This document shows, piece after piece, positions 1-64,000 of a stretch of 64,000 nucleotides of DNA. Origin of the DNA: Gekko japonicus (Eukaryota); assembly GCF_001447785.1 (NCBI RefSeq), contig NW_015162482.1, positions 287,930-351,929 on the forward strand, in the 5' to 3' direction. Every line of letters starts with the position of its first letter. Position 1 is the first letter of the stretch. The translations under genes and the position numbers were made by a program. The notes under the pieces are model-generated. The model did no database searches. It was given only the letters and a program-made list of their open reading frames with translations, and was not told the DNA's origin.

Positions 1-269
1 CTAGCACTCTTGAGGTGTGAAAATGACACCAAATGTAGACAGCTTTTTAGAAGAGTCAAAAGGCTGGGACACTGCTGGGAAAGACAAATGCAGATTCAGC
101 CCTAGGGGCCCAGTCTCCCTGATAGAACCCACCTGACCAGGAAACTATGGATGTGAGAGAGGCCAAGCTTACTGTTCCATGGGGCTTGGGGTCACAAACA
201 TTTGACCAGCAGTAGCAGTGGTTGGAGTGGTTGATGGCCATCTAGAAGTGTCTGTGCTCTGTTTCAGCC

Positions 270-644
270 AAGGGTATATACTGCCCTCCTTCTTTGGAGG
301 TTTTCACACAGAGGCTAGATGGCCATTTGACAGCAATGCTGATTGTGTGAACTTAGGCAGATCACAAGAAGGAAGGGCAGGAAGGGTTGCATCAATGCTT
401 AGTTCTCATGGCCCTTTCTTGCATGCCCAGGAAATTCCAATCACCACTTTGGGGTCAGGCAGCAATTTTTCTCCAGGCCAAATTGGCCAGTGATCCTGGA
501 GGTTTTTTGCCATCTTCTGGGCATGGAGCAGGGGTCACTCTGTGTGTGTGTGTAGGTAGGTAGGTATGTACTTGTGAATTTCCTGTATTGTGCAGGGGAC
601 TGGACTAGATGACCCTGGAGGTCCCTTCCAACTCTATGATTCTA
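270..644 (+). mobile_element. CR1-type retroposon 3' fragment (5' boundary approximate)
   Basis: Ends in the typical CR1 3' terminus GGACTAGATGACCCTGGAGGTCCCTTCCAACTCTATGATTCTA. Confidence 0.7.
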
Positions 645-1150
645 AGGGGTGAGAACTTTCTGCACCATGCATATTAACCCTGTGCAGAATACACTGCTCA
701 TAACAGCTTAGAGAGGAAGGGTTGTTGAGTGAATGTAAAGCATATAGTGTTTACACTTATGATAGGAGGATGAAGTATGCAATCTGCAGGGGCTTAGGAT
801 ATCAACTATGTCCCAAACCTACCATGATTGGGAATATTGCCCAAGAACAAACCAGGCTGAGTAGCTCCTATAGCACTGGCAGAATCAGTGAAGCTTGTCT
901 GTGCTTGATCCTGCCAGCTAGAGCAGCCCTCCAGGTACATTCCCTATAAACTAAATGGCCAGTCTACCCTGACTGCCACCCAAGAATTGGTGCTGTGTAT
1001 TTCTGGCTTTTCCACCACTGCAGATGTGCCAGGGCAAGGCTTACTCCATGTTATACCAGCATAGAGCTTAGTCGCTTTCCTGTTTACAGGCTAGTCTAAG
1101 GATTGTGCTGTTCCTCTAGCTGTGTTCAAAACTCTGTTGTGAAGTTCCAC

Positions 1151-1465
1151 CAGAGGTCATTTCGGGGGGGGAACGCGGGGGATCGCAGTTCCCCCGGGTG
1201 AGGTGTGGGGCACACGATGAAGCCCCGCCCCCTGCTTCCGGCCGCCACGCTTCTGGCCCTCATTCAGCCAGGAGGAGGCAGGAGAAGAGGGAGGGTAAGT
1301 TGCTTCCTCCCCGCCGCTCCCCAGCCCTGCCTGCCTGGGGCCAGGGAGGGCCTTGGCAGGGCTTCCTCACACTCCCGCCGGGCCCCTGATGTCAGGGGGT
1401 GTGGCATATGCTAATGAGTTATGCTAATGAGCTCCCCTAGCTCTTTTTCTACGAAATGACCCCTG
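1151..1465. mobile_element. Non-autonomous hAT-type MITE
   Basis: TIRs CAGAGGTCATTTCG / CGAAATGACCCCTG; exact 8-bp TSD AGTTCCAC at 1143-1150 and 1466-1473. Confidence 0.85.
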
Positions 1466-2157
1466 AGTTCCACCATATGGTAGGAAATGGAATGCTGGTG
1501 GAGGGATAGAGAAACACACCTGGGTGTGTATAGTGAAGCTCCACCAGCCCTAAGCTGAGTTCCACATGGGAGTATTTGTGTCCAAGAGAGCAGAAACATT
1601 CATCATTGACCAGCAAAAGCAGCCAACCGCACACCCATATATCTGGATCTGCATTCTCAGCAAGTTTCTGCTTTCTCATGTTACGGGATATATCATCACC
1701 TTCGAAGGATTCGTTTCCCAGATGCCACATTGCCAGCTAGGACAGGCCCACAACAATTTTCTTGGCAAGAATGCCCATCTGCCAGCTGTTGCCTTAATTG
1801 AGCAGGAACTCAGGGGGAACTGGAAGGGTATACATTGTCCTCTGCGAATTAAAACGCACACTTTGGATGAGAGAGTCTAGTATGAAAGCCTTTATATTAA
1901 ACCTTTGTAGTTCTGAATTAGATGTTTTTTCCTGAAGCAGCAATTTCCCTCTAAAGACTGCTTCTTCTTTAGAAATCAAGTTTGGGTAAAAGCCAGCCCA
2001 AATGAAAAGGTCCTCTAGCCCTTCCAACTGCTTCTCGAGTTCTGGGCAAGCATCCAGACAAAGGGAGTTCCATAACTGCTTGATCAGTCCCAAGAAACTT
2101 CTCTTTGCGTGTCTTTATCATACAGACAGACTTGGTGTAGTCAAGAAAGTATACTTG

Positions 2158-2247
2158 CAGCCCAATCCTCTGCATGTTTATTTGGAAGTAAATCCTACTG
2201 AATTCAACAGAACATACTCTCATGTAAGCGTCCCTTGGATTGCAGCT
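2158..2247. mobile_element. Short palindromic squamate MITE (related degraded copies near 24510-24575 and 61070-61155)
   Basis: Imperfect palindrome CAGCCCAATCCT...GAATTC...GGATTGCAGC. Confidence 0.6.
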
Positions 2248-2775
2248 GGTCACAGAGTAAATGACCAAAGTCATTACAATTCCATTCAAACAATGTCATG
2301 CACAGTTGGTGGGAATTACTTTCTCAGTGCGACTCTAGGAATGAATAGATTTGAATGGCTGTTTAACTGTAGCAAAAAGCCCTTAAGATCTGTTGCTGCT
2401 GTTAAGATTGACCCAATATGTACGGGGCTTCTCTAAAGGTGAAACCCAGGGTTTCATATGGGGGGAATAGGGGAAAAAATTAGTTTGGCATCTGTTTGAA
2501 AAACTAGTTTGCTTAACAACTTTTCTGCAACAGTTGCTAGCAGTCTTTCTGATTCATGGCACTTGGGAAGTATGCATAGTGCAGAGGATGGGGGATTTTG
2601 TAAATAAGGCAGCATAATATCACTGCTATGTCATGTCAGCATAACCCTGGGGTGGGGGGAGCACAGTCCCAGTTACATTGCCACTACTGGCTGAACATAC
2701 ATGATCCCTTTTGCATTGCATAATCTGAACCTGGCACCAGAAACATCACACATGGAAACTGTAGGCAGAATTCTA

Positions 2776-2987
2776 GAAGAGATTAGATTTATACCCCGCC
2801 CTTCACTACCCGAAGGTAGATGGGGCTGAGAGAGCTCTTCAAAAGCTGTCCTTGAGAGAACAGTTCTGAAAGAACTTGTGACTGACCCAAGGTCACACTA
2901 GTAGATGCATTTGGAGGAGTGGGGAATCAAACCCGGTCTCCCAGATTAGAGTCCGCACGCCTAACTACTATATCAAACTGGCTCTCC
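2776..2987 (-). mobile_element. tRNA-derived SINE (Squam3-like)
   Basis: Reverse complement of the copies at 5611, 11278 and 32720; flanked by TSD CAGAATTCTA (2766-2775 and 2988-2997). Confidence 0.8.
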
Positions 2988-3897
2988 AGAATTCTACTGC
3001 AGCTTCCTACCAGGGATCGGTAAGTATCTGCCCAATGACTACATAACAACCCCAAGCAGGCACGTTCCTGAATACAGGCAGCACCAAGGGGGGAAACATG
3101 GGAATTTGAAGAGCAACTAGGGCATGCCACTGTCTCACATCTGTAGCTCACCACTGGCAACAGTTCACATGAGCTCATATGCTATACAACTGCTGAAGAT
3201 TTCTCCTAATTGTACCTTTATTATCATTCTTGATTTTTTTCTAGGCAGCTTACCAAGAGTGGCAGCAGCAAGGATGGAGCCCATTCACAGCACAGCGCTG
3301 AGTGTGAGCCAGGCTTACAAGAACAATGACAGTTGCTGCAGCCAGTATAGATACAGCGTCTCTGCCAAGAGATGGCCAACACTCATTCCAGCCTTGCTCC
3401 TGCACTGTTGCCAGATGCATAACAGATGTTTCTGCAGTACAGTTCTCATGGGGATGCAATGCTGTTTGTCTCCTGTCCATTGATGTAATTTCCAATGGCA
3501 TGGATGCCTTGCTAGACCTAGAGATTTGACAACCCCATTTGTGACTTGGGTTCAGAATTCCATTCTTGCTGTAGTTCAGTGAGTGTTTGGATTGTTTCAC
3601 AGTTCTCTCTGTTGTCATGGGATTTGGCCTACAGGACTGTGTCCTGCTCCCTAGCCCACTGCTAAGCATAGCTGTCCTTGGGATAAGACTCACCATGGGA
3701 GGAAGGTCAACACTGTCTGGACAGTTGTGCTTTGGCAATGGGATGAGGCAGGGTTTACCTTCTCCCATATCATTGCTGGTGTGCTGAACCATATGACAGG
3801 TAGGAGATCCATATGACAGGCAGGAGTGTTGCAGGGAAAATTATCAGCAAACCGTGACAAATCAAGCTAGTGAATGCTAGATGGGAAGGGCCTAAGT

Positions 3898-4248
3898 CAG
3901 GGTCCCCAGCCTTTTAAAGCCCACGGGAATTTTTGGAATTCTGACACAGGGTGATGGGCACAACCACAAAATGGCTTCCATAGGAGCTGGAGTGAACCAC
4001 AAAAGGGGTGCTGCCGGAGACAAAGCCACACACAGAGGAAACCCAGGTGCAGGGGGAAAGGGGGGATCATTTTAAAAAATGCACTGGAAAGGAGGAGTGA
4101 AAGAGAATAAAACCAACACTGTGGGGGCAGCTGCCACAATGTTATTTTAATCTGCCCAGCCAATTGGATTGCCAGTGCCCGACCTGACCACATTCACTTT
4201 CGGACAACATTGGGTGGGCACCCACCGACACCACATTGGGGATCCCTG
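3898..4248. mobile_element. hAT (Charlie-like) MITE, same family as 22037-22398
   Basis: TIRs CAGGGTCCCCA / TGGGGATCCCTG; degenerate 8-bp TSD GCCTAAGT/ACCTAAGC. Confidence 0.8.
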
Positions 4249-4589
4249 ACCTAAGCAAAATGGTGGAGTCTGGGTAGTCAATCAGTGTGAGTGGCCCATC
4301 CTCTGCAACTGGGTTTGACAAAGTAAAACTTCACCAGTGTTTGTGACTGCTCCCTAGACCTGTCTGATACACAGGACTTGAACTGGAGCCCTCAGGCATA
4401 CGAAACATGTTCTGCTGCATAATGTTGTGTCTTTTCAATGCAGTCACCTGATCTCCATGGATTAATGGTGTTTTTCACCTTGCTGAAAAAGGACCTAAGA
4501 TCTTGCACGGAATTTTAGTATCGTTTAACCTTGAAAGGCACAGTCCTCTTGGAACCCTTCAGGGTTTGAAAGTCTGATTTAAAAAAATA

Positions 4590-5305
4590 TATATTTATAT
4601 TTTTATTGTTTTTTTGTAAATAGTGATAACATTGATACAACAAATAGTTACATAACTGCTTAAAAGTGAATATAACGCAATGTGTAAGCTATATCATTAC
4701 AGCTCTTGTACATTCATGTTTTTATTTTTTGGGGATGTTTTCAATCTGTCCAATGTAACATAAGCATTCCCCCCCCCTTTATATAACAATAAATAAACAA
4801 ACTAATAAAGCAAAAAGGATCAGAAAGGAAAAGAATTCCTAATCAGTAGTACAAACATTTTGACTTTAAATCCATTTGTAGTATTGGGTCCATTCGGAAG
4901 AGATAAATTGTTGTTGAGACAAGTAGTCAAGCACTGGGTACCACTTGTCTGTGAATACTGTTAGAGTCGGCTTCTGAAACATGAAATTTAGTTTATTTGT
5001 GACTGCATCCATTAAGTAATGGCTCCATAATTTCTTAAACCACACCTCAATACTGGGTGCTTTATTATCCTTCCAGTATGATGCAATCGCAGTTTTCGCT
5101 GCATCCAACATGACTTCCACTGTAGCTTTATGTGGTCTAGATGACAGATCTTTTGGCCAGGTATTTAAAAATAAAACCTCTGGTGTCAACGGAATTTGTA
5201 TTGAGGTGACCTTTTGGATTACCTTCAACACCTCTGACCAAAAATTTTTAATTTTAGTGCACTGCCACCAGCAATGTGCAAAGTCTCCAATATGCTGGGA
5301 TACCT
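4590..5305 (-). mobile_element. L1-clade LINE 3' fragment (ORF2 C-terminus, 3' UTR, A-rich tail)
   Basis: ORF 4866-5231 (AAKTAIASYWKDNKAPSIEVW) follows a WWQC..IKNFWSEV zinc-knuckle-like segment, typical of the L1 ORF2 end; T-rich tail on + near 4595-4620. Confidence 0.8.
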
Positions 5306-5610
5306 TGGAGACTGATTTGGGAAGGGTGGGTTTGGGGGAGGGGATGGACCTCAGTCAAATATAATGCCATAGAGTATACCCTCCAAAGCAGCCATTTTCT
5401 CCAGGAGAACTGATCTCATCTGGAGATAAGTTATAATTCTGGGAGATTTCCAGGCTCCACCTGGAGGTTGGCAACCTAGCATTTAGTTCTTACATCAGAT
5501 ATTTTAAATGCCAAGCCCATGACCTGCTTTCAACATCAGCAAACATGTTTATGTCATCACAACTGGTATTATAATTGAAGGCTTTTCTAGCTGGAAAGTT
5601 CCAGCTAGCA

Positions 5611-5860
5611 AGCCAGTTTGGTCTAGTGGTTAAGAGTGGTGGACTCTAACCTGGAGAACCGGGTTTGATTCCTCTTCGACATGTACCCAGCTGGGTGACC
5701 TTGGGTCAGTCACAATTCTCTCGGACCTGTTCTCTCAGAGCTCTCTCTCAGCCCCACCTACCTCACAGGGTGTCTGCTGTAAGGAGAGGAAAGGAAGGAA
5801 ATTGTAAGCTACTCTGAGACTCCAAGTGAAGGGCACAGTATAACTCCGCTGCTGCTTCTC
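5611..5860 (+). mobile_element. tRNA-derived SINE (Squam3-like)
   Basis: Pol III A/B-box head AGCCAGTTTGGTCTAGTGGTTAAG...GGGTTTGATTCC; body shared with several copies in the window. Confidence 0.8.
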
Positions 5861-6946
5861 ATCTGCTGAGTGTTTCACTTCAGTGCAGTATAATGACAGC
5901 CATTCCCCACACGTTCAGGTTCAAGAGCACGGTTCTGCAGAAGAACTGAGCCTCAGATTCATTGTGGGATACATAAACAGCAGACCAGTGGCATTTTAAG
6001 GATCAGTAAAAATTCTACTCTAGCTTTTGTGGACGAGAGCCCACTTCTTCAGATGTAATGAAAGGCTCCTCAGTAAGCAGACCATTTGCATTGGAGCCAT
6101 GTAAAAAGCACGAAATGGGTGGGCAGGCCCTCATAGAGGTCAAGAGAGGCATGGGCCAATTCCATTTTTGAGGGTCCCCATCATAAATTAAAAAATGAAG
6201 AAGTGCAAAAGCAATGATACAAAATTAGTAGTATTATATTTTAAATGTTTACATTTAATACAATAAGAAAAAGAATATTGTAAGACTTTGTAATAAATGT
6301 TCCCATTTTTATTTAATATGTGATTTAATGTCAAAAGTGTAAATCTGGGGGGGGGGCCCCAAGAACCTGCGGCCCGGGCCAAATAGCCCTGCTGCCCCCC
6401 CCCCCCGAAGCTTCAAGATTTGCTAAGATATTTAACACCTATAGTAAGAAACCCCACACTAAATGAGTTTTTAAAATTATTATTTTCACACCTCCTGCAT
6501 AAAGGTTTATTCTAAGTATGAACTTTCATGTGCTACTGGACTCTAAATTTGTTCTACTGCTTCAGACCAATATGGCTGACCACCTGGAACTATCCTACAT
6601 AAAGGATCTGCCTAGTGAGAAGTCACTCCTTGTATTGGAAGGGGCAAAAAAGAGCTCCAGCCACTATGTTTACACTGGAATAAAATTGTTCGCCTTTAAG
6701 CCTGCTGTTTATTTTTTTTGCAGGAACAGACTAACTCGACTTCCCCTGTGGAACCGTGGGATGCATCTTTGTTTTAACGTATTTTAACCTACTGTGTAAG
6801 CCGCCCTGAGTCTGCTAGGCAAGGAGGGCGGGATATAAATCGAATTAATAAATAATAAACTTTTGTGGACTAGAACCGGCTTCATCAGACGTACGAACGG
6901 GGTGGCCAACTGACAAATAAAACAGTTTTCTTCATTATGAATGTGA

Positions 6947-7066
6947 GATTCAGGTACGTAGCCGTGTTAGTCTAAAGCAGCAGCACGAAGTTTGAGTCCA
7001 GCGGCACCTTTAAGACCAACGAAAGTTTTATTTACGGTATAAGCATTCCTGTGCACGCATACAGCA
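6947..7066 (-). mobile_element. Penelope-like element terminal fragment
   Basis: GTAGCCGTGTTAGTC...GGCACCTTTAAGACCAAC resembles reptile Penelope termini; 16-bp direct repeat TTCATTATGAATGTGA at 6931-6946 and 7067-7082. Confidence 0.6.
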
Positions 7067-7299
7067 TTCATTATGAATGTGAAAACACCTTCGCGCGTGT
7101 AAGAAGATTGCGGTGACACTCCTGACGGCTGTGGCGAACGACATAGTAGATTAGCTTTGTACAAAAAATTCCATAGAAAGTAACTCTAGTAATGAGCTTT
7201 TTTATATATTACGCGCACGGAAGGATGATTCAGTTCCTCCACCTGACGAAGTGGGCTTTACGGTCCCCGAAAAGCTTATGCCGCTACAAGCAATCTCGG

Positions 7300-7860
7300 A
7301 AGTGCCACGAGAGGGACTCCTTTTTTGTCCCTGAAGGTGGCAAAGGAAACGAGGCCGCCTCCCTCGATCTACTTTCTTAAAGTAGCCGGATTCTCTAGGA
7401 GCCGCGGTTTTCAGCTATCCGAGGTAAGGAGGACTCTTTCCTGCCTCTAACACAGCCGTAATGGCGGGCGAAGTAGACACAAAGCCGCCACCGGGGTGGC
7501 TCCGCTCCGCTTGAGAGAGGCGCTGCTCTTTGGCCCTTTAATAACAGAAGCGGGAAGGAGGCCGGAGAAGTGCTGACGCTTTCCTGCGGGACCCTTCCTC
7601 AATCGTCTTCGCCCGACCCGGATGTAGAAAGCCGAGAAAAGTGTTACACACAGGCGGGCGGAAGGCGGAAATGGAGGCTTAGAGACAGGCAGCGAAGAGA
7701 GGGGGCAGTGGGAGGGAGGAGCAGCGCCCCCTCTCGTTGCCACGGCAACGGGACCAGGTGAGTTCCCCTTTCGCCTCACATCCAGCATCTCCCTTTCCTT
7801 CGCCTGGGGACCGCGCTCTTCTCCTCCCTCTTCCCGGCATGAAGTGGCTGCTATCCGCCC
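7300..7860 (+). promoter_or_regulatory. DNAJC14: DNAJC14 CpG-island promoter and non-coding exon 1 (donor after 7757)
   Basis: CpG-rich; ETS-type CCGGATG/GCGGAAG/GCGGAAAT and YY1-type AATGGCG motifs; X-box at 7736-7749; strong donor CAG|GTGAGT at 7757/7758. A second possible donor GAG|GTAAGG lies at 7423/7424. TSS not determinable. Confidence 0.75.
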
Positions 7861-8307
7861 CTCTTCAGTCCTCAGTGTGGGTTGGGGTTTTTTAGTATTA
7901 TCGGGGGGGGGGGGGGGGGGGGGATCCTACACTAGTGGGGCCAGAGAGGGACAAAATTCCAGCTAGCCAAGAGGGTTGTGTGTTTATGTGATCTCTTTGA
8001 GTACAGTCAGGCTCTGAAGCCTGTTTTGGTTGTTTTGCAGGTAGAAAGACTGATGATGGCTGTAACTTAATCCTTGTCAAGGCCAGAGTAATTCTGGAGC
8101 CCCAGCACCATGGAGCACCTCAGGTCCGGAGGGCTGTGTGAATCCAAACCAGACCAATGTGGCTTAGCCAGGACTGTTCCTCGTGTTGCTAGCCCTTGTG
8201 CAACTGATAAGTGCTCATTCTCAGGTGATGATGCAGGAAACGGCATGCCCACTGGTGCCTAGATCTCTAAAGGGTGCTGTAGTTCCAAAGTCTGGCCCAG
8301 AAGAGAG

Positions 8308-9543
8308 ATGCCAGTTTTGGAAGCAATGGCAACTTGTGGGCTGGCTCCTAAAAAGGCTGAGACTTCAGGCGGGGAGGGAAATACAAGGGAAACCGAAACT
8401 TCTTGGAAAGGAAGCAGTGAGCAAGATAATGGTGGCTTGCACTTTACTGGCTACAGTGCCCCTGGTGATGAAACTGGTTCTTGTAACTGTCTGGGAGATA
8501 CCTCTGATCCTTCTGGAACTTATTCAGAGAAGGGGCATCATTTGTGTGGCTTTGCTTGTCAGCATCGGGCTTTGGACGCCAAGGAGAAGGATGCATCAAA
8601 GTTACTGCAAGGGGAAGAGGAAGATATCAAAGATGACGTGACGTCAAAGGCCAAGGAGGAACTTCCTGACTATACTAGGGCTCCTGGTGGAAGGAAGGTT
8701 GCTCGGCAGCAAAGGCACCGTTCTGCAGCAAAGGACAAGTGGGAAGGACGATTTGCACTATCTGGAGGGAAGCAGAGGCAAAGTAGGAAGAGGAGCGATG
8801 GTGGGAGGTACCATATCCGAGCTGAGCTACTCAAGCACCTGGAGAGGTTGGCCTCTTTCTGCATCTCTTGCTTCAAATTATTCATCCACCTGATTGTGCA
8901 GGTCACCCACAGGTGTGGTGAGGGTGTGGAAGCTGGTGGGAAGTTCCTCTACTCTTGCTGTTCCTTCAGCCAGTGTGAAATAGACACCATCCAGACCGGC
9001 ATGCAGGCTTGGATCCAGTATGCTAAGCTGGGTTATAGGAAACTAATGCGACAGCTAGGCTCCTGGGCAAGCCTGATGTACCACCTGCTCAAGATGCTTT
9101 GTGCTGTACTTTTTCTGGTCCTCATGCTTATCTTGGGTAGCCTGAGACTCTGTTGGCAGGTCTCCAAGTTAGCCCTGTTCAGCGTTGTGGGTAGGTTGGC
9201 TCACACCAGTCATGGGGCCTGGCTTCTCTCAGCTCTTGACTTGCCCAAAGTTTGGGCTTTCTTCAAACAGAGCAGGACTTACACCTGGGTGGTAAGTCTG
9301 TTGCATAAGTGGCATGACCTCCTTTGGATGCCTAAAGGACTAAGGACCAACCAGCCAGGGGATGCTACTTTCAGTGGGTCTCCTGGTGAATCTGGGCAGT
9401 ATCAACCTGGAGAAGTGGTGGCACGTTTGCTGGCTATGGCACATACCCCTGAAGAAGAGCTCAATCCTTTCCAGGTGCTAGGTCTAGAAGCAACAGCATC
9501 AGATGCGGAGTTGAAGAGAGCTTATCGGCAATTGGCTGTACTG
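8308..9543 (+). CDS. DNAJC14: DNAJC14 exon 2, open coding part (exon acceptor at 8040/8041; a likelier ancestral ATG at 8110 is cut off by TAG 8260-8262)
   Basis: Hydrophobic membrane segments followed by the J-domain start EVVARLLAMAHTPEEELNPFQVLGLEATASDAELKRAYRQLAVL; donor CTG|GTGAGC. Spliced CDS from 8308 is 1950 nt (649 aa); from 8110 it would be 715 aa. Confidence 0.93.
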
Positions 9544-10741
9544 GTGAGCATACCCTTTGAGCTGGAGAAGGCTGAAGTGTGTCTGAGGTGCGAATGCCTG
9601 AGAGCTATGAGGCTCAGTCTGGGAGAGTTATTTGCACAGTTTTCTGTTGCCTTATGCCTGACAATCCTTTCAGTTCACAAACACAACACTGTTCCTTATG
9701 TGGCTTTACAAAGTTGTTTGTCATATACTCTGGGCATATAGGAGAGGGGCCTCTATAACTGGTTGGTGTGGTAATTTGTTTAATATGACTTTGCACAAAG
9801 GGGCAGAGTCCAGGTAGAGTTCTCTAGAAAACTGTCAATGATTCCCAACTTGTAGGTTAAGCAGTCTGCATCATTTTCTTTCATCTCATGTACAATCTCC
9901 CACTGTAGTGACCCTATGGTTACTGTGCTGTTGCGGGAGGGGGGATCAGGCCAAAATGACCACTGTCACAGGCTAAAATTATCACTGGATTGTCCAAGCC
10001 ATTATGTTCCGGAAACTGCTGGCCATGTGTGTATTTTTCTTCAGGTATATCAAAGAACAGTCTGCTGGGGGGCAAGAAATACATGTCAGGTTCTCAGGTT
10101 TACAGCTAAGTTCTAGGATTGCCTGATTGCAGCCCCATCCTTAAACACCTGCTGAGTGGCAAATCGTTCTATTCCTACTTCTACCAGTCAAAGTGTGATG
10201 GGCAAATGAACTGCAGTAGTACTGTATTGGGTGTGGTACAGACTTGTAGGTGCTTATCATAGCAACCTAAAGAGCACCTGAGCTTTTTCTTGACTGAGAC
10301 CTGATATTCTCTTCCATTACCTAAAATCCAGCTGACCACTCTTGCAGCTAGGCATACTTTTGATAAAAGACAATCATCTCTTTCCTTCCCTCTTAACGAT
10401 GCATTTTGTGGAGAGAGGAACCGTGTTGGAGGAAACCTTTCCTTCCTGGCTGAACTCCTTAACAGAGAGTGTGCTGGTATTACGAGCTGGAGGTCCCTTC
10501 TCAAATCTCAGCCTGTCCACTATTGCAGGCAAGCCTCTGCTTCAGCTACCTGACTGGTATGTAATATGTAGATAACAGTCCTGGCCAGTGTTACATGGGT
10601 GTTTAGAATGACTGAGAGAATATGTCTTATGTGCTTCTCCCAAGTGCTCAAAATACCAGTATTGATCAGGGTATCGTTATTATTAACACAATGTAGGCAT
10701 TCTGACTCCTTGTTGGTTTGGGGGATGGGGATCTTGCACAG

Positions 10742-10848
10742 GTTCATCCGGACAAGAATAAGCATCCACAGGCAGAGGAGGCGTTCAAGGTGCTACGGGC
10801 CGCCTGGGATATCGTCAGCAATCCTGAGAGGAGGAAGGAATATGAAAT
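10742..10848 (+). CDS. DNAJC14: DNAJC14 exon 3 (J-domain HPD motif)
   Basis: AG|VHPDKNKHPQAEEAFKVLRAAWDIVSNPERRKEYE|GTAAGT, 107 nt, phase-consistent. Confidence 0.97.
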
Positions 10849-11277
10849 GTAAGTGACTTGAAGTCCATTTGGTTGCCTGATGCTTCAGAATGAGGATCGT
10901 GCAGGGAATACTGTGGTATAGCAGTCAGAGAGTTGGACTAGGGTCTGGGAGACCAGGGTTCAAATTGCCGTTGAGTCAAGAGCCTCACTGCATGACCTTG
11001 GGCCAGTCATTCTCTGCCAGCCAAAGCGAGGTAAGATAGAATAGGAAGTGGAGTTCAATATGCCTTCCTGAGCTTTTTGGGAGAAGAGCTGGGTAAAAAC
11101 ATACTAGATAGATGGACACCAGGAGTACTGATCTGTGGACGGGGAGAAGACATGCAGGGCAGTTCTCAAAATGGGGTCCCTTTCTTTAACAGGAGATGAG
11201 AGAAACTGCAAATGCGCATCTGCTTTGTAACACTTTCTTGTAGGAACAACTCCATAGTAGTTGCCAGTGTTTCAACT

Positions 11278-11556
11278 GCCAGTTTGGTGTAGTGGTTAAG
11301 TGCATGGACTCTACTCTGGGAGAACCGGGTTTGATTCCCCACTCCTCCACTTGCACCTGCTGATGTGACCTTGGGTCAGTCACAAGCTCTGGCACAGCTG
11401 TCCTTGAAAAAGAGCAGTTTGTGTCAGAGTTCTCTCAGCCCCACCCACCTCACAGGGTGTCTGTTGTGGGGAGGGGAAGGGAAAGGAGTTTTTAAACCGC
11501 TCTGAGACTCCAAGTGAAGGGCGGGGTATAAATCCAATCTCTTCTTCTTCTTCTCT
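11278..11556 (+). mobile_element. tRNA-derived SINE (Squam3-like)
   Basis: GCCAGTTTGGTGTAGTGGTTAAG head, GGGTTTGATTCCCC B box, (CTT)n tail. Confidence 0.85.
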
Positions 11557-13026
11557 CTCTCACAGATATTTAGTTTGCCTCCTTGGGTCCCCATTGGAGA
11601 GAAAGGTGGCGAGGGGTATATAAACAGTTTATAAAAAAAAGTTAGCATGTGTATATGAACCAAGGCAAGTCTTGTTAAGTGTCCTGTACGGATTCTTTAA
11701 TTCTTGCTCTTATCTCTACTACTTCTCTCACGGTGACATGACGATCAAGGTAAATACTGTATAGTGTGCCACTTAAAGCACATTATGGTTATGCCCTTCC
11801 CTTTGGAATTGTGGTTAAGCAGAATGGAGGAGGGGGAAACGTAGTTTGTTTTCCAAACAGAAACAGCTCTTGGAGGAAGCTAATTAAACTGTATGGCAAA
11901 TACAGAAAGGGCCCATTCATTAAAGTTATTTAAAGGACCCGACCTCAGACTGTTCCTGCTGAAACTAAACATCCCTTAAAACAAAGCAACACTCTGAGTG
12001 TCCAGTCCAGTGAACTGATGAATCATCTTGTCAACATTGGTCAAGCTGCATTCTCTGAAACTAGATCATATGCTGGTTAAGGAATATGCCAAAACCTTAG
12101 TAGGCAGAAAAGAGAAAATCTGAGTTCTCCCCACCTAGCGGTTAGGCAAGGATATTAACAAATACAGTAAGTGGAGAGTATTGGAAATGATAGGGGCCAA
12201 ACTATGTTCTTGGCCAGCCAAAGCTGGTAGCAAAGTTGGAATAGTCTTCATATTTAGGTATGTTTACCTTGAGTCCATGCTGCAGCGTAGTTACCTATCT
12301 GAGTAAACTCTGCCCATTGGGTACCCAGTGTTGACTTCCTTACATGTTCCCCTCCCTCAGACAATACATTTCATTCCACTATTCTGTGAAAGGGAAGTGT
12401 TCCCACTTGTAAGGAACCCTAAAACATTAGTAGATTTCCCAGTTTGAGGAGTGGAATGACTACAGTAGCCCTTTCACATGTTGCAGAGAATGCATGTACA
12501 GCCTACATGTACGTGTGTACTCCTGTCTTTAAGAAAGACCCAACACATGTTCACTTCACAAATGAAACCAGGAACCAGAACCCAGATTCATGTGGGGTTT
12601 CAATCACACGTTCAGCTGTACAAGCGTTGAATATAACAGGGTAATGAGTCAATATCTATATAAAGGAAAATCAACTGTACACAGATTGTATATGTGTTCT
12701 CTGTAGCTTGTGAACAGGGCTCGTGTCTGAATCATTGTAGATGGTGAGAAACTAGCAGGACGGATGAAGAGTGCCTGTCCTTGCTTTCAGCAGTGTGAAT
12801 GCATGTACAGGGGAGAGAGTGGCATATGGGTCAGAGAACACTGGGAGTCTGTTGTTCGATTTAGCATACGATGCCTATCTGTCTTGCAACCTGATGTGGT
12901 TATTGGGAAGTAAATCTCATTTTGATTTCAGGCTCATGTGCAGCCTTTGCCTGGCTCTGCCATCTTCTTTTCTTTTATAGATGCACCATTATCACTGGCT
13001 CATGGCTTCCCTTACTTTTGTTTCAG

Positions 13027-13146
13027 TAAACGCATGGCAGAAACGGAGCTGTCCAAATCAATGAATGAGTTCCTTTCCAAACTGCAGGATGACCTGAAAG
13101 AAGCCATGAACACGATGATGTGTAACAAGTGCCAGGGGAAGCACAA
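13027..13146 (+). CDS. DNAJC14: DNAJC14 exon 4
   Basis: TTTCAG|KRMAETELSKSMNEFLSKLQDDLKEAMNTMMCNKCQGKH|GTAGGT, 120 nt. Confidence 0.97.
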
Positions 13147-14044
13147 GTAGGTGGCTAGCAGCCATTAGCTCTTCACTGGTCCCACCATCACATTAGGCTG
13201 AGTGACTGATAGCATTTCTGATTTCTAGAGTTTGCTGAGCATTGATTCTGGGAGGTGCTGCAGCAGAGATGCAGCATGCATGCTGTTTTCATGCCATGTA
13301 TTCTTCTGAGCGTGTCACAAAGGCACAAAGACTCCTGTCTCCTTTGAAAGTAGAAAGGTGTGCATTTCTGGACTCGGTTAAAATGTTAGTCTGTAGCCTT
13401 GTTCTCAAAGTGTTCTGCCAAGAGCTTGAGGTATTCCATGCGCTCATAGGTTCACTATGTAAAAACAAAATCAGGTATATAGTGCAGAATTGGTGTCCAG
13501 GGAACTGAGGTCTTCCTTTTATGTAAGAAAAAGTGCTTCTTAATATAATGATTCCGTGGGAATCTGAACAGGATTTGGCAAAGGCTCAGACACCTGAAAG
13601 CACCTGGGCAGTGGTCTAAGGTGAGTTTTTAGTTGGCATAGCTACTCTCACTTCTTTATGGCTTACTGAGGTTTAAACCTAGAGGTTATGACTTTTAACG
13701 AGTTGAACCCCCCAGGAAGTTTAGGGAACGGCCTGTTAAATAGCCACATGGGCCTGATTCTGCTGTGGTCTGTGGTGGTGTGTGGGGTTTGGCTCGTCCT
13801 TCCCCCATGCCATTTCCCCAAGCTGAAACAGCACTGGTGGTCATTATATGCCCAGACATTAAACAAATTGATTGATGCCAATTCTACTGCCATGTAATTC
13901 CAGTCTTCTTGTTTATGTCCTCACTTTTCTTCCGCTCCTCACCCCAGTACTTTCCAAGAGAGTAGAGAGTCAAAGTTCCAATTTCTGGTACATCAGCATG
14001 CTCCTGTTCTCTGGCATCAACAACATTTTTATCTTTCACTGCAG

Positions 14045-14205
14045 GAGGTTTGAGATGGACCGTGATCCATTGAATGCCCGCTACTGTGCGGAATGTAGCA
14101 AGCTTCATGCAGCGGAGGAGGGTGACTTCTGGGCTGAATCTAGCATGTTAGGGCTGAAAATCACATATTTTGCCATGATGGATGGAAAGGTTTATGACAT
14201 CACAG
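14045..14205 (+). CDS. DNAJC14: DNAJC14 exon 5 (Jiv90 zinc-binding domain)
   Basis: CAG|[53 protein letters not shown]|GTAATA, 161 nt. Confidence 0.97.
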
Positions 14206-14275
14206 GTAATACGACCATGTCACTGGGCAAGGGGAATGGAATCAAAGTGACTGAAGGTTAAATAGGATTTTAAAT

Positions 14276-14506
14276 CCTGACCTGAATAGCTCAGGCAAGC
14301 TCAGTCTCATCAGATCTCCGAAGCTAAGCAGGGTCGACTCCGACAAGTACTTGGATGGGAGAACTCCTTGAAATACCAGCAGTCTGGAGGACAGAGGCAG
14401 GCTTTATTCAGCCACCTCTCTGAATATTCTCCAGGCCCCCAGTAGTGGTCAATCACCAGAGGTTGCCATGACTTCCAGGTGCACACATGCGCATACACAT
14501 ACACAT
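14276..14506 (+). mobile_element. 5S rRNA-derived SINE
   Basis: Head GATCTCCGAAGCTAAGCAGGGTCG...AGTACTTGGATGGGAGA matches the 5S rRNA internal control region; unrelated body and (CA)-rich tail follow. Confidence 0.8.
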
Positions 14507-14649
14507 ATGGAAAATACACAAAAAAGTCCAAAAAAAAGAGAGGGGATTTTAAGACTCCTTTTTGCAATAACTCTCATTACATGCAATTTGGGAAATGAAT
14601 ACTAACAACTCGGGGGCCCACAAAGACTCATGGCTGAAGGTAAATCTCC

Positions 14650-15140
14650 CCAACCACCACAATCTTCTCTTCTCTTGCTTTGGGTTGCTTTCAGGCCCCT
14701 GCCTGGTGGAACATACTTCTGGTTGAGATTAGGCCCCTGCAGGCTTTATTACAGTTCCACAGGGCCTGCAAAACCAAGCTGTTCCACCAGGCCTTTGGCT
14801 GAGGTGGCGGATGTCCAAGTGACACCGGCCTTCCCTGCTCAGCTTGATCAACATGCTCAACTTGCCTTATCTGCCTTAGACATCAGTGTCGGCTGACTTT
14901 GGTCTCTTAAGAGAATGTACCCTCCCTGACATTATTGCAGCAGGCTCAGTAGTTAGTCATTCTTGTGCTGCCATCAGAAATTTTTAACTGGAATTGTTGA
15001 GGCTTTTATGAATTGTTATTTAGTGTCGAATTATTATTTATTGTTTTATCTGTGTTATATGCCACCCTGATCCTGCTTGTGGGGTAGGTGGGATATAAAT
15101 TTGGCTGGGAGGGTGGGGTATAAATCTGATAGATAAACTA
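14650..15140 (+). mobile_element. L2-like LINE 3' fragment
   Basis: GCCCCTGCCTGGTGGAA...AGGGCCTGCAAAACCAAGCTGTTCCACCAGGCCTTTGG resembles an L2 ORF end; T-rich UTR and ATAAA tail follow. Confidence 0.5.
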
Positions 15141-15994
15141 AACTTATTCAGCCTTCCTCCCTCTCACTGTCCTGGCTCCCCTCCCCCACATCTTTTATTT
15201 CTCCTCTCCCGTCTTGCCACTTCCACTCCCCTTGCCCCAACTGCCCCCCCAGTCTTTCTTTCCATCAGCCACCCACCTTACCTGTTCTTCTCCCCCAGTC
15301 CTGCTTCTCCCCCCTCACTCACTTTCTCTTAAAAAATTTTTTGCAGTGGTGTTGAGGCTTTTGTGGTTGTCAAGCGCCCCTTTGGGTTGCTACAGCAGTG
15401 CAAAATGCCACTCAAAATTCTACCTCCCCCCCAGTGATATTTGCATATGCACAATAATAATTAATAATTATCATGTGGCAATGTGTCTAGTATAGTCAGG
15501 AGATCCGAAGATTGTCTGACAGCCTTAAGTTCTAGCTCTTTTAGTGTTATGCACCACTAAGGTGGCGAGCTAGACTTGTTTTGGGGGGCTGAGAGAGCTC
15601 TGAAAGAGCTGTGACTGACCCAAGGTCACCCAGCTGGCTTCATGTGGAGGCGTGTGGAATCGAACCCAGCTCTCCAGATTAAGAGTCCATCGCTCTTAAC
15701 CACTACACCATGCTGGCTCTGTTGCACATGCACAGATATCATTGTTATGGTTTTCTAAGCCCCCAGTTTTCAACTTTTCATATTTTTCTACAAACCTAGT
15801 ATTTCTTCTTGAGTTGCAGAAACATGTACCTTAGCCCTCAGTGGTCCCCTCCTTATGGAGTTTTTTGAGCCTCATAAAAAGCATACGTGGCTATTAGATG
15901 TCTTAACAGATGTTTTCTGTTTGTTCAGCCTGGGTTGCCCGCTGGATAGGTTTTTGGCATTAAGGGAAATTGAGGCAGCAATTTTTTTTGCATT

Positions 15995-16420
15995 GTGTAT
16001 GTGCGTGCGCGCCTTGAAGTCATGGCAACTTTTGGTGACTCCTACTGGGGCACGGAGGATGTTCAGAGAAATGGATGATATAGCCTGCCTCTGGCTCCCG
16101 ACCAATGCTCCCTCTAAGCTGTGGAGTCTTGAGAGCAAAAATTCTATTTTGTGAGCTACTGGCATTAAAGTTGTTAGCGAGCGATTTGGCTATGGCATTA
16201 GTTTGCTCTGGAGCCGTCCTTCCTGAGTCAAGACAAAAATGTGTGAGCCGGAGGCTAAAAAACTGTGGGCCAGCTCACACTGACTCAGCTTAGAGGGAAC
16301 ACTGCTCCCGACCCTGGTATTCTTTGGAGTTCTCCCATTCAAATACTTGCCAAGGTTGGCCCTGCTTAGCTTCCAAGATCTGGTGAGATCAGGTTTGCCT
16401 GGGCTATCCAGGTCAGGGTG
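15995..16420 (-). mobile_element. 5S rRNA-derived SINE interrupted by a hAT MITE
   Basis: Reverse complement of the 14276 family: head at about 16313-16420, tail at about 15995-16094. Confidence 0.75.
16103..16304. mobile_element. hAT MITE nested in the 5S-SINE
   Basis: TIRs CAATGCTCCCTCTAAGCTG / CAGCTTAGAGGGAACACTG; exact 8-bp TSD CTCCCGAC (16095-16102 and 16305-16312). Confidence 0.9.
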
Positions 16421-16867
16421 AAGCAGCAATTTTTTTTTTTTTTGAGTACTTGTGTGATATCTGGTTTTCCAGCATCAAATATGTGCACATGTAATATCCA
16501 TACTTCATGTGCCTTTAACTGTTTTTTCGCATGCATCCAGGACCTCTGCCCAGTCCAGGTTCCCAGACCTATATATAAGATGTATGTTAAAAAAACATTA
16601 TATGTTTGCTGCATAGATTACGGGGATTCCTTCGCATCTATCATATAACTGTAAAATGGGGCAATAACTTGAAAATCAAAGACTGCCATGAAAGAGAGAA
16701 TGATTTTGAAATACTGCCACTCAGAGTGCCATATTAATGGTAAAGGATGTCACTGCATGGGTTACTTTGTCAGTATATGAGAACTCTGATTTCAAGGATG
16801 ATTCCTTGAGAGGCAGGTACTTCTGACCACTTCAGTGCTAACTTGCTAACTCTTTTTTTATGTGCAG

Positions 16868-16964
16868 AATGGGCTGGCTGCCAGAAAGTGGCAATCTCCC
16901 CAGATACTCATCGGGTTCCATACCACATATCTTTTGGATCAAGGGGCTCTGGAGGACGCCAGAG
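16868..16964 (+). CDS. DNAJC14: DNAJC14 exon 6
   Basis: CAG|(E)[31 protein letters not shown]|GTTAGT, 97 nt. Confidence 0.96.
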
Positions 16965-18159
16965 GTTAGTTCTGAATAATTTCTGAGCAGAGATGGGTGC
17001 CACCGAAGGGATGAGTTATTTTTAGGCCTTGTGTGTCCCAATCTAAGATAAATGCACACTGACAGATATCCTGTATTAATGGTGACTTTCATTCAGTTCC
17101 CTGCAGTGATCTGATCTTTCTGTTAACATAAATAGGGGAGACGTTTTAATCATGGGAGCACTGTGCTCATATCAGAGCTGTTGTGTAAGTAATGGGGGAG
17201 GTCAAGGTACTGTGTGCCCCTGTGAGATAAGAGAAGAAACCAAATGCATAACTTGACCTGCCATAACGGCCATAATGACACGTATACATACCCTTCACAT
17301 GTAGAAGAGCTCTTAGTTCTAAAGTGTTAGCAGCTATAGCTCATGTGTGTCCAGTCTCCTTGCTTTGATGCCATGAATGCTATCATCCCTACACACAAAT
17401 GCACATACCTATATGCAGCTTTTTCCTTCCTATTGGAAATGCAGAACCGGAGAATTTTCACAGCAGCCACCAGGTTCTATGACCAAGACTCCACATACTC
17501 TTACCTAGAACCTGATGGCTAGCTATGACTCCTATGCCAGCTTGCTGACTGCCTGATACTCCTTTGGTTCCAAGGGGCTACCATTGTATCATACAGTGTT
17601 GCAGCTACTCTCCATTCTGACTTTAATCCCAGTATGTCAGAATCACAGTGTCAATATATCTAATTGGCAACATGGCCAAATTTGTGGATACTCAAATCTG
17701 GAGACTGCAGCCATGATGAGCAGACAAGACAGATCTTTCTAGAAGACTGAAAAAAGCTCCAGGTTTGCAGAAAAATCTGAAATCTAAAAAGCAGCAACCC
17801 ATTGGGGGTTGAACTCCTCCAAATCATAGGAGCGGTGCCTGTAGCTTTTAAGAAACAAATGCCCTTTGTGGCCTTTGCCAGGCAACTACAACAATAAGCC
17901 TTGGTTTCTGTCAGCAGCTATAAGCAGAAGATGGGGCAGGGCCCTTTCCGGAGCTGTTTTGGCCCTTTAGGGAGGACTCATTGGGGCCAGGGCCTTGTAG
18001 CAGCCACTGGGTGACTTACTACCATGTGACCTGCATGACTCAGTCAGGCCTGGCTGCCTGCTGCTGTTCAACAGCAGCAATCCCACAAAAGCTATTGTGG
18101 TGTAGTGGTTAGCATTTCAGACTAGGATCTGGGAGACCCAGGTTCGTAATCCCCACTGT

Positions 18160-18253
18160 GCCATGGAAGCTCATGGGGTAACTTTGGGCTAGTCACACAC
18201 TCTCACGCCATGGAAGCTCATAGGGTAACTTTGGGCTAGTCACACAATCTCAG
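18160..18253 (+). repeat. 47-bp tandem duplication inside an old tRNA-SINE (about 18097-18300)
   Basis: GCCATGGAAGCTCATRGGGTAACTTTGGGCTAGTCACACA occurs twice in tandem. Confidence 0.8.
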
Positions 18254-19089
18254 CCTAAACTATCTTGGAGGGTTGTTCTGAGGATAAAATGGATAAGAGG
18301 ATAACAGTATACCTGTTCTGGTCACCAGTGTGGAGAAAGGCAAGGTATGAACGAAATAAATATCAATATAGTCAAAGATGGGCGGTAGATAAAAGGTAAG
18401 TTGGCAGGTGGGTGGGAAGGAGAGAAAGAAGCCGGAAAAGGTGTGGAGGACATGGGGGTTGCCAGGAGGAGGCAAACAGGAAGTAGTGTGGGGAAAGAGA
18501 TTAGGCCCCTGTAGGAAAAGTGAGGTTCCCCCCATACAATTAGGCCTGGCAGCCACCAGTCCACAACCTGGCTGTAATCTTCCCAGGTGGCTGCTGCTGG
18601 GGGAAGGAAGTAGGGAAAGTTGAAGATAGGTGCAGATAAGGGTAAGTTGGTGGTAGATGGGAAGGAGAGAAGAAATGAGGAAATAGGAGAGGCTTTGGAG
18701 GCTGCCAGGGAAGGGAAACAGGAAGCAGTGAGTGAGAGGATGAAGCAGTGAGTGAGAGTTAAATAAGATGCTCCACGCAAGTCCTTTCAGGTCCCCCACT
18801 TGTACTGATCTAAAAGTATGTAATCCTGGGAGAGTATAGCATGTTACTTTGCCTACTGGTCTAAAAGTTTATAGCTATGATGGTTCAGTAGCTAGGAGCC
18901 GGATTTGTGACTCAAAAACCTTGGATTGTTTCCCCACATGTTGAGCTGGTTGCTACCATAGCACATTGCTCCAAAGTCTAGCTTCCAGCCGCCCCCTTTC
19001 CCCATATTAGGTCCAACATATCCATCAGCTACAAACAGTGATTAGATCTGATGGTTCTGCTCTCTTCTGCCCTTTCCCCCCTGCCCCAG

Positions 19090-19318
19090 AACTGCGTCAG
19101 ATGGCAATACTGCTTCAGCTGCAGAACTACAGGACTTTTTCAATCGCATCTTTCAAGGAAATCCTGGACAGATGCCGAATGGGAATCTTTTCAGCACACC
19201 CCAACCACCATCCTCAGGGCCTGTGCCAACTCCTCCGCCAAAGGCAGACAATGCTTCCCAGAAGGGCGATTCAAAGCAAAAAAGGCGGAAAAAAGTGCGA
19301 CGCCCCTTTCAGCGCTGA
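19090..19318 (+). CDS. DNAJC14: DNAJC14 last coding exon
   Basis: Pyrimidine tract then CAG|TASDGNTASAAELQDFFNRIFQGNPGQMPNGNLFS...KGDSKQKRRKKVRRPFQR-TGA (19316-19318); the KRRKKVRRPFQR end is characteristic of DNAJC14. Confidence 0.96.
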
Positions 19319-19914
19319 GGGCATGACTGCGTGAAATTCCCAGGCCTGCGTGGATGTTGGGCCTTTCATCAGGTAGCTAAAGGGCTGTTCCAAAAGGGAA
19401 AAAAATGTGTTCTTGTAAGTGTCAAAAATCCAGATGATTCAGGAACCTCTGGACTAATCAATAATCCAGTCACTTCCAGCTGGAAAAGGACACTTCCTTC
19501 TTCACTGCAAATGTTGACACAGATCCCATGATACCAAAGAACTCCAGTGGATGGCTTCCAGGAGGTGACATAATGACAGTGTGGGATGGCCAGATGCAGG
19601 TCAGTAGTACAGCATCTACTGAGCCATGGGATCTCTTTAAGGTGACTTTCTCAGTGGGATGCTTCCACAATTGCCCATCTTTCCCTTCAGCAAGGGTATG
19701 ACTAGAACCAGCAAGTATTACCTGGTTGTTCAGCTTTTTCCACAAGAATGGACTGGAACCTCATCCGTTTATTTTTATTTTTACCTTTTTGTCCTGCAAT
19801 CAAAGGCTCTCCAGTTACCTTGAGGCTAAGAGAAAAGCCAAGCCCTCCAAGGTGGCTAGTTGCCCAGGAAAGAATTTGGTTTGACTTGGGGAACTTTATG
19901 ATGTAAAGAGAAGG

Positions 19915-20139
19915 TTTTTATATCCCTCTTTTCTCTACCTGGAGGATAAAGTGGCTTACAGTCTCATTCCCTTCCCCACAACTGGCACCTTATGAGGAAG
20001 GTGGGGCTGAGAGAGTTCTGAGAGAAGAGTCACTGGCCTGAAGTCACCTGGCAGGCTTCATGTGGAGGAGTGGAGAAGAAATAAACCTGGCTCTTTGAAT
20101 TAGAGTCCACCGCTCTAAACTGCTACAATATGCTGGCTC
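19915..20139 (-). mobile_element. tRNA-derived SINE (Squam3-like) in the probable DNAJC14 3' UTR
   Basis: Reverse-complement similarity to the + copies. Confidence 0.7.
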
Positions 20140-22036
20140 TCAGCAAGTGCCCAAATCTCATTGCTGTGCAAGATCAACAGTGATCCTCTTACCCCATGAC
20201 AGATGTTCAACAGTTGAACTAGAAAAAGTAAAAAAAAATGAAATGTACTTGCTAAAAAAAGAAGTTGATTGCTCACTGAGCAAAGGACCCAGCAGGACCC
20301 CAAGCATAATAAAGTTAAGAGGAGATAACATGCTAGTAGTTACTGTTGTGCAGGGGCTGCACAAACACAGTGCAGAGACTCAGGATTATGCCAAGCAGTT
20401 CTGCCATCTTGCTTTGAATCCTAGATGCTCCCTGGTTCTGTCACAAGGTTATCGAGAAGGTGTCTTTCACCTTCCCACCACTAAAGGGCAAATGACCACC
20501 TCTGGTTCTGAATGACCAGTGACTCTTTCTGAGAGACCAGTCCCAAGCCCTTGTCTTTTCTAAAGCACTTGATTTGCTCTCCCCTAATCCTGGCAAGCAC
20601 CTGATGTCTGCCTGTGCTGTCCCAGAACTATTTTATTTTTCATAGAGGCCGGATCAAACCAGTTAAGCAGCTGACAGTTCAAGCCCCAAGGCTTAACATG
20701 GACGGTCCGCTCTGTAGCCGTCCAACCTGTTTTACTGAAGGTTACTTTTTTAAAAGGAGTTCATATTTCTATGTACATACATATATTTAATACCATGTGT
20801 ATTCCCCTTTCTATAAATATATATAAATGCCTCAGAGAGATTTGTTTGTGGATTCTTTTATTCTTACCTGTTCCACGCATCGTACAAGGAAGGAGAAGAT
20901 TGATTTAGCCCTGGATTTAATAGATGATGGTGGAATTAGGTTACAGATAATGCTGATTGCATTATAGCACTGATGCATTCCAAAGGATCTAAGAGGCATT
21001 TACCTAATGACTGAAAGCAGTCCGTTAGTAGGTCTCTGACTGGAGCGTCATCTGCGGAATAATTGGCTCCTAAAATACAGCCCCCCAGGAAACGGGGCTG
21101 TGTAACCAGTGTGATTTTTAACTCCACCCATCCTTACTTACACTTTCATAGGCTGGTTTAAATCACAGTAGAGAAAAGATTGACACAAGGCAGGTACCTT
21201 CCTTCTTTTCCACTAGAGCTGAAAGCACCTTGGAAAAGCCTTAAACTCCCATTACTTAGTGCTGTGGCCCTAATCCAGGTCAGGGTTCTCTACAGCTGCT
21301 TCTCAGGGCTGAAGTAACACATCTGGAGTTCCAGTGTAACTGGTAGTTTGGCCCAGAAACTTTGCACAGCCACCAGCGTGCTAGAGATTTTGGAATATGA
21401 ATAAATCCCTGATAAGAGCTGCATCAGTGTCATTAGGGTGGCTAAAGAGTGAGCCCTGAGTATAAAGTGCCAATATTTTGCGACCTCTCGATCAGTGGGA
21501 AGAGACTAGTTTTTCCATCTCGGGGACAGGGAGGAGTATAACCAATTGATCTTCCACATGGGTGCTGTAAAAGTCCAGTTGTTTTCTTCTCTAGCTGCCA
21601 GGTGTAGCAGTTGGGTCCCACATGACGCAAGGGACGTATGTTGGGCAGTGAGTTGCTGTACCATATCGCTGTAAGGGCTGGCTGATCTCCCTGCTCATGG
21701 TCTCATCAGGTGATTTCATTATTTTTTTCCTTCAGTATTACAGCTTTTATTTATTTGTTCCATTTATCAGCCTCCTTTCTTGTTGAGGCTCAAGGCAGAT
21801 GACAGAATTATAAAATAATACAATAAAGACCGATATAATAAATACAATAAGCAGTGCAATAAAACTAGGTTATACAGAACAATTAAATAAAATGTGTAAA
21901 TACATCCAGTGAAAAATACAATGTCGTGGGGGAGGAGAATTTTTTTTTTAATCTGCCTGATTTTTCCCCCACAGGCAATTATTTCTGGATCTCTCCAGTT
22001 CTGTCCCTGTGCTGCAGTTCTGCCAATCGCCTAAAC

Positions 22037-22398
22037 CAGGGATCCCCATTGCGGTGCCCGTGGGTGCTAAGCCGCCCACTGACGCCTTTTCTGGCGCCCA
22101 CCAAGTGTTTTTAGGAAGTGGGTGGGGCCTGGTAGGGCTTTGGCCCAGCAAGGCTTCTGATTGGCCACTGGACATTTGGTTGGCTGTGCAGATTTTTTAA
22201 AATGTTGCTTTGGCAGCAGCTGCCCCCACAGCACAAGGATCTGCGCCGTGTTTCTGAAGTTAAGCTGTGGCAGCCGTTTTGTGGCTGGCTCCGCCTCCTG
22301 TAGCAGCCATTTTGTAGCATCATTTTGTTGCTGTGCCCGCCATGCTGTGTCAGAATTCCAAATGTGCCCATTGGCTTAAAAAGGTTGGGGGACCCCTA
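22037..22398. mobile_element. hAT (Charlie-like) MITE
   Basis: TIRs CAGGGATCCCCA / TGGGGGACCCCTA; 8-bp TSD GCCTAAAC/GCCTAAGC; inverted relative to 3898-4248. Confidence 0.85.
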
Positions 22399-24015
22399 GC
22401 CTAAGCTGAGAGTTCAAAATGAAGGGCAGTCTCATCTTGGTATCTGTCAGACAGAATAGCTTTCTGTAGTGCCTATGGAAGAGCTCAGAGTTCTTTGGCT
22501 GGGCAAGTTCTTAGGGAAGGTTTGCCACATTAACTGCTTTGGCATGGTGGGGTCAGTGGGTCACCCTAGAAACCTGGGTTGTATTCCTGTCCTTGTACAG
22601 AGCTTGATGGCAGCCAGCTGGATCAATTGCTTGGCACCTCCAGATTCAAGACCCGCCGTGATCTTCATAGGGTCTCCTCCACCTGATTTAGGTATCATGC
22701 ATAACCAACTGGCCTACCTCTCCTTTAAGTTAACCATGTCCTTGACTTTTCTTTTGTTTCCCCCTTGTTTTTTGGAGATTATTTTAGATCAATGCACAAG
22801 CCATTGATTACTTTTATTGGGTGCAGGACGCAGCTAGTCCAGAGATAATCTGAAGACCAGGTACTGCCTGAATCTGTGAAAGGGTTCTGCTTGCTGACTA
22901 GTTTATAATGTTGCCATTGGCTTCACCCACTTTCTGTGTTCATTCCAGTCTGCTCCTAACGGTCTTGGAGGTTAAACAGAGAAATCTGATCTGCTACTGA
23001 AATTCTATACTTCAGGACTGTTACTTTCTCAATGTGGTGGCCTATAAAGAAATAATTATAGTGCGCACCGCTGATAGTCTCCAGAAGGTGGTGCTCTAAA
23101 ACCGATGAAAGGAAACTGCACACTCAGGGTCATCCCAAAGCTGTTTTCTATATCAAAATGTTGTGTTGCCAGAAGCCCTCTTGAAAGAAACTCCTGCATG
23201 TGTTTAACCACCAATGCAGGTACTGTCAGACTTAAGCATTCTGTAGTGTACCAGGTTTTTTTTTTAATAGAGCTGCTGACTCACGTTAAGGGTTGACACC
23301 TTGGAATTCCTACAAAATGTTTTCCAGTGTGGAAATGAGTTGTTATCCTCTACTGCTTTTCAAATTGTGACAAAGTGGCTTCTAGTTTCCGTGAGATGGC
23401 AGGGAGGGCAAACAAACACTTTTCAGCAGGCATGACTAGGAATTGCTGTGCCATCTTGCTTTGAATCCTAGATGCTCCCTGGTTCTGTCACAAAGAGGGG
23501 TATGGGCTGGAGATACTCTGTGTGTCACCTAAGGCCTCATAAGTGACAACCAATGTATTAGTGGGGCACACATCCACAATGACAGCTTAACTTGTCATTT
23601 CAATCACTTCTTGAAGTCTTGTCTGGACACTTAAATTTATGTTTTAATAAGTAAGGTCCTGAGAAGAAATTGTATTGGGTGTTTCAAAGTAGAGAGATTT
23701 TTCTGCCATAGTGTGTATTCAGCATGAAGGCAGTACAGTCATTTTGCTGAAATGGGGAGGGAATGCAGTGGGAGTCAGGTACTGGTTTTCTTAGAGCAGA
23801 GCTGAATTGGCATAAATGTGATACTTCTGTGCTGCTCTAAGAGATATTAGGTGATATTCCGTAAACTGAGCTACATTAGGAAAAGGGTACTTGCTACTCT
23901 TTTTTATTTCTAACTGTCCAGATTTCTCACAGGGACTCTAGGTGGATTACACATAGCGAGTCCTTACAGTCAACAAAATGGGACATTCAACATGCCGTGC
24001 ATTAGGATTTTAGAG

Positions 24016-24302
24016 ATAGTGGTTAAGTGTGCGGACTCTAATCTGGGAGAACCGGGTTTGATTCCCCACTCCTCCACTTGCACCTGGCTGGATGACCTTG
24101 GGCAAGCCGTAGTTCTGATAAGAGCTGTTCTTGAAAAAAGAGCAGTTTCTGTCAAGAGCTCTCTCAGCCCCACCTATCTCACAGGGTGTCTGTTGTGGGG
24201 AGGGGAAAGGAAAGAAGTTTGTAAGCCACTCTGAGACACCTTCAGGTAGTGAAGGGCAGGGTATAAATCCAATCTCCTCCTCCTCCTCCTCCTCCTCCTC
24301 CT
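24016..24302 (+). mobile_element. tRNA-derived SINE (Squam3-like) with (TCC)n tail
   Basis: High similarity to 11278-11556. Confidence 0.85.
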
Positions 24303-25342
24303 AGAAGTCTGGAACCACGAGGAAAGAACTGAAGCATTGCATAGGTATTAACATGACACATTAAGTCGTACCAGAATTACACAATAGGATTCTACTTACA
24401 GTAAGCTGTACAAAACAGTATAGATCACAGTCTCTAATCATTCACCTGAGTACGTTTGTGAACTGTTTTGTATAGTGCAATGCTATTACCTGTGCAGAAA
24501 AGCCCCCTTACAGTGCAACCCTATGAACATTCTTCTGGGAATAAGCTACACTGAGAAGACCTGCTTAGGCTTGCTCTCTTTGTGGTTTGGGTCAGAATAT
24601 CAAACACTTAGATGGAAACAAGCTTCTCCAAAGATTCTCTAGAGGTGTAATAAAGCCAGGTGAATTTGATTGGTGGCTCTAACTGGTGGCCAGCTGACTG
24701 TGCTTAGAACTCTAGATCACCTCACCTATGCCATAATTCTGTCTCGGAGAATGCAGGGTAGGTTATTGCTATAGCTGCTAACATGGATTCTATTCAATTT
24801 CATTTCTTGCTCTAAGAATTCAAGTTTGGCACTGGAGTCTCCCGTACTATGAATTAGCCTTTTATCCTAGCAAGTGGAGGCTGGCTGAAAAGGAAAGTAC
24901 TTTCTGAGCATTTCCTTTACTGTCTTCTGCTTTCCCTGTTGCGTGTATTAAGATTAGGGAGTAGATCCTGAAAGTGAATTTGGCCCTCCACCCACCCCCA
25001 CTGTACAAAGCAAATTATATTCTAAGGTGGAACTGGAAACCCTGCAATCTTCGATCACTTAGCAGCTAGAGGACTGCAGTTAGGCCATCTTCACTAGGCC
25101 TGTTACATATAGGAAGAGAGTGATGGTTGATACTAAATCCTCCTCTGCAACTGTCTAGTCTAGGCTGTACTATCCCCATCCCAAAGCTGCCCAAATAAAT
25201 GCATTTCTGTAAGAATGGAGAAAGAAGAAGAAGAAGAGAGAGAAGAGATTGGATGGAAATAATACATCTGCTCATAAACCAGCTCAGTCCAAGCATCTAC
25301 ATGCTAACAGATGACCACTTCTGTGAAGGAACATGCATATTA

Positions 25343-26155
25343 TCTCCCTTATATATAAAAGTCGAATGGTGGTGGCACTTCTCTAGAACATTCCACACGC
25401 TCTGGAATTGGTTGGCGTCCTGGTGTGTCACTCAGAATCTGTCCCTATCCACTGGCTGCATTGCTTGAGTCTCGCCTCCAACATTCTAAACAGTTTGCTG
25501 TTCCCCTCCCCCCCATAGCCAGTCAGAACACAGAGGTTATTTGCATATGCAGCCTCATTGGCCTTTGCCTTGGAACACAGAGGTCGTTTGCATATGCAAT
25601 TTGATTGGCTTTTTCCTCTAACATTCTAAACAGTTTGCTGTTCCCCTCCCCCCCATAGCCAGTCAGAACACAGAGGTTATTTGCATATGCAGCCTCATTG
25701 GCCTTTGCCTTGGAACACAGAGGTCGTTTGCATATGCAATTTGATTGGCTTTTTCCTCTAACATTCTAAACAGTTTGCTGTTCCCCTCCCCCCCATAGCC
25801 AGTCAGAACACAGAGGTTATTTGCATATGCAGCCTCATTGGCCTTTGCCTTGGAACACAGAGGTCGTTTGCATATGCAATTTGATTGGCTTTTTCCTCTA
25901 ACATTCTAAACAGTTTGCTGTTCTGAGGTAAAATGTGTCCAGTCTCCAGGTGAGGGCTGGAGATCACTCAAAATTACAACTGTTCTTTAGGTATCAGAGA
26001 TCAGTTTCTCTGGAGAAAATGGTGGACTCAGTGTCATTATACCCTGCTGAGGTCGCCACAGCAAATTGACACTGAGTGTCCAAGGCCGGGGCATCCGCCC
26101 AGAGCCTCTTTCTAGAGCTCATTGTATTTATTTCCACAACGGGCCTTTTTCCTAG
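25343..26155 (+). mobile_element. Non-autonomous Helitron, copy 1
   Basis: Starts A|TC (TCTCCCTTATATATAAAAG) and ends CTAG|T; subterminal hairpin remnant (ATTGT...ACAACGGGCC); no TSD; homology to 51697-52634 stops at these termini. Confidence 0.88.
25481..25923 (+). repeat. Tandem array of 3 identical 140-bp units plus 23 bp, inside the Helitron
   Basis: Units start at 25481, 25621, 25761 and 25901 and are identical by eye; each holds two sub-repeats GAACACAGAGGT..TTTGCATATGCA-N5-ATTGG. Confidence 0.97.
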
Positions 26156-29101
26156 TTATATATAACTAATGACAGCACTTTATACACACACACAACTAAT
26201 GATAATGAAAAACCCTCCAAATAGAGGGAATGTATATGGAGTAACTAAGCTGCCTTTTGCTTGCATTTTTCAGTCTGCATTCCTGATCCTTTGCTTCTGG
26301 GCCTGTTATCCATTGCAGTCTATTCCTGCATTCCTTAATGTCCCTACAAGGTATTTGAAAATTGGTTATTAGATATTCAAATAGGTCTGGGATGAGATGG
26401 GGATTGGTGTAGTTACTGCTGATGTCACAAAGACCTCTAGTGGCTTGCTAAAGCCAGGGAAAACATTGATTATTTCATATGCTGTCTTTAAGGGCATTTG
26501 CAGGGGGGGTGATAATGACGTTAGCTTTCTAATGGTGCTACTCCCATCCACTATCATGGGGGCAGACATTCATATTACTGTAAAAGATGCTAGAAACAGG
26601 TGGGATATTAGTAGACTTGCTAGTAGCATCTTTTATAGTAATGTAAGGCTAATCAGTTCATGTATTCTGTTAACTTGACAAAACTAAGTCTGAAAAATAC
26701 AGATATATAATGGCAAGTGAGCACAGATGTACAAAAATAATCCCATGAGTGTGTGGCACAAAAATGCACACCTCATTTTATGTCTTTGCAAACATAAAGA
26801 GAGCCCTGCTGGGTCAGATCAAGAGCTCATCTAGTCCAGCAGCCAGCCAGATACCTTTGGGAAGCTCACAAACAGGCCACGAAGACAACAATCTTCCCCT
26901 GCTTTTGTCTCCTAGCAACCAGTTTCAGAGGTACACTGCTTCTGAATATTGAGGTTCTATGTACCACCATAATTAATAGAGCCTGAAGTTGCTTTGTCCT
27001 ATATAGTTTCAGAACTGTATTTATTCGTGCCAAACTTTAAGAAGGCTCTTTCAGCAAGAGCTCAGCTAGAATAAGAAACCAAAGCAATTATCATGGCTTT
27101 TTGCATGCAATACCAGCCAGTGATTTATTTCAACTCCAGGATGGCTGATGGATTTCCCTAAAAGTCTTGTATGTGGCATAAAAGCAAGAACATGAGGACT
27201 GTTTTGCTGGCTCCCACCAGTGACCCTTCTAAGTGTCACCAGTAGCTGTCCAGATGTCACAGAGCAGTTGACAAACAAGAAATTACAATAGCAGTCATCA
27301 TTTGTTATTAGATCACCTGTATCTGGCAGCTGGAGGACATCATCTTTATAGTCAAAGGAGGCTGTGCTGTTGATTCAGACGTAAAACAGTAAGTCTGTAA
27401 AATTCCTGAACTAACAAAAAAGCACATAATTTATTATTCAAGTTAGCCTTCATGCCAGATTACTAGAACGTGATCAACCTTTTTAAAAGGGATTCTGGAG
27501 CAGAAGGGTCCAGAATTATAGGACAGGCCTGTTACCTTACCTTCTGTCCAGGTAATATTTGTTAAAAAAAACACCCCATTAAGAATAGAAAAATGTGCAA
27601 ATTGACATGCCCTGTTGAAGAATAATACATATAACTTCTGCAGAGAGAAGTTGTTCTTTGAGAGTGGTGTCAAGGGTACATATGCTGATCTAATGAATAG
27701 AACTGGTGATGATATACCATGTCTCCCCTGGGTGCCTAGTTTGAGCCACTGGAATCATTAAAGTGCAACACCAAGTCAAAGCCAGTAGACTCTATATTGC
27801 CCCTCAGTTTTCTGAGCTGCCCTGGCTATTTCCTCATTGGTCTTTGAGAAACAGATGTTACTCCAAACCACATTTTCTGACATGGAAAAAGCATGCAGAA
27901 GTCCCGCTTCCAACCATCTGTGCAGGCAGCACCTAGCACCAGGCTTCCTGTCTAAGTCCACACTTCCCCTCCCCCCATTCCATCTACAGATGGAATTATT
28001 TCTGTCCATGGAAATGCACTAGTGGATCCAAGACTTCAGCACTTACCATACTTTTCCAAGCTGACCTAGAAGTCATTGAGGCAGACTTGTTGCAGTTATC
28101 TAACAATTAAGTGTTTCCTTCTTCAAGATAAAAACAGTGGAAGAACTGGAGCTGCAAAAATCGTCTCGTGATCTTGAAGAAGTATCTGTTGCTTAGCCAG
28201 AGGTACCTAGAATTTGGCTGGTGGGTCTTAATGCTTGACAGTAACCGGGTGAATTAGTCAAGAAACTTGTCCACTTCTGTCCCAAATCAGTAGTCTAGAT
28301 CAGGAGCCCATTTTGCCAGTACAGGCTACTACCGCCTGCTGCTGTGCCTATACATTTTTCATTTAAGTTCATGGTGGAACTGGGTGCTACTGTTCGGGGC
28401 TATTCACTGATTTAGAGGAACAGTGCTGTCTTCATCCTAAGATAGGATTAATTTTATCTTTTACATTTTATGCTGTGGTCTTTATGGGACAAAACTCTAC
28501 AAAGCACTAACAACTTCCTTGTTAATTTTCTGAAAGAGCCACGGCAATGGAAGAACAAAGACATCCATACAGGATTCAGATTTTCCATAACACATAAAGC
28601 ATATATTCCCCTCTCCCAGGTTTACAAATTCAGATCCCCCCAAAGTATGTTATAGATATAATGACACCTGCCCCCTACAAGGATAATGATGTGTGTGTTA
28701 TATTGTAGAGGGCAGGGATAAAGCCACCAGCTTTTCTTCCTCTGGTGGGAGCCCTGTACCTTTTAATAGTAGCATGGAAAGTAGAAAACAACACCTAAAT
28801 CTTTTCCTGGTGTGCTTTTCATTTCTTAGTAGTTGAACAAAACATTCAGCATGTAGATAAGATAGCAATACACTGCAATCTTTCTTGTTTCTCTCCCCAA
28901 CCAATTTCCACCTACTTAACAATACCTTTCCAAACAACCACCTGTCTTCTTTTTATGCCCCAGCAACATGTCTATACCATAAAATCCAATGATATAAAAG
29001 AGAAAACGGATATATAGAGAAAATATCTGATAAAGCAACCACTCTGTCTCAGCCAGTCTTTACTATGGCATCTGAGAAATAAGAACCGTCCCCCCGTTAA
29101 A

Positions 29102-29308
29102 AGGGCTGTGGCTCGGTGGTAGAGCATCTGCTCAGCATGCAGAAAGTCCTAGGTTCAACCCCTGGTATCTCCAGTTAAAAGATCTGGCAATAGGTGATGT
29201 GAAAGACCTCTACCTGAGACCCTGGAGAGCTGCTACCAGTCTGAATAGACGATACTGACTTTGATGGACCAAGGGCGTGATTCAGTATAAGGCACTTTCA
29301 TGTGTTCA
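29102..29308 (+). mobile_element. tRNA-derived SINE (Squam2-like)
   Basis: GGGCTGTGGCTCGGTGGTAGAGCA...GGTTCAACCCCTGG tRNA head; reverse copy at 58425-58632. Confidence 0.8.
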
Positions 29309-29395
29309 AAAGGATCTGCAGAACTGTTACCTCTTACAGAGATGTTAAAGATACAGGAGCTCTGGATGGGTGTGTGTATGTCAGATCTAGCAGGT

Positions 29396-29836
29396 AACAA
29401 AGAAAGCAAAACTGGGGCCAATGTAGAACCAATGATACACTCTAAAACATAAGTAGTATGCTGAATACAATTGCTTTATACTAGATAGTCACTATTAAGT
29501 GTACAAAATTTCCCCAAACATTTACAATAACAAGATAATACAATAGAATGTCAGTAGCTGCCAACAGCCCCTTCGTCAAGCTCTAGTAGCTTTTAGCTCA
29601 ATAAGCCTTATACTCTTTTGACTGCCAACAGTAACTGTTTAGGAATTCCACTGATATCTTGGGGCTGTTGGCAGCTACTGACATTCTATTGTATTATCTT
29701 GTTATTGTAAATGTTTGGGGAAATTTTGTACACTTAATAGTGACTATCTAGTATAAAGCAATTGTATTCAGCATACTACTTATGTTTTAGAGTGTATCAT
29801 TGGTTCTACATTGGCCCCAGTTTTGCTTTCTTTGTT
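29396..29836. repeat. Perfect 176-bp inverted repeat with an 89-bp spacer
   Basis: 29396-29571 is the exact reverse complement of 29661-29836; flanked by direct repeat AGATCTAGCAGGTAA (29383-29397 and 29866-29880). Confidence 0.97.
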
Positions 29837-29904
29837 GTGTGATTACTGGGAGGTCTGTTTTGTTTAGATCTAGCAGGTAAGCACAGCTTGCAAACCCTGA
29901 TTCG

Positions 29905-30215
29905 TATGGCACAGAAGAAGGCAATGGTAAACCACTTCTGATCATCTCTTACTTCAAAAACCCTATGATGAGACAATCAAAAATGAAAGAAGATATAGTG
30001 TGGCGAGATGGAACCCCAGGGTCGGATGGCATTAGCTACTGGGGAAAAGCTGAGGACAACTACGAGTAGCGCTACTCTTGATGACGCGACTGGGCTGAAG
30101 CTGAAAGGATGTTCAGCTGACAATGTGAATGGATGCAAGAGGAAAGTCCAGAGCTGTTCCATGGATATAATAGGAACATGGAATATGAGAATGAAACCTT
30201 GCAAACTGGAGAAAA
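29905..30215 (+). mobile_element. RTE/BovB LINE 5' fragment (UTR and endonuclease start)
   Basis: GAAGGCAATGGTAAACCACT motif; translation IIGTWNMR..KLE resembles the RTE endonuclease start IGTWNVR. Confidence 0.7.
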
Positions 30216-30742
30216 CAAAAACCCATTGAAAGTAACCCACAGATGAGCTCATCAGAGAGGAAATGTAACAGAGCAGGCAAATAAATAAAATGAGAAATCC
30301 TAAGAACATGAGGAGGAAAGCAAGGAAACTCACTATTGTTACCAAATGGTGTACTAAATGACTGAGTGGGAGAAACAAATATGAGGGTGACATCATAGTC
30401 CAACTAATGGCTCCATCTTCCCTTTTCAAAAATGGGCCACAACTTTCCTCACTCCTCTCTGATGTGTACATACCTTATGAATTAATCCACTGACACAATA
30501 TGCTGAAGCAGCCTTTTAAATGCAGACCTTTGTAGTGAGTAACCAGTATGCAGGATGGGGCATGAATACTGCTATCACACCCATTGTCTGTCACATCACA
30601 GGCATTTTAGAGGCTTTTTCATAGCAGCTGTAGCTGAGGTTTACTCAGGGGAGTCAGGCTCAATTGGAGATCCTCCTCTCACCCTTTGCATTAAATACGT
30701 CATAGACAGTGATCAACCTAGAGACTGATGTGTGGACCATTA

Positions 30743-31084
30743 GTGAAGGTAAAGGTTTCCCTTGGTCAAAAGCCAGTCGAATCTGACTCTAGGGATGCGG
30801 TGCTCATCTCCGTTTCCAAGCTGAAGAGCCAGCGCTGTCCAAAGACATTTCTGTGATCACGTGGCCGGCATGACTAGATGCCGAGGTGCACGAAATGCTG
30901 TTACCTCCCCACCGAAGCGGTACCTATTTATCTACTTGCAATTTTCTTGCTGTCGAACTGCTAGGTTGGCAGGAGCTGGGACCAGAGACGGGAGCTCACT
31001 CCGTCTTGCGGCACTCTGGTCTCGAACTACCGACCTTCCGCTCTGCAGTTCAGCGTCTTAACCACTTGAGCCACCATAGCCCCA
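30743..31084 (-). mobile_element. Sauria SINE, full length
   Basis: AAGGTAAAGG tail, GCGGTGCTCATCTCCGTT and TACCTATTTATCTACTTGCA motifs; 13-bp TSD GTGTGGACCATTA (30730-30742 and 31085-31097). Confidence 0.9.
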
Positions 31085-32719
31085 GTGTGGACCATTACTC
31101 CATCACTATTGCTCTACCTCCTTCCTTCCAGCTCCAAATATTTTTCCTGGCTGTTGCTGAAGATGCCTGAGGTAAAGCGCAGCATTTAGAAAGAGGTGTC
31201 AAATGCCTGATTCTGGATGTTGGTGATGGAGCCACTAAAAAGACTGTAAATCACAGGGAAATCATACAGTCATTAAGAGAAAGTACCATTTTGTCTTCAT
31301 TTCTGCCCTTAAAATAGTACCAGCTATGCAACAATCTCACAAAGATCAATTCATGCACTGCTGATGGAAACATATTACAGAGAAGTACATTGGAAAAGTG
31401 AAACCTCACAATTATTAAAGCAAGCAAGAACTCCAGACGAAGCACAGCTCAAGCCTTGTGGATTCAGTTATACATTTCTATTACTCATTCCGGGAGCTGA
31501 AGAAACTTCATACCTTCTGGTGCACCATAAGATGGCAAGGGTGTACAAGGCTGGTTCACATATGTGTTCATGTTTTGATCATTCTTACATAAGTAAGCTG
31601 AATGCGTAAACTGACTTTTGCAAACCAAATTGCCAGGGTCAGTTCATAAATATGTGCCAATGTTGACAGATGTTTTGGAATAGTATATTTCAAGATGGTG
31701 GTGATCCGTATGTATTTTAATATGCTATATGTTGTAATTTTAATAATTCTTTTCTTGGTCCTTTCTCTTTTCCATATATTTTTAATTTTTAAAAAGTAAA
31801 CCGTGTGTGGGTTGTGAAATTATAGGAAAGGTTAATTTGATTATGTGGAATCTAATCTGTGATGACTCATTTGCACATGTAAATCGCTGTAACCTGTCTT
31901 GGGTCCTTTTTAGGAGAAAGATGGGTTAAAGATATCTAAAATAAAACAATAAATGCATAATGCTGCAGTCGTCAAGCAGTGGTCATACATGTATGTGCTA
32001 TCCCTCTACTTACTTTCTTGATTGGCTGAAATTCTGGATCATCTCATATGCTGGTTCATTTCCTGTTTTCTGGACTTTTCTTTAAAAGACTTGCTTGATT
32101 CCTAGTCATTAGAAAAAGAAATGGAGGGTTGAGCCATTCTAAAGATGTTCTGCCCTCTCTTTTATTGGGAGTTCGCTAACTTAACAGCAAATTATAAAAT
32201 ATCCAAGGTGGGTGTTTGATCACTGTTGCCAACATTTTTCTCTGTGTGTTTTTCTCCTGATTTTTCCTAACAGTTTTACACTGACCAAGTACCAAACTGT
32301 ACATTATATACAGGACTTATTCAAGTTACGTCGTCACCCCAATTAAGGTACACATTTAATTTACTGATTTTTCCTAAAACCTGCACCTGGCTCCAAACGA
32401 AGGACCTGGGGCAATGTTAGAGTTTTCGCCTGGACTTGGCTTGTACTGGTGGGAGTCCGAGGGGTGATGACCTTCTGCCCCCTTCTTGTGCCCCAATGGC
32501 CATCACTGAGCTGAGAACCTCTGGTGAATCAGTGCCTTCCTCTTTGTGCCACCACACACAATCACTTAAGTGGTTTGCCCCCCCCCCAATAGCCCCGATT
32601 ATGTGGGAGATCCCTGATCAGATCTCCTGGTATGTTCTTTCACTTTTATAAAATTAATTATTTTGCTTTTACAAAGAGAACATTATTATAATCTCTCCCA
32701 CTGTTCACTGTTTGTATTA

Positions 32720-32955
32720 CCAGTTTGGTGTAGTGGTTAAGAGCGGTGGACTCTAATCTGAAGAACCGGGTTTGATTCCCCACTCATCCACATTAAGCCT
32801 GCTGGGTGACCTTGGGTCAGTTACAGTTCTCTCAAGAGCGCTCTGTCAGCCCCACCTACCTCACAGGGTGTCTGTTGTGGGAGAGGAAGGGAAGGTGATT
32901 GTAAGCCGCTCTGAGACCCCAAGTGAAGGGCAGGATCGTCTCCTTCTCCTTCTCA
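32720..32955 (+). mobile_element. tRNA-derived SINE (Squam3-like)
   Basis: Same head and body as the 11278 copy. Confidence 0.85.
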
Positions 32956-33214
32956 TTGTACATGACACATCAAGGCTAGTACTTTTTACATTGTTTCTAA
33001 TTTTTGTGATCCTAGACACATTGTTTGCTGGATGTCTCATGCTATTTGATTGCATTGTTTTACCCAATGTAATCCTCTTTGAGTTTCAGCAAGAAAGGTG
33101 GGATATAAATAAACAAATAAAAAGCAGCAGTGAAGGGCACTCCAAATTGGATCAGGGCCACAATGCTGTGGAAAAGAGGTTGAAACTTTTCCTCCTATCC
33201 TATTTCTCTCTCTT

Positions 33215-35795
33215 TTTTTAAGTACTCGAGGGTACACTTTTATTATTATTTTTTCATTACATACTACAGACATACATACAAACAACACCCAACTACCCCC
33301 AACAACATATAACATCTAACAAGAGACTTTTATCACTTCTTCTGCTTATTAATTTTCTAAATTCATTATCTGTTTTACTAAGCTTATCTTTTCTGTGTTC
33401 TCAAATTACTACATTTATCTATCAGTTGCGTTTACATTATACCAATAATAGAATCTCTTCCAAGTTTCCATTCTGTGCCGGCTCTCAACTCAAGTGTCAG
33501 TTTGTCATTTTCCGCCATTTCAAATAGTTTATTCACGTACTCTTGTTTCGTTGGTATTTCCATTATTTTCCAATATTTGGCACATACTATCCTTGCAGCT
33601 GTCGACATATGAACTATCAAATACCTATCTGCTTTATCAAAGTCTTTCAGAAATATATTCAGTAACAGTATCTCTGGAGTAAATGGGATATTCTTGTTAT
33701 TTTTTCCATTATCTCATGAATCCATCTCCAATACCTCTTTGTAACGTCACATAGCCACCACATGTGATAAAAAGAGCCAATCTTATTTTTACATTTCCAG
33801 CATTTTTCGGAGCAGTTACTATTTTGTTTAGCTAATATATCTGGTGTAATATACCATCTATAAAACATCTTATACATGTTCTCTTTTTATGGCACAGCAT
33901 TAGTTAATTTTATATTCTTCAGCCAAATCTGCTCCCACTCTTCTAAATTAATATTATGGCCTATTTCTTCTAGTTCAATTATTTTCTTATTAAAACCTTG
34001 TTTCTTAACCTTCAAATATATTGATTCCAGTTTCGCTTTCTTCCACCAGGATAATTGTTCTGGTAATTTAAGATTGTCTTTTTTATCCAGAATATCCTGG
34101 TATCTTAACGATTCTTCTCCCATATATACATTGGGTAAGGTAAATGCCTCTAAAGTATAATCAGTCTTGATCTTTTAGTATAAAAATTTTTATGTATAGG
34201 GTCCCATACCTTTAGTAATGCTGCTCTCAGCCAATGCTGCTTAAAATATTTTTGAGAGCCTGCTTTTTCATACCACAGTAAAGCATTCCATCCTAACAGT
34301 AAATCATGGCCCTCAATTTTTAAAAGTCTCTTATCTTCTAAAGTAATCCATTCTTTAATCCATACTAATGCTGCAGCTCTATAATACAGTAACCAATTCG
34401 ACACACCAAACCCCCCTCTTTCTTTTACATCATGTAGCATTTTCTTTAAAACAACAACAACAACAATTTTATTAGGATATATCAGTAAGTCAAACTATAC
34501 ATCATCTTACAATCTGTCTTATATCCTTTTCTCCTAGTATCCCCCCCTTCTGACTTCCCGCAGTGCTCCAACCTCCAGTCCAACTCTTATATTTTCCCCC
34601 TCTTTTTTTTCATTCTTCAATAATAAAATTCTTCAGGTAACATAACCTTTAACTTTTGTTCTTATATATTTAAACTTATTCTAAATGTCCTTCTATCTTC
34701 AATAGTTATCAAAGCAAAATAGATTATTTTTCACTTCCCAATATTTCTCTAAATATTACATCATGTAGCATTTTAAATCTTATTCATGCCCTTTTCCCTT
34801 GCCATATAAACTTGGATGTCATCTGGTCTAATTCTTTAAACAAGTTTTGATTTTGTAATACAGAAATACCGGTAGTTTGAAATAAGAACATCCATCTAGG
34901 TAAAAATGTTCATTTTTATTGTAGCGATTCTTCCCATCATGGAAAGTTGCAGATTTTTCCAGTTGTCCAAGTCTTGTTTAGTTTTTTGTAGCAGTGCATT
35001 ATAGTTGTCTTCATAGAGTGTACTACATTTGTTTGTAACTAATTCCTAGATATTTAGGGTTTTTTTACAATCTGACATCTTGTGATTTCTTGTAACTTCT
35101 CTTTTTGTTTGCCTTCCAAGTTCTTAGTTATAATTTTAGTTTTTTCTACATTTATTTTGAAGCCCACCACTGTTCCATACTCTTCAATCTTATCCATCAA
35201 TGCTCCTGCTGCTTCTATCAGGTTTTCAAGTATTAATGCCACATCATCTGCAAAAGCTAGTATTTTAAAGTGTTCTTTCTTTACTTGAAGTCGAGTTATT
35301 TTACTCTCTCTTCTGATGGCTTCATTCATAACTTCCAGTACCATAATAAACAAAAGTGGGGATAAGGGACATCCTTGCCCCGTACCTATCTGAATCTCAA
35401 AATTATTTGAAAGTTCTCCATTGACTATAACTCTCACTTTTTGTTCACTATATATTGCTTGAATCATAGTAATAAAACTTTCTCCTGCACCTAACATGTG
35501 AAATGTCTCCAGCATAAAAGTCCAATTAACATTGTCAAATGCTTTCTCTGCATCCAGAAAGATTATTGCCATCTGCTTCTCATGATGTAATTCATAGTAA
35601 GCCTTGTTCTCTCACCATATTACAAATATCCCTAAAGGTCAGTGCAATCTGCTCTTCAAAAATATAGTAAAATTCTATCGGGAGTCCATCTGGTCCTGGA
35701 GCTTTCCCTCTATTTTGTCTCTTTATTGCCTTGACCACTTCCATCATTGAAATTTGTTGGTTTAATATTTTTCTTTGTCCTTCTGTAAGTTTTTG
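33215..35795 (-). mobile_element. Decayed L1-clade LINE, 3' part of ORF2 (RT and CCHC domains)
   Basis: Frameshifted ORFs: KAPGPDGLPIEFY, FLDAEKAFDNVNW, GQGCPLSPLLF, LAFADD (35054-35572), ERGGFG, CWKC..GSFYHMWWLC. Confidence 0.93.
34444..34755 (-). mobile_element. 5'-truncated L1-type 3' end nested in the older L1
   Basis: 19-bp TSD TTACATCATGTAGCATTTT (34425-34443 and 34756-34774); pre-insertion site TTTT/AA; AATAAA on the minus strand near 34468. Confidence 0.8.
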
Positions 35796-35796
35796 C

Positions 35797-36383
35797 ACAT
35801 TCCTGGGATCCCAGATCACCGCAGACTGTGACAGCAGCCATGAAATTAAAAGACACCGGCTCCTTGGGAGGAAAGCGATGGCGAACCGACACAGCATGAT
35901 AAAAAGTAGAGACATCACCCTGCCAACAAAAGTCCGCTTGGTCAAAGCAATGGTATTCCCAGTAGTCATGTATGACTGCGAGAGTTGGACTATAAGGAAG
36001 GCCGAGCGCCGAAGAATAGATTCTTTTGAACTATGGTGCTGGAGAAGACTCCTGAGAGTCCCTTGGACTGCAAGGAGATCAAACCAGTCAATCCTAAAAG
36101 AAATCAACCCTGACTGTTCCCTGGAAGGCCAGATAATGAAACTGAAGCTCAAATACTTTGGCTACCAAATGAGCACTCACTGGAGAAGACCCTGATGCTG
36201 GGAAAGATTGAAGGTCAAAGAAAACGGGGATGGCAAAGGATGAGATGGTTAGACAGTTTCATAGATGCAACGAACATGAAGTTGAGTCAACTTCAGAGGG
36301 CGGCGGAAGACCGGAAGGCCTGGCGTGATCTGGTCCATGGGGTCGCAAAGAGCCGGACTCGACTGTGCAACTGAACAACAACA
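35797..36383 (+). mobile_element. RTE-BovB LINE 3' fragment
   Basis: FLGSQITAD..SHEIKR..LLGRKAM..DITLPTKVRLVKAMVFPVVMY..ESWTI..FELWCWRRLLRVPWTARRSNQSILKEI; ends CTGAACAACAAC. Confidence 0.93.
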
Positions 36384-37597
36384 CTACACTCTTGTGCAGT
36401 ACAGCTCCCCCTCATTGTTAGAGTCAGGTGGGGTAACTTTCACCTCTGAAATGACAGTGATCCTCAAGTGCCAACAAACATTCTTTTATAAGGAAAGAGT
36501 AATGATGTGTACTCAAGGATTCCAGCGTGGCAGAGGATACACTTGCACAGGTGACCCTGGTATCCTGGTGTGGTGGAGCAGGTTTGTTCCAAAGTCATCA
36601 GAGGCAGCAGCTCATTTTCTGTATTCTGAAACCTGTGGGTGACAGATAATGGAGGTCATTCTTATCTGCATAGCCCCACCCTTTCATCTACATTATTGCT
36701 CGATAGTTTCTGGTTTCTTGCTAGGTTCTAGTTCTGGTGTGATCCTGGGGTTTAGCAAAGAATGCTGCAAATGTTATAAGACATTTCGGCACCTCCCCCT
36801 GAACCATGGGACGTCGGCGGGACGTGTGATCAGGCGGCTGCGCCTTAGTTTGCTCCGGGGCAAAGGGCCACGCTTCCCACCCGCATTTTCCGGCCCGTGT
36901 GACCGGGGCCTCTAAAAATTATGTGCTTCTAGTCTGAAGTCTGTTTCTGGACAGCTGTTATCCTGTTTTTGTCCACTGTCTCGTTTTTAATTGGCTTGTT
37001 GCTTTATATTGTTATATTAATTTAATAAGACACCTTGAGCAGGACCCTGAAGAGGAATCACATACATATTCTAAATAAGTCAATAAATAAAATAAATATA
37101 AAATAAATATGTGGATGTGGCTTGACAATAAGAAGCTTGATGATGGGAAGGAATTCCAAGGAGTATGCAGAAATATTTGATGATGTCCACTTCCAGAGTG
37201 CGTAGCCAAGGCCGTGCACATTCATCTGGTGCCCCGGATATGCGTTTTCAGTTCTTCATCACGATGGGGAGCAAAGATTAACATTTTGAGAGATGGATTC
37301 ATCTTGATTTTTTGATGCATGCTTGTGGTTGTGGCAGATATTTTAAGTGGTTTCATTATTATATTTAGCCAAGGGGTTATAGTAATTGCAAGTATATTAA
37401 TTAATTCAACAACTACTTAAATGACAATTGATTTATCAACAAGGGTAATCAGGTGTATGCCCTTTTAACTATTGTTAATTATGCTGTTGCAGCACCTATG
37501 GTTTCTATAATTAAATATCTGTTTTACTTTTGACATAGTAATTATAAATGTTTAACCCCCCAGCAGTCTGTTAATGATCTCTTGAGAGGTTCTTGCA

Positions 37598-37678
37598 NNN
37601 NNNNNNNNNNNNNNNNNNNNNNNNNNNNNNNNNNNNNNNNNNNNNNNNNNNNNNNNNNNNNNNNNNNNNNNNNNNNNN
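37598..37678. other. Assembly gap (N run)
   Basis: Run of n. Confidence 1.
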
Positions 37679-38323
37679 GTGCCTCTGTTGTGGTCCATGC
37701 AAATTCAACATGCCAGGTGACTAAATCCTGGTCCTTACCGAAATCTGATGTGGAGCCCCTGCTTAAAGGAAGAATCTCTGATTCTTACTTTTCAATGTAG
37801 AGAAAGTAGCTTTTAAGTCACCAGTTAAAGGATTAGCCCCATTTTGATTTGCATCTTGTTGGTCATTGTTAAAAGGTGGCTGTCAGACTGCATAGATTAT
37901 TATCATGGGCATGTTTCTGAGAAAACATTCTGCACATGTGGCCTTAAAGCTACCCATGCCAAAGTAAATACACCCAACCAAACCAACCAACCAAAGAACT
38001 CCCAATTGTCTGTCAGAGCTCAGAAGTGGAATTGACAACTTTTTACAAGGATGAGACCGTCCACCACATATAGTGTACATTATCTGTTTCCCCATACATA
38101 TGATCCTGCTTTGCACTCTATTGTCTTCTACTTAAGTAATAATGTCTTCTGCATTGCTTAATGGATCATACATAAAACTTTTGTTTTATTTCAAATTTCT
38201 GTCATTCTTACATTGCTTATTACAGGTCACATCCTACTGATTGCATTGATTTGCACTGTGTAATCCACCTTGAGTCTCAGTGAGAAATGCAGACTATTAA
38301 TAAAGTAAGTACTGAAGTAAACA

Positions 38324-38479
38324 GCGTTCCGTGCGCCTTAGTGTTTAGTCATGCCGGCCACATGACCACGGAAACGTCTTTGGACAGTGCTGGCTCTTCG
38401 GCTTTGAAACGGAGATGAGCACCGCAACCCTAGAGTTGGATTTGACTGGCTTTCGAGCAAGGGAACCTTTACCTTTTTT
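38324..38479 (+). mobile_element. 5'-truncated Sauria SINE
   Basis: Reverse complement of part of 30743-31084; ACCTTT tail; near-identical flanks TACTGA(A/C)GTAAACA. Confidence 0.85.
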
Positions 38480-39127
38480 TACTGACGTAAACACCACGGT
38501 TGAATACAGACATCCACTCATTACCCACAGTGTACCAGTCAGGTATTGTCCTGCTACATGGTGAGAATTTTGGTCAGGAAGGCTCCTGCACTCCTGTCAT
38601 TCCACAAACCATGTAAAACAGAGTTGTTTTCGAGAGGTCTCTGTACAGGTAATAGGGCTAGCTAGACTATAACGGAGTAGTTTGGGAAGGTGCTTTAAGG
38701 GGAAAGGGATTGTGGATTACACCACTATGGATAAGATGTATCATCAGTTTTCTGCATGTATCGCACTGTTGTTTCAGTGTTTTCTGCTGATGTAGTACCA
38801 TTTTTTTCATTATAGCCACACACTGTATCATGCCTACTATGTTATGCTTGCACAGATTTCAGTAATCCTAGCCCTGGTCCATTGGTCATTTGACATTTCA
38901 TATTGATTGTATTGACCTACACATTCTGTGCTTATTAGATGTCTCTTCATGTGGGCTAATAGTGAGTTATACTGTGTAGTTCACTTTGAGTCTCAGTGAG
39001 AAAGGTGGAAGATAAACACCATAAATAAATAAATAGAAATTACCACTCCTTTACATCTCTAGAGGTTTATGATCAGCTCCAGAAGAGTGGCAACATTTTC
39101 CTTGCCGTTTGGCAGGGCAATAGAACA

Positions 39128-39207
39128 NNNNNNNNNNNNNNNNNNNNNNNNNNNNNNNNNNNNNNNNNNNNNNNNNNNNNNNNNNNNNNNNNNNNNNNNN
39201 NNNNNNN
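39128..39207. other. Assembly gap (N run)
   Basis: Run of n. Confidence 1.
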
Positions 39208-39849
39208 GGTGGGAGGAGGCAGGGTGGGGGGTGGGGGGGGGGGGGGGGGGGGGGGGTATCTATGGAGTTTTAAATGCAGTTGCTTCCAGCGGGTAGGGTG
39301 AGCCAGTATCTCCCCCCCGCCCCCAATCAGGAGAAGCCAAGAAAGCTCCTTGCTAATCAAACGCAAGAACCAGACAATGCAAGAAATGAAGGTTGTTTCC
39401 AAAGAAATGAAGAGGGTCTGTTAGCGCGAAAGGATCTAACTTCCCTTCCACTTTCTCTTTCTCCCTCCTCCTCTCCCCCCCCTCCCGCTTTTTGTTCCTT
39501 CTTTGCTGGGGAGAGGGGGAAGGATGTGGGTTTCGGCCGGCCGGCAGGCGCTCGCTGTCCCTGGCCCCTCGGGCCGCGGCTCCCTCTCTCCCTCGCCCGC
39601 CCGCCGCCTCGCCTCCGCCGGCCACCTCCTGAATAGGCGTCTCACCTGGCCGCCTCCCCCCTGCCACGCTCCCTTGCCTCGGCCGCCTTTGACTGTGCCC
39701 AGCCGCGCGGAGCCGGGAGGGGAGGGCAGGGCAGGGAGGGGGGGAGAGGGCAGCGCAGCCCCGCGGCCAGGACCGCCCCCGCCGGCCTCGACCGCGCCGA
39801 GCTTCCCCTCGTCCCGAAGCGAAACAACCACGCCGCGCACGTGGCTCCG

Positions 39850-40792
39850 NNNNNNNNNNNNNNNNNNNNNNNNNNNNNNNNNNNNNNNNNNNNNNNNNNN
39901 NNNNNNNNNNNNNNNNNNNNNNNNNNNNNNNNNNNNNNNNNNNNNNNNNNNNNNNNNNNNNNNNNNNNNNNNNNNNNNNNNNNNNNNNNNNNNNNNNNNN
40001 NNNNNNNNNNNNNNNNNNNNNNNNNNNNNNNNNNNNNNNNNNNNNNNNNNNNNNNNNNNNNNNNNNNNNNNNNNNNNNNNNNNNNNNNNNNNNNNNNNNN
40101 NNNNNNNNNNNNNNNNNNNNNNNNNNNNNNNNNNNNNNNNNNNNNNNNNNNNNNNNNNNNNNNNNNNNNNNNNNNNNNNNNNNNNNNNNNNNNNNNNNNN
40201 NNNNNNNNNNNNNNNNNNNNNNNNNNNNNNNNNNNNNNNNNNNNNNNNNNNNNNNNNNNNNNNNNNNNNNNNNNNNNNNNNNNNNNNNNNNNNNNNNNNN
40301 NNNNNNNNNNNNNNNNNNNNNNNNNNNNNNNNNNNNNNNNNNNNNNNNNNNNNNNNNNNNNNNNNNNNNNNNNNNNNNNNNNNNNNNNNNNNNNNNNNNN
40401 NNNNNNNNNNNNNNNNNNNNNNNNNNNNNNNNNNNNNNNNNNNNNNNNNNNNNNNNNNNNNNNNNNNNNNNNNNNNNNNNNNNNNNNNNNNNNNNNNNNN
40501 NNNNNNNNNNNNNNNNNNNNNNNNNNNNNNNNNNNNNNNNNNNNNNNNNNNNNNNNNNNNNNNNNNNNNNNNNNNNNNNNNNNNNNNNNNNNNNNNNNNN
40601 NNNNNNNNNNNNNNNNNNNNNNNNNNNNNNNNNNNNNNNNNNNNNNNNNNNNNNNNNNNNNNNNNNNNNNNNNNNNNNNNNNNNNNNNNNNNNNNNNNNN
40701 NNNNNNNNNNNNNNNNNNNNNNNNNNNNNNNNNNNNNNNNNNNNNNNNNNNNNNNNNNNNNNNNNNNNNNNNNNNNNNNNNNNNNNNNNNNN
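39850..40792. other. Assembly gap (N run) in the GDF11 upstream CpG island
   Basis: Run of n. Confidence 1.
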
Positions 40793-40878
40793 GGGCGAGC
40801 GAGCGGGGCTGGAATGTGTGGCGGGGACACCCGGGGGGCGCCGGACTCCTCTCTCTCCCTCGCGCGGTCCCCCTCTGG

Positions 40879-40962
40879 TGACAGCCCTTGCGCCAGGAGA
40901 TCTTTTGTTGCCTCCGCAGCCAATCAAGGCTTTTGACGACACAGTCCGGTCGGGATATAAAA
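40879..40962 (+). promoter_or_regulatory. GDF11: GDF11 proximal promoter: TGACAG, CCAAT box, half-CRE, TATA box
   Basis: TGACAG 40879-40884, AGCCAATCA 40918-40926, TGACGACAC 40934-40942, TATAAAA 40956-40962; about 240 bp upstream of the ATG. Confidence 0.8.
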
Positions 40963-41201
40963 GGAGAGTCCTTCTTTCTTCGGGCCCCCCTCCTCTCCTT
41001 CCCCCAACCGGCAAGTCACCCACCGTCGCCAGCCCCCCAGAACTTCCGAGCCGGCACCGGCACACACCCCCCGCCGCCTCCCCGCGGCCAAGCCGGAGAG
41101 GTCGCTGCCTGGCTGGCTGGCCGGCTGCTCCGAGAGGGGGCGAGGGCGAGGGCGAGGGCGCGAGAGGGCTGGGTGGGGGACGGGGGAGCCGCGAGCCAGA
41201 C

Positions 41202-41604
41202 ATGCTGGTGCCCCGGTCGCCTGCTTTCTTGTGCTGCCTGGTCCTGTGGCTGGAGCTGTGCGGCGGGGAGCCGGCCGAGCGCGGGGCGGACGGGGCGCCC
41301 ACCGAGGGGGTCCCCCTGGCGACGGCGGCGGAGGAGCCGGGCTGCCCGGTGTGCCTGTGGCGGAAGCACAGCAAGGAGATGCGGCTGGAGAGCATCAAGT
41401 CGCAGATCCTCAGCAAGCTGCGGCTCAAGGAGGCGCCCAACATCACCCGGGAGGTGGTGAACCAGCTCCTGCCCAAGGCCCCCCCGCTGCAGCAGATCTT
41501 GGACTTGCACGACTTCCAGGGAGACTCCTTCCAGCACGACGACTACCTGGAGGAGGACGAGTACCACGCCACCACCGAGACTGTCATCAGCATGGCACAA
41601 GAAA
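41202..41604 (+). CDS. GDF11: Growth differentiation factor 11, exon 1 (signal peptide and N-terminal prodomain)
   Basis: MLVPRSPAFLCCLVLWLELCGG...GCPVCLWRKHSKEMRLESIKSQILSKLRLKEAPNITREVVNQLLPKAPPLQQILDLHDFQGD...LEEDEYHATTETVISMAQE, phase-1 donor A|GTGAGT. These residues match GDF11 rather than myostatin. Confidence 0.95.
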
Positions 41605-41656
41605 GTGAGTCCCCGGCGGCTTCTTCCTTTGTTAACGGGCCGGCGGGGGAGCGAGC

Positions 41657-42094
41657 NNNNNNNNNNNNNNNNNNNNNNNNNNNNNNNNNNNNNNNNNNNN
41701 NNNNNNNNNNNNNNNNNNNNNNNNNNNNNNNNNNNNNNNNNNNNNNNNNNNNNNNNNNNNNNNNNNNNNNNNNNNNNNNNNNNNNNNNNNNNNNNNNNNN
41801 NNNNNNNNNNNNNNNNNNNNNNNNNNNNNNNNNNNNNNNNNNNNNNNNNNNNNNNNNNNNNNNNNNNNNNNNNNNNNNNNNNNNNNNNNNNNNNNNNNNN
41901 NNNNNNNNNNNNNNNNNNNNNNNNNNNNNNNNNNNNNNNNNNNNNNNNNNNNNNNNNNNNNNNNNNNNNNNNNNNNNNNNNNNNNNNNNNNNNNNNNNNN
42001 NNNNNNNNNNNNNNNNNNNNNNNNNNNNNNNNNNNNNNNNNNNNNNNNNNNNNNNNNNNNNNNNNNNNNNNNNNNNNNNNNNNNNNNNNNNNNN
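41657..42094. other. Assembly gap (N run)
   Basis: Run of n. Confidence 1.
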
Positions 42095-45000
42095 CCCCCC
42101 CCGAGGGGCATCCCGGCCTCTCTTCTGCTACTGCTGGGGGCGCGCCCATCCCGAAGGGAAGGGGGAATCCCCCGTCCTGGGCTTTGCCTGAAGTTGCCTA
42201 AAGTTCTCCGCCAGCCAGCCGGACGCACGCTTCGGGAGGGGAGGGAAGCCGCCCCGCTTTGCGCCGAGAGTGGCTCCGTCGAGCGGCCTTCCGCCTTCCC
42301 AGCCTGGTGCGGAGTCGTCTTCGCGGGGAGCTGTGTGGTGGCTGCTGCGCTCGGGAGGAGGCGGAGGGCGCTGCAGCCGGGCGCTGCCTGGAAGTCCCGG
42401 GGTCCCGGTTGCCGCCGCCGCCAAACCCGAAGGCGCCTACGGAGGGCCGGGGAGGAGAGCTTCCGCGGCCCTTCGAGCCCGGCCGGTCGCCCAAGGTGTC
42501 GCGGGTCGGAAAGGGCAAACCCGGCATTTCTCGGGGCTGGACTGGAGAGAGTGGCTCCTTCCCCCACGCCGCCGCCGCCGCCGCCGCCGCCAAATTGAGG
42601 CGTAATCCCTTTTGTGAGGTCCCCTTTCGCCAGCTGCGGGCAGCTCGAGAAGTTTGCCCAGCCGGAGCCTTTGGAATATCCAGCTGCCTCCCCCCCCCCT
42701 GCCCGCCCGGTCATCTGCGCCCTCACTCCCCTCCCTGCTCTCTTTCCAGGTCTGCCAAGATCCTTGGCCCTTTGTACTTCTCCCATTTATTCTAGACTCG
42801 CCGGCAGGGCATTTTCTTTGGGGGCAGAAAGAAGAACGAAAGTAAAAGTTAGGGGGAGGGAAATGAAATGTTTCCCAGTGTTTTGGGGAAACAGAGAGTG
42901 TGTGTGGGGGGGGGAGATGACCTGCTGCCCTGCTCTATTTCTTGCCACAGTGCCAGGCTTGTTTGCAAGGGGGCTGAATGCAAAAGCCCAAGAAACCAGA
43001 TTCACTCTCCAGGACCCATCTGTCTTAGAACCCCAACTAAGGCCGGGGTTGTCAAACACCTGCTATTCTGGGCATTTTTGCCCCTTGTGCCAGACGAAGC
43101 TATTACATTCAATGTTGAACAGGAGGGCCTTGGGAGTACTGGCCATGGGAGCAGAAGCAGAGGTTTCAACCTTTTTTGCTTAACTTCTCCGGGTGAGTGG
43201 CAGGGCACCTTCCCTAGGGACAAGCAAGACAGGGTCACAAAAAGAGCCTCAGAGGTCATGTAATATATTTACAGATCATCTCTGGAATACTCAGTGGTAG
43301 ATGAAAACCTAGCTACTTGTCTTTGTGGGGAAGCTAGGGGGGCTGCGGCAGATTAGGCCACGGTGGCACCTTTCCAATTTCTCATTCATTCTAACAGGAT
43401 AAAACACATCCAGCCTCTGAATGCAGATGGCAGGGAGGACAGAATCAGAGTCACCTACTGATTGGAACACAGAGCAGGCATGATGTACCGCAGGTGACTC
43501 ACTGTGGAGTAGCATGCAGCAGGAGCATTGTATCTTAACAAGGAGAATGCAGAGAATTTCATTAGAAGCATCCTTGAAAGTACATATCCATCTTTGATTC
43601 ACTTCAGATTTTACTCTCTGGGCATACTTTCAACCAACATAATATCCCCAAAAGTCAGATGTGCAAATTCTGCGATGCTGGGGTTCAGAGAAGAGCAAAG
43701 TAGGCTGCCATGAGTGTAGAAATGATGGGTTACACCACTGCATTGTGGGTCTGGCGCTAAAGCCCTTGCTACTTGGTTCAGTCTTGGTGAAATTGCTTAT
43801 GACAGATTGCCCTTATTTTCAAAATACTGAATACATACGCTTAAAAACTTGATGTAACGGATTTCCTTAGGGGTTATATATTCACCGTAACTCATGACTA
43901 GCTATCATAAACATGATGCCATAGGTGAAACTTTAAATTTCTCCACACCTCCTCAAATGTGGTGCTTTTCAACTGAGTAATTATTGGCCCCAGTCCAACT
44001 AAACCTAGTTGTGACTAAGCATCATTGAAATGCAGGGAACAAGTTAGTTGAAACTTACAGAAGCCCTATTGCTTTCAATGTGACACAGCCCAGTTCTGTG
44101 GCTGGGCAGCAAAGTGCTTTTCTGGGTGCTAATTTCTTACCCAAGGAGCTAATAAGGTCATGCACATAAAACAAAAGTCCAGTGGCTCTTGTTCTACAAG
44201 TGCATAACCTTATCAGCTCCTTGGATTCCTCCAAATAAGCTTAGTGACTGTTGTTGCTTTTTTCCTTCATAATTTTCTTTTAATCTTTTAATATATAAGG
44301 CGGTCTACAGTCTTTATCTAACTGAACTCCAGTGAGTTGTGGACATAAAAACAACCTTGAGTAGGGGAGGGAATCTGATAATAGTACTGCTAGCTGCATA
44401 TAAATCCATTGCCTGCCTGACACTGTCCCATAAAACATTCACGGCTGGATCATCAACTCAGACTGTTCAACCCCAAAGCCAGCTGAGCATAACAGTAGTG
44501 CAAAAACTGAGGGTGGAGTGATGAGATAGAAGGGAGAATGGAAGAGGTGTGGCTCACAGGCTTTCTGTTGTGGGCTTGTCCTCTGACTGCCTTAAAGGCA
44601 GCATATCTTGCACATGCTGGCTGATATGTCACAGCAACCCCCCCCCAAAAAAAAAGCCTATAAAGAATATGTTGTTAAGCTTCTCCTAATTATGTGGCTA
44701 TCTATATTGATTATCAAGCTCAGTGTCATGTGTTACAGGTTCAGAGATAATCAGAACCACCCCAGTGATTATCTATCAAACATTAAGGCCAAGCAATCAT
44801 AAACAGGCTGTTCATTACAGAAAACACTGAAGTCCTTTGACACAGGACAGTCCAATGCAGAAGTGATCAGGAATTGACAGGAAATAGGAACTGCAAAATA
44901 TGACAAGAGTAGTGCCAAGCATTTCATCCACATCCATCACTAAACTTTCAGTACCATTTTACATTATGGGGGACTTCAGGTAAACATGTAATCCACTCTC

Positions 45001-48000
45001 CCCACCCTCAAGGAGAAAGGAAACCCAAAGTATTTTATTTTTTCTTGTATGTTTCAGAGAAATCTGACTCCCTGTAGTTTGGTGTTAGGGCCTGCCATGG
45101 TAGTTTGCAATTTCACAGAGTGAATCGAAGTTCCTCACAATGTCCTCAGCTTCTTTCAGACATCAGTGATTTAAGATATTAAACAACATTCATTCTAGGG
45201 GGCTTTGCAGTACTGTCTTGGGTCTGGAATGAGCAGGAAGGCCCAGGCCTATGCAGTGACTAAGAACAGGAGGCAGGAATAAACAAATATTGCATGATTG
45301 CTCTCAAAGTTATATTGAGCAGAAGTGAGTTCTTCACAGGAATCAGTTTGGCCGTTTCTTTCATGATTGCACTTGTAGCCCAACTTGAAACTCCCTCCAA
45401 CTTCCAGCCTTGAGTTCTTCCAAGGCGCTCCCATATTTCTTAACACCTCCTGAACATTGGATAAGGATCTGAGGAAAGATGTGATAGTTGTGAGAAGATG
45501 GCTTGCTTAATCCATCTTGCTTTTGTGGATATACAATTTTTTTTTCCTGGTCAAATTTACAAGGTGAGAAGAAATGTGTACCCAGGAATGTAACTCCTGC
45601 TCCCACTGAGTGCAGGAAATGACTGGCTCTGTACACCTCCTCATGGAAAGATGGCAAAACAGCAGATCCCTGCACTCCTTTTGGTATTCTAGAATAAATC
45701 TTGGGTTTACAAGATACCACCTTTTTGAGGGGAAGCATTACGTAGGAGAGACTTGTAGCTCCTGGAACTTCTTTTTTCTGTGCATGGAATCAATTGTTAA
45801 ACCTCAAACTGAATGCTGCCAATTCTGGATAAAGAATCTGCTTGCAATATTATGGGGCAATGTTGCTCCAAAGTTAGCAACCTTGAGGTTAATCCTTAGT
45901 TAACTAATAGGTAAGAATAACTTTGATATTTGTATGTTTCCCCAAGAATTCTTTATTCTTTGTCCTATCGGAGTGTGGACTGTCACATTCCCCCCCCCCA
46001 TAGTGACCAAGTGATCTTCTTGATCTATTTTTCCTTTCAAATTCAGTCTTGGGGGGGGGGGGTTGCCTGTACTTTATTGGCTACTCAGTAGGTGGCATCT
46101 TATCCTTTGGGGTGTTATGTTGCTGCCATATAGCTCCATAAAAAAGGTGGGCTTTTAATAAAAAGCACATTTCACTTGACTTTTTGCAGTTATTAAAGTC
46201 TTCTCCTGGTTTCCCAGTAAGAAAAGCTACTATACACCCGTCACTATCCTTGTTATTAGTTGCGATTAGATTTCAGATTCTTCAAAAGTACACGATTGCT
46301 GGCTGGAGCTGCATCTCTCGTCGTCCCTGTGCAGTTTTAATTTTGTATGTATGTGTGTGGGTATGTGGAGATGCCACAACACTATGTAGAACCTGGTACA
46401 AAGGACAGACTATCTCTTGATAACGCTAATATAAAGATCAGATGGAAGCGGGGTCACCCCGATTCCTATTACAGGGAACTGTGGTCCTTCTTAGTCAGAA
46501 TTAAATATCACTGGAATGTTCTGAACTTCATTCATACAATGTAAATTATAGTGATTATTAGCTTTATCTCAATCCTTCTATCCATCTGCTCTTGTGTACA
46601 TCTTTTGTTTAGTCACCCTGTGCTTTCTTCAAGCGTGTTTGCCAACTCTCACAGCCTTTGCTTTTCCAGTTGCATTACTAATCACCAGCTTGTTGCTGAG
46701 CATCTTTGCTTTTTTCTGTACACCAGGCCTGCCACTCTGGAATACGATCCTTTAAGTATGGCTTTCACCCTACAAGAGTGATTTCCCCAAAAGCGGATGG
46801 TAACGTCTGACCTACACAGATTTCTGTGCTGGACAGAGAGCCCCACCCTCATAAAAGTCTGATATCTGATAAATCTGTTCCAAATGAAGAATGAAGATCC
46901 AACAACCAGGCATGGGAATCTAGTGTGTGGGTCATTATGAATGAGGAGTCCAGTGGATTCTGGAAAAAAGCCCAGCACAAAGCGTAAAGGATGTATACCT
47001 GGTTTTTGGCTCAAGGGGCAAGGGTGAAAGGTGGGCTATTTTATTACAGTTTGATTGATTACCAATCTATGCCATCTGCTGCTGCTGAGATGGAGAGATG
47101 CTTATTGTTTGAATGTTGTGGGTGTAAAGACAAATCTGCTTGCTGACCATTAGTTGCTAAAGCATATAAAGGCAACACTGCATCCTCTATCCAAGCAGCC
47201 TAATAACACTGGCTGAGTAAGACGTAGAAATTGTTTCAGCTGGGGTCATATTCTAAAAAGATTATGAGTCAGGGAACCTGCAAGACCTATACTTGAACCT
47301 ATGTATTAGAAGTAGGCTGAACATATAACAATGCAGTTGGATAGGCCAAAGTGTAATGCAACAGAATTCATACAATGAGATATGGAATGTAAGCTACACA
47401 GAGGATATGCTATGGAGAAAAAGCAATCTGCCAAGTTCTTCCTGGTGTGTCTGTTTGCTTCCTAGGTACTGTCAAACATTACTATTGCATCCCAACAGTC
47501 ATGGCATAAGTGGTATCTTGTAAACCCCACAGACACACTTGCAGTGATAGACCCAACTAGATTAATCTTAATTTCTATTCCTTACATTTTCTTTGTAACT
47601 TACTAAACATTTGACTGGGACAGAAGACAGCATCTAGAAATGGGTCAACCCTCTTCTAGTTTTGGAGATATGAGAACATCCCCAAAGAGCACTACTCTAG
47701 GAGGCAGAGGAGAAGGCAACAAACAGATCTTACATTGCACTGGTCTGTAGTGACTGAGGGGCTCAGGTTTGTGGGAGACTTCTCAGGGCTTGGGGGACAA
47801 GGGTCTGCTTTCCTGTGCTCCCAAAGTGGAACTAGAGTTTCAGTTACTTGTCTCTGAAAGGTTATATTCTCGTGCTTCACTCCAATATCTCTGTGGAGTG
47901 AAAGTTTTGATGCTCTCTATCTTGTGCTGGAAGTCGTATCCAAAACTATTTCATGATGAATGCAAGTTATGTACAAAATCAGGATGGTCTCTTATTATTA

Positions 48001-48932
48001 TGTGATGGACTTGAGCAGCAGCTTAATTAAAAAGAAAATGCACAAATAGTTGTTTTCCTTCATTGTCTCTTGTGCTTTTCAATTATTATAGTAGAAACCA
48101 TATCTGGCAAGACTTGTTCTGGCTGGCCTGGGACAGATGGCAACATATATGTAAGCAGGCATACAGCTGAAAAATATGTTTACTCCCACTGGCCCTCAAG
48201 CTGGAGGGTTTCGGTTATTTTAAAAAAACGACTCATAATATGAAGACAGCTCATTTGGTGACTTATTTGTGCAAATGCCCCATGCTGAGAGCGTTAGGAA
48301 AAAAGTGACCTACCGCAGATTCAAATTGGTCTAAAATGGTGGGTCAAGCTTCCACATTGGACTTGGCTGCTATAGTCAAGCCTCCTCCAGAACATTGCTG
48401 AGTAGGTTAAGGAAATCAAAGAACTGAAAGCCATTAGGTCCTCAGTAGGGGTGATTCACACTGAATTGCTGGACTTGAAGTCAACACTTTGCATAGCTGG
48501 AAGAAAATCTGCCCTCTGAATTTGAAGACACATCCAGGAAGCTTAAAAGAATGAATGGTCGCTCAGAAGTAAAGTAACTGATCTAGAGAATCAGTCTCTT
48601 ATGTAATCATAATGAGAACAGTTCTGATTCTGAATTAATGCCACAGTCTGTGTGGGATATTAGGTTGTCTCTGTGTTATATTAAATATTTGGAAATATAC
48701 AGGATTTAAAGAATCCAGGAATCCAAGATGGAGACAGAGGTGAGGAAAAATAATTTTACAACTCCCATATCACTGTTACATATCTTGACATTATAAAGAG
48801 AACATGGGAACAACAGTGCTGAGATGTGTGTGACTCTAAAAATACAAATTGGAGACCACAGCTGCATTTATGCCAAGTTTTCCATGTCTCCAGATCCATA
48901 GACTATCTCTGCCCCAAAGACCATACAATTAC

Positions 48933-48970
<38 letters not shown>
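48933..48970. repeat. Compound microsatellite (TG)n(AG)n
   Basis: Read directly from the sequence. Confidence 0.95.
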
Positions 48971-50775
48971 AGAATGTACAGTTGAATGCATCATAATATA
49001 AATTTGCACACAATTCATAACCATAAACTTGGCACCACTGAGTATAGTTCCCAGGCTTTGGTTTCATGGGAACACTGGGTTAAAAGGATGTATCTACCCC
49101 TGGAAAAATCTATGACTCCAAATGCTCACTTGAACTGGTGCTGGCTGGGAAGGGCTGGGAGGGGAAGCAGCGTATGGTCCGGAGTGTGTGAAGGCCCAGC
49201 GGAAGGAAGGGGTGTTGGATGGGAGGGTGTGGGGGGCACAAGTGTGAGGAATCGCAGTGGGGAGAAGGACTTCCCTCCTGGTCAATTCTACAGCTCATTG
49301 AGAAATTTCCTTCTCCAGCATTAATAGACTTGGACGGCTTTGAAATTTTACTGCCCATAAAATCGGCGACACGCTGGGGCTTTTTTCTGTGTTAAACGTT
49401 TGCTGCTCCTCCCCACAACCATCCCTCTCCCCTTAACAGCTTGCCCCCCTCCCAAAATAAAGCCAGCATGCACACACCACCCAGACTGAAATTGACAAGG
49501 GTAGTCCAATCTGATTTTAATTGGCCATCTGGAATAATTCTCCTTGCCCTAGGCTCATTGGATTGGCTGGTGCTGATCTGTTGGACCCCAAATCCCACCT
49601 CCTGGAATCTTTATCACTCTTCCTCATTCCCTTCTCCCTTGATGACAATTATGATTTTTGCCCCTGACACTCTTTCATGGAGCAATTGTGTGTGCGTGCA
49701 GTATTTTTATGGTTCCTGAACAGAAGGAAAGGAAGGTTTTATAGGCAGTGGGGCCATAAACCTTTCTGGTTCCCCTCTCCTCACTCCTTCTGTCCCATCC
49801 TCCCCCCCCTTTTAATCTAAAGCGTACGTTTCCCCCACCCATAGACAAGAAACTAGGGAAGGATAATTGGGTTCTAAACCATTTATTGGCTACCCATGAC
49901 CCCTGCTGACCTTTCGTTTGGGCACTGAAGGTGGGGAGGGGAAGTTAATGAAGTAGCTTGAAGGAAGATTGGGGGGTGGTGACAGTGTGAAACCCACCAA
50001 ACGTTACTCCCCCCACACTGGTACTACATTCTGACGGCTTGGTGAATTTAAATCTATACTGAATTCAAAGCTATGAGCAGAAGTTGCTACTTTCTGTGTA
50101 TAAGAATGAAGTCAAAATATGTTTTTTTGCTGGTATGTATGAGGGCAGGGTTCTGATGGGTATCAGGAAGGCTGGTGGTTGTGTTGGTAGAGCTAAAATA
50201 CCAAAGGGTAGGAGCTGGTACTGAAACGCATGGACAGATCAATTAATGTACATGCATTTTTAACAAGTTGTGGAATGGAGACATCTGTCGAAACTGGAAA
50301 ACTGTATTGTTCAGAGACTGTAGAATAACATTTCCACATTAATTTCAGGCCATTTAAAAAAGCCCAATGGCACTTCCTTGTTGATATGTATATATAGAGA
50401 TCAAATCCCACCAAGCAAATACTTCCAGGAGGTGGGGTCTGGGGGGGTGTCCGATGGATCAACTCCTGCCCATCCAATGAGTGTAAGGCAAGGGGAATAA
50501 TAAGGCTTGCATGCATACCTGTCCAAGTCTCTTGAAACAATCTGATCTTTAAAGCAGCAGTGCTTGATAATTAATTTTGCACCCCAAGGGGAAGTAACTA
50601 TCTTTAGTTTGTAACATGATTACCACCAGTTTTAATTTTATGGGTGATAACAGGAAAATCTTGAGGGAATTATTCCCTTGTCAAGAGTGAAACATGGTAA
50701 GACATCTTCCAGAGGGGCAACTGTGTTAGTCTCCTGTAAAAAAACCCTCAAATGTTTTAAAGACTAACCAATTAT

Positions 50776-51310
50776 GGTCCCGGTCATGGGCTGGAAAATG
50801 CGGGGGGGAAGCGTGGCTGTTTGCCCCAGAGCAAAGTAATGCGCGGCAGCCCAATCACACGTCCTGTCGACGTCCCATAGTTGGGCTGTTAGGTGCCGAT
50901 CACACGGCTATCTTGCAGTGCGGCAAAGAAGCAGCACGGTGCAATCACACAGGCAATCGTTAGGCACCGCTTCCGTGGCAAACGGGAATTTTTTTCTCAC
51001 CGAAAGTTGTGCATGCGCATGATCGTTTGTGTGCATCTTGTGGAGACTTAAAAAAAAAAATCCGGTTTGCGACAGGACATGGACGGGCGCCGGATGCCAC
51101 GGGATTCAAGTGGAAACACGATCAGACGCCTGCCCTTGCCCCATGTTTTCTGGAAACTAGTACCTCGTATGTGGTAGTTTTTTACTCCGCATCCTCAGCG
51201 AGACGCCACGGGTGCGCTACGCCTCCCAGATGTTCTGGTGTGATCACGCCCAGAAAATCCGCGGGACGATCGTGCCTTCAGCGCAGCAAATGCTAAGTGT
51301 GAACGGGGCC
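50776..51310. mobile_element. PIF/Harbinger-like MITE inserted in a Penelope-derived fragment
   Basis: TIRs GGTCCCGGTCA / GTGTGAACGGGGCC; homologous to 56621-57494; flanks (about 50713-50775 and 51311-51430) join into a Penelope-like terminus. Confidence 0.7.
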
Positions 51311-51696
51311 TTATTGTACCATAAGCTTTCTCAAAGGCAGAGTCCATTGCATCTACTAAAGTAGGCAGTGACTCACAAAAGCTGTTCCAAAAATAAATGT
51401 TAGTTTTTTAGGTGCCACAAGATTCTCTGTTGTTATAGTCAGGTTAGATGAAGCTCTAGTTATAGAAATGCTTTCCAACATACCAGCTCTGGTAACTGTT
51501 CATTAGTAAGTGGCAATGATCATTACCATGAGAATCACCAGTGTGGCTGTGTGATTCTGTCAGCTTTAGAGGAACTGATAGTTAATGATATCAGTAGAAT
51601 ACCAGCAGTATTACAGTACTCCAAAATAGTTGCACGGAAGATACTGAATAGAACTGTCCACATCATTCACTTCAGCTGGGGCCACTCTAGTGTGTA

Positions 51697-52634
51697 TCTC
51701 CCTTATAAATAAAAGCCGAATGGTGGTGGCACTTCTCTAGAACATTCCACACGCTACAAAATCAGTTCACTCTCCGATCTGTCATTCAGAGGGTCTCCCT
51801 ATCCACTGGCTGCTTTGCCTGAGTCCTGCCTCCAACATTCTAAACATTTTGCTGTTTCTCTTCCCCCCCCATAGCCAGTCAGAACACAAAGGTTATTTGC
51901 ATATGCAGCCTCATTGGACTTTGCCTCGGAACACAGAGGTCGTTTGCATATGCAACTTGATTGGCTTTTGCCTCTAACATTCTAAACAGTTTGTTGTCCT
52001 GAGGTAAAATGTGTCCAATCTCCAGGTGAGGGCTGGAGATCACTCAGAATTACAACTGCTTTCCAGATGGCAGAGATCAGTTCCCTTGGAGAAAATGGTG
52101 GGCTCTGTATCCTTATATGCTGCTTAGGTGGCCCCCATATGACAGCCAATGTGACGTAGCAGTCAGGGCTTCAGAGCACGGGAGAGGCTGCAGGTGTGTG
52201 GGGGGTAGAAAGTTGAAGAGTGAGGGGGAAATAAAGGTAGGTTGATGATTGGCTGGGAAGGAGATAGGGTTGCCAACTCCAGGTGGGAAATTCCTGGAGA
52301 TGTGAGGGATGGAGCCTGGAGAGGGTGAGGTTTCAGGAGGCGTGGGACCTCGGACAGGTACAAAGCCATAGACTCCACCCTCCAAATCAACGATTCCCTT
52401 CTGGGGAACCATCATTGCCAATCTCCAGGTGAGGGCTGGAGATCACTCAAAATTACAACTGTTCTTTAGGTATCAGAGATCAGTTCCTCTGGAGAAAATG
52501 GTGGACTCAGTGTCATTATACCCTGCTGAGGTCGCCACAGCAAATTGACACTGAGTGTCCAAGGCCGGGGCACCCGCCCAGAGCCTCTTTCTAGAGGCCG
52601 TTGTATTTATTTCCACAACGGGCCTTTTTCCTAG
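51697..52634 (+). mobile_element. Non-autonomous Helitron, copy 2 (GDF11 intron 1)
   Basis: A|TCTCCCTTATAAATAAAAG start, hairpin GGCCGTTGT...ACAACGGGCC, CTAG|T end; collinear with 25343-26155. Confidence 0.9.
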
Positions 52635-52974
52635 TACTTTATAAAGTCAATTGTGTGTGGGGTGTGGTGGTCATCCACTAAAGAGTGACTGTAAATATGT
52701 CAAGGAATTGTGTAGTTCTGGAAAGGACTATGTATGTAAGTGTGTCAGCTAGATGGCCTTGGGCTACCTGTGAACTGTTGCAACACAAATTAATCCTGAG
52801 ATGCATTAAAAGAACAATGGCTTGTCTTTGGGGAAGGAGAACGCACCCAGGCTGGAAAATTCAGGCCCCCAAAAATGTGATACTGGGGCTTAATCAACTA
52901 TGTATGGGGGCTGATGCTTAAAACCAGGGAATGCTGCTTTCTCAAAAATGGATGCAATGCCTATGAAAGCAGGA

Positions 52975-53485
52975 TTGCACTTACCTGTAACTGTTGTTCA
53001 TTGAGTGGCCTTCTGTGCAGGCACACATGGGGACTGCATGATTGCAGGCCAGCTGTGGAGAAGAGCTTCCAAGCTTTTCAAGAAGTTTCTAGGCTCTGGA
53101 GTGCTCCCCCTTCCCTCTGTCTAGAGATCCCTTTTCCCGCCCAAAGGGTCACATGACAGAGGCAGGGCGAGCACTCCCTGTACACCTCCCACAGCGGGGA
53201 AAGGAGGGAGGGATGTGTGCCTGCGCAGAAGACCACTTGATGAACAACAGTTACAGGTAAGTGCAACCCCATTTTCATCATTGTGGCTTCTGTGCAGTCC
53301 GACATGGGAGAATAGCAAGCTCACTTACCCAAGGAGGAAGGTGTGGGCTGATCAATGAAAAACTGCCTGTAACACAGCCTTTCCCACTGCAGCTTCATTT
53401 CTGGAGTCCACATCCATGGCGCAGCATTTGACGAACATAGAAGGAGTGGACCATGTTGCTGCCTTGCAGATGTCCTCCAGCCTGA
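52975..53485 (-). mobile_element. DIRS retrotransposon 3' remnant (tyrosine recombinase C-terminus and terminal inverted structure)
   Basis: Minus-strand 53480-53352 reads LEDICKAATWSTPSMFVKCCAMDVDSRNEAAVGKAVLQAVFH*; 54-bp inverted repeat 52975-53028 / 53213-53266 with 4 mismatches. Confidence 0.82.
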
Positions 53486-56400
53486 GTCTTTATTGTCCCC
53501 CACCCCATCCTAGAAATACATGTTCACTATGTAAGTGGGGCTGGGATATAACTGGAACCTTACAATTATATTTAGTATTCAAACATTTAAAACAATGTTT
53601 AGAAACAATGAGATGGAGAGAAAGTAATTAACAGGAGTGATTAGCAGTGTGACCTAAAACAAGAAAATTTAAGGAATTCTGCTTAGCTACTTAGGTAAAT
53701 TTAAGTAGAGAAGGAGGAAGAACAAGAACTAATGGTTAGATCCAAGCAAATATCAATTAAAAATAAAATCCAATTATATTTACTAAAAGGGGTAAATAAC
53801 CATTGTAACAAAATGTGCACAGATTTTCTGTCACTAAATTTCTGCTCCCAATTGAGGACTAGGTACCATGCATCACTTGACAGGGGGACCCTCATAAGTA
53901 GAAATAATTCCCTTGCTTCTCTTAAAGATTAAATCATAATTCATGATCTCATTTATTATTCAGAACTGGGCCACGGACTGGATGAGATTGAGAGAGATAT
54001 GAAGAGTTGATGGCTGAGATAATTATAGAATGTGCATCAGAATTAGCAGCAACAATAACTAAAACTGGCAGAATTCAGAATGGATACTGAAGGAGTGAAT
54101 AAACTGGAAGCTGTTTGTGAAAAAATAACCATTATCTTCTAGCATATAATGTTTCTGACTCATTGCTGCAATAGAAACAATCCCATGTAAAGTGCATTTT
54201 TTTTCCTGACTGGAGAGACTACCTTTAAGACCACAAAGCTGATATAATTTGTACCTAATATTTATACCAAAACTCCCAGCCAGACTTCTAAGAATGTTCT
54301 AATTGCCAATGAATGCTAATGGTAGTAAAAGGGTGAATTAAGCCCACAGAGACATTTTCATTAGCAGAAGAATAAGTAGCAAATTTGCTAACATATTCCA
54401 GTGTATGCTTCTTTTCATACAAGGCACAGACTTGTGGCATGCACCTTCGATTTCTCTGTCAAGTGCTCAGTATCTGAGTATTTATAATATCAGGTCCCAA
54501 GGCCTGGAAACTAAAGATGTCCTGAAGTAGAGGAGGAGGGCAGGGAGCCAAAGTTCCTATTATTGGTACTTGGTGGGAGCTGAGTAAGAAACCATTCACC
54601 AAGTGCTTTACTCGAGTATATGCTCTGTGGGCTCCATCTCATTAACAGGGCCAACTCAGAACTTCTCCATCGTAGCAATGATCCTTCCCCAGGAAACCCT
54701 ATGAACCATGCTCTATCACCCATAGAAATCTCTATCCTTGTTGACATGACCTATAGGGTGTGGCCACATTAATAAGGGTCGTGGGAAAGTTACAAGGGGT
54801 CAGGTTAAGAGTGCAAGAATGCCTGATAGGAAGCCCAGAACGTAGTCCCCATACCCTTGCTCTAGCTCAAATAATTAAGTATAAACTGCTTTAATGGTTT
54901 TGCAGTTCCAGCGTGTGAGGCTGAATTGAGGCTGGACATAACTACTTCTGCCTTGAGCCTTCCTGATTCCACAAAGTAGAGATTTGCACAGATACATCCC
55001 CTGGAACTTGGCTTTCAATGTTTGTTATTTGTACCACAATGAGGACATGAAGGGGAAAAAAATCCAAGGGACCAGATCATCTAGTTCTGAAAACAACTAC
55101 CCATGACTGGAAATGACAGTCTCTATGCTATGGTTTTCTCCTGCCCTTCCTTTACAGCATGTGGCAAATGGCTAGGGGTGGGTCACAGAACCATGGACAG
55201 CGACCTGGCAAGGTTGTTTTTTGGGGGTGGGTGGGTGCAGAAATAGTAACACCAAAGAGAACACCAAGCAAATGAACCACAGAGACAAAGACCAATTTGT
55301 GCTAGATCCAAGTGCTATTAAGCGGCACCCCACAAACAACCCCTCCTCACCACTACAATCCACAGGGACCTAACATAACAAATTAAAGAAACAGACACAA
55401 TATGTGAATATCCTAATAAACCAGTATTCATTTGCTTCCAGGGCTGTACTCTGTTTTCCCATTCCCAGTCTCATAACTGCCTTTTCCACCTTCATTTGGG
55501 CAGTGTCTGTGTAATACATTTCACACAGCTAGGCCTAAAACAATAGTCAGGAGGGGCGGGGGTGGGGGAGAGGTTTTCTGTCACTTTAAGAACTGGCAGA
55601 GACCGATGCAGGGGGGAGAGAAATTCCCAGGGGAGCACAGCATTAATTTGGGACTTGTGCACAGCAAATTGCCTTGGGCATTTGTTAGCAGAGGCCTTCG
55701 CTCCTGGTCGGCTGTGCAGGGAGAGGCGGCCGGTCTGTGTCGTGACCTTGGCGTGTTAGCAAGGCCTGCAGTTCATGGCACATGCAGCTGGGGGTGATTA
55801 AGCTGGGCGGGGTGCACCAGGCAGGGGCAAAGGGGCACTCCCAGCTCAATGTAACCCAGATGTCTGTGAACAGAGGAGGAGCTGATGGGGGGGGGTGGCC
55901 ATTGGGTGTTTCTGGCTGAAGCTTGGTGGGGAGGGAAGAGTGCCTCTCTCATTCCTTAGTCTATTTGTGTAGCAAGATATCTCCCTCCTGATCCCCAGAC
56001 TGTTTTGATGGAGGGCATCATCTGTCCTTCACTCTGGCTGTTCTTTCTGTGCCAAGGAATAGTGGGGTCTCTTATGTCTCTGGCATTTCTGCCAGGGCAT
56101 TTCTTTACCAGGTGACCCATCAATGCTTGAGGTGTTTATCTTGGTTTACCTGCTCCCAGAGTTCAAAGAGAGTCTCACTTCACTCCATTATGAGGGGAGC
56201 GGAGGGGAGTGACTGTCTGAGGGCTTGACCTCTGCTGAGGTGAGAAGATTTCTATCTCCGTTTGTATCCTAAGTATCCAGGGGTGGTCACTCGGAATCTC
56301 AGCTCTTCAGAGCTTGTCATCATGTTCAGCATGATGATAAATTTGTTTCTGCTGTCGGTTTATGTCCTAGTTATCCAGTAAAGCTTGAGGTGACTAGCTA

Positions 56401-56620
56401 GTCTTTAAAGAAGCATCTCTTCCTCACTAATCAAACATCATATCCTAGGTATCCCCCCCCCCAAAGTTCCTTCTTGCCAATATGAGCTGCCCAATCACAA
56501 ATTTCTCCATTTTTGGAGGCTATTTTCAGACTTGCCAAACTATTTCTCTTCAGCTCCTCTTCCAAAGCAGGTTGAGGATGCTCAGTAGCTACAAGCCATC
56601 AGCTATAAAAAGCAATCAAA

Positions 56621-57494
56621 GGGTCCGGTCACACTGGCCGGAATATGGGGGGGGGGAGCGTGGCTGTTTGCCCCGGGGCTAAATAACGCGCGGTTGCGCG
56701 ATCCAACGTCCCGTGGAGGTCCCAAGGTTAGGGGGGAGGTGCCGATCACACCACAGGTAAAGAAGCGTGGCGGCATGGCAAACGGGGTTGTGTTTATTTT
56801 GTTTAAACTGAAGTGTGCGCATGCTCCGTTGGGTGCTTGTGCGCATCCTGTGGAGACTTAAAAAACCCCTTTGTGCACTCTTCAGAGTCTGTTTCAGGTG
56901 GGTCTTCCGAGGGTCAAATGACACAGCCCCTGTCCCCCTATAGCTGCCCTTCCCCACTCCCTCAGCCGTTCCTTCAGCCCCGTCCCCCAAACCACCCCTC
57001 AACCCCCCACTCCTCCTCCTTCCTTGAACTGCTCCGTCCTTCTGCCCTTCTCCCCTGACCCAAATCTCACTCTCAGCCCCCCCCTCTTTCCTGTGTTGCG
57101 TTTCATCTGGCTGCTCTCCTCTTCTCTGCACGACTCAAGTCTTAGCGAGCTGCTCAGTTGTGTGTTTTTGTTTTTTAAACTACAGTTTGCGCATGCTCCG
57201 TTGGGTGCTTGTGCGCATCTGTGGAGACATGGGGAAAAAAAACCTTTTTGCTAGGGGACATGGGCAGGCGCTGGAACTACCACTGGAAACGTGATCAGAT
57301 GCCCGCCCTTGCCCCGCGGTTTCCGGAAACTAGTACCTCCGAGGTACTAGTTTTTTACCGCTCGTTTTCTACGGGAAGCCTCGGGTGAGCCACGGGAGCT
57401 CTACATTTCCCAGATGTGGCGGTGAGATCGCGCCCAGAAAATCCGGCTATCTTCCATCCCTGTAGCATGGCTAATGCTCCGTGTGACCGCAGCC
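56621..57494. mobile_element. PIF/Harbinger-like MITE with internal duplication
   Basis: TIRs GGGTCCGGTCACAC / GTGTGACCGCAGCC; 3-bp AAA on both sides; GCGCATGCTCCGTTGGGTGCTTGTGCGCATC is present twice. A right-end fragment also lies at about 36800-36910. Confidence 0.75.
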
Positions 57495-57667
57495 AAAGAT
57501 AATTTGAAGTAACTACCTTTCTAGTAACCTGTCTCCACTGAGGAAGTATCTTTAGCTATTAGCTAAATGTAAGGATAGAAGAAAGATGATCTCCACTTTG
57601 CATATCATAGGAAGATTTTTTTTGGGGGGGGGGGATTGTTCTCACATACACATCTGTGCAAACAATA

Positions 57668-57876
57668 TAGGGTTGCCAACCTATAGGTGAGTCCTGCAGA
57701 TCTCCTGGAACTTCAACTGATTTTCAGACTACAGAGATCAGTTCCCCTGGAGGAAATGGTTGCTTTGGAGCATGGACTCTATAGTGTTATACTCTGCTGA
57801 AGTCCTTCTGCTCCCATAAACTCTCTCCCCAGGCTCCTCTCCTATATCTCCAGGAATTTCCCAAGTTGGCAACCCC
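57668..57876. mobile_element. MITE with TAGGGTTGCCAAC termini (hAT-like)
   Basis: TIRs TAGGGTTGCCAAC / GTTGGCAACCCC; related pieces at about 5330-5478 and inside both Helitrons. Confidence 0.7.
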
Positions 57877-58424
57877 AAAACATTAAGTTCTGCATTAGCG
57901 GCCCTGTTTTGCGTGCTTCTATTGACCGTGGCTGAATTGAGGTGAGGGGTTACGAGGGACAGTCATGGAGCTTTGTCTGAATGGCACGGTGTCTGTGGAA
58001 CTCCCTTCGTGCCACTTTTTGCCTGACACCTTCTTTCTTTAGGCACTAGGGGAAATTGTTTTTATTTTCCTGAACATTTTGGGATTAGACTTTTGTTTTC
58101 TAGCTGGCCATTTGTATGATTAAATTGCTGTACTGTTTCCTATTGTTGGGTTCTTAACTGTATCTACATATTTTAAAATATTTTAAAGAACTTTATACTG
58201 CCTCTGCTGCTTAATTAAATTTCAATTCTTTTACCATTGCTTTTTGTATTGTTCTGTTTTAATCCTTTTTAAAAAGAATTGTAGCTGTTCTCATTTATTG
58301 CCTTTAGCTGAGAGGCAGTATAGGAATAATTTTTAGAATTAGGTAAATACTGAAATGCATATACATACAGAGGGGGGGGCATGCTGCTTGCTACTTGGGC
58401 TGTTCTTTCTGAATCTATAGGTGT

Positions 58425-58632
58425 ATTGAACACACATGAAATGCTTTATCTGGAATCAGACCCTTGGTCTATCCAACTCAGTATTGTCTACTCAGACTGG
58501 CAGCAGCTCTCCAGGGTTTCAGGCAGTCTTGCACATCACCTACTGCCTCATCCTTTTAGCTGGAGATGCTGGGGGTTGAACCTGGGACTTTCTGCATGCA
58601 AAGTAGAGGCTCTACCACTGAGCCACAGCCCC
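58425..58632 (-). mobile_element. tRNA-derived SINE (Squam2-like)
   Basis: Reverse complement of 29102-29308. Confidence 0.8.
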
Positions 58633-58644
58633 TATTGTAGGAGC

Positions 58645-58840
58645 TGGGGTGTGGAATGCTGTAGTATAGCCCAGTTTCATCAGATCTGAGAAGCTAAGCA
58701 GGGTCATTACTTGGAGACCACCAAGTAAGACTTTGCAGAGGAAGGCAATAGCAAACCACCTCTGCTTACTCACTTGCCTTGAAAACACTATGAGGTTGCC
58801 ATAGTCGACTGTAACTTGATGGCACTTTACATACACACAT
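58645..58840 (+). mobile_element. 5S rRNA-derived SINE
   Basis: CAGATCTGAGAAGCTAAGCAGGGTC 5S-like head, GAAGGCAATAGCAAACCAC body, ACATACACAC tail. Confidence 0.7.
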
Positions 58841-61214
58841 TGTAGGAGCTCAACTAGCTAGGTGGTCTAAGTCATTGTATTCCAACAGTTCGTTTGTATT
58901 CATATAAGAGGAATGGATGTATCCCTCTCATCCTGGTCTGTAGTTCCCCATGTTGACAACCCGTCTTCTGTATTATTAAAGATTATTAAAGACAACCCTA
59001 TAAGGTAGGTTAGGCTGACAGAAAAAGAGACAGCTCACCCAGTGAGTGTCCGTACCAGAGTGGGGATTTAAACCTGGGTTTCCCAGATCATAGTCTGATA
59101 CACTAACCACACTAACTCTTTATAGCAGGCAGAGGAGGAGGTATGCAAGAGGATTTGTTGAAGTAGCAGGAATCAAAGCAGAGTGTGTTCTGGCAAGTCT
59201 GTCTTTGACTACTACCATGGATACTTTACATAGCATTTAGATACTGTTCCTCTCAAATGCTCACCTTTCTCTCTGGCTGCGGTCAGACAACAGGCTTAGT
59301 GTGGTCTGGCCGTGCTTCTAATTTCATCCAGGATTTTTTTTTATAACAGAGAGTTTTGATCAGACATCCCACCCTAATCCACTTCTCCGCGCGCTCACCC
59401 TGTGGTTGATTGATCCGATTATTGCTGCGTGGCAACCACAGAGTGGGTGGTCGGACAGCTTTTTTTAAACCTCTCTTTTGTGCATGCACATTGCATATTT
59501 GTCTTGTTGGGGAAGCTTAGCCAGTATAGAGAGGGGTTTTTCCCTTGAATTTCTCGCTCAAACCCCCCCCCCCCAGGGCTCCTGATTCAAACAAGGTGTT
59601 TCAGCGTGTAAACACACATGTGGCGTTTCACAACTGTTAATATACAGTTATGTGCATATCGCAACTGACTTTTAAAAAGGACACAAAATGGAATGGAACG
59701 TTCAGACTTCCCACATGGCTTGAGAGCGCGATAGATTGATCAGACATCTGGAAATGTGGGGTGAAACTGTTGACATCCATAAAGACCGGACTTTCCCTGG
59801 TGTCAAATAACTCTGACTTAAAGATGGGTGAGAATGGGGTGCCGACAACTGGGGAGCAGAGGACAGCTGTTGCTGTTTGGACCTGCATTTTAAATCTGCA
59901 GGGCAACAGCAATGATATTGGATCAAACAGCTCATCTGATCGCAGCCTCTGAGAGCTACATGGCAGTAATGGAACCCAAATCTGCTTTATACTAAAACTA
60001 CATGAAATTATGGGCAAGAAAGCAGTGGAAAGGGTAATAGGTGCAAGAATAATCACAATACCTCAGTGCAAGGAGAAAAGAATACGGGTATAGAGATGGA
60101 TTAGACAGCTAGGTGTGATCACAGAAGCTAGTCCAGGCACTCTAAAGAGAAGACAGGTTACTTTGGATTACTCCTAAATGAGGCACAGGCCAAGATATGA
60201 GGTATTTATGTAATTTTTGTCATTGATACTACATGGTATCAGTGACTAAAGTTACATACATTACTGCATTCTTAAAATACGGATGTACCCAACAGCCTCC
60301 TATGGTAGTGTTTCTTTCTGATGAAGGAAAAGCTCATGCCAAATAATGAGAATGCTAGGTGGAAAAACAGTTCAAAAATACTATAAGATTCAATTCACTT
60401 TCTGGTCCTGAAGGCACTGAGATGATATCATAAAAGCATTATCCAAATCATAAAGGGTAAAGAATTGCCTAAGGCAGTCAAAAAGCAAGGCATAAATTCT
60501 GAATTTGTGTGCAGTGAGTGGCAGAGAACTTCAGGGATACCAAGTATGTAGATAGAGACAGCAGAGAGTACTGTGAATCTGGATGGATTTATTTAGTTGA
60601 ATAATATAGGCTAGATTGTTTTATGACCTGGCTCTTTGGACACACCAGGTTGGACCCCACCAATCATTTCTGTGCACACAGAAGAGGGGGCAGATCTCGC
60701 TGATTTTTCCTTTCTGTGGCACACTTCCAGTTCCCCACTTATGCTGCTCCTGAGCATCCCTGTCCCCCAGGAGTAGCATTTCTGGGGTCATCTGGGGCTG
60801 CAGAAAGATGAGGGAAGTAGAGATGTCAAGTTCTGCTGAGAGAAATCATTCCATCCTCTAGGATTTTCAGCGGCATTTTCAGCGGCATCTAAGGCAGCAT
60901 CTTCTCAACCATTCCCAACTTTGAGGCTAATTCTCACCGGAGGCGCATGAGAGCCAACATTTTGTTTTCTATCAGCTACCAGTCAAATCCCACATGGAAG
61001 TTCAATAGCAAGCTATAGAGTGGCAACATCCATCCTGATCCTAGCAACTGACACTCAGAGATATACAGTACAGTCCTATGCAGAGTTACTCAAACCAAAT
61101 TCCTCACTGAAATCCATAGGTTTAGACTACAGTAACTCTGCACAGAATCACACTGATACTGTACCATATTGAACATGACAACTTACTTCTGGCTAGCATG
61201 GCTTTTTATTTATT

Positions 61215-61428
61215 TTTTTGCCATCAAGCCACATCTGAGTTATGGAGACCCCTGATGGTATTTTCATGGCAAGAGATGCTCAGAGGTGGTTTGCCATTGC
61301 CTGCCTCCACTTCACAACCCTGGTATTCCTTGGAGATCTCCCCATCCAAATACTAGCTAGGGCCAACCTTGCTTAGCTTCCGAGATCTGGTGAGATCAGG
61401 CTAGCCTGTGCTTTCCAAGTCAGGGCAC
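61215..61428 (-). mobile_element. 5S rRNA-derived SINE
   Basis: TCTCCCATCCAAATACTAG...GCTTAGCTTCCGAGATC is the reverse complement of the 5S internal control region. Confidence 0.78.
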
Positions 61429-62644
61429 ACATAAAGTCAAAGATCCCTTTCTTTCTGTTCTATATTTATTGTATACATTACAATTGAATTGTCTGCTTCC
61501 CCCCTGATATTTGTGACAGTTGGCTTTGTCTCATGAGGTGCAGTCCCTGCTTAGTTAGTTCTGTTTGTTATCTGCAAGTATAAATTGCATGAGCTCCCTT
61601 TTTCTGAAACCTTTAGCTCCAATCCCTGTATCTCCTTGCTTAGATGTTGTTTTGAGCACATCCATCTTTGCCGTCATGAACCTGAGACCAGGAACCTGAC
61701 TATCTTAATCCTGCTCTACTAATATTACACTTTCCAACTCCAACAGACTTTTTCTTTCCAACATCAACTTGACATCTGCTCTGGTATATGCTTTATTTCA
61801 TTTAAAGTACTTATATCATGCCTTGTTCTCAATGGCTCCAGGCAGCTCACAAAATAATATCTGATAGTGTCCATAATTACAAATTAAAATTCCAATAACA
61901 TATCAGTTCACAGTGACAAACCAAGACCATACCCTGTACCACACACTCCAGTTGTGACTCCAGCTACCAACTCAAAACCATAACTGAAAAGTCCAACCAA
62001 ATAATATTACTTAAAACCTCTTTCATGAGGTCAATAACCAAGAAGCCGTTCCATCAGGCAATTTCAAAACAGTGGTGCTGCAACCAAGGAAGTATGGGCA
62101 AAGAAGGATTTTATCAGCCATGTTTGGGAGAAACAGTAAGCCACATGAGCTCATATATATATATAGAGGCAATCCTTCAGCTACATGGAGGACCAGGTGT
62201 GAAGGTAAGAACCAGCACATTAAAGTGAGCTCAGAAACTAACAGGCAACTTACACATAGTGCGTTATATTAACCTAATGACTTTAGTTATTTTAAATATA
62301 TCTTCCACTGGGAATATGATTGTTGTTTCTTTTAATGTTATAAGAGAACAGCCATGTTCTACAGAGTTACAATGAATGTTAATAGCATTAAGAGCAGAGA
62401 GCAAAAGAGTTCACAAATACTTATGCAACAATGAAATCTCCAGTTTGGCCAGACTGTTCTCTATGACAATTGTAAATACAGTCCAGGATTTTGCATAAAA
62501 ACAAAGTTTATGGCAGGTTCAACAAAATATTTTCAGATGTATACATCCAAAGGAATTATTCCATACATGATACCATGGATGGAGACAATTATACAGGAAC
62601 AAGTGAATAATTTTTATTTTGTAGGGTACACCCTGCTGGCACAC

Positions 62645-62865
62645 ACAAAGAACCAAAATTCAAAAACAAAATCCATGCAACACTTTTTATTAGGGCAAAT
62701 AAAAATCACATAAAACTCTACAAGCTTTTGAGTTCTCCAACTCTTCATCAGCCTCAATTAAGAACGTCCCATTTGAGGAAGAGCTCTGGAGCTTGTATAG
62801 TGTTTTGTGTTACTGTATTTTGGTTGGTTCTAAAAAAAGGTATTACATGGCTTTTGTTTCTTTGG
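62645..62865. mobile_element. Degraded Penelope-like inverted terminal pair
   Basis: Imperfect inverted arms around CTCTTCATCAG / TGAGGAAGAG (hammerhead-core-like CTGATGA on the minus strand). Confidence 0.45.
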
Positions 62866-64000
62866 AATTTGCATTGGATAGACATAGATTCTTGCAACCA
62901 GATAAAACCATGACAATATGACTACTCACAAAGCCTACCCCATTCCTTTTAGGCTATTATATATTTGTTAAAACTGAGGAAAGAACTGCGGAAACTGGCT
63001 TCCAACAAGCACATGAAATAAGCTTAAAATTGTAGCTGCTGCTTGACTCCTCTGTCATTTTGCTGCCCCAGAAACATGGCTACCCCTTTACAGCTGAGTA
63101 ATGGCTGTTTAAAAAGTATGTACACAGATGTTTAAAAATAATGGTTCAGAGTGTTCCTGGGAATGAGATGCCCCACTGTAGTAGAGTCGGTAGTCTTTCT
63201 TTCCTATATCAGTTGCCTTCCATGGAAATAGGTGTTCCTTGCTAATACAATTTACAATACAATTTAACTTAAAACATGTACATCTAATATTAATCTGACA
63301 CTGGGCAAAGTTCATCTCATTTGCATGCTGATAGCCAGTTTCTCAAAGATTTTATCAAGAGGTCTCCTGGTGGTATTTTACTACAGAATAACAGGAAGAT
63401 TGTGAATTTCTGCCTGGTTTTGATTATCATTTTATTCAACATCCTATCAAAAATCTCATGTGGGAACTATCTGTGTTATTGTTTCTCCTCAAGAGCTATT
63501 TCTGGGACGGAATACTGATCCTCCTCCAAGGTCATATCTGAAGATTCGTAAGGAAAGGTTCTACTTGTTTCGCTTTTTGGAGTCTTAAATTTAAGTGTTC
63601 AGTTTCTGCGAGACCTATAGGTTTCAGCTAGATCATAAAGGAAGGTTAGGTCAGTTCTGCTTCCTTTGTGCTTTTTTCTTTGGAATTCCACAGTGTCCAA
63701 TCCCAATCATAAGGGGAACCCTGTGGGACATGGCAGGGGAACAAATGCCTATCTGAGTCTTATCACAACTCCAGCAGTTACTCCCTGGCTAATTTCTGAA
63801 CAAAAGGGCCACTCTGTGTAAGTAATGGGGAGACGCTCCTACAGAGGCTTTGAGGAAGGCAAGCTGTGCATTAGCCGGGGCTGCCGGCTTCTGTGGGGGT
63901 GGGGAATCCCCTGTCCCCAGGTCACATTGCCTGCCAGCACTCCAATGGCCAGCAGGAGGGGGGAGAAATAAAAACGGCGAGAGCCTGACGTCACTTGAGC

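What the first reader, a model, noticed from the sequence alone, without database searches (positions are those of the whole stretch)
8110..8328. Single in-frame TAG splits the DNAJC14 N-terminus into a 50-codon upstream ORF
Seen: ATG 8110 has a strong Kozak context (GCACCATGG) and is in frame with the main ORF. It reads MEHLRSGGLCESKPDQCGLARTVPRVASPCATDKCSFSGDDAGNGMPTGA, then TAG (8260-8262), then ISKGCCSSKVWPRRE-M8308 with no other stop. With the TAG read as sense the protein is 715 aa, close to the roughly 700-aa human protein, and SFSG..AG..P.G resembles the human N-terminus as I recall it. The TAG-ATC context is not a known readthrough signal. A 5-codon uORF also lies at 8053-8070. Inference: a base-call error, a segregating nonsense allele, or a fixed change that forces re-initiation or leaky scanning at 8308/8326. 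The last case would give an N-truncated, low-dose DNAJC14 with J and Jiv90 domains intact. DNAJC14/Jiv is a known dose-sensitive cofactor of pestivirus NS2-3 processing and affects flavivirus replication. All downstream exons and splice sites are intact, which argues against a pseudogene.
Basis: partly seen in the sequence, partly recalled or inferred. Interest (0 to 1): 0.7.

Follow-up and report, generated by a model that had tools for sequence, protein, structure and literature searches.

The report
Gecko DNAJC14 start codon moved downstream
The stop codon near the start of this gecko chaperone gene is real and shared with related geckos, and the gene likely makes a working protein 66 amino acids shorter from newer downstream start codons, leaving the old beginning as a leftover upstream reading frame; this is an ordinary kind of evolutionary change.

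Summary
In detail: ATG 8110, in-frame TAG 8260-8262, 715 codons if read through. It is not a base-call error or private allele. Ten runs from four studies hold all sampled words of the exon. A related gecko encodes a 46-aa peptide ending at the same codon (P0082), and an RNA contig of another relative lists no difference there. The 66 upstream codons are the ancestral squamate N-terminus (78 bits vs ≤4 shuffled); the stop column is mostly Gln in other squamates, so CAG→TAG is inferred. The 649-aa ORF from ATG 8308 is identical to the Gekko japonicus RefSeq protein. All 10 gecko orthologues aligned (three families, one clade) start there and carry a second Met (8326) that no other squamate has. 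J and Jiv90 regions are 93-94% invariant among geckos, and the gene is single-copy. Best reading: a gecko-lineage start shift, with the old N-terminus now a uORF and the short protein made by re-initiation or leaky scanning (inferred; no ribosome data). Readthrough, editing and a splice bypass have no support but were tested weakly. Low dose and any virus link are untested. Interest is low to moderate.

The parts
7686..7757 (+). Non-coding exon 1 (5' end not fixed; some reads reach into the 7548-7671 bin); donor GT at 7758
   Evidence: Joint 7757>8041 in raw RNA reads of X21 (3) and X23 (2) and in a contig of X19
8041..9543 (+). Exon 2: leader, relic N-terminal frame and first 412 codons of the main ORF
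8053..8070 (+). Short uORF (AUG 8053 weak context, AUG 8056 strong context); the 8056 AUG and the stop are kept in relative X18, the 8053 AUG is not
   Evidence: table 5c
8110..8262 (+). 50-codon uORF = ancestral DNAJC14 N-terminus, strong start context
   Evidence: counterpart P0082 in another gecko
8260..8262 (+). In-frame TAG at codon 51; column is Gln in 7 of 14 non-gecko squamates with a residue there (His 2, Arg 3, Pro 1, Ser 1)
8245..8262 (+). Inner in-frame AUG giving a 5-codon mini-uORF that ends at the same TAG; Met at this column also in several non-gecko squamates
8228..8641 (+). Out-of-frame 137-codon ORF overlapping the main start; its stop is changed in X18 and X19, no Pfam hit
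8263..8307 (+). 15-codon open spacer, homologous to coding sequence of other squamates (10 of 15 identical to P0089)
8308..8310 (+). Annotated start of the 649-aa protein (-3 G, +4 C), shared by 10 of 10 gecko proteins aligned
8326..8328 (+). Second in-frame AUG, strong context (-3 G, +4 G); Met in 10 of 10 gecko proteins, 0 of 14 non-gecko squamates with a residue there
10742..10848 (+). Exon 3 (J domain, aa 387-447 of 649, spans exons 2-3)
13027..13146 (+). Exon 4
   Evidence: loose read ends at 10848 continue into it
14045..14205 (+). Exon 5 (part of Jiv90, aa 474-562)
16868..16964 (+). Exon 6
19090..19318 (+). Last coding exon to the stop codon

Best explanation
The TAG is a real stop shared with related geckos that cuts off the ancestral first 66 codons of DNAJC14, and the gene likely stays functional because ribosomes are predicted to start at the gecko-specific AUGs at 8308/8326 by re-initiation or leaky scanning, making a protein of 649 or 643 aa. 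Inferred history: the ancestral squamate gene started at the 8110-equivalent. The gecko stem lineage gained two downstream in-frame AUGs, and a CAG>TAG change (or, in families not seen as DNA, possibly another lesion) closed the upstream frame. The poorly conserved N-terminus was dispensable, so the change was tolerated. The mRNA likely escapes decay in part because the stop lies 150 nt from the start. Shown: the stop, its sharing, the homology, the gecko-wide short protein models, conservation of J/Jiv90, spliced mRNA. Inferred: which AUG is used, by which route, at what level, and the order of events.
For: Stop is real: 10 of 20 indexed holder runs, from 4 studies of this organism, hold a share of 1.00 of 151 sampled words over 8041-9545. 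Raw reads of 4 runs list 4 variant sites in exon 2, none at 8260-8262, at depth about 0-2.5. Stop is shared: Logan peptide P0082 (46 aa, 41 of 46 identical) ends at the same codon; the X18 RNA contig (81 differences over 8074-9545) lists differences at 8255 and 8297 but none at 8110-8112 or 8260-8262. Long form ancestral: 11 of 18 non-gecko squamate proteins carry the full extension, and turtle N-termini also match. Short form gecko-wide: 10 of 10 aligned gecko proteins start MPVLE/MPALE; the 9 placed in the tree form one clade, 100/99. Gene functional: single copy, spliced, 84 of 90 and 103 of 110 columns invariant over aa 371-460 and 461-570 in 8 geckos, against 32 of 66 at the N-terminus. 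0-fold sites of the main ORF differ less than 4-fold sites from X18 (8 of 264 vs 9 of 93, p=0.019). Human constructs lacking the first 249-348 aa keep activity in an overexpression assay (PMC3020928, passages). Start-proximal stops often escape NMD, and ATRX R37X yields about 20% truncated protein by re-initiation (PMC9661723, PMC12776119, passages).
Against: No ribosome profiling or proteomics shows the start used. Seven upstream AUGs lie in exon 2 before 8308, two in strong context, so plain scanning would be inefficient. The relic frame has not decayed more than the coding stretch after it (28 of 50 and 10 of 15 vs 30 of 61 identical to P0089), and its 0-fold divergence from X18 (6 of 110) cannot be told from either main-ORF 0-fold or 4-fold sites (p=0.37, p=0.29). 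For Eublepharis, Euleptes, Sphaerodactylus, Paroedura, Heteronotia and Gekko kuhli only the annotated protein start was seen, not the DNA, so the same TAG is not shown there. The table was cut (40 rows shown, 132 not); that X18's list is complete up to 8724 is my inference from its layout. Invariance of Met 8326 is weak evidence, since 48% of columns nearby are invariant. PMC12776119 finds that downstream AUGs do not predict the NMD-free zone, which ends at codon 22-25 in some genes.
Confidence: 0.8

Rival explanations
1. Transcript-level bypass: a minor or tissue-specific mRNA uses a later acceptor (the TAG itself could serve as the YAG, so exon 2 would begin at 8263) or a later start site, removing all upstream AUGs so that 8308 is the first AUG.
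For: CAG and TAG both fit an acceptor. RefSeq lists two accessions for the one 649-aa protein, which suggests 5' variants. Only 5 raw junction reads were seen, so a minor isoform is not excluded.
Against: The only exon 1-2 joint listed is 7757>8041, in raw reads and in relatives' contigs. The tract before 8263 has 10 of 17 pyrimidines and 3 T, within the bulk of 53 YAG sites in exon 2, against 12-16 for five of six true acceptors; one true acceptor has only 6.
Confidence: 0.09
2. Functional readthrough or A-to-I recoding of the TAG yields some full-length 715-aa protein, with the short form as the second isoform.
For: The spacer stays open and in frame here and in X18, the 12-nt deletion in relatives keeps the frame, and the relic frame is as conserved as the adjacent coding stretch.
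Against: Context is UAG-AUC. In mammalian reporters median UAG readthrough was 0.081%, and the greatest genomic bias is for +4 purines (PMC5829715, passages). No unusual structure over 8041-8420 (z 0.46). No A>G listed at 8261 in RNA reads or the X18 contig (low depth). Gain of two new AUGs in geckos is explained better by a start shift.
Confidence: 0.06
3. The uORF is kept by selection as a translational brake or stress switch (short uORF 8056, long uORF 8110, overlapping out-of-frame ORF 8228) that sets a low DNAJC14 dose. This adds to the best explanation rather than replacing it.
For: AUGs 8056, 8110, 8157, 8228, 8231, 8245 and the TAG show no listed change in X18, and 8074-8119 has no listed difference. 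DNAJC14 amount matters for virus assays in mammalian cells (PMC3020928, PMC9364808, passages).
Against: At about 6% divergence such retention is expected by chance. The overlapping ORF's stop is not kept in X18/X19. Shortened N-termini are annotated in several other squamates too, which points to plain dispensability. No paper found on DNAJC14 uORF control.
Confidence: 0.15
4. Base-call error or a segregating nonsense allele in the sequenced animal.
For: Raw-read depth at the codon was too low to call homozygosity. The DNA contigs of X15 break at 8248-8261.
Against: Same stop position in another gecko, no listed change in X18, full word share in 10 runs from 4 studies. The X15 breaks fall at GATC sites (8262, 9012), as expected of a restriction-ligation library (my inference).
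Confidence: 0.01
5. Pseudogene.
For: A stop at codon 51 behind a strong start.
Against: Only copy found; spliced; intact 649-aa ORF; J/Jiv90 regions 93-94% invariant across geckos.
Confidence: 0.01

Closest known systems
DNAJC14 (DRIP78/Jiv) orthologues; Gekko japonicus XP_015261378.1
   Same: Main ORF identical, 649 of 649 aa; Pfam DnaJ PF00226 and Jiv90 PF14901 above cut-off.
   Different: Lacks the about 66-aa N-terminal stretch of skinks, lacertids, Rhineura and iguanians. The annotation records the short protein; I found no text noting the relic frame.
Start-proximal nonsense alleles rescued by re-initiation (ATRX R37X, beta-globin exon 1 stops; PMC9661723, passages)
   Same: Early stop about 150 nt from the AUG, in-frame AUGs close downstream, N-truncated product expected.
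   Different: Those are human disease alleles; this one is shared between species and goes with AUGs gained in the lineage. Re-initiation is not shown here.
Conserved alternative downstream in-frame AUGs (PMC3025576, abstract)
   Same: Downstream in-frame AUGs act as alternative starts under selection.
   Different: There the first AUG is weak and its frame open; here the first AUG is strong and its frame is closed.
Programmed stop-codon readthrough and 'pseudo-pseudogenes' (recalled; D. sechellia Ir75a)
   Same: In-frame stop in an otherwise intact single-copy gene.
   Different: No leaky context, no 3' structure, and an alternative start exists.
ATF4/GCN4-type uORF control (named in PMC9661723, passages; mechanism details recalled)
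   Same: Short uORF followed by longer and overlapping uORFs.
   Different: The overlapping ORF's end is not conserved; no stress data.

Membership tests
DNAJC14 orthologue | J domain followed by Jiv90 domain | tested here: met
   PF00226 aa 387-447, PF14901 aa 474-562
DNAJC14 orthologue | Groups with named squamate DNAJC14; single copy | tested here: met
Start-codon shift with CDS-derived uORF | Upstream frame homologous to the coding N-terminus of outgroups | tested here: met
   78.1 bits vs 4.2 best shuffle; turtles also match
Start-codon shift with CDS-derived uORF | Closing lesion fixed or shared across species | tested here: met
   P0082 ends at the same codon; no listed change in X18. 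Shown only for close (gekkonid-clade) relatives.
Start-codon shift with CDS-derived uORF | Derived downstream in-frame AUG shared by the lineage | tested here: met
   10 of 10 gecko proteins aligned; Met at 8326-equivalent in 0 of 14, at 8308-equivalent in 2 of 14 non-geckos with a residue there
Start-codon shift with CDS-derived uORF | Initiation at the downstream AUG in vivo | not testable with these tools
   Needs ribosome profiling or N-terminomics
Start-codon shift with CDS-derived uORF | Relaxed amino-acid constraint upstream of the new start | tested here: inconclusive
   0-fold 6 of 110 vs main 8 of 264 (p=0.37) and 4-fold 9 of 93 (p=0.29)
Programmed readthrough | Leaky stop context (UGA, +4 C; TMV-type UAG-CAA) | tested here: not met
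   UAG-AUC; PMC5829715 passages
Programmed readthrough | Stimulatory 3' RNA structure | tested here: not met
   z 0.46 for 8041-8420; one window only
A-to-I recoded amber codon | A>G at 8261 in RNA | tested here: inconclusive
   None listed, but depth about 0-2.5 and a 3-read threshold; none listed in the X18 contig
Pseudogene | Decay of downstream ORF, loss of constraint or expression | tested here: not met

The most novel reading that the evidence does not exclude
Geckos turned the former N-terminus of DNAJC14 into a selected regulatory uORF, or a low-level recoded stop, that throttles or stress-gates a dose-sensitive chaperone which is also a Flaviviridae cofactor in mammals: a uORF born from the gene's own coding sequence and held across a whole reptile group.
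Probability: 0.15. Interest if true: 0.55.

Novelty: new member of a known kind. Interest (0 to 1): 0.27.

Why it matters
It is a clean natural case of an early nonsense change becoming fixed because downstream starts arose, with both states alive in related lizards. That allows a direct comparison of how a leader with seven upstream AUGs still supplies a conserved protein. It also warns that an in-frame stop near a 5' end need not be an assembly error or a gene loss. The protein model itself is already in RefSeq, and the lost segment is poorly conserved, so the biological consequence is probably small.

Tried and rejected
Raw reads: too shallow at 8260 to genotype or to see minor splice forms. 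X15 contigs: no cover at 8248-8261, uninformative for the T and A of the codon; X20 ends at 8254; an X19-only difference would not show in the cut table. A search for longer proteins with the 66-codon frame found none, but it also missed known skink proteins, so it is weak. The representative search gave P0082 plus 3 multi-stretch hits that I took as chance and did not examine. The Sphaerodactylus model P0088, which starts further downstream, was left out of the gecko count. P0003 and P0086 look like one species, so the 10 gecko proteins are probably 9 taxa. RNA folding: nothing. Mammalian N-terminal likeness not above shuffles. Pfam on 40 other ORFs of the window gave only one LINE-type RT, so synteny was not established. 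Literature: DNAJC14 + 'upstream open reading frame' 2 listings, off topic; + 'uORF' 0; + 'gecko' 1, off topic; pestivirus + gecko + reptile 9 listings, none on DNAJC14 by title; the library lacks most subscription papers and no supplements were read. Earlier findings of the scan: none. Structure prediction was not run; it would not decide the start site.

Full report
Observation. The window holds a seven-exon DNAJC14 on the + strand. ATG 8110 opens a 50-codon frame closed by TAG 8260-8262; 15 open codons follow, then ATG 8308 and ATG 8326. The spliced ORF from 8308 is 649 aa and identical to Gekko japonicus XP_015261378.1 (P0085); with the 66 upstream codons it would be 715. Pfam finds DnaJ (aa 387-447) and Jiv90 (aa 474-562). 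One match each was found in G000 for the 5' region and for exon 5. RNA reads confirm the joints 7757>8041 and 9543>10742.

Is the stop real? Ten of 20 indexed holder runs, from four studies of this organism and none flagged as the possible source, hold a share of 1.00 of 151 sampled 31-mers over 8041-9545. That some sampled word spans the codon is my inference (about 3% chance that none does if sampling is random). Raw reads of four runs showed four variant sites in exon 2 and none at the codon, but depth there was only about 0-2.5. Relatives decide it. A search with the 50-aa peptide returned 1 of 1 candidates, P0082, a 46-aa Logan peptide 41 of 46 identical, with a 4-residue deletion, ending at the same codon. 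An RNA contig of organism B (X18; 81 differences over 8074-9545) has an in-frame 12-nt deletion and lists differences at 8255 and 8297 but none at either codon. That table is cut at 40 rows, and I infer from its layout that X18's list is complete to 8724. P0082 differs from X18 at several codons, so it is a further lineage. Error and private allele are therefore rejected.

What the upstream frame is. It is the ancestral N-terminus: 78.1 bits against a profile of 11 non-gecko squamate N-termini (best shuffle 4.2), with turtles also above shuffles and mammals not. At the stop column 7 of 14 non-gecko squamates have Gln, and 13 of 14 have Gln, His, Arg or Pro, all of which C-starting codons can encode, so CAG>TAG is inferred.

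Distribution. All five gecko-like top hits covered 86% of the read-through query, while many other lizards covered 99-100%. With cluster members, 10 of 10 gecko proteins aligned (Gekko japonicus, G. kuhli, Heteronotia, Paroedura, Euleptes, Sphaerodactylus, Eublepharis, three Logan entries) begin at the 8308-equivalent and keep Met at the 8326-equivalent. A second Sphaerodactylus model that starts further on was left out. The nine placed in a tree form one clade, 100/99, with the root between turtles and squamates. No non-gecko has the second Met (0 of 14 with a residue); two have the first. In geckos the residues flanking the second Met imply a purine at -3 and G at +4 throughout, which is suggestive only, since 32 of 66 nearby columns are invariant anyway. 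For families outside the close relatives I saw only annotated starts, not DNA, so the same TAG is not shown there. Seven of 18 non-gecko models also have shorter or different N-termini (Elgaria, Hemicordylus, Candoia, Thamnophis, Salvator, P0017, and the divergent P0020), by annotation only, which points to a dispensable region.

Is the gene alive? Among eight full-length gecko proteins, aa 371-460 and 461-570 are 93% and 94% invariant. Against X18, 0-fold sites of the main ORF differ at 8 of 264 and pooled 4-fold sites at 9 of 93 (p=0.019). The relic frame lies in between (6 of 110) and cannot be told from either, so neither relaxed nor continuing constraint is shown.

How it most likely works (inferred). 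Seven AUGs precede 8308 in exon 2; 8056 and 8110 are in strong context. Ribosomes would reach 8308/8326 by re-initiation after the uORFs ending at 8070 or 8262 (the inner AUG 8245 gives a 5-codon mini-uORF 45 nt upstream of 8308), or by leaky scanning. The stop lies 150 nt from the AUG, at the edge of the zone where NMD is often weak; ATRX R37X is a human parallel with about 20% truncated protein (PMC9661723, passages). A preprint cautions that this zone varies from about 22 to 100 codons and is not predicted by downstream AUGs (PMC12776119, passages). Human DNAJC14 lacking 249-348 N-terminal residues stays active in an overexpression assay (PMC3020928, passages), so losing 66 is plausible. 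Confidence in the start shift is about 0.8. The route and the protein level are unmeasured.

Rivals. A splice or promoter bypass (the TAG could be an acceptor) has no read support and an unremarkable pyrimidine tract, but junction depth was 5 reads. Readthrough or editing lacks a leaky context or structure but is not excluded, given the conserved open spacer. A selected regulatory role for the uORFs is possible; their retention in X18 is what about 6% divergence would allow by chance.

Known and new. The short protein is already annotated. Searches for DNAJC14 with uORF, upstream open reading frame or gecko found nothing relevant, within a library that lacks most subscription papers. The kind of event, a start shift with conserved downstream AUGs, is known (PMC3025576, abstract). 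The pestivirus cofactor role is real in mammalian cells and maps to Jiv90 (PMC9364808, passages), but nothing ties the gecko change to viruses (listing only). Verdict: real, old, probably benign; a new example of a known kind; interest 0.27.

Noticed in passing
window 7419-7429: A good donor-like site (GAG|GTAAGG, GT at 7424) upstream of exon 1 may mark an alternative first exon; none of the four raw runs covered 7300-7547. RefSeq lists two accessions for the one protein.
   Followed up: partly
window 8100, 8370, 8392, 8578, 10795: Within-species variants in RNA reads; 8392 (Thr>Ala) and 8578 (Ala>Ser) change residues, 8100 lies 10 nt before the old start.
   Followed up: partly
window 8383-8385 (relatives X18, X19; P0087): One gecko lineage has a third in-frame Met at codon 92, the column where the Hemicordylus model starts and close to where snake models start.
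   Followed up: partly
P0012, P0017, P0018, P0019, P0021, P0022 and snake cluster 10: Several non-gecko squamates are annotated with shorter DNAJC14 N-termini (the snakes of cluster 10 that I read start about 93 codons in), suggesting repeated erosion of this region; DNA not seen.
   Followed up: partly
window 7796-8043: RNA reads of X21 and X24 cover intron 1 at about 1x, suggesting retention or an intronic start.
   Followed up: no
window 35057-35611 (-), flanks about 33400-36200: Fragmented LINE-type reverse transcriptase (PF00078, E 4.7e-23).
   Followed up: no
window 25523-25905: Two identical ORF translations 140 bases apart, indicating a short tandem duplication or an assembly artefact.
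   Followed up: no
window 37598-42094: Four runs of N, beside a GC-rich, ORF-dense repeat-like stretch to about 43200.
   Followed up: no
window about 10920-10965 and 11280-11540: Interspersed repeat in intron 3 that draws reads from other loci; looks like a squamate SINE (label recalled).
   Followed up: no
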